Position numbers and translations under genes: made by a program
Part shown: piece by piece, positions 1 through 64,000 of the stretch
Numbering within the stretch: the first letter of the stretch is position 1
Layout of the letters: the number at the start of each line of letters is the position of its first letter
Notes under the pieces: generated by a model
Databases searched by the model: none
Seen by the model: only the letters and a program-made list of their open reading frames with translations
What the model was told of the DNA's origin: nothing
Virus record (IMG/VR): IMGVR_UViG_3300032225_000827
Span: 2,070 to 66,069 of that record
Strand: one strand, 5' to 3'
Length of the DNA: 64,000 nt
Source: a virus
Taxonomy: Duplodnaviria; Caudoviricetes

Positions 1-2
1 TT

Positions 3-278
3 TTATGCATCGACATCATTGACAAGGATGATGTTAGAGAGTTAGACGCTGAGTACATGCAAGAGTATGGGGAGATGAAAGTCCTACCATTCGTGATGTC
101 AAAGAATCAATTCGATTTGGTTATCCGCTTCGGAATGACTCCGCTGATGGAGGACCTTATTCAGCAGATGACTGGAGTGGATGCTAAGGAGGTGATGAAG
201 ATGAGTGACGATGAGATAACAGGAACGATTGATGCGATGGATAAATTGAAGTTTAACAATGATGAAACAATAAACTAA
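3..278 (+). CDS. 5'-truncated hypothetical protein
   Basis: The frame of ORF 57..278 stays open back to the window edge (LCIDIIDKDDVRELDAEY-MQEY...). Its stop overlaps the recT start. Confidence 0.6.
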   Translation, partial: LCIDIIDKDDVRELDAEYMQEYGEMKVLPFVMSKNQFDLVIRFGMTPLMEDLIQQMTGVDAKEVMKMSDDEITGTIDAMDKLKFNNDETIN

Positions 279-1099
279 TGAGTACACAAGTAGCAACAGT
301 AAAGCAGGAAATGCAGAAGTTCGAGGCTCAAATGAAGGGCTATGAGGACACAATCTTGAAGTTAGTAGGTAACAAGTACGGAGTATCGGCAGATGAGTTC
401 GCTATCAGCGTAATGACAGCTGTGAAGAAGTCTCCGAAGCTATTGCAATGTGACCGTGCGTCATTATTCGCAGCGGTGCTTGTATCTGCTGAATTAAAGC
501 TTCGTTTCAACACTCCCGAAGGATTTGCCTATGTCATCCCATACGGAAAGGATGTTCAGTTCCAGATTGGTTACAAAGGATTGGTAGAGATTGCCTATCG
601 TAACCCACGAGTTAAGTCTATCTATGCCGGAGTTGTTTACAATGACGAGGTTGAGGCAGGAAAGTTCAAGTACTCTCGTGGTTTGAATCTAGTCCTTGAG
701 CATGACCCAATTATGAATCGCACTCCTGAGCAGGAGAAAGCTAAGAGGGTTCATTGCGCCTACGCTGTAATCAAGTTGGAAGGTGCTGACCCAATCATCG
801 AGGTTTTGGATGCTAATCAGCTTAACAAGATTAAGTCATTGTCTAAGGCTGGTGGTTCAGGATCATCTCCATACAACAATGGTACTGACGTAGCTGATTG
901 GATGTTCAAGAAGGCGGCTATCAAGCAGGCATTGAAGACCGTTCCTAAGCAAGGGGTTAGCGAGATTGCACGTGCAGTAGAGCTTGACGATAAACTATCA
1001 ACCGGTGGTAGAGCGAAAGTAAATGAGGAGAACGAGCTAATCATCGAGGATGTAGAGTTTACAGACCTTGAGGAAGCGAAAGATGATTTAATTTCGTAA
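278..1099 (+). CDS. recT: RecT-family ssDNA annealing recombinase
   Basis: 273 aa with typical RecT motifs: KLLQCDRASLFAAV, AYVIPY, QFQIGYKGLVEIAYR, AYAVIKL, MFKKAAIKQALK. Confidence 0.9.
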   Translation: MSTQVATVKQEMQKFEAQMKGYEDTILKLVGNKYGVSADEFAISVMTAVKKSPKLLQCDRASLFAAVLVSAELKLRFNTPEGFAYVIPYGKDVQFQIGYKGLVEIAYRNPRVKSIYAGVVYNDEVEAGKFKYSRGLNLVLEHDPIMNRTPEQEKAKRVHCAYAVIKLEGADPIIEVLDANQLNKIKSLSKAGGSGSSPYNNGTDVADWMFKKAAIKQALKTVPKQGVSEIARAVELDDKLSTGGRAKVNEENELIIEDVEFTDLEEAKDDLIS

Positions 1100-1109
1100 C
1101 AATTATTCG

Positions 1110-1117
1110 TATATTTG
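1110..1117 (+). promoter_or_regulatory. Bacteroidota sigma-A -7 box (TATATTTG)
   Basis: Exact TAnnTTTG, intergenic, 4 nt before ATG 1122. Confidence 0.65.
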
Positions 1118-1121
1118 CGAC

Positions 1122-1433
1122 ATGGACGAGATGGAAAAAAAGGAACCTGAGACTAAGCTCTTGGGTTCCGTTTCCCCTAACAAGGGACACAGAATATTTC
1201 AGTTGGATACTGAGACTGGAGAGGTGACAGAGGCTCATGTTGAGGCTAGGATTGTTGACCTACCCAACGGAAGGAAGGAGATCCGCAAACAAGTCTATGT
1301 GAGGGATAAGTTCCTTTACATATCTGCATTAAATAAGAAAAATGCTATCAAGCGATTTGCAAGGATGGCTGAAATGATTAAAAACGAAAACATTAAAAGC
1401 AATGAAACCATTGGGGAAGATGCTGAAGATTAA
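1122..1433 (+). CDS. hypothetical protein
   Basis: 103-aa ORF directly behind a promoter box, in operon orientation. Confidence 0.7.
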   Translation: MDEMEKKEPETKLLGSVSPNKGHRIFQLDTETGEVTEAHVEARIVDLPNGRKEIRKQVYVRDKFLYISALNKKNAIKRFARMAEMIKNENIKSNETIGEDAED

Positions 1434-1647
1434 GCCTGACTTGATTGAAAACAGCAACACGATACATACGCTAGGTAGCGCCAAGTTCTCTAACACAGGG
1501 ATGATTATAGAGATTGGTCCTGAGGTTAGCGAGTTCAAACCTGGGCAACAGATTCTATTCAAGAAGTTAATCCCATCAGAAGAGGATGGAAACCGATTTG
1601 GTTACATTCACGAGGATGATGTGCTAGGATTGATGATGAATAATTAG
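1402..1647 (+). CDS. groES: GroES-like co-chaperonin
   Basis: 81 aa matching the Cpn10 pattern: MKPLGKMLKIKP...GMIIEIGPEVSEFKPGQQILF...IHEDDVLG. Confidence 0.75.
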   Translation: MKPLGKMLKIKPDLIENSNTIHTLGSAKFSNTGMIIEIGPEVSEFKPGQQILFKKLIPSEEDGNRFGYIHEDDVLGLMMNN

Positions 1648-1707
1648 TAAAACTTTTGGTATTGATAAGATAAATTGTTTACTATCTTTACTAAAATTTT
1701 AACTGAA

Positions 1708-2559
1708 ATGCCAAACAACGGAATTATATCTAGATACGCAAATGTTCCTGATCAATTCAAGGTCAATACTACTACTGAATTTAACAATGAAACCGATATG
1801 GTTGTTGTTAATAAAACTTTAGAAGGTAGTAAAGTAGAACAAAAGGCTGTAACTCTAAACCAACTAGCAGGAATGGTGGGTGGTGGATCTCAAGGTCCGC
1901 AGGGTATTCAAGGTCCGCAAGGTCCTGCTGGTCCTGCTGTTCCTTCAGGGTTGAGTTGGAAAGGTTATTATGAACCAGAGACTAATTACGCATTAAATGA
2001 TGTTGTTACTTGGGTGAATCCTGATACGGATATTTTGGGTAGTTATTGGGTTACTGATGAAGCTGGTGTTTACAATGTGAATCCTACTGATGGAAGTGGT
2101 AATATAAATGAAGGATGGGCTTTCTTGGCTTCTCAAGGCGCTCAAGGTATTCAAGGTCCTGCTGGTCCTCAAGGAGAAGTTGGTCCACAGGGTCCTGCTG
2201 GTACTGCGACTTTTCCATATAAAGAATTTATAGGTCGTGCAGTATTTGGACCTGGTCTAGGAGGTTATTTATTTCAGGGTTATACAACGTTAAATGCAGG
2301 TATTTCTGCCTCTAGAGAATCAGCAGGAGTATACACATACACTTTTATTAATACATCAGATTTTAACGGAATTCTTTCTAAATATACTTTTGATCTTAAT
2401 ATTCGTTCAAATTCTGGAACTATTTATCATGTTTTACATTATAATGGATCAAATTCTATTAGTGTAAGTATATATACAGTAAATCCTGATACAGGAGAAT
2501 ATCTTCTTGCTGACCCAGTAGGAGATCAAGCTACGCTTTATTACAGGAAATACAACTAA
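1708..2559 (+). CDS. collagen-repeat fibre/decoration-like protein
   Basis: Two Gly-X-Y tracts (GPQGIQGPQGPAGP) flank a W-x-G-x-Y/W...Y-x-L-N-D-V-V module. ATG 1708 (MPNNGIISRY) is preferred over the TTG at 1675. Confidence 0.65.
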   Translation: MPNNGIISRYANVPDQFKVNTTTEFNNETDMVVVNKTLEGSKVEQKAVTLNQLAGMVGGGSQGPQGIQGPQGPAGPAVPSGLSWKGYYEPETNYALNDVVTWVNPDTDILGSYWVTDEAGVYNVNPTDGSGNINEGWAFLASQGAQGIQGPAGPQGEVGPQGPAGTATFPYKEFIGRAVFGPGLGGYLFQGYTTLNAGISASRESAGVYTYTFINTSDFNGILSKYTFDLNIRSNSGTIYHVLHYNGSNSISVSIYTVNPDTGEYLLADPVGDQATLYYRKYN

Positions 2560-2570
2560 TAACTAAGTAT

Positions 2571-3071
2571 ATGCCTAACAACGGAATCATATCAAAATAT
2601 GGTAATATTTCAAGCCAATTCATAGTTGAAACGGCTGAAAGTACAGACCTAGTGATTATCAATACTCCGTTAACAGGATCTAAGGTTAATCAAAAAGCTA
2701 TACCTGTATCTGCTCTTGGTGGTGGTCCTGCTACTTTGCCATTCAATTCATTTGTTTATTGTTTGGAATTATCTGGAATATCAAATGATTCTTTTGTAGT
2801 ATATGATGATTTTCCTTCTAGCTTGGGTTACTTTTCAGTATCTGTTTTTACTGGATTAACACCTTTAGATATTGTAAATGTTCAGGTAAATTGGATTGGA
2901 GATTCAATAGTTGATTTAAGAACTTGCTTTTTTTCATTAGAGAGTTCTATTGTATTATCTTCATCCACTATGTTAAAAAATGGATCTAATATTGGTTTTT
3001 CGATATCAGATGCAACTGTTTTACAGACACCTGCTTTATTTGAATTAAGAGTTTATAATTTAAATCCATAA
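2571..3071 (+). CDS. paralog sharing the N-terminal domain of 1708..2559
   Basis: Starts MPNNGIISKYGNISSQF and contains GSKVNQKAI, versus MPNNGIISRYANVPDQF and GSKVEQKAV in the upstream gene. Confidence 0.65.
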   Translation: MPNNGIISKYGNISSQFIVETAESTDLVIINTPLTGSKVNQKAIPVSALGGGPATLPFNSFVYCLELSGISNDSFVVYDDFPSSLGYFSVSVFTGLTPLDIVNVQVNWIGDSIVDLRTCFFSLESSIVLSSSTMLKNGSNIGFSISDATVLQTPALFELRVYNLNP

Positions 3072-3075
3072 TAAT

Positions 3076-3195
3076 ATGAAATACACTAGCAAAACTGCAA
3101 AGAAGTCTATGCCTAAGGTAAAGACTAAGGGAATGAACCCTAACAAGATTGTCGATAATCCATCAAAAGCCGCCAAAACTGGTGGAAAATGCTAG
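3076..3195 (+). CDS. small basic protein (39 aa)
   Basis: Read from the sequence: MKYTSKTAKKSMPKVKTKGMNPNKIVDNPSKAAKTGGKC. It fills the gap between neighbours and is below the ORF-track cutoff. Confidence 0.5.
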   Translation: MKYTSKTAKKSMPKVKTKGMNPNKIVDNPSKAAKTGGKC

Positions 3196-3216
3196 ATTTG
3201 GCGAAATATAAAATAG

Positions 3217-3480
3217 ATGGCTAAGTCAGCAGCATGGACTCGTAAAGAAGGAAAGAATGAAAAAGGTGGATTGAACGCCAAGGGTAGAGCTTCATACAAT
3301 AAAGCTACCGGTGGTAATCTTAAACCTCCTGCTCCTAAACCAAAGACAGAGAAGGATGCTAAGAGACGCAAGTCATTCTGTTCAAGAATGGAAGGTATGA
3401 AGAAGAAGCTTACCTCCGCTAAGACAGCTAAAGATCCAAACAGCAGAATCAATAAGAGCCTTAGAGCTTGGAATTGCTAA
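3217..3480 (+). CDS. basic conserved phage protein (DUF6321-like)
   Basis: AWTRKEGKNEKGGLNAKGRAS...RRKSFCSRM...DPNSRINKSLRAWNC pattern, recognised from a widespread phage family. Confidence 0.65.
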   Translation: MAKSAAWTRKEGKNEKGGLNAKGRASYNKATGGNLKPPAPKPKTEKDAKRRKSFCSRMEGMKKKLTSAKTAKDPNSRINKSLRAWNC

Positions 3481-3773
3481 TGATTAAAGTAAAGTTCTTT
3501 ACACAAGACGATTATCACAGACACGAAGGGTTAATTGATTTCAATATAGCCCAGTCTGGATATTTATTACATTGGGGTAGCTACAACTCGGATACCGTTG
3601 CTTTCGTTAGAGACTATGAAGGTAAGGTCTATATGATAGCGCCTGAGTGGGTTAAATACGAGGAAGATCCTGTCGGGATACTTTACTCAAGGTTGTCTGA
3701 CTTATTTGGTAGAGTAGCTCCTATGGAGATGATTGATGAGATGAAAGCTATCTTAAACAAATACCTATCTTAA
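3468..3773 (+). CDS. hypothetical protein
   Basis: ORF tightly coupled to its neighbours by stop/start overlaps. Confidence 0.6.
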   Translation: MELLMIKVKFFTQDDYHRHEGLIDFNIAQSGYLLHWGSYNSDTVAFVRDYEGKVYMIAPEWVKYEEDPVGILYSRLSDLFGRVAPMEMIDEMKAILNKYLS

Positions 3774-4282
3774 TGCCAAGAAAAGCAAAGGCAACATATA
3801 AAGGAACTGTGAAGAGGAATTACTCCAAACGCAGTACGTCAGGCAAGATTAAATCAAACAAGCAAACCGTAGATGGGATTAAGTTCGCCTCCCAACTTGA
3901 AGCCTTCACATACAACAAGCTTAAAGATGCAGGGCTAGAATTTGATTACGAGCCAAGAAGCTACGAGATATTCCCAGGGTTTACTTACATCGGAGATACT
4001 TGGGAGCAGGTTGGTAAGAAACCAGACCTTGAAAACAAGGGGATGAGAAGGGTACTCCCGATTACATACACCCCTGACTTTGTAGCCAAGGATGAAAGTT
4101 GGGTAATTGAATGTAAAGGCTTCGCAAATGAAAGGTTCCCATACGTCTGGAAGATGTTTAAGCAGAAGCTAATGGATGACAGTCGTGGTAAGATAACACC
4201 ACCACCTCCAACGCTGTTCATACCTAAGAATCAGAAGCAAGTCCTGTTCTGTATTGAACAGATACTGAAATTAAATTGTTGA
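3773..4282 (+). CDS. PD-(D/E)XK endonuclease, T7 endonuclease I/resolvase-like
   Basis: FASQLEAFTY...FDYEP...YTPDF...VIECKG catalytic signature. Confidence 0.8.
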   Translation: MPRKAKATYKGTVKRNYSKRSTSGKIKSNKQTVDGIKFASQLEAFTYNKLKDAGLEFDYEPRSYEIFPGFTYIGDTWEQVGKKPDLENKGMRRVLPITYTPDFVAKDESWVIECKGFANERFPYVWKMFKQKLMDDSRGKITPPPPTLFIPKNQKQVLFCIEQILKLNC

Positions 4283-4325
4283 TAATTTTCAGAAAATAAA
4301 TTTACGATATAAGAGTTTATTTTTA

Positions 4326-4333
4326 TATCTTTG
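4326..4333 (+). promoter_or_regulatory. sigma-A -7 box (TATCTTTG)
   Basis: Exact TAnnTTTG in the AT-rich gap before ATG 4351. Confidence 0.65.
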
Positions 4334-4350
4334 TCCCCGAACAATAACAA

Positions 4351-4776
4351 ATGAGTATGGTAAAAACAATTAGAGATTGGTTTGAACTCCTGCCTGATAA
4401 TGGGTTGAGAGAGTTAGCCATAAAGAACACATCGAATCGTAATCTGAGATTGGGTGTAGGAGATTTAGCTACGGCTTTGGAGTTGGCTTTTGATTGGAAT
4501 AAATCCTCAGTTCCTGACCGAGCGTTTTGGGAGGAGGTTCATGAGAAGGCTTGTAATGGTTACTATGAGATTACATTTGGTTCTCCTTCTAAAACTTTAG
4601 CAGCTGTGATGGATGACTTGAAATTGAGAGAGATGCGAGGTCTTGGTAAGTATAAGACAACTGTGGATAGAAAGGACCTTGAGTTGAGGGACTGGTTACA
4701 GCACGCATACGAGGAGGTTCTTGACGAGGCAATGTATTTGAAGCGAGCAATAACTTTGATAGATGAACAAAATTGA
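4351..4776 (+). CDS. hypothetical protein with a conserved helical C-terminal phage domain
   Basis: C-terminal RGLGKYKTTVDRKDL...WLQHAYEEVLDEAMYLKR is a motif common in phage nucleotide-metabolism regions. Function not assigned. Confidence 0.55.
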   Translation: MSMVKTIRDWFELLPDNGLRELAIKNTSNRNLRLGVGDLATALELAFDWNKSSVPDRAFWEEVHEKACNGYYEITFGSPSKTLAAVMDDLKLREMRGLGKYKTTVDRKDLELRDWLQHAYEEVLDEAMYLKRAITLIDEQN

Positions 4777-5026
4777 CGAGGCATACAAGGAAATCATCAT
4801 GGAGATGATGAAGATAGCAGGGTATGATATATCTTACGAGGATTTGTTGAATGAGAAAGATGGATGGTGGGCAAGATATACCATGACCCAAGCTCAAAGA
4901 GATCAGTGGGTTGACTTTTCAGTTAACTTGCTAAGGACTAAGTTAAGGTGGAGTAAGAGAAAATCGGTTGATCAGATGAAATGGGTTGACCTAATGTGGG
5001 GATTGAAAGTTGTAGAAAAAGATTAG
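4763..5026 (+). CDS. hypothetical protein
   Basis: 87-aa ORF overlapping the upstream gene. Confidence 0.6.
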   Translation: MNKIDEAYKEIIMEMMKIAGYDISYEDLLNEKDGWWARYTMTQAQRDQWVDFSVNLLRTKLRWSKRKSVDQMKWVDLMWGLKVVEKD

Positions 5027-5221
5027 CTCCGTTGGCCAGGAGATCGTAAAACACGGAAAGCCTCTGACATAAGCTCAAATTACCGTTCTCATCGTATAGG
5101 AGATAGAGTTAGCCTTCTCAACGTCGTTTAAAAAGGCAAAATGTACCACGCAAAAAACCATAAGAACTTCTGCGTTCAGTAATGATAAAGTTAGCCTTCT
5201 TTAGGTCTAAAAAGGCAACAT

Positions 5222-5285
5222 AGCGCAGTGGCGGAAGGGTAAACGCACTATTTCAGCAGTAGGTTCGAGTCCTACCTGCGCTGCA
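5222..5285 (+). tRNA. tRNA-like RNA with a collapsed anticodon arm (no assignable anticodon)
   Basis: Acceptor AGCGCAG/CTGCGCT (5222-28/5276-82), U8, D arm GCG-GAAGGGTAAA-CGC, T arm GTAGG-TTCGAGT-CCTAC. Only 11 nt (CTATTTCAGCA) lie between the D and T arms. Confidence 0.75.
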
Positions 5286-5453
5286 AACTTAAATAATATG
5301 ATTGGATTAATTATACTTAATGTATTTGTTTTATGGTTAATGATTACAGAAGGAAATATTTTTCTCCGTAAAAACAATAAAAATGGAGATTCAACGCATC
5401 AAAGTATAGACTTATAATCTTGTTTATAATACAAACTTTTAAACCAAAATATA

Positions 5454-5609
5454 ATGCCAGACATTTCATTATGTAAAAACTATCTCTGCCCATTGTCAGA
5501 GAAGTGTTATAGGTTCACAGCAAAGCCTAATCCTCATTGGCAATCATACGCTGCATTTGAGCCTGAAGAAGATGGGACTTGTCTTTACTTTATCAACGCT
5601 GATAAATGA
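5454..5609 (+). CDS. small Cys-rich protein (51 aa)
   Basis: Read from the sequence: MPDISLCKNYLCPLSEKCYRFTAKPNPHWQSY...CLYFINADK. Stop overlaps the next start. Confidence 0.6.
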   Translation: MPDISLCKNYLCPLSEKCYRFTAKPNPHWQSYAAFEPEEDGTCLYFINADK

Positions 5610-5836
5610 AGAAGTGTTTCACTTGTAACATAAGGTTTCCGTTATTTATGTTTGGGAAGACCAACATGAAGTATCAACGTGAAAGCGATAAAGGCAGAGT
5701 AAAGGTCTGCCGTATCTGTGAATACAAAAGGTGGAATAAAGTTCGAGAGGCTTGGATGTTTAATTTCAGCATAAGAAAGTTTGAGAAGATAACATTTGAG
5801 AGTAGATGGGATATATTTAAAAGAGTAATAAAATGA
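5606..5836 (+). CDS. small protein with two CxxC motifs
   Basis: CFTC and CRIC pairs, a possible zinc ribbon. Confidence 0.55.
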   Translation: MKKCFTCNIRFPLFMFGKTNMKYQRESDKGRVKVCRICEYKRWNKVREAWMFNFSIRKFEKITFESRWDIFKRVIK

Positions 5837-6216
5837 ATAAACAATTAAAACAAGTAGGAGATTTCCAAAAGGCTTTTGGAGGTTTTATCGGAGAGGGACC
5901 AAGCTTCCCCCCATTAGAGAGATGTGTGTTGCGCCAAAAGCTATTGCAGGAGGAAGTGTTAGAGCTTCACGAGGCTTGGAGTAGTGAAGATATTGTAGAG
6001 GTAGCAGACGCTATTACAGACTGCTTATACATACTTTTCGGTACAGCAATAGAGTTTGGATTACAGGATAAGTTAGAGGCTTTCTTTGACGAGGTTCACG
6101 GATCTAATATGAGCAAGCTGAATGAGTATGGGAAGCCTATCTACCGAGAAGATGGTAAGGTGATGAAGGGGCCGTTCTATTACAAACCAAACCTAAAGAA
6201 GATTATCAATGAGTAA
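5833..6216 (+). CDS. MazG-like/PRA-PH all-alpha NTP pyrophosphohydrolase
   Basis: VGDFQKAFG...LLQEEVLEL...EVADAITDCLYILFG...FDEVHGSNMSKL...REDGKVMKGP signature. Confidence 0.85.
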   Translation: MNKQLKQVGDFQKAFGGFIGEGPSFPPLERCVLRQKLLQEEVLELHEAWSSEDIVEVADAITDCLYILFGTAIEFGLQDKLEAFFDEVHGSNMSKLNEYGKPIYREDGKVMKGPFYYKPNLKKIINE

Positions 6217-6577
6217 TATAAATGAGTTGAGCGAGAAGGACCAGGAGGAAAGAATCCGAGTACTCCAGTTCCTAATGTGGGCGCAAGTAACAGTATATGC
6301 TGCTGATAACTGTGAAGGAATATCATGGTTCAATAGAAACCAAACCAAGAACTTACTGAAGAGAACAATAACACAGATAGAGAAGGAGCATGGAGGGGCT
6401 ATAAAAGCCTTGTGGGATGTTCAAGACTCTGACATCATGATGGGGGTTACAAAAGCTATGGATGAGTTTGTTCATACAATAGCAGAGATTCCTTACTGGG
6501 AATTAACAAACTTAACAAGCGTTGTTAGTAACTTTAAAAAAGAGTTAGAACTTGAGGAAAAACTCGTAAAAACTTAA
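6209..6577 (+). CDS. hypothetical protein
   Basis: 122-aa ORF, last of the + strand block. Confidence 0.65.
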   Translation: MSNINELSEKDQEERIRVLQFLMWAQVTVYAADNCEGISWFNRNQTKNLLKRTITQIEKEHGGAIKALWDVQDSDIMMGVTKAMDEFVHTIAEIPYWELTNLTSVVSNFKKELELEEKLVKT

Positions 6578-6610
6578 TTTGCAAAAGACAGAGTAGGCAT
6601 CTTAATTTTG
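6578..6610 (+). promoter_or_regulatory. sigma-A promoter (-33 TTTG, 21-nt spacer, -7 TAATTTTG)
   Basis: TTTG at 6578-81 and TAATTTTG at 6603-10 match the Bacteroides consensus. No ORF follows before the terminator. Confidence 0.65.
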
Positions 6611-6614
6611 TGCA

Positions 6615-6688
6615 GTTCGGTTTGTTTTTTACTTGTTTTCGTTTGTGTTTATTGTTTAAGAGAGAGGTGTAATAGCCTCTCTTTTTTT
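6615..6688 (+). ncRNA. candidate U-rich small RNA
   Basis: About 75 nt between a consensus promoter and an intrinsic terminator, G/U-rich, with no ORF. Confidence 0.45.
6661..6688 (+). terminator. intrinsic terminator
   Basis: AGAGAGG-tgtaatag-CCTCTCT followed by a T run, located at the convergence of the + and - gene blocks. Confidence 0.8.
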
Positions 6689-7091
6689 ATATAGCAACGG
6701 ATACAAACAGGAGTAGTCCTGCACCGGTAAGAATCGTAGCCATCCTCCACTTTCTTTTACGGTCTAGTTCAAGCTCATACTTTTCTACTATCATCTGCTT
6801 TTCTGTAGCGTGGAGTTTCTTTTGCGTTTCATATAACGTAACCAACGATTTGTATTTCTGCTTCTGAACCTCGTAGTTGATAGATAATGAATCTTGCAGG
6901 ATAGACTTCTCTTGAAGGTAATTCATGCGCTTAAACGTAGCGGAAATGAGAAATGCTTGGTATGAATTAATGGTGAAAGAAGTATCCTTTCTCCCAGAGT
7001 CCTGACATGGAGTCAAGGTCTTTTGACAAGTTGCTGAAACGAGCAGAGTCATTGTCAAGATAGCTGTTGTAAATATTCGTTTGATATTCAT
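6687..7091 (-). CDS. spanin-like membrane protein
   Basis: Hydrophobic N-terminus followed by Cys, a coiled-coil middle and a hydrophobic C-terminus. Overlaps the upstream gene at the end of the lysis cassette. Confidence 0.5.
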   Translation of the reverse strand: MNIKRIFTTAILTMTLLVSATCQKTLTPCQDSGRKDTSFTINSYQAFLISATFKRMNYLQEKSILQDSLSINYEVQKQKYKSLVTLYETQKKLHATEKQMIVEKYELELDRKRKWRMATILTGAGLLLFVSVAI

Positions 7092-7317
7092 TATATTCTT
7101 TATTTATCTGCGAATTAATCTTTGCCTGAAGCTTATCTAAGCTATCAATGCTGTTGTTCAAAGAGTCCATCTTCTGCTGATTCTGCATCATGACCTGAAC
7201 AAGGGGATCTGTTAATACAGGGCTTGGTATTCTTTTCATTGTCGAGTACTGCAAGTATATACAAACACCCAAAAGAATTATTGTAACAATCCACTTATAG
7301 TCAATTTTATTTTCCAT
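6967..7317 (-). CDS. i-spanin-like protein
   Basis: N-terminal TM (WIVTIILLGVCIYL) plus coiled coil, downstream of holin and endolysin. Confidence 0.55.
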   Translation of the reverse strand: MENKIDYKWIVTIILLGVCIYLQYSTMKRIPSPVLTDPLVQVMMQNQQKMDSLNNSIDSLDKLQAKINSQINKEYNEYQTNIYNSYLDNDSARFSNLSKDLDSMSGLWEKGYFFHH

Positions 7318-7531
7318 TGCGATTGAATATCTTTTCTATTACTGTTAATGTCAATCCACCCCCTGCAATTAAACATAGAGCATCGTACATAAACTCAGGG
7401 GTAATCCAATTCTTATTGAACGTGGCTAAGAAAGCCATGATGATTACAGCTATTAGTGACAAGAAAGCTGCAAGTCTTTTGGAAGACTCTGGAGATTCTG
7501 CGCTTAGAATATTCTTTATGAAGTTAATCAT
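7307..7531 (-). CDS. holin-like protein (2 TM)
   Basis: ESSKRLAAFLSLIAVIIMAF and LCLIAGGGLTLTVIEK segments, basic C-terminus, in the lysis cassette. Confidence 0.65.
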   Translation of the reverse strand: MINFIKNILSAESPESSKRLAAFLSLIAVIIMAFLATFNKNWITPEFMYDALCLIAGGGLTLTVIEKIFNRNGK

Positions 7532-7700
7532 GTTGCTTGTTTTTTCTTACCTCGTCATTTAATCTCTCCAATCTTTTGATTACCCTCTCCTTTTCAACCT
7601 CACTTCTCTGCCACATTTTAAATATCATAAAAGCCATAGCAAGGCACAAAGCGCCTAGCACACCATAATCTAAAAATTCACTTATTATGCTCTGTTCCAT
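7524..7700 (-). CDS. small single-TM protein (holin/antiholin-like)
   Basis: YGVLGALCLAMAFMIFKMW TM followed by a charged helix. Confidence 0.5.
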   Translation of the reverse strand: MEQSIISEFLDYGVLGALCLAMAFMIFKMWQRSEVEKERVIKRLERLNDEVRKNKQHD

Positions 7701-7769
7701 CTGAGTTCTTATCAACTATGTAAATAGCGAATGTGATTATAGCAGACACAACTGCAATCATTGGCATTA

Positions 7770-8240
7770 TTACTTCCATATCTCGTAAACCGTTTTTCCG
7801 TTTCTCTTTACAGCTCTCAATATCTGCTTCTTATTGCTACCCTTCTTGTAACTAACATGAACCCAGTCTGGTTCAGCAGTATTTCCAAACTCCCAAATCA
7901 ACTGCTTAAATTCGAGGTTATCCTTGATGTAGTGGAATATCTCACTATTCTTCTTACCTCCAAATCTATCGCAATCCAAATCAAAGGCGCATCCAATAGA
8001 ATGGTCTGAAGTGGCTGAGGCTCCAGGAGTGGCATCATTCAAATCCTTACTTCTGTAGCCTGAGCTAATAAACAATGGACCACCAACCCATTCACGAACC
8101 TTGTCAAACACCTCCACGGATAAAGTCTTTATGTTTTCCAAATGCTCAGGAGTTGGAGAGTTGTCAATTCCTAATCTCTTGGCATTGTCTGAATGAATAA
8201 CTTCAGATAAAGAAACGTATTTGCTTAATTTCTCTGACAT
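7770..8240 (-). CDS. endolysin, peptidase M15A family
   Basis: SSGYRS...SDHSIGCAFDL...WVHVSY zinc-peptidase motifs. Likely start is ATG 8240 (MSEKLSKY), abutting the upstream stop. Confidence 0.85.
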   Translation of the reverse strand: MSEKLSKYVSLSEVIHSDNAKRLGIDNSPTPEHLENIKTLSVEVFDKVREWVGGPLFISSGYRSKDLNDATPGASATSDHSIGCAFDLDCDRFGGKKNSEIFHYIKDNLEFKQLIWEFGNTAEPDWVHVSYKKGSNKKQILRAVKRNGKTVYEIWK

Positions 8241-8241
8241 A

Positions 8242-9969
8242 CTATCTAGGTTTATTAAAGTAAGAATTCCATAATGACGATGCAAGCGTTGAAATATTGG
8301 ATGGTATTTCATATGTCTCAGCATCGTTAGATGGAGTGTAATTAAAATACCTAATACCAGGATAGAAACCTTTAACACTAGTTATTTCATACGCTGTAGT
8401 AGGAGCTGTTACAATAGTTTTTCCCAAAGAACTACCTGTTAATGCATGAGATCCTTGATTACAGATAGGATCAATACCCCCATAACAACTTACATTTATA
8501 CTATTTACTTCTGTTTTATTTAATATGCTTTGTTTAGAAGTTGGTCCTATTATTTTATTCTCATCATCTAAAGTTTCTCCCGAAACAATTAATTGTCCAT
8601 AAATATTTTTATTAGGAGATGATCCTGTTCCTGTTGTATTATATGGATAAGAAATAGAAAATATATGACCATTCGCCATTCTAACACCAGGTTTAAGATT
8701 AAAAGGCATTGTAGTAGTTGATATAGTTGTAACAGGCTCTCCAATATTTTCAAAAGTTTCGGTTACAGGATCAAACGCTATTGTTCTAGTGTAATTATTT
8801 TCAAAATAACCAGCAGGAATACTTGCATCATTTTGCCAACTACCTGCATAATGAAGATATATTTTAGCAGTTTCAGGGTCTTGACTTGGTTTTAATTTTT
8901 CAATAGAACCAGCCATAAAACACCCTTGTATTCCTAATGGATCACTATATCCAGAAGGTAAATTATTTGGTATTCTTAAAGAATTATCTGTATAAAACAA
9001 AGGTCTTCCTATTGATGTAGAAGTACTATCCCATGTTGTATCATCTGTTTTAAGTTTAGTGATATAGGCATTTCTACCACCTCCAAAAACATAAATATTA
9101 CCATTCGGATGAGATATAGCGTCACTTAATGGAGGCATTGATCCAAGTCCTGAATTACCACTAGCATAAACTGGAGCATATGTATTTGAAGGAACTGTTA
9201 TTTGCACTCCATCAATATCACCTGGCTGTGGGAAATTGTTTACAGATTGAAAACTTCCACTAGTGGGGAAGTATTTTTTTGTGGTATTAGATGCACTTGT
9301 TGGAGTCCAATAAGCTGATTTCTGTATAGTATCTGCACTTTGATAATCACTTCTAGGAACAATCCTAGTTATTGGAGCGTTATTACCATGTGAAGTACCT
9401 AAAACATTAGGTAGTAAATAAATTTTACCATCAGTATGTAAAAATCCACCATAATAACCAACTTTACCTTCAGAAGCTGTTCCAACAGCAGGATCTAAAC
9501 CAACACTTGCGTAGGTAACAACTTTCCATTCCGTAAACTGAGCAATATCCCAATCTGGATTATCTTGCGGTTTAACAACTACATATCCCTGACCTAAGAA
9601 ACCAAAGAAATATATCAATCCATTAGGGGCTAATATACCTTTACCTCCAAATCTTCTTTGAAGAGACCCTGCTGTTTCAACAGTTTCTGGTAAAAAAGCA
9701 TTTTTAGCACTTCCTGTTGCAGGAACATTTGTTATTGTTGCAGGCTCCCATTTACCTGTTTGTGAATTGGATTTACCAGGCTTAATTACAGTTACAAATT
9801 GCGCTCCTTTATAAGTTGGTAAACAATAAATCAATCCATTAGGAGCTAAACAACCACCTGTAAAATAACCAGCAGTAGAATTTTGTGAAGATGTATCTCC
9901 ATACTTAAATGAATAAGTTTTAATATCCCATCCCCATTTAGATGATTTTATACTACCTCCTGCAAACAT
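8242..9969 (-). CDS. putative tail/receptor-binding protein with beta-propeller-like repeats
   Basis: Repeated LAPNGLIY, LHTDGKIY, SHPNGNIY and RMANGHIF blades. Located in the fibre cluster. Confidence 0.55.
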   Translation of the reverse strand: MFAGGSIKSSKWGWDIKTYSFKYGDTSSQNSTAGYFTGGCLAPNGLIYCLPTYKGAQFVTVIKPGKSNSQTGKWEPATITNVPATGSAKNAFLPETVETAGSLQRRFGGKGILAPNGLIYFFGFLGQGYVVVKPQDNPDWDIAQFTEWKVVTYASVGLDPAVGTASEGKVGYYGGFLHTDGKIYLLPNVLGTSHGNNAPITRIVPRSDYQSADTIQKSAYWTPTSASNTTKKYFPTSGSFQSVNNFPQPGDIDGVQITVPSNTYAPVYASGNSGLGSMPPLSDAISHPNGNIYVFGGGRNAYITKLKTDDTTWDSTSTSIGRPLFYTDNSLRIPNNLPSGYSDPLGIQGCFMAGSIEKLKPSQDPETAKIYLHYAGSWQNDASIPAGYFENNYTRTIAFDPVTETFENIGEPVTTISTTTMPFNLKPGVRMANGHIFSISYPYNTTGTGSSPNKNIYGQLIVSGETLDDENKIIGPTSKQSILNKTEVNSINVSCYGGIDPICNQGSHALTGSSLGKTIVTAPTTAYEITSVKGFYPGIRYFNYTPSNDAETYEIPSNISTLASSLWNSYFNKPR

Positions 9970-9971
9970 AA

Positions 9972-10928
9972 TTATGCGATATTAGTTAAGTCACCAAACA
10001 TCCAATAAATATTCGTATTTTCTCTAACCAAAGAACAAGTACTATTTGTTGTTCTTAAATATTGAGCGTTATCTGAAGAATTAATGGTTACACCAGCAGC
10101 ACCTACGATTTTAACAGGAGCATTACCTTCAGCACTTATATTAACAAATGTTATTTGAGAATTCAATGGGAATCCCAAGTTGTAACCTAAATTAACTTGA
10201 ACAACTAATTCAGTAGTAAGAGATGTATTATTAACTTTAATTATACATCCAGTACTATTTGTTCCATCACCAGGAGTTCCTGAAGTATTTATAGCATTAG
10301 TGACAGTACCTCCTGCTGCGGTAACGGATCTAAATCCATAAATAGCAACGGCATTTGTACCAATAGGTCCAGCAGGTCCGGGAGGCCCTTGAGTTCCTAA
10401 CAATGCCCAGTAAGTATTTGATGTAGCGCCACCTGATGGTAAAGCATTACCTGAAGTTGGAGTTGCATTTATATAGAACCAAGTAGTATAAACACCTCCT
10501 GAGACATTAGATACAACATCATTTAGTTGGTAAGTAGTACTATTACTCCATTGACCTTCCCAATTTAATCCAGAAGGAACGGAAGTTGCACTAACTCTCA
10601 AATTATCATCGTTTTCAATAGTTAAAGGGCCATTGCTGTAGGTAGAGCCATCTAAAGATAAAGTTACACCACCTTGTCCAGTTACTTGGAATGAACTCAT
10701 AGAGCCACCGCCACCACCGCCACCAGTTCCAATATCAGTAACAGAAACATATTGTTTAACTGCAATGGTACTATCCGTAGTTCCTGCTGAATTAGGGACA
10801 TCTTTATATACAGCAACGTAGTCATTTTGATCAGGAGTATAATCTCCAGGATTGAGAATAGCGTCATTTTTAAGAAGCCCTGCGATTTTATCGTAAATAC
10901 CTTTGAAATTAAAAGCGTTATTAGCCAT
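9972..10928 (-). CDS. fibre-like protein with a short collagen segment
   Basis: WEGQWSNSTTYQLNDVV module, GTQGPPGPAGP, and a C-terminal AAGVTINS...YLRTTNSTCSLV...YWMFGDL domain common in fibre proteins. Confidence 0.6.
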   Translation of the reverse strand: MANNAFNFKGIYDKIAGLLKNDAILNPGDYTPDQNDYVAVYKDVPNSAGTTDSTIAVKQYVSVTDIGTGGGGGGGSMSSFQVTGQGGVTLSLDGSTYSNGPLTIENDDNLRVSATSVPSGLNWEGQWSNSTTYQLNDVVSNVSGGVYTTWFYINATPTSGNALPSGGATSNTYWALLGTQGPPGPAGPIGTNAVAIYGFRSVTAAGGTVTNAINTSGTPGDGTNSTGCIIKVNNTSLTTELVVQVNLGYNLGFPLNSQITFVNISAEGNAPVKIVGAAGVTINSSDNAQYLRTTNSTCSLVRENTNIYWMFGDLTNIA

Positions 10929-11002
10929 AATTATTTGAATTTATGTGCTAAAATACAAAAAATCAAGGCTCAATATGACTTCTGATAATAAATAGTAAAA
11001 GT

Positions 11003-11203
11003 TTAGATTGATTCCTCTGTAAACCGCAAAAATGCGGTGTTTGAGTCCGCAATTAGAAGGTCAACAAACGCATCTATTCCCTTCTCAATTAATGCGTTGC
11101 GGAATACTGCATAGTCATCGGATGCATCAAATCCAAAGAAAATGTTTTGCTCTATAACACGAATAGTAGTTAACCCATTCTTTTCAGTTATTTCATATCT
11201 CAT
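11003..11203 (-). CDS. small protein after the fibre gene (possible fibre chaperone)
   Basis: 66 aa, with its start overlapping the stop of the 850-aa fibre. Confidence 0.45.
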   Translation of the reverse strand: MRYEITEKNGLTTIRVIEQNIFFGFDASDDYAVFRNALIEKGIDAFVDLLIADSNTAFLRFTEESI

Positions 11204-13752
11204 ATTTCAATCATTATTGATGTATTGTGAATGTTGCCACTAGTTGTTGTTGCATTGTTTTTACCACTGAATGTCATATCATCTCCTGCTGCAAAAGTTA
11301 CTGATGTTGACCCACTATTTGCCTCTGTATTGGCTGCACTTCCTGCAGCTATTGTAGCAATTACTGCGGTATCTACTTGATTTTTTCTTAGCGTGAAAAC
11401 AAATGATCCATTGGCAGGTTGTGATGAGAAAATTCTTATGTAAAAATTGGATGCAGTACACGCATAAGGAACAACAAATACACGCCCTAATTCAGTTGCA
11501 CTTAAAGTTGAGTAATTGAAACAACCATATTGAGTTGCTCCACCTGCTAAGGTAGTTCCTTGCAACACTCCCATAAAAGATTTAGCTGTAACGCTAACTG
11601 TATAGTTAGGAATATTCAAAGTGCTACCCGAAAATGTTGCAGGTCCTGTTGTTCCAGTAGTTGTTAATGTTATAGCATCTTGTTTACTGCTAAATTTACT
11701 CCAATCAGCAGTGCTTAAAACTCCTCTATTTGAGGCTGAGGCTGTTGGTACATTTAGAGTTATTACAGGGGTTGTTGTTCCTGTTGCTACAGAAGAACTT
11801 AAATCCGTCCCTGTAGTTCCTAATGTCAATGCCGCTACCGATGTTACTGTACCTACGGAAACATTACCACTACCAAGTAATGAAGTGCTATTAACAGTTT
11901 TTATATTTGTTCCACTTACTAACGCATCTTGTTTACCATCAAAAGTTGACCAATTAGCCGAACTCAATAGACCTCTATTTGTAGCAGACGCTGTTGGTAA
12001 ATTAAATGTATGAGTAGTTCCTGAGGATGATATACCAAAGTCAGTACCTGTAGTTCCTGTAGCTAAGGTTTGAGCAGCGCCAGTCAGTGAATTTATAGCC
12101 GTTATTCCAGTACCAGCCATAATACCTGCCTGTTGAGTAACGGTAAGAATTACAGAAGCCGTAGATGGTGGAGGAGAACCAGCAGGATAATACTCCATAG
12201 TAACCGCAGTATGATTAGTTGTACTCCACATTAATTCATAATATTGTCCTGCTACAACACTAAGCAAATAATTCCAAGATGTCACTGTATGACCAACAAC
12301 ACTTCCGTGTTTACTTGGGACAGATACATAACCCGAACTACCTGCTACATCACTACCATTTAATCTAAGCCAAATAGTAACATCTTCGTCACTATTATTT
12401 GAATTTTGAAATTGAGAACTAAACTGCAAGTTATATATTCCAGTATTAGCAAATGTAATGCGAGTTAAGTTTGTGCCATTAGTAACAACAGACACCCCAT
12501 TAGATAAATCGATGGTTCTAAATATCATAGCAACACCCACATTAGATGAAGGTGCTGACTGAGTATTATTATCCTGCCATGCTCCGTAATATCCTGTTGG
12601 AGTTGCGGCAGGTTGAGCTGTCCATTTTAATCCAGTTGTAGTAGAACTATCAGCAACAAGCATTTGAGTATCTAATCCAACTGGCAATCTTGTATTAGCA
12701 GTAGAGTTTCTAACATATATATCCCCTTTAGTAGTTAAGGGATTTGTAAATGCTGTTGTTTGAGTTGTATAATCTGGGAATGTAACTCCAGTTGCTGTAA
12801 TAGCCATAGAACTTGGTATGGTATTATTTGCAACGGTAATTTGATTATATTCTACTGTTGAATATTGATTCTGAGCATGGTTTTCTACTCCAAATAATGA
12901 AGGTGACATTTCAGTATCAGTCACTCCATCATCCATTGTGATACTATGAACACCTAAATTTACATCTTTAGTAGCTCCAGTATAAGGAACAAGATTTGAA
13001 ATATCCTGACTATTAGCAATAGTGAAATTAGGATATGTGCCAGTAATATCAATACCCGTCCCTTCAGTCAAAACAACTGTTTTATCAGGAGCAGTATTAG
13101 TAACCGTGAAATTAGGGTATGTGCCAGTAACGTCAATGCCTGTTCCTTCAGCGATTGAAACTGTTTGATTTGGAGCTGTATTGGTTATTGTGAAATTAGG
13201 GTACGTCCCGGTCACATCTATTCCTGTACCTTCCCCCAAAGTAACCACTTGATCAGGAGCAGTATTGGTAATGGTAACTGTTCCTGATGTAGTTATAGGG
13301 TTTGTCCCTGTAATGTCAATACCATTACCTTCAGTAAACCCTACGCTAGTAACGGTTCCGCTTCCTCCACCTCCTGTAGCCGCTGTTGTTTGAGTAGTCC
13401 CATCAGCAAACTTTAAGGCTGTAATATTCCTAATTACTACACTAACTATGTTTGTATTAATGAAGTCATATAGCTCCGTTAATCTCTCGAAATACTGACT
13501 CCCCTGCTGATAGAATCCTGCTGTAATTGGGGTATAACTTTGAGAGAATGTAGGGCCTTCAATTGAAGTAACTGTATTAGCAAAGAATCTAACGCTATCT
13601 CCCTCACCACCGCAAACCAGATAATCTCCTGAAATTTCAATAAAAACAGCAGTATCTAATACTTGTGCGACATAACCAAATTGATTGTAAAACGAGACGT
13701 TATAATTCTCGTCCATTACAATTCTATTTATGATAGCGGTTACTTGAGCCAT
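11200..13752 (-). CDS. tail fibre protein
   Basis: 850 aa, Thr/Gly-rich, with internal repeats (EGTGIDVTGTYPNFT x3; PTASAxNRGxLS...WSxF..KQDA x2). Confidence 0.75.
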   Translation of the reverse strand: MAQVTAIINRIVMDENYNVSFYNQFGYVAQVLDTAVFIEISGDYLVCGGEGDSVRFFANTVTSIEGPTFSQSYTPITAGFYQQGSQYFERLTELYDFINTNIVSVVIRNITALKFADGTTQTTAATGGGGSGTVTSVGFTEGNGIDITGTNPITTSGTVTITNTAPDQVVTLGEGTGIDVTGTYPNFTITNTAPNQTVSIAEGTGIDVTGTYPNFTVTNTAPDKTVVLTEGTGIDITGTYPNFTIANSQDISNLVPYTGATKDVNLGVHSITMDDGVTDTEMSPSLFGVENHAQNQYSTVEYNQITVANNTIPSSMAITATGVTFPDYTTQTTAFTNPLTTKGDIYVRNSTANTRLPVGLDTQMLVADSSTTTGLKWTAQPAATPTGYYGAWQDNNTQSAPSSNVGVAMIFRTIDLSNGVSVVTNGTNLTRITFANTGIYNLQFSSQFQNSNNSDEDVTIWLRLNGSDVAGSSGYVSVPSKHGSVVGHTVTSWNYLLSVVAGQYYELMWSTTNHTAVTMEYYPAGSPPPSTASVILTVTQQAGIMAGTGITAINSLTGAAQTLATGTTGTDFGISSSGTTHTFNLPTASATNRGLLSSANWSTFDGKQDALVSGTNIKTVNSTSLLGSGNVSVGTVTSVAALTLGTTGTDLSSSVATGTTTPVITLNVPTASASNRGVLSTADWSKFSSKQDAITLTTTGTTGPATFSGSTLNIPNYTVSVTAKSFMGVLQGTTLAGGATQYGCFNYSTLSATELGRVFVVPYACTASNFYIRIFSSQPANGSFVFTLRKNQVDTAVIATIAAGSAANTEANSGSTSVTFAAGDDMTFSGKNNATTTSGNIHNTSIMIEI
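13022..13273 (-). repeat. 84-bp (28-aa) tandem repeats in the fibre gene
   Basis: GTGAAATTAGG recurs at 13022, 13106 and 13190. Confidence 0.8.
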
Positions 13753-14489
13753 TACATTAATTGATTAATTTCCTCTTCTTTACCATATAAGCAGAACAAA
13801 GTTAATGAATTATATGTGTCAAAAAACTTTGAATTATTATATGTTTTTTCATCAATTCCCATCAACCTCAACTTGCTCATTATATTGGAAGCGTCCTCTG
13901 GAGTCCTTGCATCGCTATAAGTCTTAACCTCCATTTTGGTAGGCTCTACCCTCTTAGCAGGACGCTTATCTTCCTCCTTCTCTACGGTAACAACAGTCTT
14001 GGAACGTGCAGGGAACATGAACTCGGCTAGCTTGTTCTTCGTTAGCCTCTCCCCCTTCTCTAGCAAATCATCCCGATAATTCTTAATATCCGTTGTGTCA
14101 ATACCAAGCTTCTCCAACTCCTTGATGGCATAATCCACATCAGGAGCAGAAGTAATGAAGTAGCGATTGACAGTCTCAATCTTCTTAGAGGGCTTAGTTT
14201 CCTCATTTTTATTTGATGATAGTAAGAAGTTTATATCGTAACCAGCTGATGTTAAAAGGTTTGTAACTGCGCAGATTTGAGCCTTTAACATGGTCTTTAG
14301 TTCCGAACCTTCTCTCTCTGCGTACCCATAAAACTCAGAGCCTTCTTCAAAACTAGCCGTAGCTACAAAGTAACTACCCTGGCTTTTGTTCGATTTTAGA
14401 ACAACCTTCTGTTCGATTTTAGAACAAATGTCATTCAACACCTTTTGCTCCTCTGTTAAAGGATCACAATAATTAACATTAATTTTCAT
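13752..14489 (-). CDS. hypothetical protein
   Basis: 245-aa ORF coupled to the fibre gene. Confidence 0.65.
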   Translation of the reverse strand: MKINVNYCDPLTEEQKVLNDICSKIEQKVVLKSNKSQGSYFVATASFEEGSEFYGYAEREGSELKTMLKAQICAVTNLLTSAGYDINFLLSSNKNEETKPSKKIETVNRYFITSAPDVDYAIKELEKLGIDTTDIKNYRDDLLEKGERLTKNKLAEFMFPARSKTVVTVEKEEDKRPAKRVEPTKMEVKTYSDARTPEDASNIMSKLRLMGIDEKTYNNSKFFDTYNSLTLFCLYGKEEEINQLM

Positions 14490-14492
14490 TGC

Positions 14493-14708
14493 CTACTTAG
14501 TTTTTGTGAGCTTCTTATACATCACAACACAAGTAAAAATAGCAACTGCAATAGACCCTAGCAAAGAAATAATACGGAGTGTAGCCTCAAGACTTTCAAG
14601 CCAAGATGGTACAGAAAGCATAATAGAGGCGATTAGTCCGCCTGTTCCCTTTAAAGCCACGTCAGTTGTATTTAAATGATCCTGTATTAGATGAACAACT
14701 TTGCTCAT
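14493..14708 (-). CDS. small 2-TM membrane protein
   Basis: Two hydrophobic segments and a basic tail. Preceded by TATTTTTG (14713-20, - strand). Confidence 0.55.
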   Translation of the reverse strand: MSKVVHLIQDHLNTTDVALKGTGGLIASIMLSVPSWLESLEATLRIISLLGSIAVAIFTCVVMYKKLTKTK

Positions 14709-14726
14709 AATACAAAAATAAAATAT

Positions 14727-17700
14727 TTACTTATTCAAATTGGACTGATATTTTATTACTTTTCCCGAATTATCTTTTATTTCAGTAATGTAACTTTTCT
14801 TGTACTCTGCTGTATTAAAAGTACCTAGCTTTAATTTCTTCATAGCATCAGCTTGAGCTTGTATCTTAAAGTAATTTCTCGCTGCGGCTTGACCGGCTGG
14901 ATCAGAGTTCTCTAAAGCATCTAAATTTTGATCAATTAAAGCATTTTGGAACCTTTCAAAAACATTCTTAAACACGATAGTCTCATAATCATCAGCGGTA
15001 TATATATTAGAAATATCCTGATCAATGTCTTTAAGCTGTGTAAATCCATTACTAATCAAAGTCTCAACCTTAGCCTGATTATAAATATTCATCAATTGCG
15101 CTGCACGAGCTTCTGGACGCATATTAAGAAGTTCATTGTATCTATCTGCTACTTTATTAGAGAATAGATCCGTAGCTTCTTCTGTCATCTTTGTATTTGT
15201 CCCTGGATTTACATTAGATACAAATACATTAACCTTGTCAATAGGCTTCATATCAGGCAAATCCTTATATAATTCAGGGGCGATACCTCTTAATTTAATA
15301 TTTCTAATCTCATCTTTAGCTGCATCAATAAATGGACGTGAGAAAGGAACGGTTGTTCCAGACTTCATAGTCAAATAGGTGTTAGCTACTTGGATGAATA
15401 AAGCTAATTTCTCCTTTATACCTCTCTCCTCTGAGCTTAATTTAGAATCATTATCATCAAGGAGCATATCAACGAAATTAGTGACGCTAATGTTTCTTTT
15501 ACCAGCCATAGCCTCCATTTCTCGCTGTAACAGATCAAATCCTTGCTTGAACTGAGGAATATTATATAACATATTTCCCCCAACTTCAAACGCATACTCC
15601 TTACCAAATCCGTCAGCCGGAGATGCAAAGAAATTATCTTTTATAAAATCTTCCCAATACTTCTTATCTTCTTGCTTTTTAGAGGATGCGTACATCATTT
15701 CAGCAGATAAATAAGCTAATGCTTTTCCAACACCTCCTTCTGGGCCTGACATTAAATCCACAACAGCTTTCCTTCCTGATTTGGATAAAAATTCATTCAT
15801 CCCTTCATTGCTGGACAATTTATCTAGTTGTAATTTTGCCTTCTCTTTCTCCTCATCATCTCCAAAAGCAGAAGCTATTAACAAGCCTAAAAGCAAGCTA
15901 GCTGTAGCATACATCATAGAGTTCGTAGCAACCCTTGACGCCTTTGTAGCTGCATCATTAAAATTCTTGGTTCCTCCACGAGTTAATAAAGCTTCAACAT
16001 CTCCCTTATCAGAATATAGGAAGTTTGTAAACATTGAAACAGCTCTACCAGCAGTGCTATCTGCAGCTACAGTTGTCCATTTAGCATCTCTCAATCCTGG
16101 TAAATATGAAGATAGGGGTACAAATCTAACCAATTGTCTTCTTTGACCCTTTTTAGGACCTCTGGTTACACTAGCAACCTCCATGTCAGCAACAGCAGCC
16201 GCATCCATGATTGCTTGTCTATAACTAGGATCATTCAAATAAGATTGACTCCAGTTTTGACCTGTGATATTTCTAAATTCAGAATTAAATTTAACGTACC
16301 AAAACCCTGGTGTTAAAAGAATATCTGACATCCCCTGAGTGAACTGCTCGATCTTCGTAAATATTGACTCCTCTTTAATCCTACTTCTATCAAGATATGC
16401 TGATCTATTACCAATACCCTCAATTTTATCAAGCATTGGGCTATTAGTGAACTTCATTATATCAACAATACCCTTTCTAAGTTTAGCATCTTCTGATCCT
16501 TTTAATATACTTCTAGCATATACCTGCCCAAATTTAAAGTCGGCAGCCACCCCTAACTGAGCCATGTTAGCTGCAAATTCAGCCCCAATACGAACTGGGT
16601 TACTCAACAAGAATGTTTCAAGTGCTGATTGAGATCTTTCCAAGAATGGGATGCTTGCTCCTGAACGGATCTGATAATTCAATCTTGATAACTCATATTC
16701 TCGGATAGCCTGTAAAGCATTTCTATATTTTACTGGAGTAAATCTTCTAGCCTCCTTGAAAACTTGAGTAATTTCACCCAAAGCTTGATGTAAAAAGAAG
16801 TCTTGAGATACAGATTCAACGTGATCTGTTAACACTCTATCCATATTGAAAGATAGCATACGCCCTCTTAGAGGAACACGGCTAGTTCTTTCAAATGAAG
16901 CCCCTGCTCTTTTAACACCTTCTTTGGCTTTACCCTTCTTCAAATCATCTGGACCTGTTTCAACTCCAGAGTAATAAACGTGAGGCATATAGAATGGATT
17001 TACAAGCCCTTCCTGACCTCTTAACGCTTGCGCCCCCATGACAATATCACCTGTCTTATTAAAAGCGTCTCTTAGGGCGTTATATATGTCTAGTTGGGTG
17101 CTATCTGTAAATACGGATTTAGGATCCCTTTCAAAAGCCTCAAATAACGCTTTATAATCTAATGTATCATTTGGTCCAGGGAATCTATTTTTAAGATCTT
17201 CATAAACCGTAAAGGCAGCCATTGTTTCAGCCATGTTCCCACCTGTTAACATTTTCACAGCTGATGAAGCCATACCTGGACGCTCTCTTTCATTAGCAAT
17301 AGATTGCATTAACTGAAGATCTTCAAAAGCTCTTTTCAAGAAATCAACCTGAGGCAATCCGCTAGCAGCATCAAAACCATGCTCTAATGCGTATCCAATA
17401 ACACCGGCAGATACGTTGTTATAAATATCCTTTCTAATTACAAATGTCTTATCAGTGTCTGAGTCTATTAAATTCCCAGGGATAGTTAATTTTACAGGAG
17501 TCAACCTGTTTTTAATCGTATTATTACCAGCAGCTTTAGCGTATGCTTTAATAACATTATTGACAAAATCCTCATACTTCTGGATCGCCCTGTCTGTTAC
17601 TGAAAATACAGCCTTAGTTAAAGCGCTTGATTTAGCAATACCCAATAATTTCTCAACCTTAGCTGAGTCATTTAATTGTAGTTTTAATTTTAACGCTTGT

Positions 17701-19439
17701 TTGTTTTTAGCAAATCTGGAGGTAAAAGCCCATTTTCGTTCACCCAATGTCGTTATTTGATTAGATACCGCTTGCCCAACAACAACATTACCTTCAATTA
17801 CACGACCTGCTTTTAACTTAGATGTTAGCTCCATAGCCTCTCTCAAAGGAACAAATCCATTAAATATAGATTGAGATACAGCATTTAACTTTTCTAAGTC
17901 TGTTATTTCAACAGATTGCAATGCGTTATCTGAAAAAATGCTAGCTTTCTTAAATTCTTTAACTGCCGCAACTAATTCATCAAGAACTTGTTTTTCAAAA
18001 TCAGTTAAATTATTTAATACATCTAGATCATATATAGCGTAGTCTAAATTATCTGTAATAGCAGCAATTTCATTCAACTTCACCATGTTGATCTCATCCA
18101 TCCTCTCCTCTTCAAACACTTTCTTCCCATCCTCAATCTTGTAAATTTGCTCAAGAAGATTGTCGTACTCATCATCGCTTACAATCCCCTGATCATACAT
18201 ATTATCCAGAATTTTTTTAGCTGAATTAACTAGCTTTAAAAAATCTTTATATTCATCAATATTAGTAATTGGTTTATTCTTAACAGCGTCAGCAAGCGCA
18301 TTTACTATAGCTGACCCATCCTGCGGATAATTACCAATAATACCCTGACTATACACATTATCAAGAAGCTTTTTAGCTGAATTTATTAGCTTTTTTAATT
18401 GCTCATCCGCCTGATCAATCATAGCATCCTCTCTCATTCTAGCCAAAATAACCCTGTCGAATAAGCTATCCCCAGCAGCATCTCTTGCGTACATTTTAGA
18501 ATGATTAGGTATTTTATTACCCAAGTCATTTAAGGCGTCAAGATAAGCGTCTAAATCAGCATCACTAAGGATCAACTTACCATTGTTATCAAACAAGTTA
18601 ACAGAGGCAAACCTTCTAACATCAGTCTCGTATTTATAATGCTTAGGCTTTAACGCTTTCTTCTTTGCCTCATCTATACGATCCATTTTCTCAGCAAAAG
18701 CAGCGTTAGTCAATACCTTATCTACATAAGCTACGAAATTATTCAATCTCTTTTCAGTGTTAGCATTGGCAGCCATTTTAGCCAATTTTGAAGCTGTCCT
18801 AGATGATACAGTCCCAACCTCTTTAACAAAGCCACTATTAAGAAAATCTGTTATGATTTCCTTGGCTGTCTTAAAGTTTTCAAGCTTCTCAGAGGCTGTT
18901 TTCAAACGGTTTTTAGTGCTTGTCAAAGCAGTTTTAACCTCCTGCAATCTAGCCTTAAAAGTATTCTTCTTCTTCTCCTCAGCAACTGCTAATCCAAGAG
19001 CCATCTCCAACTCACTTTTCAGAGTCTTCTTCTCCTGCTCATATCCTTTTCTTTGATCTGCAATCTCACCTTTTAATTCTGATACTTGAGCCTTAGCTTT
19101 TTCTCTTACTTCAGATGTCTTGGTTTTTTCAGCTTCAACAGCAGCTTTCAATCTCTCAGCAGCACGTTTACGAATATCCTGCTTTTGAGCAGTGAAATCT
19201 TTTCTAAGAGCTGTTTTTTCCTGAGTAGCAATCTTCTTCTGATCCTTTAATTTCTGGTTAAGAAGGTCTACTTTATTCTTTATTGAAGATACTTGATCTG
19301 GAGAAAGGTTAATACCCTTTTCTTGAGCTATCTGCTCGATACCTCCAGTAGCAAATAGACGCAATAATTCACGTCTTGTAAAGTCAATTTCCTCCCCATT
19401 AGAAAGGGTTAAAGTCCAAATACACCTTCTTTTCGCCAT
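14727..19439 (-). CDS. large virion/ejection-type protein (1570 aa)
   Basis: Long helical/coiled-coil ORF after the tail genes. Position and size match podoviral internal proteins; no catalytic motif recognised. Confidence 0.55.
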   Translation of the reverse strand: MAKRRCIWTLTLSNGEEIDFTRRELLRLFATGGIEQIAQEKGINLSPDQVSSIKNKVDLLNQKLKDQKKIATQEKTALRKDFTAQKQDIRKRAAERLKAAVEAEKTKTSEVREKAKAQVSELKGEIADQRKGYEQEKKTLKSELEMALGLAVAEEKKKNTFKARLQEVKTALTSTKNRLKTASEKLENFKTAKEIITDFLNSGFVKEVGTVSSRTASKLAKMAANANTEKRLNNFVAYVDKVLTNAAFAEKMDRIDEAKKKALKPKHYKYETDVRRFASVNLFDNNGKLILSDADLDAYLDALNDLGNKIPNHSKMYARDAAGDSLFDRVILARMREDAMIDQADEQLKKLINSAKKLLDNVYSQGIIGNYPQDGSAIVNALADAVKNKPITNIDEYKDFLKLVNSAKKILDNMYDQGIVSDDEYDNLLEQIYKIEDGKKVFEEERMDEINMVKLNEIAAITDNLDYAIYDLDVLNNLTDFEKQVLDELVAAVKEFKKASIFSDNALQSVEITDLEKLNAVSQSIFNGFVPLREAMELTSKLKAGRVIEGNVVVGQAVSNQITTLGERKWAFTSRFAKNKQALKLKLQLNDSAKVEKLLGIAKSSALTKAVFSVTDRAIQKYEDFVNNVIKAYAKAAGNNTIKNRLTPVKLTIPGNLIDSDTDKTFVIRKDIYNNVSAGVIGYALEHGFDAASGLPQVDFLKRAFEDLQLMQSIANERERPGMASSAVKMLTGGNMAETMAAFTVYEDLKNRFPGPNDTLDYKALFEAFERDPKSVFTDSTQLDIYNALRDAFNKTGDIVMGAQALRGQEGLVNPFYMPHVYYSGVETGPDDLKKGKAKEGVKRAGASFERTSRVPLRGRMLSFNMDRVLTDHVESVSQDFFLHQALGEITQVFKEARRFTPVKYRNALQAIREYELSRLNYQIRSGASIPFLERSQSALETFLLSNPVRIGAEFAANMAQLGVAADFKFGQVYARSILKGSEDAKLRKGIVDIMKFTNSPMLDKIEGIGNRSAYLDRSRIKEESIFTKIEQFTQGMSDILLTPGFWYVKFNSEFRNITGQNWSQSYLNDPSYRQAIMDAAAVADMEVASVTRGPKKGQRRQLVRFVPLSSYLPGLRDAKWTTVAADSTAGRAVSMFTNFLYSDKGDVEALLTRGGTKNFNDAATKASRVATNSMMYATASLLLGLLIASAFGDDEEKEKAKLQLDKLSSNEGMNEFLSKSGRKAVVDLMSGPEGGVGKALAYLSAEMMYASSKKQEDKKYWEDFIKDNFFASPADGFGKEYAFEVGGNMLYNIPQFKQGFDLLQREMEAMAGKRNISVTNFVDMLLDDNDSKLSSEERGIKEKLALFIQVANTYLTMKSGTTVPFSRPFIDAAKDEIRNIKLRGIAPELYKDLPDMKPIDKVNVFVSNVNPGTNTKMTEEATDLFSNKVADRYNELLNMRPEARAAQLMNIYNQAKVETLISNGFTQLKDIDQDISNIYTADDYETIVFKNVFERFQNALIDQNLDALENSDPAGQAAARNYFKIQAQADAMKKLKLGTFNTAEYKKSYITEIKDNSGKVIKYQSNLNK

Positions 19440-19921
19440 TATTTTTTCATTTCTTGGTCAAAGATAATAAATCCACAAGGATCATCTTTAATGATTTCTA
19501 AACGAGCAATCAAGTCTGCATATTCACCAACAGCCTTGCGTTGAATCTTAATAAAATTCAATACTACCTCTTGAGAAATCGGGTCATTCATCTTATATAT
19601 TTCAACATAGAAATTAAGGAGTTCATTCTCCATTTCAAAAGCTGATGTCAAAGAAGTCATCAAAGAGTCAACCTGAGTGGTAATAGCCGGAATAGTAGGC
19701 ATTTCAGCCTCATATCCTACATCATTCAAGAAGTCAACAAGCTTTTGAAAGTGAGTAAGCTCGTCATTACTCTCGCTCAAGAAGAACGATTGAGTACCAA
19801 AATACCCCATCATTTGCATTTTTGTTGCAAAATGACGATATGTATGACTGGCTAACATTTCTTTCTGTAGTGCATCCATGAACATTGATGCGACTGTAGA
19901 ATCAATTATTTGAGTTTTCAT
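19439..19921 (-). CDS. ferritin-like protein
   Basis: 160 aa four-helix pattern with ferroxidase-type residues: KEMLAS-HTY, ESNDELTH, FEMENE, KIQRKAVGE. Confidence 0.8.
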   Translation of the reverse strand: MKTQIIDSTVASMFMDALQKEMLASHTYRHFATKMQMMGYFGTQSFFLSESNDELTHFQKLVDFLNDVGYEAEMPTIPAITTQVDSLMTSLTSAFEMENELLNFYVEIYKMNDPISQEVVLNFIKIQRKAVGEYADLIARLEIIKDDPCGFIIFDQEMKK

Positions 19922-19925
19922 ATTC

Positions 19926-22900
19926 TTAAATTATACAAGTTTTGATAAAGCCAAGATCATCAGCTAATTTGTCAAAGTTACGATCAATTTCCGCTATTTT
20001 CTTACCCTCTTCCCCTAATTTTTCAGAAACTTCTTTTTGAGCTTTAGTAATTTCAGAACCACCAGCTTCTTCAGCATCTGACAGCATATCTACCGCTTCT
20101 GTTAATAAATCTCCGACAGGCTGCTCTCGCTCGCTCCTGATAGTATCTGATCCATCTCCATCAACTCCTGCATCGTCAATTTCCTCTTGGTCGCTTTCTC
20201 CAGGCTCGTCAATAAGAGATCCTGTTGCCCAGGTTGGTTTATTAACACCTCCTGCCCTTTCTTTTGCAAGTTCTCTTGCTTCATCGATTGTGATTTCTCC
20301 GTCTTCATATTTTTTCCATATTTGTTTTATATCTTCAACATTTTTTTTATTTCCTTTAAAAGACGCTGTATAAAGTCCTCTTACAGCTTCCCATGTAATA
20401 CTTTGTATTTGCCTAGGCAATAAACCCGATTCTTTAGCGGCTAATGCATAAGCATCTGCATACGCAAAATATAAACCTTTAATTCCTAAAGCAGGTGAAT
20501 TACCTGTACCAGTTCCAAAATTTTGTTTAACTTCTTTTGAATTACCACTTAGAGGTATTAATAAAGCAGCAGCAACAGCGTGAGTATCAATAGTAACATC
20601 ACCATCCTCACTCATAGGATCGATTATATTATTATTGAAATTTCTTATTTTGTGCATCTCCCCTAATGTCCTTGTTATATTATCAGGAGATCCATTATTA
20701 TAAATAGAAACTGCTTTACCTATTTCTCCATAACTACCCCAAGCTACTTTTGCATTTCCACCTTTTGCTTTTTTAGCAACACCAGCTTTATTACCATCAG
20801 GAGTTATAATATCATAATCTTTTGTGGTATTTACTTCATGATAAGTCCTAACCATGTAAGGTTGAATATATTCAGGAACTTCATCCATTTTCTTCCCTAA
20901 ATATTCTTCCAACATAGACATCAGATCATCTGAATCTTTAATAGTATTTTCAAGCTTTTGTCTCGCTTCATCTAAAGCTTGTTTATTTAACTTTGTCTTG
21001 CTTTTTTTGTAATTATTCTCTGCTTTTTGAAGTTGTTTCCCAGGAGATTTTGCACCTTTATACAACCCTTTTTCTATTACTGTTTTTTGATAATCCAACA
21101 TTTCTTGACTAAGAACAGGATTATCTTTATAAGCCATTAAAACAAGTTCTGCTAATCTCACATTTTGATACCAATCTTTTTGTGGAGATAAAGAGGCTAA
21201 TATACCAGCTACTTGTTCTGGAGTAATACCATATTCATTAGCTAGATCATTTGCTATCGCATTTGCCCCATCATACCATAAAGTAGCAATATCTTTAAAC
21301 TCAGGATCAAACTGATCCATTAAATACTTTAAATTATCAGCAACCTGTCTAACAAATACATCATATACTTTTTGAGCGTCTTCTACAGTATTGATTTTTT
21401 TGCCTTTTAAAACTGCTTTTACTAAAGGATATTCTGCTATTATCTTAGCATTTTTTATAAACTGAACTGGAGCATTTTTCTTTACATAATCTATTGATAT
21501 ATCATCTGTTTCTGAAAAAATTTCTTTTTTATTTTCTGCTTTTTTAGCCAATCCTTTTGATATTCTTTTCCCTGGACGATCTTTTTTACGGACAGATTCA
21601 ATATCAATATTCAATACATTTGATTTTTCTCCTGATTGCTTCTCAGTCTCTTCTTTTAATTTGTTAAAGACATCTTCATTGTACTTATCTTTCAAATTAT
21701 CTTTAAGATACTTTTTCGCTTTATTTAAAGCTTTTGAAATGCTTTCTCCAGCCTCAACAGCACTAGCAACAATCTCAACAGCGCCATCCCAAATAGCTAC
21801 AGGAATACCTAATCCAGCACTATACAATTTACCACCTTTACTCTTTAAACCTCTAATAATATCAGCAATAGATTTTTGTTTATTATTAGATTCTTTTACA
21901 GACACATTAAATGAATTGTCTCTTTCATTTATTCTTCTAGTGGGTTTTGATATAGTAAATTCTTTACTATCTATTTTAATAACAGGATCTATATAAAATA
22001 AATTCCCAGATTCCGAAACAACAACATTCCCAGAATGTAAATCTCCAATAAAAATTCCTAGATTAGGATTATGATACCTATTCATTCCTTTACTTTGGAA
22101 ACCTCTTTTTTCTAGATCTTGTTTTATCTCACTAGATGTAGCTTCTCTTACAGCTTGGATTAATGGCTGTTTTAGAATTACAGAAAATTCATTCGCTTTA
22201 TTTTTTGAAAAGCCTAAAACTTCATATTTAGTTTCTGGAAAATAAGTATTATGTAATGAAATTCTATCAAAAAAATCCATCCAATTTTCGTGATGTAATT
22301 CATTAGATGTTATTTTTATAACATGAGAATTATCTGGAGACATGTATATTGAAGATTCAGCACCTCTAGATAATTCTTCTCCATATACACTTGATGGATT
22401 TTCTACATATAAATTATTTTGTTTAGCAAATTCTAATAAAGCTGATTCTTCTTCTTTTTTTAACTCTTTAGATTTCTTTTTAGATTCTTTAGCTGATCTT
22501 TGAATTGAGTCAAGGATAATGGATGATTCAACATTGATTGGACCTCCTTCAAAGCGGCCTCGCTCTTCTTCTTGTGATAGTCTGTTATTTTGTAATTCAT
22601 AATCATCAAAATTAATATTATTTTCATTTGCTGGATAAATATTTTCATTATTTTTTTCAACAAAATTTTTATCACCATAAGCTTCCTTCTGAGCATCAAT
22701 AAAAGAATCACGATAAGCCATGGCTTCATTATAATCCTCAAATCTTTTCTCTTCAATATCAAGCTTGTTCTCCGGATCGTAAACCATGGCTACTACATCA
22801 GGAGTTCCATTTTTTTTCTTATCCCAACCTGTTGGAGCATCTTTCTCACTAAATGGTAAACGAGATGTAACTCTAAACCCATTACCTTCATAAATCTCCA

Positions 22901-25900
22901 TCAACTTAGGTATAGTGAAATTATCTAACTTAATACCTCCAGCCTCAATAGCTTTTTTAATTAGCTTATCACCAACATCTCTCTCCTCTGTATCTGCATA
23001 TTTATAAAGACCTTTAATCTCTCCAGACTTATCAACAAGAGCTTCTCCTCCTTTTACTTGAACAACAGTACCCTCTTTAATATCTTGAGCAGATGGAACA
23101 CTTACAGAGAAATATTTTGAAGGATCTTGTTTTTTAGTCTCCTCTAATTTAGATATATAAGTTTCCGCTTTTACATCTTCTTGAGGCTTTACACCCTCTT
23201 GGGTAGCTTGTTGCTTACCTTCTAAAGATTTTTGTTTTGCATCATATAAGGTTTCTACAACATTACCATTTTCATCTAATCTTTCTATTTTAGCTACATC
23301 TTCTAAAGAATATCCTCTACCTTTTTCTAGATTATGATCCCCTTCCTCTCTACTTTTTACTTTAACTTTCCCCAATCCATTATTAACATCAAAAGATTCT
23401 TTAAAAGTAATTCTATATTCTGAATTTGAAGCACTTGTCACTTTAGGAGATGTAGTGACATCTATCCCTGCATCAACAAATCTTTTACTTTCAACTCTAT
23501 TGTTTGATAATAATGTTTCTACTTCTGAATTTCCAACAAATCTATATGTAGTAGTTTGCTCCCAATCTAGTCCATATTCATTCAATGTGTTTTGAGCATC
23601 TACATCTCCATTCCTTGCTGCAATTATTAAAGGATCTATATTAGCTAAATCTGGATCTAATTCATTCTCTTGGGCGACTTCTTGACCTTCTTGGGTAGCT
23701 TTTTCCCCTTGGACGCTTTGTCCCATTCCTTGAGGTTCACCCCCTGTTTCTGTAGTTGCTCCTTGTTGGCGTGGAAGAACTTCCTCTGTGCCTGGCTCTT
23801 GTACGGCATATTGTGGTAGTTTAAATTTAGGGTTATTTCTAGCTTGATCTATATACTGCTCTACAGCAGCTTTAATATTTCCAATCTCTTCTTTTGTTCC
23901 TGGATCATCAATTCCAATCTCTTTGTTCTTCTGCTCCAAGTATTTCATCCTTCTCACTTCTGAAACAACATGAGCTTTCTCATCGTCAGTCATATTCTCC
24001 CATCCTGGCTTAGACTTCATTGCGTTATTAATAACAGCAAACTCATCAACAATCTCACTTACTTCATCAGGAAATTCAATTTCATTATGTGCCGCAAGTT
24101 GTAAAATATTAGGATTAACAGCAGCTTGATAAAAAGCTGATTCCTCATGAGGCATAAATTGCTTTCCTAATCTACCAGCAACTCTAGCTCCTTCAGATCC
24201 CAACCAACCTCCAAGAACAGAATCAATATAATCTTGACTTTGAAAAACTTCAAATTGCCCCTTATCTTTATTCCTTTCATTATAACCAGTCTTGATTAAA
24301 TCGGTTAGTGCTTGCGCTCCACCCTCCTCAATAGCTCCTTCTTTAAGAAACCCTTCTAGAGATTTCCCAGATTGATATTTTAGAGATTTAGGAAGTTGAT
24401 CAAATGTTACAGCGAGAGCTTCTTTAACTGAATTGGTTTTCTTTAATGCTTGGTAAAATGTATTTCTTACTTGAGGTGATTTAAAGAAATTCATATCAGG
24501 GAAAAACGATTCTATAACATACTCAGCAAATGCAATGTTAGAGGAATATTCAGCAGCCTCTTGACCGGAATAACCCATAGCTAAAGCCTCATCATAATTA
24601 TCCGCTAAAGAACTACCTAGCATTAACAATCCACCCCCAGCAGTTGCTCCTAATCCTAACGCTCCTGTAGCTAAAGATCCTGTAGCTGCTAAAGAAATAG
24701 ATCCTAATCCAGAGCTAGTCAAATTATTTAATCTGTATATCAATGGAAGATCTTCGTATTTTTTTGGTTCTCCTATAAAAGCAAAATCTTGCGCTCTTCC
24801 AAAAGTCTCTTCTTTTTGCAAGTTATATCCCTTAGCAAAATTGCTGATCTGATCAAATATATCATAATCAGTATCTCCCAAAGCTTCTCCTGCAATATCA
24901 AAAGTTCTACCCAATAAATCCACAAACGACTTCCCAACAGTACCAGAATAACCTCTAGCAAATTCTTCAACAGAAGAATATTCGTTATTCATGGCTTCAT
25001 CAAAACGATTCTTAGCAGCCTTTGTGTTTTCCCATTTCTGCTTCATCACGTCAGACTCTAATATCCTTAACTGTGATGTTGCTATCCCCGGATCAGTATA
25101 TCTAGACGCAGATTCTTCATATTTAGCTTGGATCTCTGGAGTTACGCCTGTTCTTTCAGATACTGATTTGATCTGTTCAGCAAGCTTATTTCTTTTTTGA
25201 ACTAATTCATTATACTTAGTTACTTGAGCTTGTGTCGCTCCCTTACCTGATGGATCAAGATTTAAAGCTTCAATATCTTTGTCAATCTTATCTATTTGAC
25301 TACTTATAACATTTAATCCACCATAAAAACCTTTAATATCGTAATCCTTTTCAATCTTGTGCATTACATAACCATTTAATAGGTTATGAAGCCTCATAGC
25401 TTGAACATTATATTCTTCTAAAGTAGCCTTCTCTCCAAGGCTTCTATCCTCTCTTTTCTTATTTTTTATAGCTGTTATTTCATTATTTACCCTATCGTAT
25501 TCATTAGGATTAGTCTTTTTCAAAAACTCCAAATAATCATCTTGCAATAAGGAATAAGCATTTTCAACTTCAGACTTATTATTTATATTTAAATTCTTGA
25601 AGTCAATATCGTTTGATTTAGTTCCAAAATCATTGTTGATCAACGATTCTATTAAATCATAGTTCTGTCTATAAATTTCTTTTTTATCTATAGCCGCAAG
25701 ATCTTGCTCAAATTGCTTTTGAGTTTCTTCAAAAGTCATTCCTTTGATCTTAACGGCTTCCTCTTCTCTTTTAGCTTGTTTTGCTGAATCTTGAGCTACC
25801 TGCTGAATATTAACAGGAGCTTGCATTACATCTTGCTTTTGCTCAGTATTTTTTACTACATCACCAATTAATTCCTCTTCAGTGAATCTCTTCCATATCT

Positions 25901-26549
25901 TCTTCCCGGTCTTAGGATCTATTGTGTAATCTTCAGTACCAGATGTTTTTATGCTTTGATCTAATAAAGATTTATTATCTATAGTAGATCCTTTTGAAGT
26001 CCTTGGTAATGTTTCAGGATTATAATTTACAGAAGGCTCTTTACCCCCATAATCCGGACCCTGTATAGTTAAAGGTTTACCACCTTGATTCCAAAACTGA
26101 TTAGTGATATTGGGATATTCCTGCTCAAACCATATCTTTTCTTTCTGAGCATTTGGATCTTTTTTATACTGATCTAGATAACTAAAATAGTCATCTATCT
26201 CTTGAGCCGAAGAAAATGATCTCTTAGGTTTAAATACTTGAGGAGCCGTCTGAGAAGATTGGACAGGCTTTGAGCCACTGGATTGTTGGGTTTGAGTAGA
26301 TCCAACTTTTCCACCTTGCTCTTGTGATGTACTTTTTTTTTTAGAGTCATCCGTTATAATAGCCTGAAATTCCTCAACAGAACTAGGCAACGCAACCCCC
26401 ATTTCATCATATTTATCTTTGTTATCCATCATGCTTTGAAACGCTTCAGCCGCTTTTTGGCTGTCAGTCATATCTAAAGCAAATGTATCTTCATCAGGTA
26501 ATTCTGAGAATATTTTAGATGAAGCATTATAAATATCTGTTCTTGTCAT
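19926..26549 (-). CDS. large polyvalent/ejection-type protein (2207 aa) with kinase-, GNAT- and other enzyme-like modules
   Basis: Kinase-like RGAESSIY...VIK...SLHNTYFPETKY...IGDLHSGNV...YIDP, and GNAT-like GDKLIKKAIEAGGIKLDNF...YEGNGF. Details in findings. Confidence 0.7.
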   Translation of the reverse strand: MTRTDIYNASSKIFSELPDEDTFALDMTDSQKAAEAFQSMMDNKDKYDEMGVALPSSVEEFQAIITDDSKKKSTSQEQGGKVGSTQTQQSSGSKPVQSSQTAPQVFKPKRSFSSAQEIDDYFSYLDQYKKDPNAQKEKIWFEQEYPNITNQFWNQGGKPLTIQGPDYGGKEPSVNYNPETLPRTSKGSTIDNKSLLDQSIKTSGTEDYTIDPKTGKKIWKRFTEEELIGDVVKNTEQKQDVMQAPVNIQQVAQDSAKQAKREEEAVKIKGMTFEETQKQFEQDLAAIDKKEIYRQNYDLIESLINNDFGTKSNDIDFKNLNINNKSEVENAYSLLQDDYLEFLKKTNPNEYDRVNNEITAIKNKKREDRSLGEKATLEEYNVQAMRLHNLLNGYVMHKIEKDYDIKGFYGGLNVISSQIDKIDKDIEALNLDPSGKGATQAQVTKYNELVQKRNKLAEQIKSVSERTGVTPEIQAKYEESASRYTDPGIATSQLRILESDVMKQKWENTKAAKNRFDEAMNNEYSSVEEFARGYSGTVGKSFVDLLGRTFDIAGEALGDTDYDIFDQISNFAKGYNLQKEETFGRAQDFAFIGEPKKYEDLPLIYRLNNLTSSGLGSISLAATGSLATGALGLGATAGGGLLMLGSSLADNYDEALAMGYSGQEAAEYSSNIAFAEYVIESFFPDMNFFKSPQVRNTFYQALKKTNSVKEALAVTFDQLPKSLKYQSGKSLEGFLKEGAIEEGGAQALTDLIKTGYNERNKDKGQFEVFQSQDYIDSVLGGWLGSEGARVAGRLGKQFMPHEESAFYQAAVNPNILQLAAHNEIEFPDEVSEIVDEFAVINNAMKSKPGWENMTDDEKAHVVSEVRRMKYLEQKNKEIGIDDPGTKEEIGNIKAAVEQYIDQARNNPKFKLPQYAVQEPGTEEVLPRQQGATTETGGEPQGMGQSVQGEKATQEGQEVAQENELDPDLANIDPLIIAARNGDVDAQNTLNEYGLDWEQTTTYRFVGNSEVETLLSNNRVESKRFVDAGIDVTTSPKVTSASNSEYRITFKESFDVNNGLGKVKVKSREEGDHNLEKGRGYSLEDVAKIERLDENGNVVETLYDAKQKSLEGKQQATQEGVKPQEDVKAETYISKLEETKKQDPSKYFSVSVPSAQDIKEGTVVQVKGGEALVDKSGEIKGLYKYADTEERDVGDKLIKKAIEAGGIKLDNFTIPKLMEIYEGNGFRVTSRLPFSEKDAPTGWDKKKNGTPDVVAMVYDPENKLDIEEKRFEDYNEAMAYRDSFIDAQKEAYGDKNFVEKNNENIYPANENNINFDDYELQNNRLSQEEERGRFEGGPINVESSIILDSIQRSAKESKKKSKELKKEEESALLEFAKQNNLYVENPSSVYGEELSRGAESSIYMSPDNSHVIKITSNELHHENWMDFFDRISLHNTYFPETKYEVLGFSKNKANEFSVILKQPLIQAVREATSSEIKQDLEKRGFQSKGMNRYHNPNLGIFIGDLHSGNVVVSESGNLFYIDPVIKIDSKEFTISKPTRRINERDNSFNVSVKESNNKQKSIADIIRGLKSKGGKLYSAGLGIPVAIWDGAVEIVASAVEAGESISKALNKAKKYLKDNLKDKYNEDVFNKLKEETEKQSGEKSNVLNIDIESVRKKDRPGKRISKGLAKKAENKKEIFSETDDISIDYVKKNAPVQFIKNAKIIAEYPLVKAVLKGKKINTVEDAQKVYDVFVRQVADNLKYLMDQFDPEFKDIATLWYDGANAIANDLANEYGITPEQVAGILASLSPQKDWYQNVRLAELVLMAYKDNPVLSQEMLDYQKTVIEKGLYKGAKSPGKQLQKAENNYKKSKTKLNKQALDEARQKLENTIKDSDDLMSMLEEYLGKKMDEVPEYIQPYMVRTYHEVNTTKDYDIITPDGNKAGVAKKAKGGNAKVAWGSYGEIGKAVSIYNNGSPDNITRTLGEMHKIRNFNNNIIDPMSEDGDVTIDTHAVAAALLIPLSGNSKEVKQNFGTGTGNSPALGIKGLYFAYADAYALAAKESGLLPRQIQSITWEAVRGLYTASFKGNKKNVEDIKQIWKKYEDGEITIDEARELAKERAGGVNKPTWATGSLIDEPGESDQEEIDDAGVDGDGSDTIRSEREQPVGDLLTEAVDMLSDAEEAGGSEITKAQKEVSEKLGEEGKKIAEIDRNFDKLADDLGFIKTCII

Positions 26550-26552
26550 ATC

Positions 26553-27875
26553 TTATTTGTACATTTTTGAACCCTTCTCCCAAGTTACTTTCAACCCTCT
26601 TTTTCTATCCTTTTCAATCTGCTCTTTAATCCTATTAGTTATACCAGGAAATTTATTCTCTATAGTTTCAGCATTATAATACTCACTTAATGGATATGAT
26701 TGAGCTTCATCTTTATACTTCTCAACCAGTGTTGGAGTGACTTGAGTGACATCAGCTACATTTGATCCATTAATTTTAATTTGATCCATAGGTATTCCAA
26801 TAACTTGGAACTTTCTTTCATTACCTGTCCAATATGGTTTAACATCAGTAACTACAACAGCATGAGGAGTACCTTGATAATCAGTTAAAGACATACTAAC
26901 TGGATTTTGTCCTTTAGTCCATAATGGTAAATTAAGTAAATCTCCTTTCTGTAAATTCCTTTCTTTTACATCTCCTAATGAAACATCTGCAACTGTGTTT
27001 TCACTGAAAACAGGAGTTGTTGTTTTTGATCCACCACCAGCACGAGGCGCTCTAGGTCTAGCCCTTTGCTCTTTATCCCACAATTCAACCTGATCTCTAA
27101 AATAAGCTATAGCTGCTTCAGGTGTTTTTTCTTTAATATTACCGTCTAAATATAACTTTTCTAATTGATCTGCTTTTCTACTCATAGGTAAATTATCCCA
27201 TTTCAATTTAGCAAATTTATCTAATTCTTCTGGTTGTGTTTCCAATAATGTTCCAGTTTCATTTTCAGGAACTACATAATCCTTTTTCAAATAACCAATC
27301 AAATCAAATTCTTTCAATGGTCTTATAGTAGTAATAGTTTTAAACCCTTCGTTTATACCACCTTTTTCATAAGCATCTGTAACAGATTTTTCGTATGCAT
27401 TTATATCTTCTTGGTTGTAATCTTTACCCAAACCTGCAAGCATTGTCTGCATATTTTTATTATATGTTTCAAATGCTTTTTCGTTTTCACTTTTCATGGT
27501 GTTCAATTCAGCCTTTCGCTTATTCAACTCCATGTTGAAATCTTGATTAATAGGCTTGCCTGAAGCTCTCCACTCTGAAACAAAATCACCAATCTCGTTT
27601 ACTTTCTCATCAAAATTAGACCTCGCAATCTCCCACTTAGGATCATACTCAATACTAGAAATATATTGATTTAACTTCTCTTGGCGTGTTTTCTCATTTA
27701 GCAAATCCTTCTCCTGCTCCAACTTCTTTTGTTGTAGCATATTATTCATATAGTCTTGCGTAACCTCAAAAGGGTTTTGCGCACCCAAATCGTATTCTTG
27801 GGCATATCCTGTACCTTGTCCTGAACTATATTGTTCTGGAGCTAAATCGGGAACTAAAAAATCTAATATCGCCAT
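26553..27875 (-). CDS. putative internal virion protein
   Basis: 440 aa, lying between the pilot-like gene and the giant protein. Confidence 0.5.
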   Translation of the reverse strand: MAILDFLVPDLAPEQYSSGQGTGYAQEYDLGAQNPFEVTQDYMNNMLQQKKLEQEKDLLNEKTRQEKLNQYISSIEYDPKWEIARSNFDEKVNEIGDFVSEWRASGKPINQDFNMELNKRKAELNTMKSENEKAFETYNKNMQTMLAGLGKDYNQEDINAYEKSVTDAYEKGGINEGFKTITTIRPLKEFDLIGYLKKDYVVPENETGTLLETQPEELDKFAKLKWDNLPMSRKADQLEKLYLDGNIKEKTPEAAIAYFRDQVELWDKEQRARPRAPRAGGGSKTTTPVFSENTVADVSLGDVKERNLQKGDLLNLPLWTKGQNPVSMSLTDYQGTPHAVVVTDVKPYWTGNERKFQVIGIPMDQIKINGSNVADVTQVTPTLVEKYKDEAQSYPLSEYYNAETIENKFPGITNRIKEQIEKDRKRGLKVTWEKGSKMYK

Positions 27876-27878
27876 ATA

Positions 27879-28760
27879 TTATTCGTTGTAAAAATTGGCT
27901 TTATTTTGCATTATTTGCTGTAATATCGCCTGATAACCTGATTGCTGATTCAACCCTAACATTTTTTTCCCAATTCCAGGTTGAAGACTTGTTAATCCAG
28001 TTCCTTGCAACATTGATAGAGCTTGAACTTGTGGATTTAACTGAGTCCCAATATTAACATCTTGGACATTAGGAGTATTAACCCCAAATGATTTAGGAAG
28101 CATTGTAGGGATAAGACCAGCAGTTGATTTTGTTCCACCAACTCCATTCTGAGCGTTTAACAAATTCAAATCATTCTGATACTGCTTATCCATCATGTTC
28201 ATTTGACCTTTGTATGACAAACCCTGAGACGCTGTTCCTGCCAATCCCTCTAATCCCTTCATCATATTTTGCTGCCCTGCTCCTGCCATTCCCTGCAAAC
28301 TTTGAACTTGCTGGCCATACTTATTCAACTGGTCCTGCTGAATCATTCTTTGTTGTTCAGCCATCTGACCTAAAGCCTGTTGATAACTCTGCAAGTTACC
28401 TATATTTTGTTGCTCTGCTTGAAATCTAGCTGCTCTCTTTTGAGAATTAGCATCTGCTGTAACCCCGGCAATAGCAGCCAATCTATCTGCTAATGAACCA
28501 CCTTGTCTATTAATCTGACCAATAGAGTTAGCAACTCCTGCATCTAATCCAGCTTCTATCTGCTCAAGTCCTTGGTTTCTATCAGAAGCAATCATTTGAG
28601 AAATACCCAAAGCTCTTTTAGCTTCTTCAGGAATAGTCATGTCAGGTCTTGACAAACCTTTCATCAATTCATTAGCCTTCTTTTGCTGAGCAAATCCCTG
28701 CACACCTTGAGCTACACTAAGCCCAGCGTTAATAAGCATCATTGCGGTCATTGGATCCAT
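27879..28760 (-). CDS. putative DNA pilot/ejection protein
   Basis: MDPMTAMMLINAGLSVAQG start and Gln/Gly/Ala-rich composition, typical of podoviral pilot proteins. Confidence 0.6.
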   Translation of the reverse strand: MDPMTAMMLINAGLSVAQGVQGFAQQKKANELMKGLSRPDMTIPEEAKRALGISQMIASDRNQGLEQIEAGLDAGVANSIGQINRQGGSLADRLAAIAGVTADANSQKRAARFQAEQQNIGNLQSYQQALGQMAEQQRMIQQDQLNKYGQQVQSLQGMAGAGQQNMMKGLEGLAGTASQGLSYKGQMNMMDKQYQNDLNLLNAQNGVGGTKSTAGLIPTMLPKSFGVNTPNVQDVNIGTQLNPQVQALSMLQGTGLTSLQPGIGKKMLGLNQQSGYQAILQQIMQNKANFYNE

Positions 28761-28813
28761 ATCACTTGCAAATTAAATAGTTTTTAATCAATTTTCCTAA
28801 AAAAGTTTTCACT

Positions 28814-31800
28814 TTATATAAACGCTTCGCTTGGTACATAGCTACATTTAACGTCAAACAATATAGCCTTTTCGTTACCTGAGTACTCAATCTTATGCAA
28901 CAAAGCAAACGCTCTTAATTCCCTTCCATTAATCAAAGCCTTTTCCTCAGTATTCTGAGATGGTTTTGCGGCTATGATATTTGTCATATCTCTCAAATAA
29001 GCTGACCACCAATACCCTTCCTTCAACTTAAAGTTATTAGGGAATAACTTAGACTTCATCGCTGGATATGATGATGTAGCCTTTGAGGAAACCTCGGTCA
29101 AATCAAACAGCTTATTAGATCTCAAGCCTATGCTCAATGGTCGCTTAATCAAGACAGGTTGGTCATTCATAATAAAGTCAACGCTCATAGTCTTTTGCTC
29201 TCCGTAGAAAGTTAATTCATTTGGAGTTCCATCTTCTAAAGCTGCGATATTATGTTCGTACAAATCCTCCTGATTAAACGTAAACACGTTAATACCAAGC
29301 GTTTCAGCCCAATACAAATCGTAGTCAACAAAAGTCTTCCAACGATCTTCTAAGTAGTCAAATACAGGGGCAATATTACTATCATATTGGTAATATATTC
29401 TGTTACCCATCATTTGAGCAGGTTTGTCTTTTGGGTAAAAATACTTAACGAAATTCAACGTGTACTCAGTATTCTGCTCATCAACAAAGGCGAGAGGCTC
29501 GTATTTTGAAACGTAAGTTTCTCCCAATATGTTTATCTCCTCAACCTTTCCAACTAGTACCGTTTGATTTGTTAGCCAGTAATTAAACTTATACTTTGGA
29601 CCTGTCAAATCATATTGACCATTAGCTGAGCTTCTAACTACTGTACCGCTATTGTAGTCATAGTAGTACATATCGTTCTCAATCACAAGGACTGAACCAG
29701 GATGAACACATCCGTACAAAGTCTCTGAAGGATTTACACCTCCAAAAGTCTTTGATGTAAAAGCAAGCTGACCAGATCCATCTCCAGAAGTGGCGTATGA
29801 CCTTTGAACATAGATACTAACCTCCTTACGATCTTGCAAAGCCTTCAATGTGTATCCGACTTGTTTAAGGCGATTTATAGGACCAAAGGTGTCATCTAAA
29901 TACTCAGCGTTACCCAAAGTATCAAAAGAAGATAATCCGTTGATAAAAGCACCCATAACGTATTGAGCAGAGTGTATAACCCCAGTCTTGTAATGCGTTC
30001 TCCTAGTCTTGTTATTCTCAATACCAATCCTTCCTCTTCCGTGTCCGTCTGATACATAATAATCGCTATAATTGAAATCTTCTATAAAATAGAAGCGAGA
30101 AATCATTGTTGGTAGGAAAACGTATTGATTATTATATATTATGTCTGCAAAACCTTCAGGGGAGTTAAATCTATTAAAATAACTATTGAAAAATCTATTA
30201 TACCAAGATGTGTATGTAAAAGTTCCTCTTTCAGAATATGTAGGGTCATTATTCCATGTTATAGTCCATTTTCTTTTAGTTAAAGAATCAGTTGTTACAG
30301 CGTTATAATCAGCAAATGTAGCAAAGTCAACTCCTGTAGCTAATTCTCTTTTTCTATAATAAATATCACCATAATCGGATTCAATAATAGCTGATTGATT
30401 AGATGTTTGATTTTGAGTGTTTCCAGCATGGTATCTATTAGCCCCATCTGTTACAATATCAAACTTTTCTATCTCATACCAAATATCTTCAGAAGTATCT
30501 TTTTTAGGTGTGTATATTTCACATAAAGCTCCAAATCCAAGCATTGATCCTCCAAATAAAGAAATATAATCAAACTCATTTACTATTATTTGATTAGTTG
30601 ATGAATCATAACTTTGAACTTCAACTTCTTGATATTGATAAATATAAGAAGATGGATTTATTTGTGAAGCATTTTCACCTTCAGAAGATGGTCCTGGATT
30701 TTTAAAATACTCTCCAGATATAAAACGAACTCTATCACCTCTTGATGGAGTATGATAAAATGTTGCAGTCTGATATTTATTTGTATAAAAATCTATAGAC
30801 GTTTGAACAGGTACTTTATCTAATTGAAAAACTAAAGTATTAATTGATGTTCCCTGAGAAATATATGTTATAGTAGTTTGCATAAAACTACTAATCAACT
30901 CATCTTTTTTTACAAGAATAGAATAATGAGTAGCCCAATCAGGAGGAGTGTGATTAATTGTAAACTTAGGATTTACAGTATAAGCAGATTGACTCTGACC
31001 AAATTCATTAATATTATATTGAAATGAAGATAAATCTTCTTGCCCAGGGAAAGGAACTTCTAATACCATTCCCGGAGTTGTTTGAACTGTATTCGACCTA
31101 TTCCCTCTGTCGTAGTACTGAATACCAAATACTTTTTTACTTCCTTTTTTTAATGATTTACAGCATTTATTTGATCTCGTAATTAAAGATTTACTTTGCC
31201 AAACATTACAAAAATCACCATCTCCATTAACATAACCATTTTCTTCGTCTGTATCTTTAGACCCAACAAATCCATTGAATTGAAAATAACAAGTAGATAA
31301 ATCGCTATAATAAGATATGTTTAAATTTGAATATTCAGATTCTAGATACGTTTTAATGTTGTTAAATAAATTTTTATATCTTGCATGATAATTATTTGGA
31401 AAATCTAAAGGGTATTGAACATCTTCAAATGTAACATTGTAGTAGTATTTTTTATAATCATTACTTTCTGGTTTTAATGAGAAAACTAATACATCACCTT
31501 CTTCATAGTACCAAAAATTTGCTTCTTGAGCTGTTATTTCAAATTTACAATAACTATTATTTGTATTATCTACATTTTGAATAGACAATCCAATTAATGA
31601 AAAAATAGTATTGTTACTAGCCTCATAAAGCTCTGTTAAATTACGTTCAATCGTTACATTGATATTCTCAACTAAATCGTAATCAGCGTAAAAATTACCA
31701 TAAGCTAATGATTGATTAGATAAAATCTCTTGACATTTTGATGTTTGAGGAACATTATCATAAAGAATATCTGTCAATGTAGCTCCTTGCGGCGCTGTAT

Positions 31801-32767
31801 TATCGTCAAATATTAATTCTTCTGTTTGATAAGATACGACATTTTCTTGAATTTTATCCAACTGTTTGAATATTAACCAAGCACCATTCTCACCTCTTCT
31901 ATATGCAAAATTAATTTGCCTTACATTTACAGTACCTGTGTAATACATTAACTTAATCTCATTATCCGCTAATGCATCAAGAGTATTTCTACCTGCAACA
32001 AATTCAGAAACCGTAGGAAATGGCTGTTTAGAAATCATCGACCACTTAGATTCCTCGTTGTTTTCATAAACGTATTGGTATCTGAATTGGTATTGATTTC
32101 CGTAAAGCTTGTTAAAGTTTTTATCAGGATTGGTTTGATATTCAGCCTCAATAACAAAAGTAGGAGGCGCTTTCAAAACATCCATTGTTTTAGATGATTC
32201 TTCTACACTTGCAAATGCTGCTAATGAATAACCCTCTTCATTACTTCCATTACTCTCGATAAACTTGATAGCCATATTAATGTCAAGCTTTCTTGGAGGA
32301 TTAAAACCATCTGTCCAGTAAAGAAGATTGTCAATTACATTGGCGTGATATATCTTATTCTCAACTTTGAAATTTAAAGCTTCTCCTGCGTATGTATTTA
32401 TTACAACAGGAGGTACACCTGGGAAATCAATAGTAACCGTTAAATTTGAAATAACCTTCTTAATCTCCTTTGTATCTAACTTGTAAGTCCAAATAGAGTG
32501 GTTATTTTGATCGTTAAAGACAAAGTAAACAATACTATTATTCTCAATCCATTTAGCTGAACCAATAACCGTATTAACACCATCAGGATAGTCAGCGTTG
32601 TCAATAAGAACATTTCCAGGCATACTCTCTATTGCACCCATGTTCTGATCCTCAGCGGAACCAGAACGTGAGTATGTAGAGCTTCTATAATCACCTTGAG
32701 ATACAAACCTAACGTCATCGTCAGTGTTCATCCCACCCAAAAATGTAATATCTTGACCTTGCATCAT
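28814..32767 (-). CDS. tail nozzle/stabilisation protein (1317 aa)
   Basis: N-terminal FLGGMNTDDD...GAIESMPGN...NLLYWTDGFNPPRKLDI resembles podoviral and crAss-like nozzle proteins. Follows the ring-type genes. Confidence 0.65.
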   Translation of the reverse strand: MMQGQDITFLGGMNTDDDVRFVSQGDYRSSTYSRSGSAEDQNMGAIESMPGNVLIDNADYPDGVNTVIGSAKWIENNSIVYFVFNDQNNHSIWTYKLDTKEIKKVISNLTVTIDFPGVPPVVINTYAGEALNFKVENKIYHANVIDNLLYWTDGFNPPRKLDINMAIKFIESNGSNEEGYSLAAFASVEESSKTMDVLKAPPTFVIEAEYQTNPDKNFNKLYGNQYQFRYQYVYENNEESKWSMISKQPFPTVSEFVAGRNTLDALADNEIKLMYYTGTVNVRQINFAYRRGENGAWLIFKQLDKIQENVVSYQTEELIFDDNTAPQGATLTDILYDNVPQTSKCQEILSNQSLAYGNFYADYDLVENINVTIERNLTELYEASNNTIFSLIGLSIQNVDNTNNSYCKFEITAQEANFWYYEEGDVLVFSLKPESNDYKKYYYNVTFEDVQYPLDFPNNYHARYKNLFNNIKTYLESEYSNLNISYYSDLSTCYFQFNGFVGSKDTDEENGYVNGDGDFCNVWQSKSLITRSNKCCKSLKKGSKKVFGIQYYDRGNRSNTVQTTPGMVLEVPFPGQEDLSSFQYNINEFGQSQSAYTVNPKFTINHTPPDWATHYSILVKKDELISSFMQTTITYISQGTSINTLVFQLDKVPVQTSIDFYTNKYQTATFYHTPSRGDRVRFISGEYFKNPGPSSEGENASQINPSSYIYQYQEVEVQSYDSSTNQIIVNEFDYISLFGGSMLGFGALCEIYTPKKDTSEDIWYEIEKFDIVTDGANRYHAGNTQNQTSNQSAIIESDYGDIYYRKRELATGVDFATFADYNAVTTDSLTKRKWTITWNNDPTYSERGTFTYTSWYNRFFNSYFNRFNSPEGFADIIYNNQYVFLPTMISRFYFIEDFNYSDYYVSDGHGRGRIGIENNKTRRTHYKTGVIHSAQYVMGAFINGLSSFDTLGNAEYLDDTFGPINRLKQVGYTLKALQDRKEVSIYVQRSYATSGDGSGQLAFTSKTFGGVNPSETLYGCVHPGSVLVIENDMYYYDYNSGTVVRSSANGQYDLTGPKYKFNYWLTNQTVLVGKVEEINILGETYVSKYEPLAFVDEQNTEYTLNFVKYFYPKDKPAQMMGNRIYYQYDSNIAPVFDYLEDRWKTFVDYDLYWAETLGINVFTFNQEDLYEHNIAALEDGTPNELTFYGEQKTMSVDFIMNDQPVLIKRPLSIGLRSNKLFDLTEVSSKATSSYPAMKSKLFPNNFKLKEGYWWSAYLRDMTNIIAAKPSQNTEEKALINGRELRAFALLHKIEYSGNEKAILFDVKCSYVPSEAFI

Positions 32768-32770
32768 AAA

Positions 32771-33526
32771 TTATCTAATATTAAATCCGCTTGCTCCGTA
32801 GATAGTATCCATAATCTCATCTACTGTTGGAGCCTTAGCAACAATGTTTGCATCCCACATAGCATCAGTATATTGACGCTCTCTATCCTTAGCCAAATTA
32901 ATCAACTCAGGCTTTAACTCACACATCTGCCACAACAAATACTTTTGGAAAGCATCGAAGTAAGCAAGAGGAATCAAAGTGTTTCCACACACGTTTTTAC
33001 CTGAGCTGAGGTATTCAATTACAGCCTTTCCGTTTGGAAGAGCCTCTGCAAATTGAATATATCTCTGTTTGTCATTTACACGATAATAATTGACATTAAA
33101 TCCACCTCCTGCGGTATATATAGGACCGAAGTAAGTTCCGTTATAGAAACCTTCCGCAATCCAAAATCCACTACTATTTCCGTAGTTAGGATTGTTCTGA
33201 GCCTCTTCTATAGTTCCACAAGCGTCAGGCTCTTGGAAAGCTAATGTGTTATCAATACCCAAAGTCCACACCCTGTTACCAGTCTTATATCCTACCTTAG
33301 TGTATCTGATATAATCGGCAGGCATAGGCCATATCTTAGTGTTAGCATCTACATCAACGTACTCAGCAACTACTGAAGGCATATTAAAGGCGCTCAATTT
33401 ATGCTGATAAAACTCTATAGCTAACTGCTCAATCCAATCATAGTCATTCATTGAGTAACCGAAGTTCTTCATCCGGTTAATCGCAGTTAAGACTATGTGG
33501 GTTATATTTTTAACTGGGTCTTTCAT
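32771..33526 (-). CDS. tail tubular/ring-type protein
   Basis: 251 aa in the head-tail block. PADYIRYTKVG motif. Confidence 0.5.
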   Translation of the reverse strand: MKDPVKNITHIVLTAINRMKNFGYSMNDYDWIEQLAIEFYQHKLSAFNMPSVVAEYVDVDANTKIWPMPADYIRYTKVGYKTGNRVWTLGIDNTLAFQEPDACGTIEEAQNNPNYGNSSGFWIAEGFYNGTYFGPIYTAGGGFNVNYYRVNDKQRYIQFAEALPNGKAVIEYLSSGKNVCGNTLIPLAYFDAFQKYLLWQMCELKPELINLAKDRERQYTDAMWDANIVAKAPTVDEIMDTIYGASGFNIR

Positions 33527-34119
33527 TACTTAGCAGGGTTATTAGGTTTGTCTGTATCAGGCACACCATTGTTGTAAACCTCCTCAGGCTTAGTATTGGT
33601 CTGCATAATCATCTGAATCACCATGTTGTAGATATTAGACTCTTGCCCTGGAACTGAGATAATATCATCGTCATCCATCTCAGCAACATTAGGAATAATA
33701 TCAAGATTAATAGTATCGGTAGGTTTTGTGTTAAAATAAAGCTTGTGGCCTCTCATATAACAAGTAACCAAATTAGTCTGAGGCTTGATAATGTTCATCA
33801 TCCTATTCTCAGTAGTACCCATTCTAATTGGATACCAAGAACAATCAGAACCTTCAACATAAGTAATTCCTTCGCTACCCAATAATGGCAATACAGGAAG
33901 TTTAGCGGAATATTGTCCATGATTACAAGCCACTGTAGCTGTGTATCTAACAGACAAATCCTTCTTAGCTGATGGATTACCAAAAACAGCGTCAGTATAT
34001 GCTAAATTTAGAACATAGGCAATAACCTGATAAGGATACTTACCTTTAACATCATCAGTAACATCCCCAGATGCTAGACGATTTTGTATTGTCTCTATTA
34101 ATTGTCTTTTAGTAATCAT
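33526..34119 (-). CDS. tail ring/adaptor-type protein
   Basis: 197 aa, assigned by position only. Confidence 0.45.
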   Translation of the reverse strand: MITKRQLIETIQNRLASGDVTDDVKGKYPYQVIAYVLNLAYTDAVFGNPSAKKDLSVRYTATVACNHGQYSAKLPVLPLLGSEGITYVEGSDCSWYPIRMGTTENRMMNIIKPQTNLVTCYMRGHKLYFNTKPTDTINLDIIPNVAEMDDDDIISVPGQESNIYNMVIQMIMQTNTKPEEVYNNGVPDTDKPNNPAK

Positions 34120-34129
34120 CTAAGTTGTT

Positions 34130-34876
34130 TTATAAGTTACCGTATGTCGGTATTCCTCTATTGTTAGTACCAGCCTGTCCTTTATTGATCTCCAATGTCT
34201 GCAAGTTAAACTCAGAACGGATATTAATGCTAAAGTACTTAACAATCAATTCAATTAAATTCAATCTAACTGATTCAGGATATTCAAACTCCACAGATGT
34301 GCTAGGAGAGCCATCAGCGTGATTTGTTCCTGGAGGTAGGTATATAACCTCTCCATCTATAATATCATAATCGTAATTAGGGACATTAGGCTTGCGAAGA
34401 TATGTGAACACAATAGGCTGACTAGTCACTGGCTGAACCAACCACTTGTTATTCTGAATAGCCGCAATAGGACGCTTCAATGTAGGCTTCAATATCTCTG
34501 TACCAATTCTATATCCGAAATCTGCTTGATTCAAAAATTCAATCGGTCTAATTTGAGATATAACTGTCTCACAATCTTCAGATTCAAATGTGGAGAAATA
34601 AGAACGTATATAATACCAATAATCTTCTGGAATATCAACATATCCAAAATTATCCTGTCTCAAAGGAACAGAACTTGAATCCCCTATTGTCTTAACAAAG
34701 GGCAACAAGTCATCAGTAATCTCCCTCTTCTCTTCAAATACTTTCAATAGGTCATTGATTTGCTCAAGGTTGACATATCTGATAGCCTCATTATAGGATT
34801 CGGGGGTCACATAACCCCCATATTGATCCTTTCCTAATGACGCATATACGTTATTTAATATCTCTTGTAAATTCAT
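34130..34876 (-). CDS. tail tubular/adaptor-type protein
   Basis: 248 aa; GGYVTPESYN, PEDYWYY and YLRKP motifs resemble adaptor proteins. Confidence 0.55.
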   Translation of the reverse strand: MNLQEILNNVYASLGKDQYGGYVTPESYNEAIRYVNLEQINDLLKVFEEKREITDDLLPFVKTIGDSSSVPLRQDNFGYVDIPEDYWYYIRSYFSTFESEDCETVISQIRPIEFLNQADFGYRIGTEILKPTLKRPIAAIQNNKWLVQPVTSQPIVFTYLRKPNVPNYDYDIIDGEVIYLPPGTNHADGSPSTSVEFEYPESVRLNLIELIVKYFSINIRSEFNLQTLEINKGQAGTNNRGIPTYGNL

Positions 34877-34878
34877 AT

Positions 34879-37455
34879 TTATGGTAGAATTACTGGCATT
34901 TTACCAAATGACTGCTCAATGTTTAATAGAGTAATATTCATGTTGGTAGAGTTGAAAACAATATTTTCAATTTGAGAACCAGTAAAGAAATTAGCTGCGC
35001 TGTTATTAGGATAACTAGGTCCTTTAGCATATCTACTAATTTTTCTATTGGTATTATCAACACCTTCTGAATTTACAATATCCTGAACTGAAGCAGTGCT
35101 AACAATATTCTCGTCCATTGCAAGAGAAAATTCATAGCTTCCATCATACAAATCTACTCCGTAAGAGAATTTAGGATTAAAACCTTTATATCCTCCAAAT
35201 AACAATTCAGAATCTTCAGATAAAGCGATGTTTGAACTTGTATTATATTTAACATCAACCAAAGTAACAGTATCATAAGCAGCACCATTCCATTGCTTTT
35301 CAAAACTAAGTTCTAAATCAACAAAAGAACCACATGGGATAGCTCTTAAAATAATACTCTTATTGGCTGTAGAGTTATTAACCAATATTGGTTGAATAGT
35401 TCCTTCATAATAAGGTTCGTTAACTACAAAAGAAGCTTTAATCTTACTCCAATACTTATAGTCCACATCTGAAAACTTCCAATAAGAATCATTCTCTAAT
35501 TTCAATGTATTTGTAAAGTTATACTCACCTGATGTCAAATCACCTTTATAAACAGGGAATGAAATTGAAGAATCTTGCCAAGAAGCTCCACCAGGATATG
35601 TAACAGTATTATTAAAAGCAACTGAAATAGAAGTCGAACCTCCGGAATAAGATGTGCTAGATACCTGACCATAGAACCAAGACGATGTAGTTGGGTTATA
35701 GAAAGACAAATAATCGTTAGTTAAAATATATTCAGTAACATCTCCAGATATTAAAATTCCATAAGAAACAGAACTAAGAGCCGTTCCAGAAGTAGCATCC
35801 CAAGCAGATTGCTTTGAACCATCATTAGTCATCAACTCATAAGTTGAAATCTCACTATCTGATGGGCTAAATTGATCAATCTGCTCTTGTAATGCGGCAA
35901 CCTCTGACTCTAAAGTATCTACTTGAACTTGCAACCCTGTAATATCACCAGTATTATTATTAACCTGACTACCTAAATTAGTAGTTGTACTTACCAAACC
36001 ATCAACGGTATTAAATAGAGTTTGACCTCCAGGAAGAGTTTCTCCAAGACCTGTCCAGTTATTTAAAGCTGATACATCATCTGCTAATCCGTCTACATTG
36101 GTTTGAAGAGCATCTACTTGAGCAGGAATACCAGCCAACTCTTCTAATAAGCTATTGATGTTAATTCCAACATTATTAACCCAAGTAGGTCCAGTCTCTC
36201 CACATCCGCAATCACTACTGCAATCTCCGCAATCGCAAGAACCAGAACAAGATCCAGAGCATCCACATCCACAACTAGTGTCGGTTTGCTTAACTACCTC
36301 AAAAATCTCTGCAATGTATCTCTCATAAGCGTTTTTATCTCCACAAGCCTGAGCTTCTCTAGCCATCGTGTACAACAACTGCACATTGTCAACGTATTGC
36401 TGCAATGGGCTAACTGAAGATGATCTCAAATAAGAGATATGACGATCCTTCAACTTAGTTAAGCAACTTGACAATCCGCACATATTACTCGTGCAGCTAA
36501 CATTAAATTCTTTAACAACAGAAGCTACATTAATTATAACAAGACCATCAACTTGAGTTTTTGATGTTGTCAAAGCCAATTTAGCGCTCCAAGTACCTGT
36601 AGCTAATGTATTAATGGTAACAAAACTTCCGTTTTCAACAACTAATGGATTTTCAATAGGGTAGTTATCAGGATTAGGAGATTGAGTAAAATCCAATCCA
36701 TTAGGGTAGTAAATAGTAAACTCTTTATCGTCAGCTACAAATCCTGTTGGATATACACTAGAATCTTCAAAAGTAATATTTCCAAAGGGAGTAGATGTGC
36801 AATCGTAATTAGCAGTAATACATGGAGTTACAGAAGAGCAACTTGTGTAAGTGTAAATTTTATCTGTGTAGATAGGTATGTACTTCCAAGTAAAAATAAT
36901 CTGAGCTGTGGCATCTGGACCAGGATTTTCAGGAACTACAAATGTATCTGTAGTTACAGTTATATATGTAGTACTAGTATTACTGTAATACATTATATCT
37001 GAAATAGTATATGTCCCATTATTTTCTGAATCTGTAGCACTATAGATACTAAAAGTATCGCCAGCAGCCCAAATTAAACTCAAATTAGTGAGAGGAATTG
37101 CAATTATACTAGGGCTAATAAAAGACATATTCAAATCTTCTCCCGATTGATTAAAAGTATAGCCATTTGTATAATTCAATTTGTAATTACCAGGAATAAT
37201 AGCATTAGATGTTGTTACATTCAAATTATATTCAGGAGTTACATTTGGAATGATAGATTTATCTATTGTAAAATCAACCAAATTAATAATTAGATTATTT
37301 GTAGGGTCGAACAAAGTAGCAGCACTATCGATTTGAACATTGTAAGGGAACTCTGATGTATTATAATCAGTAAAGTCCTTAATGTATGTCTTTTTTGAAT
37401 TACAATCAAAATAAAGACGAATATCTGTAGTCATAAAACGAGAAGATTTAGACAC
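34879..37455 (-). CDS. structural protein with a Cys-rich linker and coiled coil (858 aa)
   Basis: Contains CGCGCSGSCSGSCDCGDCSSDCGC followed by heptad repeats. Start is uncertain (GTG 37455 or ATG near 37437). Confidence 0.6.
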   Translation of the reverse strand: MSKSSRFMTTDIRLYFDCNSKKTYIKDFTDYNTSEFPYNVQIDSAATLFDPTNNLIINLVDFTIDKSIIPNVTPEYNLNVTTSNAIIPGNYKLNYTNGYTFNQSGEDLNMSFISPSIIAIPLTNLSLIWAAGDTFSIYSATDSENNGTYTISDIMYYSNTSTTYITVTTDTFVVPENPGPDATAQIIFTWKYIPIYTDKIYTYTSCSSVTPCITANYDCTSTPFGNITFEDSSVYPTGFVADDKEFTIYYPNGLDFTQSPNPDNYPIENPLVVENGSFVTINTLATGTWSAKLALTTSKTQVDGLVIINVASVVKEFNVSCTSNMCGLSSCLTKLKDRHISYLRSSSVSPLQQYVDNVQLLYTMAREAQACGDKNAYERYIAEIFEVVKQTDTSCGCGCSGSCSGSCDCGDCSSDCGCGETGPTWVNNVGININSLLEELAGIPAQVDALQTNVDGLADDVSALNNWTGLGETLPGGQTLFNTVDGLVSTTTNLGSQVNNNTGDITGLQVQVDTLESEVAALQEQIDQFSPSDSEISTYELMTNDGSKQSAWDATSGTALSSVSYGILISGDVTEYILTNDYLSFYNPTTSSWFYGQVSSTSYSGGSTSISVAFNNTVTYPGGASWQDSSISFPVYKGDLTSGEYNFTNTLKLENDSYWKFSDVDYKYWSKIKASFVVNEPYYEGTIQPILVNNSTANKSIILRAIPCGSFVDLELSFEKQWNGAAYDTVTLVDVKYNTSSNIALSEDSELLFGGYKGFNPKFSYGVDLYDGSYEFSLAMDENIVSTASVQDIVNSEGVDNTNRKISRYAKGPSYPNNSAANFFTGSQIENIVFNSTNMNITLLNIEQSFGKMPVILP

Positions 37456-37461
37456 AAAAAT

Positions 37462-37494
37462 AAAAAAAAGGGGCTAAGAAACCTAACCCCTTTT
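37462..37494 (-). terminator. intrinsic terminator
   Basis: AAAAGGGG...CCCCTTTT inverted repeat with an A run on +, i.e. a U tract on the - strand. Confidence 0.6.
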
Positions 37495-37513
37495 AAGACT
37501 TTTTTAATTACTT

Positions 37514-38458
37514 TTATTTCACTAACCCTTTAACGATTTCAAACGCTTCAGGATTGTTAGAAACGTACTCTACAAGGCTAAACATTTTAGCCTCTTCTGA
37601 GTCTCCATCTACATCACAAAGGTATTTAGCCTTTCCAGGACCCTTGATTCTCCATTTGTCGACACTCTCATCCTCAAACAATCTCAATCCGTCAACCAAA
37701 TTAGCAACCAAGTTCTTTACATTAGTCAAGCTAACAACCTCGTCAACCGTAGTTCCCTTCTCAGGAGCTTGATTACCCTTGATAGCGTCATAGTTTTTAA
37801 CTCGTGAAGGATTGTTAACCAAACTATCAAAGAATGTAACACGGTCAACCTTCTCCTCACCTCTCAAGCTAATGTTCATAAGCTTAGCAATAGATTTCAA
37901 AGAATCGTAAGAAATACGAGTATCTTCAATCAAAATCTCATCCTCCAAACGTCTGCGATACTTAATGTTATCGTACTTAGATTCTACTTGAGCTTCTGGG
38001 ATAATAAATTCAAACTTAGCGTCTTTCTTTTTGTTTTCGCAATTATTATTTACAAAATTATCAGAATAAAACCATAAAAAAATCAATTTTTCTAAATCAA
38101 CTGAAGGTTTTAATATAGTTTCAGATGATATTTCTATTAAAGAATTAACCCATTTAATATCACCACCTCTTGTTGAAGGAGCTTTTTCAGAATAACGAAC
38201 CTCAATTTTAAATCCATCATTAAATTCAAAACCATAAGATTTAATTTTTCTTTCCTGAGGAGATTTTAAAATTCGACCTGCTGAAATTTCACCACCTGGT
38301 CTAAATAAGTCAATATAAAATTTAGCTGACTTAATATAATCAATTTTAATTGGAAGGGGATTTTCCTTTCTAAAAAATGTAGGAAAATTTTGTTGCAAGA
38401 TTTCAATATGCTCTTGCAAGTCTTCACGCTCTAAGCGCACGCCATCTCTGTATAACAT
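37514..38458 (-). CDS. hypothetical protein downstream of the major capsid gene
   Basis: 314-aa ORF flanked by terminators. Confidence 0.7.
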   Translation of the reverse strand: MLYRDGVRLEREDLQEHIEILQQNFPTFFRKENPLPIKIDYIKSAKFYIDLFRPGGEISAGRILKSPQERKIKSYGFEFNDGFKIEVRYSEKAPSTRGGDIKWVNSLIEISSETILKPSVDLEKLIFLWFYSDNFVNNNCENKKKDAKFEFIIPEAQVESKYDNIKYRRRLEDEILIEDTRISYDSLKSIAKLMNISLRGEEKVDRVTFFDSLVNNPSRVKNYDAIKGNQAPEKGTTVDEVVSLTNVKNLVANLVDGLRLFEDESVDKWRIKGPGKAKYLCDVDGDSEEAKMFSLVEYVSNNPEAFEIVKGLVK

Positions 38459-38494
38459 AATTTATTTTGTTTTTGTTTTTTATTTTAAAAGAGT

Positions 38495-38526
38495 AAAAGA
38501 GGGAGTTTTTAAACTCCCCCTTTTTA
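38495..38526 (-). terminator. intrinsic terminator after the capsid gene
   Basis: GGGAGTTT-tt-AAACTCCC hairpin flanked by A and T runs. Confidence 0.75.
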
Positions 38527-38539
38527 TTCATTAGAGAAA

Positions 38540-39988
38540 TTAATCTCTGTAAAGCAAACCACACTGCTCAATTTTGAACCAATCAAAACCAAAGTGAGTC
38601 AACATATAGATTACATAGTTGTCATTTGGTCCAAGACGGCGAGGAGAAGCAGCTCCATCATCCCAAACCTTCATGAAACGATCTTCACCATCCATTGACT
38701 TGTAGATCAACTCAACTGTGTTACGCAACAAACCAGAAGCATCAGCTTGCTTTTCAGCAGGCATAACAAATCCCATTCCTGCAAATTTGTTGTTTGATCC
38801 AGCTCCGAACAATGTAGGATCGTAAGACAAGTCAAATGATTTAACATTCAAGTTCTTACCATTCAAAGTCAAGGTAGAGAAAGCGAAAGTTGACATCATT
38901 GTTTCAAAATCTTGATTATCACCAAAGATTACTTTAGCAGACTCTTGACGAGTAGAAGCAATGTTAGTATTAGCCAAGAAATTATTATTACCAAGGCTAA
39001 GATCCTGCTCAAAAGCCTGATACAACTCCTTACAGAACAAACCAATCAAATCGTTACCAGTCCAATTAGCTTTCATTCCTGCGATCAAAGTGTAAATTGC
39101 TTCGATATCAAAAGTATCTCCAGTACCAACATCCCAAGGAGTTGAAACAGCACGTTGTTCAAAAGTATCAACCATACCCTGGGCATAAGAACTGTTATGG
39201 AATCCATCAGGATCCATCATGTTACCAGAACTCAAAAATGCACTTGGAGTATAAGCTTTACCCAAAATCATCGCACCAACCAATCCCAACAAGTGACGGT
39301 ATTCGTGTTGTGCAAACAAATGTGAGTGGAAACCTTTCAAAGTCTTGCCATCATCCATCATTACTGGGAAAACTTTATCAGTCAAAGCATCACCAGTAAT
39401 CTTAGCTGAAGTCTTGTGACGTTGCATTGGAGCATAGAAACGAGACCAGTAAGTAGCCTTAGCATTTGGCTGAGCAGTATCTTCACCAAAAGAAGAAGAA
39501 TAGATAGCCAAAACATCGTTTTGAGCAATATCAACTGAAGCACCAGAAATAGAGCTAGCAGAAATTTCATAATATCCGTTAGTTCCTACTTCAGGAGTAA
39601 CAGTATTAACACGCAAACGAACAAAATCACTCATGCGAATCAACAAGTCACCAGGAACAACGTAAGGTTGATCCAAATCTCCAGTAGCTGTACGGATGGT
39701 AACAGTTGTACCAGCAGCAGGCTCATTAGAAACTGTGATTGATTGATTGTAGCGGTCTTCTTCAAAGTGGAAAGCTCCATTTGAGTTATTAACTACACGC
39801 TTAGCACCTTGAGCAATCAAAAGATTCAAGATGTCCAAACCTTGTCCACCAAAACGCTTAAACAATTTAGTAGAAACATCTGGAGGAAGAGCGTCAATAG
39901 ATGACAAAATGTTGTGCTGTCCGTATCCGGTAGCACCTGTGCCATACCCCTGGGGCAAAGCAGCTGGATTGTTATATACAATAGCCAT
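38540..39988 (-). CDS. major capsid protein
   Basis: 482 aa, downstream of portal and scaffold-like genes, strongly biased codon usage, own terminator. Confidence 0.75.
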   Translation of the reverse strand: MAIVYNNPAALPQGYGTGATGYGQHNILSSIDALPPDVSTKLFKRFGGQGLDILNLLIAQGAKRVVNNSNGAFHFEEDRYNQSITVSNEPAAGTTVTIRTATGDLDQPYVVPGDLLIRMSDFVRLRVNTVTPEVGTNGYYEISASSISGASVDIAQNDVLAIYSSSFGEDTAQPNAKATYWSRFYAPMQRHKTSAKITGDALTDKVFPVMMDDGKTLKGFHSHLFAQHEYRHLLGLVGAMILGKAYTPSAFLSSGNMMDPDGFHNSSYAQGMVDTFEQRAVSTPWDVGTGDTFDIEAIYTLIAGMKANWTGNDLIGLFCKELYQAFEQDLSLGNNNFLANTNIASTRQESAKVIFGDNQDFETMMSTFAFSTLTLNGKNLNVKSFDLSYDPTLFGAGSNNKFAGMGFVMPAEKQADASGLLRNTVELIYKSMDGEDRFMKVWDDGAASPRRLGPNDNYVIYMLTHFGFDWFKIEQCGLLYRD

Positions 39989-40014
39989 TTTTTTTAGTTT
40001 TTAAAGTTATTTTT

Positions 40015-41208
40015 TTATTTTATTCCCAAATACGCCTTAGTAGCTTCTAAGTGAGGACTTGTCTTCGGTCCGCTGGAAGGAGCGTCTGTACGATTTACCA
40101 CTGAACCACCATTGTGTACTCTCTGTACCTCTGCTTCACGGATTCTCCCTTCAGCAGTCTTGATAGCTTCTTTGATAATTTTAGTTCTATTATCTAACCA
40201 TACCCGGTTTTCTAGAACCTTCATAACCGTACTTATACCATCCTCGTCAGGATTTAAGCTTCCAACTATAGCTCGAACATCAGGCATCAACTTATTTAGA
40301 TCTTCTTTGCTTACCGCATAATCTAAAGTTACCTCCCCGATGTTTTCGAGTTCGACCTTAACAGGAATGGACTTAACTTTGGACCCCATGTCGTTTAAGA
40401 CATTGTCCCAAGTAGCCATTCTTTGAGCCATCACCTGCTCCTGTTGCGTTCTTTGGTTTTGCAAATATCCAAAGTAATCTTGTTTTGTATCAAATTCTTG
40501 ACGTTTGTTTTCAATACTTTTTAGTGTTTTCTGCAATTCTACACGCATTTTCACTGGCATATCATCCAATGAATCGTAAGTTGAATCAACGTCAATGTTG
40601 TTTTTATCTGCAACGTATTGCATCAAATTATTCAAACCAAGGTTAGCCAAGTCTGGATCATTCAATACTTCCATGATAGCCATAGCCTTTACAGGGTTAG
40701 CTTTCAACTCATCGTTGCTTGTTGCAAGAATTGTAGATGCGATACTCAAGTCGCTAATACCTGTGTTCTTAACAAAGTTATTTAAGCGGTTGATTGTGTC
40801 ATTAGCAAAAGGATTCTGAACATCATTAAGATAAGGCATGATTGGATCATACTGCTTATACTTCTCAACGATTGGCTCATATTCCTTAGCTTTATTTACG
40901 ATAGCTTTTAGCTCCTCATAGCTAGAAACACCAAACTCTTCTAAGTTTAATCCTGATGGAGCTTGGGGGGTAACTGCAGGGGTAACTGGAGGAATAGGGT
41001 TACTATCATTTCCTGTTAACTGATTAATTTCATCAGCACTAACTTGAGCAACTGGTGGTTCTAAATCTGGAACTCCAGGTTCAATAGTTGGAGGTTGATT
41101 GTTCACCTCTAGTTTCATTGCCTCATCTCTAAGTTGACTGTCTGACCATCCATCAACCATTGCTCTCGCCTGCAAATCCGCAGGGATAATTAAATCATTA
41201 TTTTCCAT
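40015..41208 (-). CDS. capsid scaffolding-like protein
   Basis: Acidic, Pro-rich N-terminus and helical body, located between portal and capsid genes. Confidence 0.55.
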   Translation of the reverse strand: MENNDLIIPADLQARAMVDGWSDSQLRDEAMKLEVNNQPPTIEPGVPDLEPPVAQVSADEINQLTGNDSNPIPPVTPAVTPQAPSGLNLEEFGVSSYEELKAIVNKAKEYEPIVEKYKQYDPIMPYLNDVQNPFANDTINRLNNFVKNTGISDLSIASTILATSNDELKANPVKAMAIMEVLNDPDLANLGLNNLMQYVADKNNIDVDSTYDSLDDMPVKMRVELQKTLKSIENKRQEFDTKQDYFGYLQNQRTQQEQVMAQRMATWDNVLNDMGSKVKSIPVKVELENIGEVTLDYAVSKEDLNKLMPDVRAIVGSLNPDEDGISTVMKVLENRVWLDNRTKIIKEAIKTAEGRIREAEVQRVHNGGSVVNRTDAPSSGPKTSPHLEATKAYLGIK

Positions 41209-41228
41209 AGCCTATTTATTTTTTGTTT

Positions 41229-43544
41229 TTATAAGTTCCCCGAAATCTCGACATTCTTCTGCTTCTCAAGAGTACCCTCTTGTGCAAGCTCTGCCATTCT
41301 GTGATTATGCTTAATTTCTTCAAGCAAAGCCTTCTGCTGATACTCAGTCATAATAGAAGCCTGCTTCATTTGCTCAAGAGCCTGTTGTGCAGCTGCCTTA
41401 GCTTCAGCCGCTTGTTGAGCAGACTGAGCTTGTAACTGAGCGTTCATTTGTTGCTGTTGCATGGATTCTTCCATCTTAACCTTACGCTGACGTTCTTCAG
41501 CAATAGTCATGTACCAAGCAGCAAACTCATCGTTATCACTCTCTAATTCCTTCTCAATGAATAAGTAGTCTGCAAGAGTAATTCCAATAACACCATTCTT
41601 TCCAGCTTGCATAGATTGTAACGCAGCTTGAAGAATTTGGCTCTTACGAGTATTAGTTGGAGTTGAAATCAATTTAATTCCAATCTGTTCTAATGTCAAA
41701 TCTTCAAATGAATCTAATGCCGCAATCTTTTCATCACCAAGCAAACTAGAATAATATTTATGAACCTCTTTATCAAACTTCATATTGGTACGAGTCTTTA
41801 GGATAGCCTTTTTAGCGGCTTTCTCCTTCAATCTCATAATAGCCTTCTTCAAAGGAAACAAAGCATGATTAGTAGCATCAACCTCCATCTCACTAACACC
41901 TAAACCTTTTTCGGTAGGAGTAGTAGGCATAGCAGCCATAGTTGGAGTAACACCAGCTAAGTCCATGATTCTATTCATATCATCCTGCCAACAAGTTAAC
42001 CACTCCTCTAATTGAGGACCGATACCACCTGGCAACTCTGCGATAGGCATATTACCACCCTTATTCAAGATGTCAGTCTTTGAATTGATAAACTGATTAC
42101 CAGTCTGTCTACGGATACGAACAATATCCAAAGGAGACATAGAACCCATACCTAAGTCCATATTGGCAAGCAATCCAATATCAACAACGATACCTTTAGG
42201 AGCAGCAGACCATTTAGCAGCTTGTAGCTTGATCCAAGTAAGCATCAATGAGTCCAAGTGCGGCTTCCATCTTTCAACGATAGATTTACCAGGGACACGC
42301 TCAAAGAAATATGAAAGAACTGCATGACCACGAGAATCTCTCATGATATTCTTTTGCAATCCAAAATCATAAACAAACTTAGAACCTAGAATATATTTAC
42401 CTTCATAAACATTCTGAACACAAGTAACATCAGTCCTACGCAATCTTCCGTCTGCATAAGGTTTCTTAGTTACACCAAACTCTTCTTCTTGATAAACAAT
42501 TTTACCTTCTTTAGTTTGACGCTTAGTAAAGTATTCGTAGTCGTTAGCACGATACTCAAAGTGAAGAACATCAACAGAAAAGTCTTCCCAAACATATCTT
42601 CCAGTTACAGGATCCTTTCTATTGAAATTAAAATCTTTATCAGTGTAACCTTGAGTTTCGTAGAATATTCTTGCCAACCCCTCAATTTCCTGAGGAAGAG
42701 CGCCAAGATCCAACAACTTATCTTTAATGTCACCAATACGAACACGTTGTATGTGACCTGCAAATGATGGTTCACCTTCTTCATCTTCATCAATATATGC
42801 AGTGACAAACGATGCAGGATTGATATATCTCATTCTTGTAACCCCATCTGTATCAGCATAAACCTGACTAACAGCGAAGTTAGTTTGAACTAAACCATCA
42901 ATTGTCTTCAATCTAATCTTATCCCAATCACTTACATTAAATGTATGTTTTGCTATATCTTCCATAGCATTTTCAAGAGGTAACTTAAACCCTTGATATT
43001 TATCATACATATCCAACTCCATCTCATCTTGAGGAACCCATGGAAGAACTACTTTTTCTAATCCTAATTCTTCTCTAAGTGGATTCAACAATTTCTCCTC
43101 ATAATACAATCTCCACTTCTTCTTCTGCTTTTCAAACTGAGAAGTTGGGGTAAGGGACTCGCATTTAACTTTAAAGTCAGATGCAGATAGAACAGATTTA
43201 ATTACAGCAATATACTTTGGGGCAGGACTTACAATCTCGTAATTGACATTAGTATATGCCTTACGAGCATATTGAGTCATTCTGTTAACCGGAGAGTTCT
43301 TATCATTCTGCACACCCAAAAACCAGTCACGATATGGAGCAGAGCTTTGCCTTCCCTCACCATAGTCAGTCATCATCTGAAACCATCCAGTAGCCGTCTG
43401 ACCATACAATGTTCTTCCGTTATACCAACGAGAATAGATTGCTTGAGCTACCTGTGTAATGTAACTCAATGTGTTTTTCTCTTCCTTAGGAATCCTGTCA
43501 GAAGGGAATGAGATAATTGGCGTAAACTTCAACATCAAATGCAA
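41229..43544 (-). CDS. portal protein
   Basis: 771 aa directly after the terminase, with the Gln/Ala-rich C-terminal coiled coil typical of podoviral portals. Likely start ATG 43535. Confidence 0.8.
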   Translation of the reverse strand: MHLMLKFTPIISFPSDRIPKEEKNTLSYITQVAQAIYSRWYNGRTLYGQTATGWFQMMTDYGEGRQSSAPYRDWFLGVQNDKNSPVNRMTQYARKAYTNVNYEIVSPAPKYIAVIKSVLSASDFKVKCESLTPTSQFEKQKKKWRLYYEEKLLNPLREELGLEKVVLPWVPQDEMELDMYDKYQGFKLPLENAMEDIAKHTFNVSDWDKIRLKTIDGLVQTNFAVSQVYADTDGVTRMRYINPASFVTAYIDEDEEGEPSFAGHIQRVRIGDIKDKLLDLGALPQEIEGLARIFYETQGYTDKDFNFNRKDPVTGRYVWEDFSVDVLHFEYRANDYEYFTKRQTKEGKIVYQEEEFGVTKKPYADGRLRRTDVTCVQNVYEGKYILGSKFVYDFGLQKNIMRDSRGHAVLSYFFERVPGKSIVERWKPHLDSLMLTWIKLQAAKWSAAPKGIVVDIGLLANMDLGMGSMSPLDIVRIRRQTGNQFINSKTDILNKGGNMPIAELPGGIGPQLEEWLTCWQDDMNRIMDLAGVTPTMAAMPTTPTEKGLGVSEMEVDATNHALFPLKKAIMRLKEKAAKKAILKTRTNMKFDKEVHKYYSSLLGDEKIAALDSFEDLTLEQIGIKLISTPTNTRKSQILQAALQSMQAGKNGVIGITLADYLFIEKELESDNDEFAAWYMTIAEERQRKVKMEESMQQQQMNAQLQAQSAQQAAEAKAAAQQALEQMKQASIMTEYQQKALLEEIKHNHRMAELAQEGTLEKQKNVEISGNL

Positions 43545-43574
43545 ATATAAAAAATGTCCCTAATATGAAACAAA

Positions 43575-46010
43575 TTAATCAAAAAATTCTAACAAGTCAT
43601 TCATTGTTCTGACCTCGTTCATCTCCTGCATATACTTTGGTAGTGCGGATTTCGAGCCAAGCAATGCCATCCCACCTGCGGCAAACAAGTCATAATTAGT
43701 CATCTCGGTAGGGTCGTTAATCTCCAAACACTCCTCAAGCATCTCTAAGTGGTTATCACTTCTTCCAAAGACCTTGATGTAGTTCATGAACTCAGTGAAT
43801 ATCTGTTCCTTATCAGCCTCTCCAGTGTATCGTCCTGGGGCAGTGGCTAACTTACCATTAGGATCAATATCGGAAAGCAAGTAACCCTCATATCCCCAAT
43901 CCCTAAACTTCTCAATAACGATAGGTACGTTTCTTTCAGGATAGACGTGCGCTCCAAACAGTAAGGCAAGTTTCAACATATCCTCGCAATAAGTGTTACC
44001 ATCGTCAACACGAGTGTTGTAAGTGACAACAAACTTATTTGAAATCCATTGGTCAATAGGTTTCTCCTGAGAATCTACTGAAGGATCGTGCTTGTAGAAC
44101 ATAGCCCCACCCCCATTAGACTTCCTTCTGCCCTTAACATCTCGGTTTCCAAACTTAAATGGGTCACATCCCAAGATATACTTATTAGCCACATCAGGAG
44201 ATGGCATCCACTGGTTCTTAGCTGAGTCAAATAACTTCTTATTTCTCTGCTCCATAGAAGGTAAATAAGAAACAACAAACTTACCTTCTGCATCATCCGT
44301 AGCAATAACTTCACTACCAAATGCCCCTTTCCAACTTAATGATATAGTTCTTGTTCTGAATATCCTATCGAACTTCAACTGATTAATTCTAGTGCGTAGA
44401 ATAGATAGGTCGAAATTGCTATTCTTAGACGCCTTAGACGCAGCTTCTTGCAATGTCCAAGGGTTATCTCGAATCTCTCCGTTTAATCGTAAATCAAGCC
44501 CTTTCTCTTCAAGGTCTTTACGAGTGTTCATCAAGATTGTTTTCGCTCCTCTTGTAACAATGTTACCCTCCAAGTTTCGTACAGGTTCGGCTGGGTCTTC
44601 AATGATTGAGAGTCCGTACTCATCCACGCACTCATCGTACCCATCGTATGCTGGGATGAATAGCGTAAATAGCCCTGAAGTTGTAAATCCGTTTTCGTTT
44701 CGTTCATCGTAATATGAAGATTTAATTAGATCAAAAAATTCCTTACCACCACCTGCCTCAAATTCACCAAGCGTGGATGTAAACATACCAAGTCCGTTGA
44801 TACGCAAACCCTGTGATAGACACTTACGAACAACGTCCTGCCATCTTCTTGGGATTGATACCCCACTATCTCCGTGCTTACCACCCTCGTCATCCAAGTA
44901 TGCGTGAAGCTTCTGTCCGTCAAAAGACCTTTCTGAAGATGCACGAGCCTCAATCCATCCGTCATGTGATGGCGCACGATTATGTGTAGCCCCTTGCGCT
45001 CTTGAAGCTGAGTAGGAGAATGAAAGTTTCTCCTTTGGAAAGTCAGTACCATCATGAGACGGCTTCAAGAAGAATGGTATCTTACGCCATGGCTTTACAA
45101 TCTTATCGATATAAACGTCATTCTTAGCCTGAGTCTCTGTGATACTCTGAATACCACCCTTCTGCTGCTTATGTTCAGTAACTATGCAATACAACATACA
45201 AGCAGCCTGAGATGTTGCCCCAATACGTCTTCGCTTAGGGAATATATATCCGTAACAGGTTCTATATCCCATGTCAACGACATAAGCCCCTTCGTCAATA
45301 TACGCAGCAGGATACTTAGCCGCAAACTCTTCTGCGTTCTTTACACGTTGGAAATACTTCGTCTTAATCTCACCCTGCGTCCTAAATGTAACACGATACT
45401 TGTAAACAGCCTCAGTAGTAGTATAGCAATAGCGAGCAAATAGAAAAATCCTACGATCAAGGTCACGATACCAAGGTAAACTATCTTGTCTAGTCTCATT
45501 TTGAATGTCCCAAAAGTTTAAGTAAACATAATGCCAACCATCAATGTAGGTAGGCTTCCCATTATTAAAAAACCAATATCCTTGATACCTTCTCTTAATC
45601 TGTAATTGAATCCACTCAATCTCCTCCTTGTATTCAAGCCTATTACTTTCAAGCTCCTCATAAATATCACTCTGGCTCACAACCTCTCTTTTTTTGAGCC
45701 TCATTTTTTTACGGATCAATTCCTGTATGTTAGCCAACTTATCAGGAACCTTCTGATGCTGGAATCGTTGGTTCTTTGGGTGTAGTCCGTATCCGTCTAT
45801 CAACTTCACAGCTTCACCCCATGACTTACCATAAAAACTCTCTACGCTCGGCAGAGGTATCTCGATAGTCTTAAGGACTGGATCATCATTGTGGTATATA
45901 GCCACAAGATCTTCCTTTTGATATATTTCATGGTATTTAGAATTAGTTGCCAACTTCAGGGAACATTTGATCGCCCTTAGCTTTACCTGGAGAAACACCC
46001 TTTGGAGCAA
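43575..46010 (-). CDS. terL: terminase large subunit
   Basis: ATPase motifs IFPKRRRIGAT and YLDDEGGK, nuclease motif ILGCDPF, and C-terminal YDLFAAGGMAL. Confidence 0.9.
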   Translation of the reverse strand: MLQRVFLQVKLRAIKCSLKLATNSKYHEIYQKEDLVAIYHNDDPVLKTIEIPLPSVESFYGKSWGEAVKLIDGYGLHPKNQRFQHQKVPDKLANIQELIRKKMRLKKREVVSQSDIYEELESNRLEYKEEIEWIQLQIKRRYQGYWFFNNGKPTYIDGWHYVYLNFWDIQNETRQDSLPWYRDLDRRIFLFARYCYTTTEAVYKYRVTFRTQGEIKTKYFQRVKNAEEFAAKYPAAYIDEGAYVVDMGYRTCYGYIFPKRRRIGATSQAACMLYCIVTEHKQQKGGIQSITETQAKNDVYIDKIVKPWRKIPFFLKPSHDGTDFPKEKLSFSYSASRAQGATHNRAPSHDGWIEARASSERSFDGQKLHAYLDDEGGKHGDSGVSIPRRWQDVVRKCLSQGLRINGLGMFTSTLGEFEAGGGKEFFDLIKSSYYDERNENGFTTSGLFTLFIPAYDGYDECVDEYGLSIIEDPAEPVRNLEGNIVTRGAKTILMNTRKDLEEKGLDLRLNGEIRDNPWTLQEAASKASKNSNFDLSILRTRINQLKFDRIFRTRTISLSWKGAFGSEVIATDDAEGKFVVSYLPSMEQRNKKLFDSAKNQWMPSPDVANKYILGCDPFKFGNRDVKGRRKSNGGGAMFYKHDPSVDSQEKPIDQWISNKFVVTYNTRVDDGNTYCEDMLKLALLFGAHVYPERNVPIVIEKFRDWGYEGYLLSDIDPNGKLATAPGRYTGEADKEQIFTEFMNYIKVFGRSDNHLEMLEECLEINDPTEMTNYDLFAAGGMALLGSKSALPKYMQEMNEVRTMNDLLEFFD

Positions 46011-46614
46011 ACATCATGTACTCCTCTGGACGTATCCCTAAGTTATCTTGAGCTAAGAACTTGGTTATTTCATTCTCTAATGCCTTTGACACCTCACCCT
46101 GCATGAATCTTTCCCTAGATTCAGATAGCTGCTTTCTAAGTGACTCAATGTTCGAGATGTGGTTCTTCTGGTCAGTCGGGTCTTCAGGGAAGTCCAACGA
46201 TAGAAGGTCATAAAGCATTTCCTCTGCACGCATCATAATAGCCCAATCCTCAGGCTGCTGAAGCCTAAGGAAGAGGACTATTTTAGCTCTGCAAGCTTGA
46301 TTCTTATTTAATAGCAATTCGTTGTACTCTGTTGGGAACGATCCGTCAATATGAGGATTAACTCCCAACTCTTTCAACGCCCAAGTCTTTCTCTTGGATA
46401 GCATTGGGTAGATTTCAATACCAGGACTTCCAGGGCTGTACATTAATATGATATACCGCATAATAAAGTCAGCCGTTAAATTGCTAGGTAGCCCATTCTC
46501 ACTAGCGAAAATGTTAGCAAACTGCATTAGGTCAGGGAACTTGAATATCACCTGATCAGAAGCAGATACCTTGTCAATCCTATACTTTATTTTTTGATAC
46601 GCCTTACTGTCCAT
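45943..46614 (-). CDS. putative terminase small subunit
   Basis: 223-aa helical protein immediately upstream of and overlapping terL. Positional inference only. Confidence 0.4.
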   Translation of the reverse strand: MDSKAYQKIKYRIDKVSASDQVIFKFPDLMQFANIFASENGLPSNLTADFIMRYIILMYSPGSPGIEIYPMLSKRKTWALKELGVNPHIDGSFPTEYNELLLNKNQACRAKIVLFLRLQQPEDWAIMMRAEEMLYDLLSLDFPEDPTDQKNHISNIESLRKQLSESRERFMQGEVSKALENEITKFLAQDNLGIRPEEYMMFAPKGVSPGKAKGDQMFPEVGN

Positions 46615-47317
46615 CTACTTCAGCAAAAATACTATGACTTTGTATATAATACAAATCCTCAGCAATTAATTGGTTATACTTAAACTCCAACTTCACAGGC
46701 TTATCAGATTTAGACTTGACAATCATACCGCACTTCACAGGAGTCTTCTTCCAGTTTGATTTCAAATAATTCTCTCTCCAATCATATACAATATTCCCTG
46801 TCGGAGCGTAGACAATTTCAAACACTCCAGGCTCATGCTCATCAGGCATATAGTCCAAGAACGCAGGTTTTGGCTTCATGCGTCTTTTCACCATAACATA
46901 ATCGTTCAGTGATATAACCTCATCCTTTCTGATGCAAAGAATAATCTCCTTGTAAGGTACAACCAATAGACATCTTGTTTTACCTTCGTCATCAAAGGTG
47001 TAGTAATAAGCCTCATCCCTTTGAACGGTAGCTGCCTTGGCAATGGCGTCATGAGAGAAGTAAACAAAGTCTCCTTTCTCAATCTCTACTGGACCATCCC
47101 AAGTATAGCAAAGAGCAGGAATATCAGCATAAGGTGAGATAGCGTGAACAGTACCGGAGCGAGAACCCATGTCAACACGAGCCTCATCACTGATTGAACG
47201 TACCCTAATTGTCGCATCACCAAGCTTAACATCCTCAGAAATAATATTTGGGACTTCTATGATTACTCTTCCTCTTGGCGGCCTTAAACTTTCTGCTTCT
47301 TGTTTTGTTATTTCCAT
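46604..47317 (-). CDS. tandem double GroES-like protein
   Basis: Two Cpn10-like units: LRPPRGRVIIE...GTVHAI...IEKGDFVYF...YKEII, and ISLNDYVMVK...VKCGMIV...YIQSHSIFAEV. Confidence 0.6.
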   Translation of the reverse strand: MEITKQEAESLRPPRGRVIIEVPNIISEDVKLGDATIRVRSISDEARVDMGSRSGTVHAISPYADIPALCYTWDGPVEIEKGDFVYFSHDAIAKAATVQRDEAYYYTFDDEGKTRCLLVVPYKEIILCIRKDEVISLNDYVMVKRRMKPKPAFLDYMPDEHEPGVFEIVYAPTGNIVYDWRENYLKSNWKKTPVKCGMIVKSKSDKPVKLEFKYNQLIAEDLYYIQSHSIFAEVDGQ

Positions 47318-47408
47318 ACTTTTCTATAATTAATTTCGCTAGATACCCACTAGCAAAGCCTACTAAAAAAAACTCAAAATTATACATAATATTGGGTATA
47401 TTAAAACC

Positions 47409-47483
47409 TAACTTTGTAATGCCTACTTTGTTTTTTGTTTTTTGTTTGACTTAGGGATCACAACGGTGGTCCCTTTGTTATTT
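47409..47483 (+). ncRNA. candidate promoter plus U-rich small RNA plus hairpin
   Basis: TAACTTTG (47409-16), then a TTTGTTTTTTGTTTTTTGTTTG tract, then hairpin AGGGATCAC-aacg-GTGGTCCCT and TTGTTATTT. Confidence 0.35.
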
Positions 47484-49340
47484 ATCCCTAATTTGTTCAA
47501 AGTGAGGTATCAAATTATATTCCCTAATACCATCATGTCTATTATTGTCATATTCAAATGACAAAATGTAACCTCCGATTGGTTTGGGAGGTCTTCCTTT
47601 CTCGATATGATAACCACCAAATCCATCCTCATATTCTTCTTTATAACAGGCTGTACGGATATGATGTAGGTACTTATGCTGAACAGTATAACCTGTATGC
47701 GAATGGAATTGAATATACTCCTTAGAGTCAATTACATGGTAAAGTTCATGCACGTGTCCCTGCCAAGTACAATCAGCACCCTCTGTACGAACAGACATAC
47801 GATTGTTCTGAATCACCCCTTTAGTTACCTCTCCACCACCTCCAGATCCATGGAAGTACTTAATCTTGAATGTTGAAAGTACTTCAGAACCAGCCTTTTT
47901 ATACATTCTCATTATCCACCAACCTCCATAACCACCAGTCAAGATGTTAGTCTTGTTCTTATAGTTCATAAGGTCAACAAAGCGAACCAATGGGTCAGTC
48001 TCTGTGTTCTTGATAATGGCAGTGTTGCCAGAGTATGCTACTTTACCATCTATTCTAGTGATAAAACATCCAGACGGCATATTCAAACAATATACATCAC
48101 CATCATAATCTTCTTTGGTTATAGACAATGCTTTTGCTCTTTTCAACTCTTCAGATATTAAAACCTTGTATTGTCTTTTACCATTTTTAAAAGCACTCAA
48201 GGAGTCATGTTCTGAATACTTACAATTCCATCCATTATTTATACAGGCTGATTGAACAATATCAACATTATCTTTGTCCGTAGAAGTCCACAACATACTA
48301 GATCCTGTAATATTAGCATCTGTATTTCTAATAGCATTTATCATTGCCAAAAACACTGCTTTATTACAATCTCTCAAATATGAAGGGATTTTCTTTTCTC
48401 CTCCAAGACTTTTAAATATTCTCCTTGCATCATCACCATAAATACGGATGTAGTAAGGCTGCAATTTATTTAGTCCAGTTTTTTTACACTCAGTAAACGT
48501 ATATTCAATACCATTAGCCTCTAATAATTCTTTAATGTACTTAATCTTTCTCTCTTTTGAAAGCTTAAATTGAATACGAATTTTTTTAGAGTTTTCTTGG
48601 TATTTAGCATGATTAACAATAGTGGCATCCATTACAACTGCTGTTAATAATTCAATCCATTTAGGAACAGCCTCTATATCATCTTGTGTTTTAACTCGAC
48701 CATGAGGAAGATCTGCTTCTGTTATATTCTGACATTCAGATAACACCATTAAATCTTCAGCGTTAATCTTCTCCATACTGTTAAACATAACAGCGTGTTT
48801 TGAAGATACAACCTGCTTTGTGTAAGTTCCTTCAATAGTATATAACGCATCTGCTTTTTTAGACACTACTGCGTTAGGATTCTCATAATAAACATTTTTA
48901 GAATCAAATGTAGCAACCAAGTCATCTGTTGTAACTTCAGTGATTTTTTTCCATCCAAGACCAGTTAAAACCTCAGTGTCAGGGCGGTAGCATTCATGAT
49001 TTCCATACCCAATGAAAATAATCATGTCGGCATATTGACTCCACCAATCCACAGACTCTTGTATAACCAAGTCTAAGTAGTTGTAGCTGTTATGCTCAGG
49101 CATAATATCCTTCTTAGACCTACGAGGATCGTACTTACCCTGCATTAAACAGAAAAAGTCACCGTTAATAGCGACCTTCATATCATTAGCTCTTGCGTAA
49201 TCTAAATGCCTTTTCAGAACATCTCTTTTACACTTTGGATTGTCAAAATGGACATCCGAGATCAACAGGAACTTTTGGTTCAAATCACAATCCGTGACTA
49301 TGATATTCCTATTGCTTTTTGTTGACTTTGCTTTTATCAT
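47478..49340 (-). CDS. calcineurin-like metallophosphoesterase interrupted by an intein
   Basis: Motifs SDVHFD, NGDFF, GNHE, FHGSG and GHVH. Confidence 0.85.
   Translation of the reverse strand: MIKAKSTKSNRNIIVTDCDLNQKFLLISDVHFDNPKCKRDVLKRHLDYARANDMKVAINGDFFCLMQGKYDPRRSKKDIMPEHNSYNYLDLVIQESVDWWSQYADMIIFIGYGNHECYRPDTEVLTGLGWKKITEVTTDDLVATFDSKNVYYENPNAVVSKKADALYTIEGTYTKQVVSSKHAVMFNSMEKINAEDLMVLSECQNITEADLPHGRVKTQDDIEAVPKWIELLTAVVMDATIVNHAKYQENSKKIRIQFKLSKERKIKYIKELLEANGIEYTFTECKKTGLNKLQPYYIRIYGDDARRIFKSLGGEKKIPSYLRDCNKAVFLAMINAIRNTDANITGSSMLWTSTDKDNVDIVQSACINNGWNCKYSEHDSLSAFKNGKRQYKVLISEELKRAKALSITKEDYDGDVYCLNMPSGCFITRIDGKVAYSGNTAIIKNTETDPLVRFVDLMNYKNKTNILTGGYGGWWIMRMYKKAGSEVLSTFKIKYFHGSGGGGEVTKGVIQNNRMSVRTEGADCTWQGHVHELYHVIDSKEYIQFHSHTGYTVQHKYLHHIRTACYKEEYEDGFGGYHIEKGRPPKPIGGYILSFEYDNNRHDGIREYNLIPHFEQIRDK
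48024..48992 (-). mobile_element. intein (323 aa) with a LAGLIDADG-type endonuclease region
   Basis: Begins CYRPDTEVLT right after GNHE and ends VYCLNMPSGCFITRIDGKVAYSGN before a +1 Thr. Central degenerate motifs LTAVVMDAT and INAIRNTDAN. Confidence 0.9.
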
Positions 49341-49675
49341 TAGTTAAATTTAAACGTCATCTCTCTTGACTTGAAAACATTGTATATATCTACCAAGTCT
49401 TCTATATTCCCTTTAATAATCAACTCCTTCCCATCATCCAAGGTTATGATAACCCTGTTCTTCATTATGGTCCCTGTGTTACTTACATACATTGAAAAGT
49501 ATGAAATTAAAGCTACGGGTATTGCTATATCCCCCCACATATAATCGCTCGCCCCTTCGTATGTCTCGTCCAACTCTATTTGCACCAAAGCCTTACACTT
49601 CAGTATGTTTTCTTGAAGAAAAAAATCCCCTTTCTTAACACCCTTCATATTCGAGTTTTTATCAAAGGTAATCAT
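49340..49675 (-). CDS. hypothetical protein
   Basis: 111-aa ORF coupled to the phosphoesterase. Confidence 0.6.
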   Translation of the reverse strand: MITFDKNSNMKGVKKGDFFLQENILKCKALVQIELDETYEGASDYMWGDIAIPVALISYFSMYVSNTGTIMKNRVIITLDDGKELIIKGNIEDLVDIYNVFKSREMTFKFN

Positions 49676-49719
49676 AAAAGGGGATTTAATTCATTATGAG
49701 TTATTTGTTTTTTTCAACA

Positions 49720-50082
49720 TCAAAATGGCAAGTCATCGTCAGATGTCTCGGTAGATGTTTGAGCTAACTTAGGCTTGGAGTAGTTTCCTGGCTGACCTTG
49801 CTTTGGCTCATAGTCCATCTTCCACATAGCCAAGTTAGTGTAGTACTTTCCATTGTACTCACGGCTACGGATGTTAAAGAAAATCTCTGCGTCACAACCG
49901 ACACAAGCTTCGCTCAACGTGTCAAGGTTCTTTCCAGACACTTGAAACTCGAATACATCGTTGTACTCTTTTCCATTAACTTCTTTTGATGTAGTTAAGA
50001 ATAGATTTCTCCATTCAAAATTCCCTCTTTGTTGTGTGTCAGAGACAGAGGACACCACTCCTTTCATAGAATAATTACTCAT
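49720..50082 (-). CDS. DUF3127-type ssDNA-binding protein
   Basis: VGCDAEIFFNIRSREYNGKYYTNLAMWK motif and acidic tail SDDDLPF. Confidence 0.8.
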   Translation of the reverse strand: MSNYSMKGVVSSVSDTQQRGNFEWRNLFLTTSKEVNGKEYNDVFEFQVSGKNLDTLSEACVGCDAEIFFNIRSREYNGKYYTNLAMWKMDYEPKQGQPGNYSKPKLAQTSTETSDDDLPF

Positions 50083-50134
50083 TGTTTTTTGTTTTTTAAA
50101 TTTAAACCTATTAAATAAATCGGAATTACCGATT

Positions 50135-50305
50135 TTACTTTTTCATTCCTGTTTTTTTATTCGCCCTCAATAAAGCCTCATCACGTTGCTTCAATACCTG
50201 CTCTTTCATTATTTGATTATTAGTTTTAACAGGTGTTTTCGCTATTGTTTTATTTTGTTTTTTTGCTGCTTCTGCCTGAAGCATTTTAGGAGTTTTTTTC
50301 GGCAT
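50135..50305 (-). CDS. small basic protein (56 aa)
   Basis: MPKKTPKMLQ... from ATG 50305, downstream of TATATTTG (50333-40, - strand). Confidence 0.5.
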   Translation of the reverse strand: MPKKTPKMLQAEAAKKQNKTIAKTPVKTNNQIMKEQVLKQRDEALLRANKKTGMKK

Positions 50306-50425
50306 CGCTTTACTTTTTTTAATTAATGTCAGCAAATATATAACGATTGTTTCATTAAACGCAAAAAAACTTTTGCACAATTTTATTGTTGATAAAAAAA
50401 TTTTGTCACACGAATACAAGTGTAT

Positions 50426-50433
50426 TACATTTG
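50426..50433 (+). promoter_or_regulatory. sigma-A -7 box (TACATTTG) for the replication operon
   Basis: In the divergence gap, 27 nt before ATG 50461. Confidence 0.65.
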
Positions 50434-50460
50434 TATCCGAAACATTAATCAAAAACAAGT

Positions 50461-51249
50461 ATGGCACAAAAAGATCCAGCGTTCCTGTTTTATTCACAGG
50501 ACTTCTATGTAGGGACTGCTTTCCTTACACACGAACAAACAGGTAAGTACATCAGACTTATCTGCGCTCAACATCAACACGGAAGATTATCAGAGGCTAT
50601 GGTCCTGCAAATTTGCGGAGATCTAGATTTAGCTGTGTTAAGTAAATTCGAGCGTGATGAAAATAGTATGTACTACAACATCAGACTTGAAACTGAGATT
50701 CAAAAAAGAAAGAAATTCTCTGAATCAAGAAGAAACAACATCAAGAAAAGATGGGATACTAGTGAAAAACAAGTGAACTACACTAGTAATACACTAGAAG
50801 ATACAAGTGTAATACATATGGAAAATGAAAATATATATATAGAATCTAGTATAGAATCTAGTAATAACTATACAGGAAAAGAAAAAGAAAAGGGTACTAC
50901 GTACCCCAAAAGAAAAACAAAAGATTTTATCGCCCCAACAGTTCAAGAAGTTATCGATTACGTGGTCGAAAAAGGTTACACCGAAAGACTCGCTCGTGAG
51001 ATTTTTGATTACTACACAGTTGCCGACTGGAAAGACGCAAAAGGCGACCAAGTTCTAAATTGGAAGCAGAAAATACTCGGAGTATGGCTCAAAAACGCAC
51101 AGAAACGCCCCAATTTTGACACTTCTCCCGAAAATGATACCAAGATACCAGGCTATGTAAAAGAGTTCCATAATAACCCTCTAATGAAGCGAGAGGTAAT
51201 TAACGGAGTTTGGGAGTATAAATCAACACCAATTGGATTTAAATCTTAA
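50461..51249 (+). CDS. replication initiator-like protein (YdaU/DUF1376-like N-terminus)
   Basis: DPAFLFYSQDF...EQTGKYIRL N-terminus, repeat-rich linker and FIAPTVQEV...FDYY...W...NWKQ C-terminus. Upstream of the primase-helicase. Confidence 0.7.
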   Translation: MAQKDPAFLFYSQDFYVGTAFLTHEQTGKYIRLICAQHQHGRLSEAMVLQICGDLDLAVLSKFERDENSMYYNIRLETEIQKRKKFSESRRNNIKKRWDTSEKQVNYTSNTLEDTSVIHMENENIYIESSIESSNNYTGKEKEKGTTYPKRKTKDFIAPTVQEVIDYVVEKGYTERLAREIFDYYTVADWKDAKGDQVLNWKQKILGVWLKNAQKRPNFDTSPENDTKIPGYVKEFHNNPLMKREVINGVWEYKSTPIGFKS

Positions 51250-51481
51250 TCACATGGAAAATTTAGAAGCGAAACAACAAGCTATTGATTTAGTAACGTC
51301 ATTCGATAGTATGGTTAGGGATCATACAAAGGGGGTTTCGATCAAGGCTTTGTCGAAAGATTTAGCAATAATGACAGTTGATAAAATAATTGACGAGGTT
51401 ATTTACAGCGCAGATAATGAAAGCAAGGCTGCTCGTCTAATATACTTTCAACAAGTAAAAACTCAAATAAACAGATTATGA
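51233..51481 (+). CDS. hypothetical protein (paralog of the next gene)
   Basis: AIMTVDKII...YFQQVKTQINRL. Confidence 0.6.
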   Translation: MDLNLNHMENLEAKQQAIDLVTSFDSMVRDHTKGVSIKALSKDLAIMTVDKIIDEVIYSADNESKAARLIYFQQVKTQINRL

Positions 51482-51690
51482 CACCAAAAGAAAAAGCAGA
51501 AGAGTTGATTCAAAAAATGGTTGATACTTACGATATTACTTCAGATTTTGTTTATGATTCATCAGCTAAACTATGCGCTTGGATAGCAGTGGATGAGATA
51601 CTAAACACAATAGAGTATTCGTCACAAGCTGATGAGCTTAGTAAAATTTCATATTGGCAGGAAGTAAAAAACGAAATAAACAAGTTATGA
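51478..51690 (+). CDS. small conserved phage protein
   Basis: MTPKEKAEEL...AWIAVDEIL...YWQEVKNEINKL. Confidence 0.65.
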   Translation: MTPKEKAEELIQKMVDTYDITSDFVYDSSAKLCAWIAVDEILNTIEYSSQADELSKISYWQEVKNEINKL

Positions 51691-53441
51691 CCGAAAGAAT
51701 AGTAAACCTACAAACGAGAAGAGAGTTCATCATCGACGTCAAGAACATCAACGGAGAAAATGCTATGCCATGTCCCGAATGTTCAGGGGATCGTAAAAAG
51801 AAGTCAGCTAAGTCATTCAGCTGGGATGGACAGAAAGGAATCGGGAACTGCCTACACTGCGGATCAAGGTTCGGTAAAAAACTAGATGGGGCATACAAGC
51901 CATCAGAAAACCAAAAGCCGATATACTCTCGCCCCGAGTGGAGAAACATCACAGACCTTGAAGACGATGTGCTAAAGTTCTTCACTGACCGAGGAATATC
52001 CCAGCGTGTAGTGAACCAAGCCAAGATTTCACAAGGGCGCACATTCTTCCCCCAAATTGAGAAGGAGGCCAAGTGCATTGAGTTCAACTACTTCCGTGAC
52101 ACGGAACTAATCAACGTGAAGTACCGTGGACCTAAGAAGTCCTTCAAACTCTATAAGGATGCCGAGCTGATATTCTATAACCTAGACAGCATGAAGGGTA
52201 TGGACTACGTTATCATCACCGAGGGAGAGATGGATGCGCTGTCCTACATGGAGGTTGGGTTCGACTCAGTTATATCCGTACCAAACGGAGCCACTAAGTC
52301 CGTAAGCCAAAAGCTTCTATACCTTGACAACTGCATAGACCTATTCGATGACATCCAAACCATCTATATCGCAACCGATGATGATGAGCCTGGGCGTGTG
52401 CTTCAGGAAGAGCTTGCTCGTAGGTTAGGTAAATACAGATGCAAAAAAGTAAGTTATTTTAGTCATAAAGACGCAAATGAGCTGTTAATGTATAATAAAC
52501 TATACTTAACGGACACGATTACAAAGTCTGAAGAGTACCCAATAGAAGGGGTAATTACTGTCGATAACTTATCCGATGACATCTGGAGACTGAAGCGTGA
52601 AGGGTTAAAGCCTGCTTGCGACATATCCATCCCATCATTCAACAGGCTACTCACATTTGAGCCAGGCTACCTAACCGTAGTGACCGGTATCCCCAACCAC
52701 GGAAAGTCAGAGTTCCTCGACCAAATCATGGTGGACCTTTCTACCAAGCACGGATGGAGGTTCGGAATATTCTCACCCGAGAACTACCCACTTCAACTCC
52801 ACTTCTCCAAGATCGCTAGCAAACTAATAGGTGCTAGGTTCAACGATATGCCCGACTTTAACATTGTGCAATCCATGGAGTACTATCGAGACAACTTCTT
52901 CTACATCGTCCCCAAGGAAGACAACAGCGTAGATAGTATCCTAGCCCACGCAGAGCAACTCGTCAAGAGATACGGAATCAACGGACTAATCATTGACGCT
53001 TGGAATAAGCTCGACCATGACTACTCCTCAAACGAGACAACCTACATCGGGAAGCAACTAGACCAAATAATAAATTTTGCTCATAAGTTCGGAGTACATA
53101 TCTTTGTGGTCGCTCACCCTACAAAAATGCAAAGAGAGAAAGGCACAGGACCATACCTAGTCCCCACGCTATATGACATGGCTGGCTCTGCTCACTTCTT
53201 CAACAAGTCGCATAACGGTATCTCAGTCTACCGACATTTCTTCGAGGATGGAACCTCATCCCCTGAAGTATTCGTCCAAAAGGTTAAATTCAAACATTGG
53301 GGTATGCAAGGGAGCGTCCCACTACAATATGACCTTGACTCAGGAAGGTTCTACCAACCTGGATTCCTACAACAAGGTAGCGTTATAGGGAACAAGCCAA
53401 TAGAGCAATTAGAAATTAATAACGAAGAAGCCCCATTCTAA
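51687..53441 (+). CDS. bifunctional primase-helicase (T7 gp4/Twinkle-like)
   Basis: Zn finger CPEC...CLHC, TOPRIM IITEGEMDALS and ATDDDEPG, Walker A TGIPNHGKS, Walker B IIDAWN. ATG 51687 overlaps the upstream TGA. Confidence 0.9.
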   Translation: MTERIVNLQTRREFIIDVKNINGENAMPCPECSGDRKKKSAKSFSWDGQKGIGNCLHCGSRFGKKLDGAYKPSENQKPIYSRPEWRNITDLEDDVLKFFTDRGISQRVVNQAKISQGRTFFPQIEKEAKCIEFNYFRDTELINVKYRGPKKSFKLYKDAELIFYNLDSMKGMDYVIITEGEMDALSYMEVGFDSVISVPNGATKSVSQKLLYLDNCIDLFDDIQTIYIATDDDEPGRVLQEELARRLGKYRCKKVSYFSHKDANELLMYNKLYLTDTITKSEEYPIEGVITVDNLSDDIWRLKREGLKPACDISIPSFNRLLTFEPGYLTVVTGIPNHGKSEFLDQIMVDLSTKHGWRFGIFSPENYPLQLHFSKIASKLIGARFNDMPDFNIVQSMEYYRDNFFYIVPKEDNSVDSILAHAEQLVKRYGINGLIIDAWNKLDHDYSSNETTYIGKQLDQIINFAHKFGVHIFVVAHPTKMQREKGTGPYLVPTLYDMAGSAHFFNKSHNGISVYRHFFEDGTSSPEVFVQKVKFKHWGMQGSVPLQYDLDSGRFYQPGFLQQGSVIGNKPIEQLEINNEEAPF

Positions 53442-53959
53442 TGAAATACACTAGAATAGAAAAACTCCTTGTACACGTTAAGCCCTATGAAAAGGCAGCC
53501 TTCGTGTCAACCCTAATCGAAACTCTCGGAATGGAACATAAGCTATCCGAGGAACTATTCGACTACATGAGCAAGTATCCATCCATAACCCGATGGAGAG
53601 AGAACCCACAAGAGTTCATGACCAAGGTATTCAACGCCTGCTGCCAAGAGTACGGAGTAACTCAAAAGGACGTAATGAAAGGTAAGCGTACATCTAACCA
53701 CGTTGAATCCAAAAGAGTATGGATGTTTATTTGCGAAGGGGTTATGTCTAGCGACTTTGAACTCATAGCCTCATTTATCAAGATGGATAAGTCCTCCATC
53801 AAGTACCATATAGCCAAGACCAGAAGCTTCATCGAAACCAACAAGAAGTACTTCGATAAGGTTAAGTCAATAGTAGAAGCATTAAACCAAGAAGGGCTAC
53901 ACGAGATACCAGAGTTCTTCATAAAGGAAATGAACTACATTAAAAACAAAAGGAGGTAG
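53441..53959 (+). CDS. protein with a DnaA C-terminal-like HTH
   Basis: CCQEYGVTQKDVMKGKRTSNHVESKRVWM...IASFIKMDKSSIKY resembles DnaA domain IV. Confidence 0.6.
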   Translation: MKYTRIEKLLVHVKPYEKAAFVSTLIETLGMEHKLSEELFDYMSKYPSITRWRENPQEFMTKVFNACCQEYGVTQKDVMKGKRTSNHVESKRVWMFICEGVMSSDFELIASFIKMDKSSIKYHIAKTRSFIETNKKYFDKVKSIVEALNQEGLHEIPEFFIKEMNYIKNKRR

Positions 53960-53998
53960 CGAACCAAAGGTTCTTAGTAAACCTACCCAGCAAATTAG

Positions 53999-54025
53999 GA
54001 GGGTTATTTTAAGCCCTCTTTTTTT
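53999..54025 (+). terminator. intrinsic terminator
   Basis: GAGGGTT...GCCCTC hairpin followed by a T run. Confidence 0.75.
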
Positions 54026-54290
54026 GCGCCTATAATTCCTGTCTTGCACCCATAATTCTCGTAGAATCAACTTTTATCGTTCAAGCTATACCAATATATC
54101 GGTCAGGCTATTTAAAGGGGTGAAATTGGAAAAGAGGGGAACATAGTATGGAGGGGGTTTACTATACACATGATACCATGGGGTGCTGTCCGGAACCGAA
54201 TTTTGCGGAAGGGGTGGGTCAAGATTCCGATTCCATTCCGATAGAAATGTTAAAAGATACTGAAAGCGCCTGATTGGTTTGCGTCATAAA

Positions 54291-54687
54291 GTTGCATTAT
54301 ATTACAACCTAACAAATCGCAAGGAGTTGTATCATAGTGCAACATATCATCACTCCAATGTTGTATTAAATTGCAACGGATTGTCCCTATAAAGTTGTCA
54401 TATAATACAAGTGTAATAGATATGTAATACATATGTATGTTGTATTAAAGTACAATGATTAGGTTGTGTTAAAGTACAATAACACATTGCATTTGTTGTA
54501 ATAAAGTACAACCTATTCCGCATCAGGTTTCTGACAGCTGTGGGATAAAAAGGTGCGTGACAGGACGCAACATTGTTAAAATATGTTAAAATTGTAAAAG
54601 CTATTGATTTTCACCTATACGCGCGTGCATGGGATTCCTTTACCACAAAAAGCGATTGCATTTACGCAGGTTGTTATATAGTACAAC
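54291..54687. repeat. seven 18-bp imperfect palindromes (GTTGY-n-RCAAY)
   Basis: Copies at 54291, 54326, 54360, 54439, 54463, 54495 and 54670. Confidence 0.8.
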
Positions 54688-54820
54688 AAAGGGGTAAGCC
54701 CAATCAGGTTATTTTCACCCTATAAAGCTAAAAATGATCGATTCCCCTAAAAATATTTGCAATTTTATTTTACTGATATTCAATTAGTTAGGATCATTTT
54801 AACATCTGTTAACAATTTTA

Positions 54821-54854
54821 TTTGTCGATAATCAAAAAAGTGGTTGTAGGTTTG
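54821..54854 (+). promoter_or_regulatory. early promoter (TTTG ... TAGGTTTG)
   Basis: TTTG at 54821-24 and TAGGTTTG at 54847-54. It is the TAnnTTTG box I found closest upstream of the early gene run. Confidence 0.55.
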
Positions 54855-55274
54855 CCCTCGTCAACGGACAACGAAAGTGGAGTTAAGGTTTAAGTTACCC
54901 ACGCTAGATACAAGAAGTAGTGAATACTTTAGTTCCTCGCAAAAACAGCCTACCGATTTATTGCTCCTGAGTATCGGTATAAAAATCAAACAGGATAAGA
55001 CAAAGCGTAAGCAATGTACGAGAGTCAGCTCGCAGATGTGGTAAAAATGCCACGGGTGGTTAACTAGGATAAGTTAGATTCCTACACCTAAACTGACCTG
55101 AGCCTGCCAAATAGGTAGGGAGATAATAGGACGAGTCTTGGGACTATATGCGGTAATGTGTTTATACACTAGCAGATGAGTACAGCGTCCTGAAATTAAG
55201 TGAAAGATAGTTTTACTTACAACAAAACAAAGTAGCTGACCTAGAGTTATGTCTAGGCGTTAAACAATAAAGCA

Positions 55275-55328
55275 GGTTAACTGATGAGAGTTAGTTACTC
55301 GAAACGCTAGAACGCTAGCGTATTAACC
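55275..55328 (+). ncRNA. type I hammerhead ribozyme HH1
   Basis: GGTTAA-CTGATGA-GAGT(tagtt)ACTC-GAAA-CGCTAG(aacg)CTAGCG-TA-TTAACC. Predicted cut after A55322 (GUA). Confidence 0.95.
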
Positions 55329-55346
55329 AATTAAAACAAAAATAAA

Positions 55347-55556
55347 ATGAAAGCAATCATAAACACACACATTTTAGACACAAGGTTTAACACAACTTAT
55401 ATAATCACATCTGTAACTGACAAGAGGGTCAATTTAGATGAGATTGGATGTAAATACACTACTTCAACAGGTAGAAGTTCATCTAAGTTTTATGTAGGTC
55501 ATAGCAGTTTTGAAAACAATATTGAGTCAGGAGTGTGGCGAGTAGTAAAAGGTTAA
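55347..55556 (+). CDS. hypothetical early protein
   Basis: 69 aa, bounded by HH1 and HH2; its stop codon lies in stem I of HH2. Confidence 0.7.
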   Translation: MKAIINTHILDTRFNTTYIITSVTDKRVNLDEIGCKYTTSTGRSSSKFYVGHSSFENNIESGVWRVVKG

Positions 55557-55606
55557 CTGACGAGGTCTGAATGACCGAAACAAGGGCGCAAGTCCTTGTC
55601 TTAACC
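55551..55606 (+). ncRNA. type I hammerhead ribozyme HH2
   Basis: GGTTAA-CTGACGA-GGTC(tgaat)GACC-GAAA-CAAGGGC(gcaa)GTCCTTG-TC-TTAACC. Predicted cut after C55600 (GUC). Confidence 0.95.
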
Positions 55607-55622
55607 ATTAAAAAAAACAATT

Positions 55623-55802
55623 ATGAAACAAGGTATCACAATTTTATTGATTGCATCAGCATTTTTCTTTGTCCTAGGTATTGGAATCTTAGTAACGCAT
55701 GACAGCAAGCAAGACATCAACTTTGCAACATTTGTACTCATCATGGACCTGCTGTTCCTAGGGTCGGCAATGTACTTACAAATCTCGGAGGATAGAAAAT
55801 GA
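55623..55802 (+). CDS. small 2-TM membrane protein (59 aa)
   Basis: Read from the sequence: MKQGITILLIASAFFFVLGIGILVTHDSKQDINFATFVLIMDLLFLGSAMYLQISEDRK. First ORF after HH2. Confidence 0.7.
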   Translation: MKQGITILLIASAFFFVLGIGILVTHDSKQDINFATFVLIMDLLFLGSAMYLQISEDRK

Positions 55803-55957
55803 AGTCACTAATTGTATTTAATAGCAACAAGTCTTGGGCTAGCAAATTTCAGGTTGTCAAGACCTTTGCAAATGAACAGCACGAAGACAACTACATAGCA
55901 ATGATGAAACGTAAAGGGTTCACCTTGGATGAGGTATATAATTTAGAAACCAAATAA
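55799..55957 (+). CDS. small hypothetical protein (52 aa)
   Basis: MKSLIVFNSNKSWASKFQ...; ATGA overlap with the upstream gene. Confidence 0.6.
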   Translation: MKSLIVFNSNKSWASKFQVVKTFANEQHEDNYIAMMKRKGFTLDEVYNLETK

Positions 55958-55968
55958 AAACAAGTAAT

Positions 55969-56337
55969 ATGAAAACAAATCACGCAACATTGAACATCGG
56001 GTTGAACAACAATCCGTTCACAGCAAAACAAATCAGGAATCATTTTTATGACTTCTTCTCTAGTCACATCGTGGAAATGAGGGAGGCTCTTGGTGAGTAT
56101 GAAGGTCACGATGAACCAACCTTGGTAGTCAAGGTGAGTAAATTCTCGGGAGATGACCATGCATGGATGACTATAGTGCGAACAATGAATGTATTGTATG
56201 GTCAAGATTGCATCGCTCTCAGGTTGGTTGAAATTGATACTAACGGCTTCCAAAGTGTTACTGAAGGATTGGTATACAATAGTGACTTTGAAGGTGAGAA
56301 GTACAGCTTTGACTCAAAGTACTTCATTGAAATGTAA
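55969..56337 (+). CDS. hypothetical early protein
   Basis: 122 aa with an A-rich leader. Its stop is immediately followed by HH3. Confidence 0.7.
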   Translation: MKTNHATLNIGLNNNPFTAKQIRNHFYDFFSSHIVEMREALGEYEGHDEPTLVVKVSKFSGDDHAWMTIVRTMNVLYGQDCIALRLVEIDTNGFQSVTEGLVYNSDFEGEKYSFDSKYFIEM

Positions 56338-56403
56338 GGTTAACTGATGAGACTTCAATAGTCGAAATCTAGGGAGGTATAATAGTCTCCCTAGGTCTTA
56401 ACC
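56338..56403 (+). ncRNA. type I hammerhead ribozyme HH3
   Basis: GGTTAA-CTGATGA-GACT(tcaat)AGTC-GAAA-TCTAGGGAG...CTCCCTAGG-TC-TTAACC. Predicted cut after C56397 (GUC). Confidence 0.95.
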
Positions 56404-56420
56404 AATAAAAAAACAATGTC

Positions 56421-56696
56421 ATGAAAAAAAGAGAGTTAATGGATGAAATCAACAACTTCATCGAGTATTACACGTCAAATGATGCTGAGAGACAACAGAT
56501 GAGTGATGCACTGCTTGACTATATGCTAGACGTACACCAAGAGCCAATCAAAGAAGTGTACTTCAGGCATAATAGAGAGGAAGGTGTTTATGTTGTAAAG
56601 CGAAATGACTTCCCAACATTCAAGATTTATGCGAGTGAGAAGGAGTCTTACATAGAGTCATTCAGTAAGTTAGGGTACACAATTCACGTAGGTTAA
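56421..56696 (+). CDS. hypothetical early protein
   Basis: 91 aa, first ORF after HH3. Confidence 0.65.
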   Translation: MKKRELMDEINNFIEYYTSNDAERQQMSDALLDYMLDVHQEPIKEVYFRHNREEGVYVVKRNDFPTFKIYASEKESYIESFSKLGYTIHVG

Positions 56697-56717
56697 ACAA
56701 GTAAAACAATAAACACA

Positions 56718-56918
56718 ATGAATATCAATTCAATCGTTGCATACGAGTCAGGGGAGCTGAACGATGCAGAAACATTACAACTATTCGCTGACCTCATCAA
56801 ATCGGGTGAGGTTTGGTGGATGCAGGGTCACTACGGCAGGACAGCTGCGGCATTGCTAGATGGTGGGTACATCACAGCGGATGGAGAGGTAACAAATAAG
56901 TTTAACGAAATAAACTAA
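56718..56918 (+). CDS. small conserved phage protein (DUF7417-like)
   Basis: AYESGEL...LFADLIKSG..W..QGHYGRTAAALLDGGYI pattern. Confidence 0.6.
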   Translation: MNINSIVAYESGELNDAETLQLFADLIKSGEVWWMQGHYGRTAAALLDGGYITADGEVTNKFNEIN

Positions 56919-56923
56919 TCAAG

Positions 56924-57181
56924 ATGAAAAAAGTAGGTCACAACATGTTCGTGGATGGAAATAAGTTCTATTCATTTGTAACGCACGTAGCAACCATTGA
57001 GGGTAGCAAGTTAATTGAGTTGGGTAAGTACTCAGCGACAACGTCCAAGCACGTTAGAAAGTTCGCCACAATGAAGGGATTGGAGGTAGTCCCTGCCAAA
57101 AATAAGGTGGAAGATTTTGATATGCTATGGTCGGGGGTTAGACTGAAAGCTGACCATTTAACACACGTTAACAGACGTTAA
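56924..57181 (+). CDS. hypothetical early protein
   Basis: FYSFVTHVATI...GKYSATTSKHV motif, seen in small phage early proteins. Confidence 0.6.
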   Translation: MKKVGHNMFVDGNKFYSFVTHVATIEGSKLIELGKYSATTSKHVRKFATMKGLEVVPAKNKVEDFDMLWSGVRLKADHLTHVNRR

Positions 57182-57216
57182 CATTTACCAAAGAAACAAT
57201 AAACTAATATTGCGAT

Positions 57217-57513
57217 ATGAAACACACAAATGAACTACAAAAATGGGCTAGGGTTGATACCAAGACCGGTAAAGGGATGAACGAGGGATATTGCGTAAAT
57301 GATGGAGACGCATACTTCGAGAATGAATCAGACTTGATTGAGTACCTACGCAATCAGAGTGATGATAAGGGTGAGGGCTTGTCGGATGAATTTATCCTGA
57401 ATGAATCTTTCGATGCTGACGAGTATTACTACACGGAGTGGGACGTGGAAGATGAAATGTATTACTACATTGAACAGCCTGATGGTACATTGCAGGAGGT
57501 TTGGAGAGATTAA
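57217..57513 (+). CDS. acidic hypothetical protein
   Basis: 98 aa; its stop TAA forms part of HH4 stem I. Confidence 0.65.
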   Translation: MKHTNELQKWARVDTKTGKGMNEGYCVNDGDAYFENESDLIEYLRNQSDDKGEGLSDEFILNESFDADEYYYTEWDVEDEMYYYIEQPDGTLQEVWRD

Positions 57514-57584
57514 CTGACGAGTCCTGATTGGACGAAAGGTCTTAAATGTGGGTATCCATAGCCTGATAAGGTGACCTCTTAATC
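57508..57584 (+). ncRNA. type I hammerhead ribozyme HH4
   Basis: GATTAA-CTGACGA-GTCC(tgatt)GGAC-GAAA-GGTC(extended insert)GACC-TC-TTAATC. Predicted cut after C57578 (CUC). Confidence 0.92.
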
Positions 57585-57599
57585 AATAAACAAAACACG

Positions 57600-57872
57600 A
57601 TGAAAGAAGTAATCAAAGCAACCAAGGGAAAGTATTTCTCGGTGGTATTTACAAAGAAGGATGGGTCGGCTCGCAAGATGACGGCTCGTATTGGAGTCCG
57701 TAAAGGAGTGAACGGAAAGGGCATGAACTACAACCCCGATGATAAAGGATTGGTGGTGGTATGGGACTTGCAAAAGCAGGACTATAGGATGGTCAATATT
57801 TCTACTATCATCTCCTTCAAGTGCGGTAAAAAAGTTATCAACAACAGCACCAATCAGGTTGAGTTAGCATAA
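57600..57872 (+). CDS. SH3-fold WYL-like protein
   Basis: FSVVFTKKDGSARKM...VVVWDLQKQDYRMVNISTI matches the WYL_2-type pattern. First ORF after HH4. Confidence 0.65.
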   Translation: MKEVIKATKGKYFSVVFTKKDGSARKMTARIGVRKGVNGKGMNYNPDDKGLVVVWDLQKQDYRMVNISTIISFKCGKKVINNSTNQVELA

Positions 57873-57901
57873 ATTTGTCAAACCAATAAACAATAAACAA
57901 T

Positions 57902-58114
57902 ATGTATTTATTACACAAAAAGGACGGCTCACATACCATAGTTGTGAAGCGAGAGACCCTAGAGTCTGCGGTGACATCGCTCAAAGCTTTTGCAGAGACC
58001 CACAATCTTGAAATGGAGATTGATGGGGACGAGATTAAAGCTACTGACGGCACACGATTCCCTGAGATAATGGGTTGGATAGAGTTGGAACCCTATAAAC
58101 AAGTTGAACTATGA
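57902..58114 (+). CDS. hypothetical protein
   Basis: 70 aa with an A-rich leader. Confidence 0.55.
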   Translation: MYLLHKKDGSHTIVVKRETLESAVTSLKAFAETHNLEMEIDGDEIKATDGTRFPEIMGWIELEPYKQVEL

Positions 58115-58323
58115 ATATCGAAATCAATTTAGTTGAGGCGGCTAGCGAATTAGCGCATGAGCAAACCATCCGTGAGATGCTATTCCACGAGCAGATAGTA
58201 ACCCCTGATGATGTCTATGTCACCCATGAAAATGGAGACACGGCATACACGGAGGATGCTCAGGATACCTTTAATCATTGGTATGACCACTATTATGAAC
58301 TATTAAATAATTTAGCAATATGA
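58111..58323 (+). CDS. acidic hypothetical protein
   Basis: 70 aa with ATGA overlaps. Confidence 0.55.
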   Translation: MNIEINLVEAASELAHEQTIREMLFHEQIVTPDDVYVTHENGDTAYTEDAQDTFNHWYDHYYELLNNLAI

Positions 58324-58622
58324 ATAATTTCAAAGAAGCTGTAAACAGCAACAAGTACTTGGTCGTTGATTTCTATGCGACTTGGTGTGGGCCATGTAAA
58401 GTTGTTGGTCCTATAATCGATGAGTTGAAGGCAGAAAATCAGAACGCTGACCTAGAATTCATGAAGGTTGATGTGGATGAATATCCTGAACTTGCTCAGG
58501 AGTTTCTTATCAGGAACATCCCGACTATTCTATTCATCAAGGATGGAGAGGTAGTGGATAAAAAGATAGGGATGATTAGCAAGGATGTAATTGAAACACA
58601 AATAAAAACAATAACACAATGA
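58320..58622 (+). CDS. trxA: thioredoxin
   Basis: VVDFYATWCGPCK...KVDVDE...IRNIPT. Confidence 0.95.
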   Translation: MNNFKEAVNSNKYLVVDFYATWCGPCKVVGPIIDELKAENQNADLEFMKVDVDEYPELAQEFLIRNIPTILFIKDGEVVDKKIGMISKDVIETQIKTITQ

Positions 58623-58787
58623 ACAATTTAATCGCAATCACCCACGATGGTGAGAAGAAGGTAGTCACAGACTACAAAGCAATCAACAAAGGTTCACGCA
58701 TGAACCCTGAAATGTACCTGAACGAGGTTGAAATTGATGGGTCATGGTATTCAGTGGATGTATTCAAGAACGTAACATTCGAGAGAC

Positions 58788-59069
58788 ATGGAGAATAAAG
58801 TAACAGCGCATAGCTACCTATTCGGTAAAGAAGTAGTTAGGGCATACAATATGTTCAATGACGGCAGGGAGAGGGAAATAATCTCTGTGCTAGATTATCT
58901 ACTGCAGGACAGAAAGGAAGGGGAATATATCTCCAGCGATATGTACAGCGACACCGACATGATACTGGAGGTGGCTCAGGAGTGGGACGGCTGGTATGTC
59001 AGGGTGGAAGACTCCTTCATCGATGACCTGATCAAGTACGAATGGAAACGAAGAAACTTAAATCAATAA
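58788..59069 (+). CDS. hypothetical protein
   Basis: 93-aa ORF in the early run. Confidence 0.55.
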   Translation: MENKVTAHSYLFGKEVVRAYNMFNDGREREIISVLDYLLQDRKEGEYISSDMYSDTDMILEVAQEWDGWYVRVEDSFIDDLIKYEWKRRNLNQ

Positions 59070-59073
59070 AACA

Positions 59074-59358
59074 ATGGAAACTATAGAAATCATGATTCAT
59101 GAGCCTGCTCAATTTCAGAAGGCAGGTAAACATTACAAGTCAGACATACGGATTGCATCTGCTGTACTTACAATGGGGGGAGAATATAGAGCGACTGGAT
59201 ATGTTGAGACGTTAGGGTCTCAAAGTAAGAGTGGGAAGGAGTACAATAGGTTTGGTATCTATGTAAATGGAAACTATGTAACGGCACGAGGTCATTACGA
59301 GAAGGCTGTCGGAAAGTTAATTACTGCAATGTATGCAGAGGGAGGGCGTCATGTATAA
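59074..59358 (+). CDS. hypothetical protein
   Basis: 94-aa ORF with an A-rich leader. Confidence 0.6.
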   Translation: METIEIMIHEPAQFQKAGKHYKSDIRIASAVLTMGGEYRATGYVETLGSQSKSGKEYNRFGIYVNGNYVTARGHYEKAVGKLITAMYAEGGRHV

Positions 59359-59575
59359 TATTCATGTGAAGGAGTACAACTCCAGAAGGAACGAATATGT
59401 CCCGACTCATGTAGAGTGGAGTGTGAACAGCAGTGAGAATATGTTCCCTAAGTTTTTCAAGAAGTGGAAGAGCGAGTACGAGGTGGACAATGGGGACTAT
59501 CAGGTACTGCTGATGGACGAGGATGACGAGAATATAGTCGACTCATTTTTCTGTGACGATATTGACTTCATATGA
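59333..59575 (+). CDS. acidic hypothetical protein
   Basis: 80-aa ORF; start likely the ATG near 59351. Confidence 0.5.
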   Translation: MQREGVMYNIHVKEYNSRRNEYVPTHVEWSVNSSENMFPKFFKKWKSEYEVDNGDYQVLLMDEDDENIVDSFFCDDIDFI

Positions 59576-59805
59576 TGGGAAGGGTCTGGTTAGGTGTAGG
59601 GATTTGGGGGTTTATCCTCAAGTCCTTACTCTCCCTTCCTTTGATGATGGGGTATTCAATAGGGTGTATTATATTAAAAAAGAGATAATGATGAACGAGA
59701 GAATTGAGTTATTAATCGGGAGGTTCATTGCAGTGCTTTTCATAGGGTGTATTGGTTTTTATTTAATATCATCTTTGCTGTCGCCTGCTAGAAAATATTC
59801 TGAGT

Positions 59806-60117
59806 TTGAGCAATGCGTATTGGATTCTCACTCGGAGCAAGAAACACACGAATGTTTTATCAAATACAAATAACATGAGAACAATAAAGCTAACTGAAGA
59901 TGAGGTGAACACGATGTTCAGGCTCATATATCAAACAACATCGGAACTGGATAGACGGCTAGCCGAGACAAGGAAGGAGAGGCACTATTCGGTGGAGAAG
60001 TTTATCATGGACGAGATGAAGGTGCTGGATACCATCGGGAAGAAGATGATGCACGCTCACCCACCATTCGATGTGAATAGAAATTCGGAGGAGGTTCACG
60101 ATGATTCTGCGTACTAA
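59806..60117 (+). CDS. hypothetical helical protein
   Basis: Likely start MRTIKLTEDE near 59875. Confidence 0.5.
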   Translation: MSNAYWILTRSKKHTNVLSNTNNMRTIKLTEDEVNTMFRLIYQTTSELDRRLAETRKERHYSVEKFIMDEMKVLDTIGKKMMHAHPPFDVNRNSEEVHDDSAY

Positions 60118-60572
60118 ATCATGCGCCTTCCATTCATGCGCCAAGCCATGCTCATTGGAGTTGAAGTCTTGCGGTGGATGCACATGTCACAATATGAATT
60201 GGGAGAAGGCAATCTACGGAGATGATTCAATAATTAACAAGGTAATAACTATAAATTATGATGCAAAAGAACTTGCAAGTAAGGCTCTCAAAAGACGATC
60301 CACGAGAAGGTAAAACGCTCAATGACTGGTATCTCTACATCAAATTAGAGAGGGATAAGACATTGAACGTGGATACATCAAAAAGAAATTATACAATCGA
60401 TTGATTGTAAGGGTGTTTGTTGTTTATGTTTGTTGTTTAGTTACTAATAGGGGAGCGAGTGGTAATGTTTTGGTTTTCAAGCCACTCGCCCTTATTAGGT
60501 TATTAAACAATGGGTATATTCAAAGGAATACACTAGTAATACTATCGTAATACGAAACTAAAAACAAAGGTT

Positions 60573-61088
60573 ATGAATAACGAAAAACAAATTGAAGCTA
60601 TTAAAAGAGCTGTAGTTGATGAGGTAAATTGCTTCATCTTGGATGACAAAAAAATAACTTGGAAGGATGTAACTGCTAGGTCAAAAAAGGCTGCCTATGT
60701 GAAGGTCAGGGCAATGGTTTGTGTGTTGCTTAAAGACATCCTCAACATGAAGGTTGTTGACATCGGGAAGGAAATTAAGAGAGACCATAGCAACGTGACC
60801 TACATGATTAACACGGTCCACATCACGCTGTACAATTCCGAGAAGGTCTATCGTCAGGTATATGATAACGTGATAAGTAAGTACTTGGGTATGCAGGCTG
60901 GCACGGAGTTCATCACCTATGATGTTAGGAGTTACATCAAGCGAGTGATAGAGATGGAAAAGCAACTGAACGAGATGAAGACTGAACTGATCAACTTATT
61001 GTCTGGAGAACATGACAAGGATAAGGAGCAGATTAAGGTCCAGAAGTATCGCCTGCTCAAGGAGTTAGCAAAATTGGAGATGGAGTAG
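60573..61088 (+). CDS. DnaA C-terminal-like HTH protein
   Basis: VKVRAMVCVLLKDILNMKVVDIGKEIKRDHSNVTY closely follows DnaA domain IV (R..AMYL...SL..IG..F.RDHTTV). Confidence 0.75.
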   Translation: MNNEKQIEAIKRAVVDEVNCFILDDKKITWKDVTARSKKAAYVKVRAMVCVLLKDILNMKVVDIGKEIKRDHSNVTYMINTVHITLYNSEKVYRQVYDNVISKYLGMQAGTEFITYDVRSYIKRVIEMEKQLNEMKTELINLLSGEHDKDKEQIKVQKYRLLKELAKLEME

Positions 61089-61211
61089 TATATTTGCACA
61101 ATGGAATACATAGTAATAGGGATGGTCATCATGTTTATCTTCGGGTTTATATTTATTAAAAACAACGACGACAACGATGATGCATTTGCAATCTAATAAT
61201 TATATTTGCGT

Positions 61212-61514
61212 ATGGCAACGTCTAAAAGAAACACACTAGCTGGCTCTAAGAAGGGTACGTCTAAGTCTGCACGCTACTTTCAAAACAATCCTGAGGCTCG
61301 TGAGAAGAAGAATGATTACAACACCAAGTATCACTCCACAGATGAAAGAAAGAGTTACAGAGCAGGCTTAAATAAAGCCAACAAGGATGCTGGAACGTAT
61401 GGCAATAAGGATGGTAAGGATAAGTCTCACACCAAGTCAGGTAAGCTAGTCTCCGAGTCTCAGTCCAGCAATCGTGCTAGGAATGGGAAGAATGGAAAGT
61501 CCCCTAAGAAATAA
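61212..61514 (+). CDS. basic protein, degenerate HNH-like family
   Basis: KDGKDKSHTKSG...ESQSSNRARNG. ATG 61212 lies 3 nt after TATATTTG (61201-08). Confidence 0.5.
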   Translation: MATSKRNTLAGSKKGTSKSARYFQNNPEAREKKNDYNTKYHSTDERKSYRAGLNKANKDAGTYGNKDGKDKSHTKSGKLVSESQSSNRARNGKNGKSPKK

Positions 61515-61588
61515 TTGTTAATAATTTTATCGAAAAAAAATTGCAGGAATGATATCTTGTTAGTATCTTCGTGCCTAAATAAAGTAGT

Positions 61589-61783
61589 ATGATAATCAAG
61601 TATTTAGTGAGCAACATTGATAAGTTCAATGTGACAGAGCTGTGTAACCAATGTGGTATCCAGCGAGGGAGGATGCAACGATGCTTAGTGCAGGGTAGCT
61701 GGAAGGATGATGAACTCGAAAAAATAAATCAATATTTCAAAACAATAGCAAATGACATCACTAAAGTTTACAACGAGGGTTAG
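61589..61783 (+). CDS. small Cro-like HTH protein
   Basis: NVTELCNQCGIQRGRMQRCL HTH-like segment. Own promoter box TATCTTCG at 61564-71. Confidence 0.55.
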   Translation: MIIKYLVSNIDKFNVTELCNQCGIQRGRMQRCLVQGSWKDDELEKINQYFKTIANDITKVYNEG

Positions 61784-62126
61784 AGACTCTCACACTAGGT
61801 CCATCAAGACTCACTTCTCTATGAAGCACAATGATGTGGACAACAATCCATTTACTGCAATAGTACATTGGACCATGGAGTTCGAGGTAAGGGAGTGGGG
61901 ACTCAAGAGTATCTACACCTCTATCGATGAGGTTGTCGCAGAGATTGAGTACACGGTGTACGATCAGTCCGATGAACATGGAGAAATCACTGAAAATGGT
62001 GTGTTAGTTATCGACTCACTCAAGGATGGGTGGAAGATTGAGGATAGACTGGAGATGAGAGAGGACTTCTGCGCCCCATCCTATGTAATAATAGACTTCG
62101 AGACAAAGACCATAGAGGTTGAATAA
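61752..62126 (+). CDS. acidic hypothetical protein
   Basis: 124-aa ORF. Confidence 0.55.
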   Translation: MTSLKFTTRVRDSHTRSIKTHFSMKHNDVDNNPFTAIVHWTMEFEVREWGLKSIYTSIDEVVAEIEYTVYDQSDEHGEITENGVLVIDSLKDGWKIEDRLEMREDFCAPSYVIIDFETKTIEVE

Positions 62127-62324
62127 GGAGTTAATACTCAGGGCGCATAAGATAGTTGACTGGTTCGCAAGGAACGGAAAGGATGCGAGGTCAGCGGCTA
62201 TGGTTTATATGCCTGAGAGCTATCGCAATATGCTAAAGGTCTTCCGTTCAGGTTGCTTCACGTTTAATGATAGCGACTTGGATAGGTGGGACGAGGTAAT
62301 TAAAATTCTAAAAACACAAGAACG

Positions 62325-62702
62325 ATGCAAACAGAAATCACAGAGGTAAAAAAGAAAAGGGCCAAGAGAGTTGGCTCGGAGACAATCAAGAAGCGGATGA
62401 ATAGGTCCGAGAAGTTGTTGTATGTCTATGACTTAAAGAAGAGTGTGGTCGACTCGCTAAGAAGATGCGGATTGGATGTGAAGGATGGGTACTTACCATA
62501 TGCTAAGCAGTTTGAGCTGTTGTTTATGGTGATTGAACCCGACTTGAAATCTCGCAGGGCAAGGCTCAGGAGAATCATATCAGGCACTCCACGAATTGAG
62601 GATGCCTATTGGGTAGAGGTGCTTGACCGGTACAGCAAGGAGATTCGTGACATCAGCACGCACTACTGCTCAGTTAATTTCAAGGCTAGTAAATTGAAGT
62701 AA
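62325..62702 (+). CDS. basic hypothetical protein
   Basis: 125-aa ORF. Confidence 0.6.
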   Translation: MQTEITEVKKKRAKRVGSETIKKRMNRSEKLLYVYDLKKSVVDSLRRCGLDVKDGYLPYAKQFELLFMVIEPDLKSRRARLRRIISGTPRIEDAYWVEVLDRYSKEIRDISTHYCSVNFKASKLK

Positions 62703-62707
62703 CTAAC

Positions 62708-62759
62708 ACCCGATGAGGTATAAATCGTTTATACCAAGCGGTATTATACCTGATAGGGT
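62708..62759 (+). ncRNA. candidate three-way-junction RNA
   Basis: ACCC-gatga-GGTATAAA(tcg)TTTATACC-aagc-GGTA(tta)TACC-tgata-GGGT, between a stop codon and the next ATG. Confidence 0.4.
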
Positions 62760-62773
62760 AAAAAGTAAATAAG

Positions 62774-63160
62774 ATGAAATATACTATTGAATTATCTGAA
62801 GATCAAATGCGATTGATTGCGGACTGTCTTGATGACATTGGCAGATTTGCAGCAGGTCAATGGAGTTTAAGAACTACTATTGAAGAGATGGTAACAGGAC
62901 TTCCATTTGAAGAGCAAATAAGTAGGCGTAATAATGCTGAAGAATATTTGAAATTAGCTAAACGAGTCTTATTACCAGACTTTGCAGACAATCAAAGCCA
63001 TGGATATAATAGTACAGAGTTTATTGGTAATATTTATCAGATAAGTCGAACTATTCTGCATCAATTAGCAATAGATCATAATTGGGATAATGTGTATTCA
63101 TCTCCTGCATTACCATCTGGTACAATGGGGACAATTAAGATTAACAAAGTAAAAGAGTAA
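62774..63160 (+). CDS. hypothetical protein
   Basis: 128-aa ORF. Confidence 0.65.
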   Translation: MKYTIELSEDQMRLIADCLDDIGRFAAGQWSLRTTIEEMVTGLPFEEQISRRNNAEEYLKLAKRVLLPDFADNQSHGYNSTEFIGNIYQISRTILHQLAIDHNWDNVYSSPALPSGTMGTIKINKVKE

Positions 63161-63162
63161 TT

Positions 63163-63399
63163 ATGAGTAAACAAACAGCGGTTATATGGTTTAATCAACA
63201 ACTAGTCGAAAGACAAAATGGTAATGGAGATAGAAGAAGTTGGGATGAAATACTACGAGAGGCATTAGTAATTGAACGTGAGCAGATTATTCAAGCACAT
63301 GGTAATAAAATGAGACAAGATATTGAAAATAATATAGATGTCTATTTCATAACAACAGGTCAACAATACTACAACGAAACATACGGAGGTGACAAATGA
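63163..63399 (+). CDS. small conserved phage protein
   Basis: MSKQTAVIWF...EREQIIQAH...QQYYNETYGG pattern. Confidence 0.6.
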   Translation: MSKQTAVIWFNQQLVERQNGNGDRRSWDEILREALVIEREQIIQAHGNKMRQDIENNIDVYFITTGQQYYNETYGGDK

Positions 63400-64000
63400 A
63401 AGGAACATTAAATAAACACGAAGAAGGGTGGTTAGTAAGATATGGAGATATGCAGTTTCTACCATTACATCCCGACTTTATTGAAATGATGGACACTTGC
63501 TTTACATCAAATTTTACACAAATAGTAGATTTTGAGATGGTATTATGTAGTCATTCTAAAAGCAAAGATGACTATTATGCTAAACTAATCAATCATTCTG
63601 TTGAGTCCAACGAAATGATAAACCATATTGGTGATGCCAACGATATGGTTTTTCCTAAAGATATTAATGGTGTTATAGTTAAAGTGGGAGATAAGGTACA
63701 AGGTATTGGTAGTTTAAAGTTTCAAGATGGTTTTGAAATTGATAGAACTCCTGTCGTAACTGCTAACATCCAAAATGGTAAACTATACTTTGGTAACCTG
63801 TCAGCTGAATCTTTTACCCTTGGGTTTAAGATTGTTGAATCTAAGATAATAGTAGATGATGATGTTGAGAAGTTAGAATTAGATTGGAATAATGGAGAAA
63901 TGCCTATGCATTATCATAAAAGAGAAGGATTTAAAGTAGGTTACAACAAAGCTAAAGAAAATCTATATACAGAGGAACAAGTTAGGAAGGCTTATTTTAA
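63396..64000 (+). CDS. 3'-truncated hypothetical protein
   Basis: Frame open from ATG 63396 (MKGTLNKHEEGWLV...) to the window end. Confidence 0.6.
   Translation, partial: MKGTLNKHEEGWLVRYGDMQFLPLHPDFIEMMDTCFTSNFTQIVDFEMVLCSHSKSKDDYYAKLINHSVESNEMINHIGDANDMVFPKDINGVIVKVGDKVQGIGSLKFQDGFEIDRTPVVTANIQNGKLYFGNLSAESFTLGFKIVESKIIVDDDVEKLELDWNNGEMPMHYHKREGFKVGYNKAKENLYTEEQVRKAYF

Follow-up and report, generated by a model that had tools for sequence, protein, structure and literature searches.

The uncultured phage studied here, whose complete genome of 66 kb is lytic-looking and whose host is probably a member of the Bacteroidota, carries four type I hammerhead ribozymes on one strand within 2.3 kb. 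They likely act in cis on one polycistronic transcript, synthesized by the host RNA polymerase, and cut it into defined units. The motifs, their fold, their compensatory conservation and their geometry at gene boundaries are observed both in this genome and across a large phage class of type I hammerhead to which the four copies belong. Judging from the sequence, the cleavage would occur in vivo and on a single transcript, and the phage may benefit from the defined ends through differential stability or insulated translation. The copies were located in the window (the whole 64,000-nt stretch of DNA that was analysed) by a descriptor scan, and they were scored with R1, a covariance model built from 48 class members that included copies 1 and 2 but not copies 3 and 4. 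The resulting set is as follows:

55275 to 55328, plus strand: hammerhead 1, type I (R1 score 67.1 bits)
55551 to 55606, plus strand: hammerhead 2, type I (R1 score 65.2 bits)
56338 to 56403, plus strand: hammerhead 3, type I (R1 score 60.4 bits)
57508 to 57584, plus strand: hammerhead 4, type I (R1 score 55.1 bits)

All four exhibit the type I topology, in which stem I is open and loops close stems II and III, with the strand order stem I 5' strand, core, stem II hairpin, GAAA, stem III hairpin, UH and stem I 3' strand. Stem I consists of 6 bp in every copy, GGUUAA/UUAACC in copies 1–3 and GAUUAA/UUAAUC in copy 4, the latter differing by one compensated change from G-C to A-U. Its 5' strand is followed in each case by a CUGA(U/C)GA core, a 4-bp stem II with a 5-nt loop, and GAAA. 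Stem III comprises 7, 8, 12 and 5 bp in hammerheads 1, 2, 3 and 4, respectively, and that of hammerhead 4 holds a branched 31-nt insert that folds into two small hairpins. The catalytic core (C3, U4, G5, A6, N7, G8, A9, G12, A13, A14, A15.1 and U16.1) is canonical throughout in all four copies; the A15.1-U16.1 pair is present, and position H17, where any base except G is required, is occupied by A, C, C and C in copies 1–4. The core-adjacent pairs 1.1-2.1, 10.1-11.1 and 15.1-16.1 are likewise intact in all copies, as A-U, G-C and A-U. Cleavage is predicted after A55322 (GUA), C55600 (GUC), C56397 (GUC) and C57578 (CUC), at 24, 22, 23 and 21 nt from the next ATG. An earlier note on this DNA had described four sense-strand type I hammerheads with cuts 21–24 nt ahead of an ATG, and its coordinates, stems and cores were all reproduced, its cut sites and distances to the base.

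The motifs are also placed precisely with respect to the preceding genes. The TAA within stem I of hammerhead 2 (55554–55556) is the stop codon of the ORF at 55347–55556, hammerhead 3 begins at the base directly after the stop of the ORF at 55969–56337, and the TAA within stem I of hammerhead 4 (57511–57513) terminates the ORF at 57217–57513. Hammerhead 1 lies between an ORF-poor leader of approximately 460 nt and the first small ORF.

A looser structural descriptor, scanned over both strands of the window, matched only the four copies, and it found a single match in 300 first-order Markov shuffles of the window. The whole genome of 66,069 bp likewise contains only these four. With R1, the copies scored between 55 and 67 bits, with E-values from 1e-11 to 1e-14, whereas the next best match in the window reached 18.1 bits. 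Minimum-free-energy folds of copies 2, 3 and 4 taken alone correspond exactly to the three-way junction, and copy 1 adopts this fold when 30-nt flanks are included. The stem I duplex has an energy of only about -4 and -2 kcal/mol. Separately, R1 gave a weak match at 63138 that lacks the core.

A search with the Rfam type I hammerhead models, which the earlier note had put forward as a check, returned nothing at gathering scores: with Rfam 15, none of the four hammerheads in the window reached the required value. The best sub-threshold result for RF00163 (Hammerhead_1) was 24.9 bits, against a gathering score of 34, obtained for copy 4 with stem III misaligned. This family shares with the phage copies the open stem I, the catalytic core, the 6-bp stem I and the 4-bp stem II; however, its model expects a very short stem III, whereas the phage copies have 5–12 bp and loops of up to 31 nt. 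The RF00163 miss is a limit of the model's seed and not a missing catalytic feature. RF03152 (RAGATH-1) gave the best sub-threshold scores for copies 2 and 3 (24.6 and 27.1 bits, against a gathering score of 56.3). It resembles the phage copies in its type I order, short A/U-rich stem I and long stem III, but its upstream hairpin is not consistently present here, and its stem II is modelled as a single pair instead of a regular 4-bp helix with a UNANU loop. Ten class-rich loci (at least 30 class members) also yielded no Rfam match at gathering scores.

Three features define the class to which the four copies belong: stem I is exactly 6 bp long and has a closing G-C pair, it is bordered at both ends by an unpaired A, and stem II has 4 bp and a UNANU loop. 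The bordering As, at -1 and +1, are 97–99% conserved, and the loop positions U, A and U are conserved at 97%, 88% and 97%, respectively. A survey of gene-boundary placement in other phages, also advocated in the earlier note, revealed the same arrangement: an ATG lies 15–26 nt past the cut at 67% of 155 class sites, compared with 3% of random positions, and an upstream stop codon falls within -12 to +10 of the motif start at 83% of the 155, compared with 6%. The motif is on the sense strand at 75% of 144 sites. Other contigs contain arrays of 5 to 8 members of the class.

Two pattern samples provide support for the class that is independent of selection for the fold. When only TTAA, the core and CGAAA were fixed, 129 of the 153 matching sites folded fully; without any stem I requirement, 176 of 183 did so, and stem I was exactly 6 bp long in 174. 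In an alignment of 48 class members, which had been pre-selected for pairing, 98.4% of cells pair, against 26–40% when the partners are slid by 1–3 columns, and both-sided change is seen in 14 of its 17 pairs. Stems II and III vary freely in sequence around an unaltered core, and across more than 300 sites an invariant catalytic core is accompanied by covarying helices. The conserved flanking As and the UNANU loop suggest a putative tertiary contact between stem I and loop II, an interaction needed for fast hammerhead cleavage at physiological Mg2+.

Several further designs were considered and rejected. GGUUAA/UUAACC is not a conserved signal of the class, as many other 6-bp stem I sequences occur: GGUUAA forms stem I at 56 of the 183 sites recovered by the pattern that does not fix this stem, other arrays have varied stem I sequences, and the only constants of stem I are its length, its closing G-C pair and the flanking As. 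Pairing of loop II with the 12 nt that flank stem I at each end, as a Watson-Crick pseudoknot would require, gave z-values of -1.8 and -0.3, no better than permuted controls. For a trans-cleavage design, in which one catalytic half would serve many substrates, enzyme-like and substrate-like half sites were confined to the four ribozymes, apart from occurrences elsewhere at the frequency expected by chance.

Comparison with the related phages L129, L130 and L138 revealed that orthologs of the hammerheads keep their pairing via both-sided changes in stems I, II and III. The ortholog of hammerhead 1 in L130 carries two compensatory pair changes in stem III, and that of hammerhead 2 in L129 carries two in stem II. 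Hammerhead 3 is identical in L129, and in L130 its stems II and III differ yet pair; orthologs of hammerhead 4 were found in L129 and L138. This retention of the fold through compensatory change agrees with the selection on structure that had been proposed from the four copies. In the DNA compared, close relatives carry 3, 2, 1 or no copies, and therefore no single copy is essential. When cultured close relatives were sought, neither blastn of region 54000–60000 nor tblastn of the ORF at 38540–39988 gave a match in the phage collection, and the primase-helicase showed only 34–40% identity, to Riemerella and Flavobacterium phages.

The region surrounding the ribozymes is organized as follows:

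53997 to 54020, plus strand: terminator-like hairpin with a T run, which would end the upstream primase-helicase transcription unit
54821 to 54854, plus strand: candidate Bacteroidota-type promoter (TTTG, 22 nt, TAGGTTTG), a consensus pattern match only
54861 to 55322, plus strand: putative non-coding leader with no convincing ORF, its 5' end deduced from the promoter match
55347 to 55556, plus strand: segment 1, one ORF of 69 aa, in agreement with an independent gene call
55623 to 56337, plus strand: segment 2, three ORFs of 59, 52 and 122 aa, in agreement with an independent gene call
56421 to 57513, plus strand: segment 3, four ORFs of 91, 66, 85 and 98 aa, in agreement with an independent gene call
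57600 to 57872, plus strand: first ORF past hammerhead 4, 90 aa, with a WYL_2 Sm-like domain (Pfam)

The candidate promoter, which would start the transcript cut by the four ribozymes, contains the sole TAnnTTTG box on the plus strand between 53106 and 57870, and overall the promoter pattern shows weak enrichment (8 matches versus 3.7 expected). No terminator-like site was found between the ribozymes. The layout, with one promoter-like site upstream and no terminator between copies, thus fits the single transcript postulated earlier, and the division into a leader followed by units of one, three and four ORFs had been drawn correctly. Most genes of the operon start without any ribozyme. The leader together with hammerhead 1 is approximately 71% conserved in L130. 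The 69-aa ORF of segment 1 has no family match in Pfam or PHROGs, and none of the segment 2 ORFs has one above threshold; in segment 3, the 66-aa ORF matches DUF7417, and precomputed matches assign the 85-aa ORF to DUF8033. Searched against Pfam and PHROGs, the small ORFs matched only DUF7417, WYL_2 and families of unknown function. No RNA ligase or repair gene was detected among the 30 window ORFs scanned against Pfam.

Hammerhead self-cleavage generates a 5'-OH and a 2',3'-cyclic phosphate. In the course of transcription, each motif would fold into the three-way junction and cut itself after H17, and hammerhead 1 would thereby release the leader (54861–55322). With stem I as the open stem, nearly all of the ribozyme would remain with the upstream product, which would therefore retain its own stop codon and terminate at the stem III hairpin and a single further nucleotide that carries the 2',3'-cyclic phosphate. 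The first 6 nt of the downstream product would be the strand UUAA(C/U)C with its 5'-OH; an A-rich leader of 15–18 nt without a Shine-Dalgarno sequence would come next, and then the ATG. The uniform UUAA(C/U)C 5' ends and hairpin-closed 3' ends anticipated in the earlier note follow from this cut geometry. Stem I, with 6 bp rich in A-U pairs, is weak, and the products should therefore come apart, making the cut effectively irreversible. As a net effect, one message would be converted into a leader RNA, units of one, three and four genes, and a remainder, all with defined ends that would uncouple the stability and translation of each unit from neighbouring sequence. RiboJ-type synthetic insulators follow a comparable arrangement, in which a hammerhead before a coding sequence gives a context-independent, defined 5' end; these engineered parts derive from the ribozyme of a plant satellite RNA and include an extra hairpin that exposes the ribosome-binding site.

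Prophage hammerhead clusters flanking single genes or short gene blocks were published in 2011, with a proposed role in processing long phage RNAs into operon- or gene-length mRNAs (PMC3088659). Such clusters cleave in vitro at all sites of transcripts of approximately 2 kb, and cleavage in vivo was found for a cloned Agrobacterium tumefaciens array (PMC3088659). The present locus resembles those arrays in that several sense-strand hammerheads flank phage genes or blocks, here four in 2.3 kb. It differs in that a single, narrowly circumscribed type I subclass, with a fixed distance from cut to ATG, accounts for all copies, and in that the arrays tested were from prophages of Clostridium scindens, Azorhizobium caulinodans and A. 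tumefaciens, whereas this phage is uncultured and lytic-looking. A text search of the 2011 supplements did not retrieve the subclass sequence, which the alignments of that paper may nevertheless include (PMC3088659). In haloviruses HF1/HF2, the HHphage hammerhead precedes the first ORF of an early polycistronic transcript, at 13 nt from its start codon, and the mapped 5' end of that transcript falls within 3 nt of the cut site (PMC3088659). HHphage thus shares the position shortly upstream of a start codon in a polycistronic transcript, but it belongs to an archaeal virus, occurs there singly, and has a variant core that depends on high salt. As the layout has been known in phages since 2011, the locus adds a clean further example to an established kind of system.

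A different emphasis would be that cleavage serves to free a short, A-rich, non-Shine-Dalgarno leader needed for efficient translation, and not mainly to set RNA stability. All four copies lie 21–24 nt before an ATG, including copy 1, which has no upstream ORF. Leaders in the class are 57% A and 6% G, with a Shine-Dalgarno-like 4-mer in only 30 of 138, and the reliably assigned hosts are mostly Bacteroidota, whose ribosomes initiate on A-rich leaders that lack structure. With the type I topology, the downstream product retains only 6 nt of ribozyme. Furthermore, type I hammerheads in the 5' UTRs of RNA mycoviruses need self-cleavage for translation initiation (PMC13725137), and they too lie just upstream of an ORF, although their setting is one of eukaryotic hosts, cap-independent translation and RNA genomes. 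Against this reading, sites of the class that have just an upstream ORF end (16) are about as numerous as those that have just a downstream ATG (18), which gives no asymmetry towards a 5'-end function and does not discriminate it from a 3'-end function; and most genes of this operon begin without a ribozyme. We regard it as possible but rather unlikely.

The hammerheads might instead be passengers at module boundaries that travel with gene cassettes or supply short stretches of shared sequence at which phages recombine, cleaving perhaps but with little benefit to expression. They do form islands of similarity between unrelated or swapped ORFs in the comparisons with L129, L130 and L138, and their number varies among close relatives. 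However, the strict geometry (stop codon, motif, approximately 22 nt to the ATG) and the sense-strand bias show selection at the level of RNA and expression, and stems II and III diverge freely around an intact core, which leaves this reading quite improbable.

It is still harder to credit that the segments become circular or spliced RNAs, with the two ends of a segment rebuilding a hammerhead, as the nearly identical stem I of all copies would allow, and being joined by the reverse reaction or an RtcB-type ligase. Segments released by two neighbouring cuts would indeed carry a 5'-OH and a 2',3'-cyclic phosphate, and stem I is common to copies 1–3, with one compensated pair changed in copy 4. 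Sharing this stem is, however, a class-wide habit and not specific to this array, the weak 6-bp helix disfavours re-ligation, no RNA ligase was seen among the 30 window ORFs scanned, and a search by Perreault et al. for circular or spliced RNAs from such arrays was negative (PMC3088659). That the motifs are chance matches, or plain hairpins or terminators resembling a hammerhead, is practically out of the question despite the sub-threshold Rfam scores, being effectively refuted by the shuffles, the R1 E-values and the invariant core with covarying helices.

Returning to the proposed processing of one transcript by four ribozymes, the locus offers a clean natural test case for the purpose of phage hammerheads, with one candidate promoter, four ribozymes of one subclass, and fixed distances to the upstream stop and downstream start codons. 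The presence of a class member in the cultured Flavobacterium phage vB_FspP_elemoA_1-9A (MT497075.1; one motif at 27445–27505, minus strand) makes cleavage and function experiments feasible. Rfam models miss this abundant class, of which R1 or a simple descriptor recovers hundreds of copies, and the class geometry can correct phage gene calls. The translation start rules of Bacteroidota give a specific, testable prediction for the locus. It is unlikely, in our estimate, that this type I subclass, which Rfam does not detect, is specialised in Bacteroidota phages for making short, A-rich leaders with a 5'-OH, and that the next gene depends on self-cleavage for translation without a Shine-Dalgarno sequence; if true, it would be the bacterial counterpart of the ribozyme-dependent translation newly reported for RNA mycoviruses.

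The four complete type I hammerheads that the earlier note had described on the + strand at 55275-57584 were re-found exactly as described when the sequence was searched with our own structural descriptor, which asks for minimum lengths of 5, 3 and 3 bp in stems I, II and III, for CUGANGA after stem I and GAAA after stem II, for an A15.1-U16.1 pair closing stem III, and for an H17 other than G. Searching both strands of the 64-kb window gave no descriptor match beyond these four copies.

Hammerheads matching the descriptor
55275-55328, + strand, copy 1, cut after 55322
55551-55606, + strand, copy 2, cut after 55600
56338-56403, + strand, copy 3, cut after 56397
57508-57584, + strand, copy 4, cut after 57578

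First-order Markov shuffles of the window yielded one match per 300 shuffles, and no extra copies turned up in the full virus record, which spans 66,069 bp and is classed as complete, with direct terminal repeats. The hammerhead junction was the minimum-free-energy fold for copies 2, 3 and 4 folded alone, and was reached for copy 1 when 30-nt flanks were added. Stem III of copy 4 (57538-57577) contains a branched insert that forms two small hairpins and is retained in the related phage L129; in L138, another relative, both hairpins appear by eye to be kept, with some pairs changed.

The class to which these motifs belong was defined through two IMG/VR scans. The first pattern (TTAA, CUGAYGAG, 9-15 nt and CGAAA), which leaves stems II and III and the 3' strand of stem I unconstrained, matched at least 120 stretches; among the matches listed, several stretches carried 3-5 clustered copies and 129 of 153 matches had the full fold, those lacking it being mostly hammerheads with one bulge. 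The second pattern was confined to the core, a UNANU-looped 4-bp stem II and CGAAAC; of its 183 unique sites, 176 had the full fold, and 174 of these 176 had a stem I of exactly 6 bp, whose sequence varies and covaries (GGUUAA being the most frequent, 56/183). Among the 100 sites new relative to the first scan, the closing pair of stem I was G-C in 94%, and an unpaired A stood directly 5' of stem I in 99% and directly 3' of it in 99%. Loop II and the flanks were checked across the class for a pseudoknot, and none was found; a tertiary contact, if any, probably involves the conserved residues. Bigger arrays of the class comprise 7 copies in 5 kb (locus L078) and 8 copies in 4 kb (L182). The latter, a 5.8-kb contig binned as Aliivibrio, and loci L189, L200 and L193 carry 4-8 class hammerheads within 1-4 kb; all are small contigs from MAGs, assigned to Aliivibrio, Gammaproteobacteria or Streptomycetaceae, that have the appearance of phage fragments and are probably mis-binned.

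The Rfam search proposed in the earlier note returned zero matches in the window at gathering scores (Rfam 15). At permissive thresholds, RF00163 gave a misaligned match to copy 4 (24.9 bits; gathering score 34), and RF03152, the RAGATH-1 hammerhead, reached 27.1 bits on copy 3 and 24.6 bits on copy 2 (gathering score 56.3). A covariance model, R1, was built on an alignment (A1) of 48 class members that excluded copies 3 and 4; with filters off, it scored copies 1-4 at 67.1, 65.2, 60.4 and 55.1 bits, the next match in the window being at 18.1 bits. Since ten loci with at least 30 R1 hits likewise had no Rfam match at gathering scores, the miss is a property of the curated models, with their very short stem III, and not a defect of the motifs in the window.

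The distances from cut to start codon reported earlier also held, at 24, 22, 23 and 21 nt to the ATGs at 55347, 55623, 56421 and 57600. In copies 2 and 4, the TAA within stem I is the stop codon of the upstream ORF, and in copy 3 that stop is the triplet immediately before the motif. This gene-boundary placement recurred when related sites were surveyed, as the earlier note had suggested: an ATG opening an ORF of at least 40 aa lay 15-26 nt past the cut at 67% of 155 class sites (3% of random positions), an upstream ORF ended at -12 to +10 of the motif start at 83% of the 155 (6% of random positions), and both features were present in 108 of 144 interior class sites. Overlap between motif and stop codon is frequent because the motif start, GGTTAACTGA, provides TAA and TGA in two reading frames. 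The base composition of the class leaders is 57% A and 6% G, and a Shine-Dalgarno-like 4-mer is present in few of them. Two ribozyme-free junctions (56691-56720 and 63138-63165) open with (A)GRTTAA like stem I and then run straight into about 20 nt of A-rich leader that ends at an ATG; these may be what remains of lost hammerheads, or simply the usual stop codon and leader. The DUF7417 gene lies 3' of the first junction in the window and directly after a hammerhead in L138.

Hammerheads were also found in three related phages, listed here with the identity of their primase-helicase to that of the window.

Hammerheads in related phages
L129, 96% identity, copies 2, 3 and 4
L130, 79% identity, copies 1 and 3
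L138, 85% identity, one copy, copy-4-like

The remaining relatives had no copy in their sequence examined. Orthologues differ by compensated changes, affecting two stem III pairs of copy 1 in L130, two stem II pairs of copy 2 in L129, and an A-U pair replaced by G-C in stem I of the copy 4 orthologue in L138. The flanking ORFs are mosaic among relatives, and the hammerheads form islands of similarity.

The ribozymes sit within a + strand run of small ORFs, preceded by a primase-helicase, a DnaA-C-like protein, a terminator-like hairpin and an ORF-poor gap.

Features around the ribozymes
53997-54020, terminator-like hairpin
54821-54854, Bacteroidota-type promoter match (TTTG, 22 nt, TAGGTTTG), consensus match only
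Segment 1, between cuts 1 and 2, + strand, one ORF of 69 aa
Segment 2, between cuts 2 and 3, + strand, ORFs of 59, 52 and 122 aa
Segment 3, between cuts 3 and 4, + strand, ORFs of 91, 66 (DUF7417), 85 and 98 aa
Downstream of copy 4, + strand, ORF of 90 aa (WYL_2), then more ORFs

No other TAnnTTTG box occurs on the + strand between the promoter match and 57870, and no terminator-like site was found between the ribozymes. As predicted from these consensus matches, the layout would fit one transcript from near 54861. The Pfam scan, which covered 30 ORFs, detected neither an RNA polymerase nor an RNA ligase. The ORF-poor gap (54030-54860), separating hairpin and promoter match, contains a block (54392-54479) that is conserved in L129 and palindromic, since both its strands match L138; a replication origin may lie here, next to two DnaA-C-like genes (53441-53959 and 60573-61088). 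The same small-gene run includes a 100-aa ORF (58320-58622) with thioredoxin-family matches in the precomputed Pfam table of an identical contig. A variant of the phage (sample ERZ21844627, 4252-base contig) has an extra 75-aa gene between the 91-aa and DUF7417 ORFs, within the segment bounded by copies 3 and 4. Elsewhere, a structural module on the - strand (7770-49340) has very large products, of 2207, 1570 and 1317 aa, along with a portal (41229-43544, phrog_6547); of its other large ORFs, scanned with the 2207-aa one set aside, nearly all lacked a match in Pfam or PHROGs.

The host is probably a member of Bacteroidota, because the primase-helicase is nearest to Riemerella and Flavobacterium phage homologues (34-40% identity) and, in representative genomes, the large contigs and chromosomes hit by R1 belong mostly to that phylum (Paraflavitalea, Niabella, Agriterribacter and a Sphingobacteriales MAG). 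Only an 86-kb contig binned as Bdellovibrionales departed from this, and the sites at which Firmicutes genomes matched the pattern were not hit by R1. One class member lies on the - strand of a cultured virus, Flavobacterium phage vB_FspP_elemoA_1-9A (MT497075.1, 27445-27505; L206:1501-1561), scoring 50.9 bits with R1, with stem I GGCAAA/UUUGUC and an ATG 28 nt past the cut. A 35-aa CDS annotated across it on the opposite strand (phanotate43, 27432-27539) is probably spurious.

Several hammerheads around single genes or short gene blocks were described in prophages by Perreault et al. 2011, who proposed that long phage RNAs are processed (PMC3088659). Cleavage was observed in vitro at all sites of three prophage arrays and in vivo for one, and circular or spliced products were sought and not found (PMC3088659); in a 2019 review, the purpose of phage hammerheads is still given as open (PMC6765202). 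The four-copy layout is a further example of such arrays. We are reasonably confident that it is best explained as a polycistronic message punctuated by self-cleavage; judged from sequence, cleavage by the four copies is highly likely, and its benefit to the phage is unproven. Our additions are modest: a precise definition of a subclass missed by Rfam, its geometry fixed relative to stop and start codons, and its association with Bacteroidota and with leaders without a Shine-Dalgarno sequence. Because elemoA_1-9A provides a cultured carrier, the question of purpose is testable.

Follow-up and report, generated by a model that had tools for sequence, protein, structure and literature searches.

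A 66-kb phage, whose host is Flavobacteriia-like, carries four complete type I hammerhead ribozyme motifs (HH1-HH4) in a single rightward early operon. They probably act as intercistronic RNA processing elements packed against the upstream genes without spacer, the overlap of stop codons with ribozyme stem I being a by-product. The window, that is, the whole 64,000-nt stretch of DNA analysed, was compared with about 250 copies from related phages, taken from the matches listed in viral contigs. The initial annotation had offered two explanations for the overlap, namely cleavage coupled to translation of the upstream open reading frame (ORF), and a compact modular design in which 'ribozyme + leader + ORF' cassettes recombine at the shared GGTTAACTGA core. 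Compact design appears to fit the comparative data better than translation-gated cleavage. The features are collected in Table 1.

Table 1. Ribozymes, genes and signals of the ribozyme-bearing operon (window coordinates).
Feature	Position	Strand	Description
Terminator-like hairpin	53997-54020		precedes the promoter motif
Promoter motif, Bacteroidota-type (TTTG, 22 nt, TAGGTTTG)	54821..54854	+	pattern match; last + strand match before the window end
HH1	55275..55328	+	type I hammerhead, 60.9 bits; predicted cut 55322/55323 (GUA/UUAACC)
69-aa ORF	55347..55556	+	stop TAA 55554-55556; last codon GGT plus stop = HH2 stem I bases 1-6
HH2	55551..55606	+	type I hammerhead, 65 bits; predicted cut 55600/55601 (GUC/UUAACC)
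59-aa ORF	55623..55802	+	first gene past HH2; cut site to ATG 22 nt
52-aa ORF	55799..55957	+	start overlaps preceding stop (ATGA); homologues in L032, L093, L085
122-aa ORF	55969..56337	+	stop TAA 56335-56337, ending on the conserved A before HH3
HH3	56338..56403	+	type I hammerhead, 56.8 bits; predicted cut 56397/56398
91-, 66- and 85-aa ORFs	56421..57181	+	no ribozyme between; gaps 21 and 5 nt
98-aa ORF	57217..57513	+	stop TAA 57511-57513; last codon GAT plus stop = HH4 stem I bases 1-6
HH4	57508..57584	+	type I hammerhead, 53.9 bits; predicted cut 57578/57579
90-aa ORF	57600..57872	+	first gene past HH4; cut site to ATG 21 nt; phrog_2267

Each motif contains CUGANGA, GAAA, U-H and three helices with an open 6-bp stem I. 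The genome holds exactly four such complete motifs, all co-oriented with the genes, and our own covariance model scored them at 54-65 bits, compared to 13.7 bits for the next-best match in the window. The 5' core box C3-U4-G5-A6-N7-G8-A9 is present in all four copies as CTGATGA or CTGACGA. The 3' core (G12-A13-A14, the A15.1-U16.1 pair and a non-G H17) is formed by GAAA, stem III, and then UA in HH1 or UC in HH2-HH4. HH3 has a U-G pair at 15.2-16.2, and HH4 has GAUUAA/UUAAUC as stem I and a 31-nt branched insert in stem III. The three-way junction, with stems II and III loop-closed and stem I open, was found in the minimum-free-energy folds of all four, the HH4 fold being no better than that of shuffled sequence (z = -1.75). 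The motif shared by the whole subclass opens with an unpaired A and the 5' strand of a 6-bp stem I (G-N4-A). CUGANGA comes next, then stem II (4 bp, closed by a 5-nt loop whose first base is U), GAAA, stem III, which is variable, and U-H; the stem I 3' strand and a further unpaired A end it.

No Rfam family matched HH1-HH4 at gathering scores. At E-value thresholds, sub-threshold hammerhead matches were obtained together with chance matches to snoZ159, mir-4703 and 5.8S. For RF00163 (Hammerhead_1, gathering score 34 bits) only HH4 gave a match, at 24.9 bits, which was partial and had a wrong, short stem III; for RF03152 (RAGATH-1-hammerhead, gathering score 56.3 bits) HH3 reached 27.1 bits and HH2 24.6 bits. 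Both families share the core and the type I topology with HH1-HH4, and in HH2 and HH3 the core and stems I and III can be aligned to the RAGATH-1 model. The upstream hairpin of RAGATH-1 is absent here, the aligned upstream stretch being coding sequence with poor pairing, and the folds of extended HH2 and HH3 contained no such hairpin that could hide the ribozyme.

The lack of a gathering-score match and the shortness of the 6-bp stem I would be expected if the motifs were inactive hammerhead look-alikes, such as DNA-level repeats or structured spacers (terminator-like or protein-binding hairpins). We regard this as highly improbable, as the catalytic-core positions are intact in 4/4 copies, the core is invariant and the stems covary across more than 200 copies, and the copies in the window and in the relatives examined follow the direction of the genes. 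Across 101 relatives the core was invariant, and stems II and III showed many compensatory pair types (4-6 per position), with 318 cells changed on both sides versus 81 in shuffles, in a set picked by a scanner that required pairing near the junction. Stem I was nearly constant in this set and varied freely in the sample unselected on stem I. Compensatory changes in stem III were also present in the orthologue of HH1 in contig L085. Hammerheads need a contact between stem I and loop II, and the conserved flanking A's and the loop II U would suit it. HH1-HH4 are thus best described as likely members of a widespread phage type I hammerhead subclass, predicted to cleave. The cultured Flavobacterium phage vB_FspP_elemoA (MT497075.1) has a member of the family at 27447-27504 on the minus strand; its record annotates the site as an opposite-strand hypothetical protein, which is probably spurious.

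The promoter motif listed in Table 1 is the likely start of the ribozyme-bearing operon, although the pattern is only weakly above chance across the window (8 found vs 3.7 expected). A blastn search of the 3.4-kb region against GenBank phages gave no match, and PHROG searches of the small ORFs were mostly without match, with hits for the 66-aa and 85-aa ORFs and phrog_2267 for the 90-aa ORF. The 69-aa protein belongs to a conserved small-protein family with 18 homologues at 62-79% identity, and other viral contigs encode homologues of the 98-aa and 122-aa ORFs; since each has homologues, the ORFs ending at HH2-HH4 can be taken as real genes. Each ribozyme is followed by an A-rich leader of about 14-18 nt without a Shine-Dalgarno sequence, and the distance from ribozyme end to ATG had a median of 16 nt (quartiles 14-18). 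At the non-ribozyme junctions of the same operons the median gap was 11 nt, and one quarter of them had gaps of about 0 nt or overlapped.

As the initial annotation had noted, the stop codons of the 69-aa and 98-aa ORFs lie in the GGTTAA of HH2 and the GATTAA of HH4, where each TAA makes up bases 4-6 of the stem I 5' strand. HH3 had been placed one base past a TAA; the coordinates agree, and this stop belongs to the 122-aa ORF. HH3 also overlaps its stop codon, by one base, because the base before G1 is an A in 97-99% of copies. The in-frame codons after this stop are GGT TAA. HH1 has no upstream ORF and is preceded by a non-coding leader of about 460 nt.

To place these junctions in the family, two samples of relatives were used: 135 non-redundant relatives selected on the GGTTAA pattern, and 116 collected without a stem I constraint, 100 of them with an upstream ORF. 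Upstream ORFs were called heuristically as the longest ATG ORF of at least 40 aa. A strict scanner missed about 15% of the covariance-model copies (stem II bulges or mismatches), and a looser one was used for later scans; its one false positive was removed. Counted once per family, the stop lay inside the motif in 63 of 89 upstream-ORF families, another 22 had it at -8 to -2 and the remaining 4 at a greater distance, so that 96% of the families stop within 8 nt of the motif. In the sample unselected on stem I, 82/100 upstream ORFs stopped within -8 to +8, 61 overlapped the motif, and the core UGA was the stop in 23/100. The GGTTAA-selected relatives stopped at +4 (the stem I TAA) in 33 cases, at +8 (the core TGA) in 21, at a TAG sharing G1 in 18 and at a TAA ending on the base before G1 in 10. 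About 12-14% of relatives had no upstream ORF. The position of the stop differed between members in 12/19 families having at least two members: the 122-aa ORF, with its stop at -2 in the window, has an orthologue in L085 in which stem I is translated as K-V-N and the core UGA serves as the stop. For the 98-aa ORF, the window and L079 use the stem I UAA, and L060 uses the core UGA. The abutment of stop and motif is therefore a family trait, and its register is not fixed.

Selection of the stem I UAA as a stop codon was considered and rejected as the main cause. In the sample unselected on stem I, this UAA was in frame with the upstream ORF in 17/43 cases, near chance, compared to 14/57 frame-1 ORFs whose stem I lacks a stop. 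That stem I favours UAA is largely explained by base preferences at single positions, which hold in any frame (position 4, U 50%; position 5, A 59%; position 6, A 84%). The ORF frames were non-random: 41 families were in the frame of the stem I UAA, 35 in that of the core UGA and 13 in the third, and some selection therefore links the upstream ORF frame to the ribozyme. We read this bias as avoidance of translation into stem II; it would be predicted by translation gating as well.

In a translation-gated arrangement, the stop would be retained within or next to the ribozyme because ribosomes terminating there would open stem I and the core; the cut would await the end of upstream translation, and the separation of the cistrons would be timed or tuned in this way. 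A ribosome with UAA in its A site encloses about 12-15 nt downstream, and a terminating ribosome would therefore cover CUGANGA as well as the 5' strand of stem I. In 82-96% of family members the stop is close enough to the motif for such a footprint to reach it, and the third frame, which would lead ribosomes deep into stem II, is depleted (13/89 families). Moreover, the conserved unpaired A before G1 and stem I fall in the last codons, and judging from footprint sizes a ribosome there must disrupt the fold. The same positions are predicted by operon packing alone, and the stops within 8 nt are expected equally under both. Against gating, the stop register is labile at homologous junctions, the upstream ORF is missing for HH1 and roughly 1/8 of relatives, the stem I UAA is in frame in a minority of the unselected sample, and the extended HH2 and HH3 folds offer no competing structure for a ribosome to resolve. 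Since a ribosome block is transient and cleavage irreversible, a strong switch would also be hard to obtain. Gating is not required by the data, which do not single it out, and we consider it unlikely. The narrower proposal that terminating ribosomes serve as a clamp, and that most of the class keeps its stop inside the ribozyme's first 10 nt for this reason, is to our mind quite unlikely.

Gain or loss of ORFs at ribozyme boundaries, which had been suggested as a check on modular design, was indeed seen: in the contig pairs L027/L072, L080/L120 and L010/L016 the changes lie exactly at borders of the ribozyme or the leader. The first two pairs each show an insertion, of about 230 nt in L027/L072 and about 400 nt in L080/L120, right after the ribozyme and leader, with a 16-21-nt leader repeated at both ends. 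In L010/L016 a gene has been translocated, and the break falls on the A before G1. Homologues of the 98-aa ORF have a ribozyme behind them in L060 and L079 and lack one in L054, L080, L075, L014, L063, L090 and L056, and a covariance-model search of the contigs with 69-aa ORF homologues (L231, L233-L235) found no ribozyme. Where the ribozyme is lacking, the homologues of both ORFs have the same kind of leader directly after the stop. In the window, stem I supplies the 69-aa ORF with its terminal Gly codon; homologues of this ORF end one residue earlier or differently.

These observations could also mean that ribozyme and leader are portable homology blocks where small early genes are inserted, lost and moved. 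The stop overlap would then be a join scar, left when a ribozyme arrives in place of the native stop and the ORF runs on to the first stop that the ribozyme contains. Both insertions following a ribozyme with a repeated leader, the translocation broken at the A before G1, the ORF ends that are homologous with or without a ribozyme, and the Gly supplied by stem I argue for this. Similar cassettes have a precedent in T4-type phages, where conserved intergenic PeSL elements reportedly mediate the shuffling of early genes, in work ascribed to Arbiol et al. in 2010. In both cases short conserved intergenic sequences flank small early ORFs and provide homology for gain, loss and reordering, but a PeSL is a promoter plus stem-loop and not a ribozyme, and the rearrangements mapped here number three. 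Both insertions were mapped to breakpoints within the A-rich leader that follows the ribozyme, outside the GGTTAACTGA core, which speaks against cassettes recombining at that core. The variable stems of the ribozyme followed the upstream ORF in 92 pairs, no less often than the downstream ORF (33 pairs), so a 'ribozyme + leader + ORF' unit is not the rule; a ribozyme travelling with its downstream ORF was rejected, as no asymmetry favoured the downstream side. Of the modular design proposed initially, compactness thus stands, given the 11-nt median gaps, the presence or absence of the ribozyme and the border rearrangements, and cassette exchange at the core is not supported. Portable blocks would explain origin rather than function and are compatible with packed processing elements; as the explanation of the overlap we find them doubtful.

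According to the packed-element reading, each element would fill the whole gap from the upstream stop codon to the 15-18-nt A-rich leader of the next gene. The polycistronic transcript would most likely be cut at the four sites given in Table 1. The downstream message would begin with a 5'-OH and a leader that is short (21-24 nt) and unstructured, and the upstream message would retain its stop codon and a structured 3' tail. Because a type I hammerhead is cut at the 3' end of the motif, the upstream ORF may enter the 5' strand and still keep its stop. The 5' edge of the motif (A-GGUUAA-CUGANGA) would provide stops in two of three frames, the stem I UAA and the core UGA, as well as UAG if U precedes A-G, and the upstream ORF would end at the first one available. 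The overlap may thus arise because the operons have no spacers and the conserved 5' edge is rich in stop triplets. HH1 itself sits in a context without an upstream ORF.

RiboJ-type insulators are hammerheads placed before a cistron, which strip variable upstream RNA and leave a defined 5' leader; RiboJ was engineered from a different natural hammerhead, plus a hairpin exposing the ribosome-binding site. HH1, after its long leader, would act similarly, but the elements described here are natural and leave an A-rich leader without a Shine-Dalgarno sequence. Hammerheads that flank phage and prophage genes in clusters have been shown to cleave in vitro, and the cutting of polycistronic RNA was put forward as their role (Perreault 2011, PMC3088659). 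As in the present operon, several hammerheads within a few kb flank single phage-origin genes or short blocks, and the proposed production of gene-length mRNAs from long transcripts is similar to the role suggested here. That paper gives no ribozyme position relative to the upstream stop and makes no mention of stop codon, overlap or open reading frame, and the subclass described here differs in its fixed 6-bp stem I, its flanking A's and its occurrence among relatives of Flavobacterium phages. In a fusarivirid RNA virus, a type I hammerhead fills a 66-nt intergenic region, cuts a few nt before the start codon and was proposed to serve the expression of the downstream ORF (PMC13725137). That system concerns a eukaryotic RNA virus and translation, whereas here a DNA phage operon would be cut 21-24 nt before the ATG.

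The role of the hundreds of hammerheads in phage genomes is an open question (PMC6765202). The locus and its relatives define the anatomy of one abundant subclass precisely, with no upstream spacer, a 14-18-nt leader, a 6-bp stem I and conserved flanking A's. They also point to an annotation problem, as the subclass is missed by Rfam at gathering scores. If packing alone is at work, the overlap of stop codon and stem I is ordinary. If the clamp reading were true, the cistrons would be severed only once upstream ribosome traffic drops, and the ribozyme would be a translation-sensing RNA processing switch that works without protein or ligand.

Scanning the entire genome for hammerhead motifs gave exactly four of type I (HH1 to HH4), each on the plus strand. 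CUGANGA, GAAA, U-H, an open 6-bp stem I, and closed stems II and III were present in each of them, and the minimum-energy fold was a three-way junction for all four. Unpaired A's flanked the 6-bp stem I on either side in all four copies (window 55274, 55329, 55550, 55607, 56337, 56404, 57507, and 57585). The stem III of HH4 carried a 31-nt branched insert; this part (window 57537-57571) folds as two small hairpins, and most relatives have short stem III loops. No Rfam family matched the window hammerheads at gathering scores, and the weak matches were to RAGATH-1-hammerhead (27.1 and 24.6 bits vs a threshold of 56.3) and Hammerhead_1 (24.9 bits vs 34).

Positions of the hammerhead motifs and of the regulatory motifs upstream of them (window coordinates)
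Feature	Position	Strand	Basis or remark
Terminator-like hairpin	53997-54020		precedes the promoter motif
Bacteroidota-type promoter motif	54821-54854	+	motif match
HH1	55275-55328	+	type I hammerhead motif, genome scan
HH2	55551-55606	+	type I hammerhead motif, genome scan
HH3	56338-56403	+	type I hammerhead motif, genome scan
HH4	57508-57584	+	type I hammerhead motif, genome scan

The window covers bases 2070-66069 of one 66,069-bp contig and contains a portal gene and a primase/helicase; very large virion proteins are encoded on the minus strand. The closest isolate relatives of the primase were Riemerella and Flavobacterium phages (34-40% amino-acid identity). Between the replication genes and HH1 lies an ORF-poor stretch of ~1.3 kb (window 53960-55274) containing the hairpin and the promoter motif, and the HH1 orthologue in the related phage contig L085 is preceded by a comparable ~870-nt gap without long ORFs. 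Since no further Bacteroidota-type promoter motif was found on the plus strand from 54854 to the window end, the small ORFs from 55347 onward look like a single early operon.

IMG/VR was scanned for GGTTAACTGANGAG...CGAAA, which yielded at least ~150 copies among the matches listed. In an alignment of 101 copies the core was invariant, and stems II and III varied freely with compensatory changes; the covariance model built from it scored HH1-HH4 at 54-65 bits, with the next match at 13.7 bits. Because the stem I sequence had been a search criterion for this set, a second scan was run without that constraint and gave 116 non-redundant type I copies, whose stem I sequences were diverse and whose architecture was strict. 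Stem I was exactly 6 bp in 105 of the 116; 91% had G1 (the first base of its 5' strand) and 84% had an A at position 6. An unpaired A stood directly 5' of G1 in 99% and directly 3' of stem I in 87%. The first base of loop II was an invariant U. We infer that these flanking A's and loop II are candidates for the stem I/loop II contact needed by fast hammerheads. One member of the class occurs in the cultured Flavobacterium phage vB_FspP_elemoA_1-9A (contig L124:1400-1640; MT497075.1 27447-27504, minus strand; stem I GGCAAA/UUUGUC, 45 bits), where the stop of a 21-codon mini-ORF is a TAG sharing G1. GenBank has an opposite-strand hypothetical protein at this site, elemo19A_phanotate43, which is probably a spurious annotation.

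The initial annotation had placed the stop codons of upstream ORFs at the stem I of three ribozymes, and the ORF table agreed at each junction. The TAA within GGTTAA of HH2 ends the 69-aa ORF (55347-55556), the TAA within GATTAA of HH4 ends the 98-aa ORF (57217-57513), and a 122-aa ORF (55969-56337) stops on the three bases preceding HH3. As the A 5' of G1 is conserved, the last A of this TAA is itself a conserved ribozyme position. All three ORFs are genuine genes: the 69-aa protein is a member of a conserved family (18 homologues, many invariant residues), and several viral contigs encode homologues of the 98-aa and 122-aa proteins. The 69-aa family (invariant TS.T.KR.NLD ... Y-T-x-STGR-x-SSKF) had no Pfam or PHROG match, and in a different phage (L231) its homologue is the first gene downstream of a divergent promoter region. 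The ORF directly after HH2 (59 aa; window 55623-55802) is strongly hydrophobic, with two hydrophobic stretches predicted, and resembles a small membrane protein.

The overlap of stop and hammerhead was confirmed and is general across the family. In the GGTTAA-selected set, the upstream stop among the matches listed was the stem I TAA in at least 33 copies, the core TGA in at least 21, a TAG sharing G1 in at least 18, and a TAA whose final base is the conserved A in at least 10; it lay 3-8 nt upstream in at least ~27, and a handful of ORFs continued as far as the region of stem II. Of 100 stops in the set collected without a stem I constraint, 82 fell within -8 to +8 of G1, 61 overlapped the motif, and 23 were the catalytic-core UGA. 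With one vote per upstream-ORF family (n = 89), the stop was inside the motif in 63, at -8 to -2 in 22, and farther away in 4. In 129 of 145 copies the ATG lay 18-27 nt downstream of the cut site, so the ribozyme and a ~16-nt leader make up the entire intergenic region. A literature search found no paper describing stop overlap in phage hammerheads.

The initial annotation offered two explanations, cleavage controlled by ribosomes translating the upstream ORF, or compact modular design. No fixed stop register is retained. The stop position varied among members in 12 of the 19 ORF families having several members; the L085 orthologue of the 122-aa ORF translates stem I as K-V-N and ends at the core UGA (TAA before G1 in the window), and for the 98-aa ORF the stop is the stem I TAA in both the window and contig L079 but the core UGA in L060. 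Among the copies collected without a stem I constraint, 43% had a stop triplet at positions 4-6 of stem I, a frequency largely accounted for by per-position base preferences, and the triplet shared the reading frame of the upstream ORF in just 17 of 43. By family, the frame bias was 41 : 35 : 13, the depleted frame being the one without a built-in stop. We read this as two "safe" frames in which an ORF may lose its own stop yet end within three codons, while third-frame ORFs would be translated into stem II; translational control would predict the same frame bias. At junctions without a ribozyme in the same operons the median gap was 11 nt, with a quarter at ~0 nt or overlapping (-4 to 35 nt in the window), indicating that zero spacer before a ribozyme is what these genomes do everywhere. 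Coupling of cleavage to translation is a candidate reading that these sequence data do not require.

Compact modular design was partly supported, by this packing, by the presence or absence of ribozymes, and by rearrangements at their borders. A ribozyme follows the 98-aa homologue in three contigs; in seven others an A-rich leader comes directly after the stop. The 69-aa homologues of other phages lack a ribozyme both upstream and downstream. The comparison of relatives proposed initially, for ORF gain or loss exactly at ribozyme boundaries, revealed three rearrangements mapping to ribozyme or leader borders. Extra segments of ~230 nt (L072 vs L027) and ~400 nt (L120 vs L080) were inserted right after ribozyme and leader, with a 16-21-nt leader repeated at both ends, and a gene translocation between L010 and L016 had its breakpoint at the A preceding G1. 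In these ~80% identical phages (L010, minus strand; L016:900-3600), the translocated small ORF precedes the first ribozyme in one and the second, with a different stem I (GGUCUA/UAGAUC), in the other. Two parts of the proposal were not supported. The ribozyme's variable stems go along with the upstream ORF no less often than with the downstream ORF, so "ribozyme + leader + ORF" is not the unit, and the mapped insertion breaks were in the leader, outside the core that had been suggested as the site of recombination.

Hammerhead clusters in prophages cleave in vitro, and intercistronic processing has been proposed for them (PMC3088659); a 2019 review (PMC6765202) describes the purpose of such ribozymes as still undefined. 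Intercistronic processing is the reading to which we commit. Cleavage at the four predicted sites would yield RNAs 55323-55600, 55601-56397, 56398-57578, and 57579 onward, each product starting with 5'-OH-UUAA(C/U)C and an A-rich leader, and HH1 would trim a ~460-nt non-coding leader, releasing a non-coding RNA of that rough length. As type I motifs are cut at the 3' end, the upstream ORF would retain its stop codon and a structured tail of ~45-70 nt, and known ribosome footprints imply that stem I and the core have to open transiently whenever a ribosome terminates there. The locus is a well-built example of an already known kind of element.
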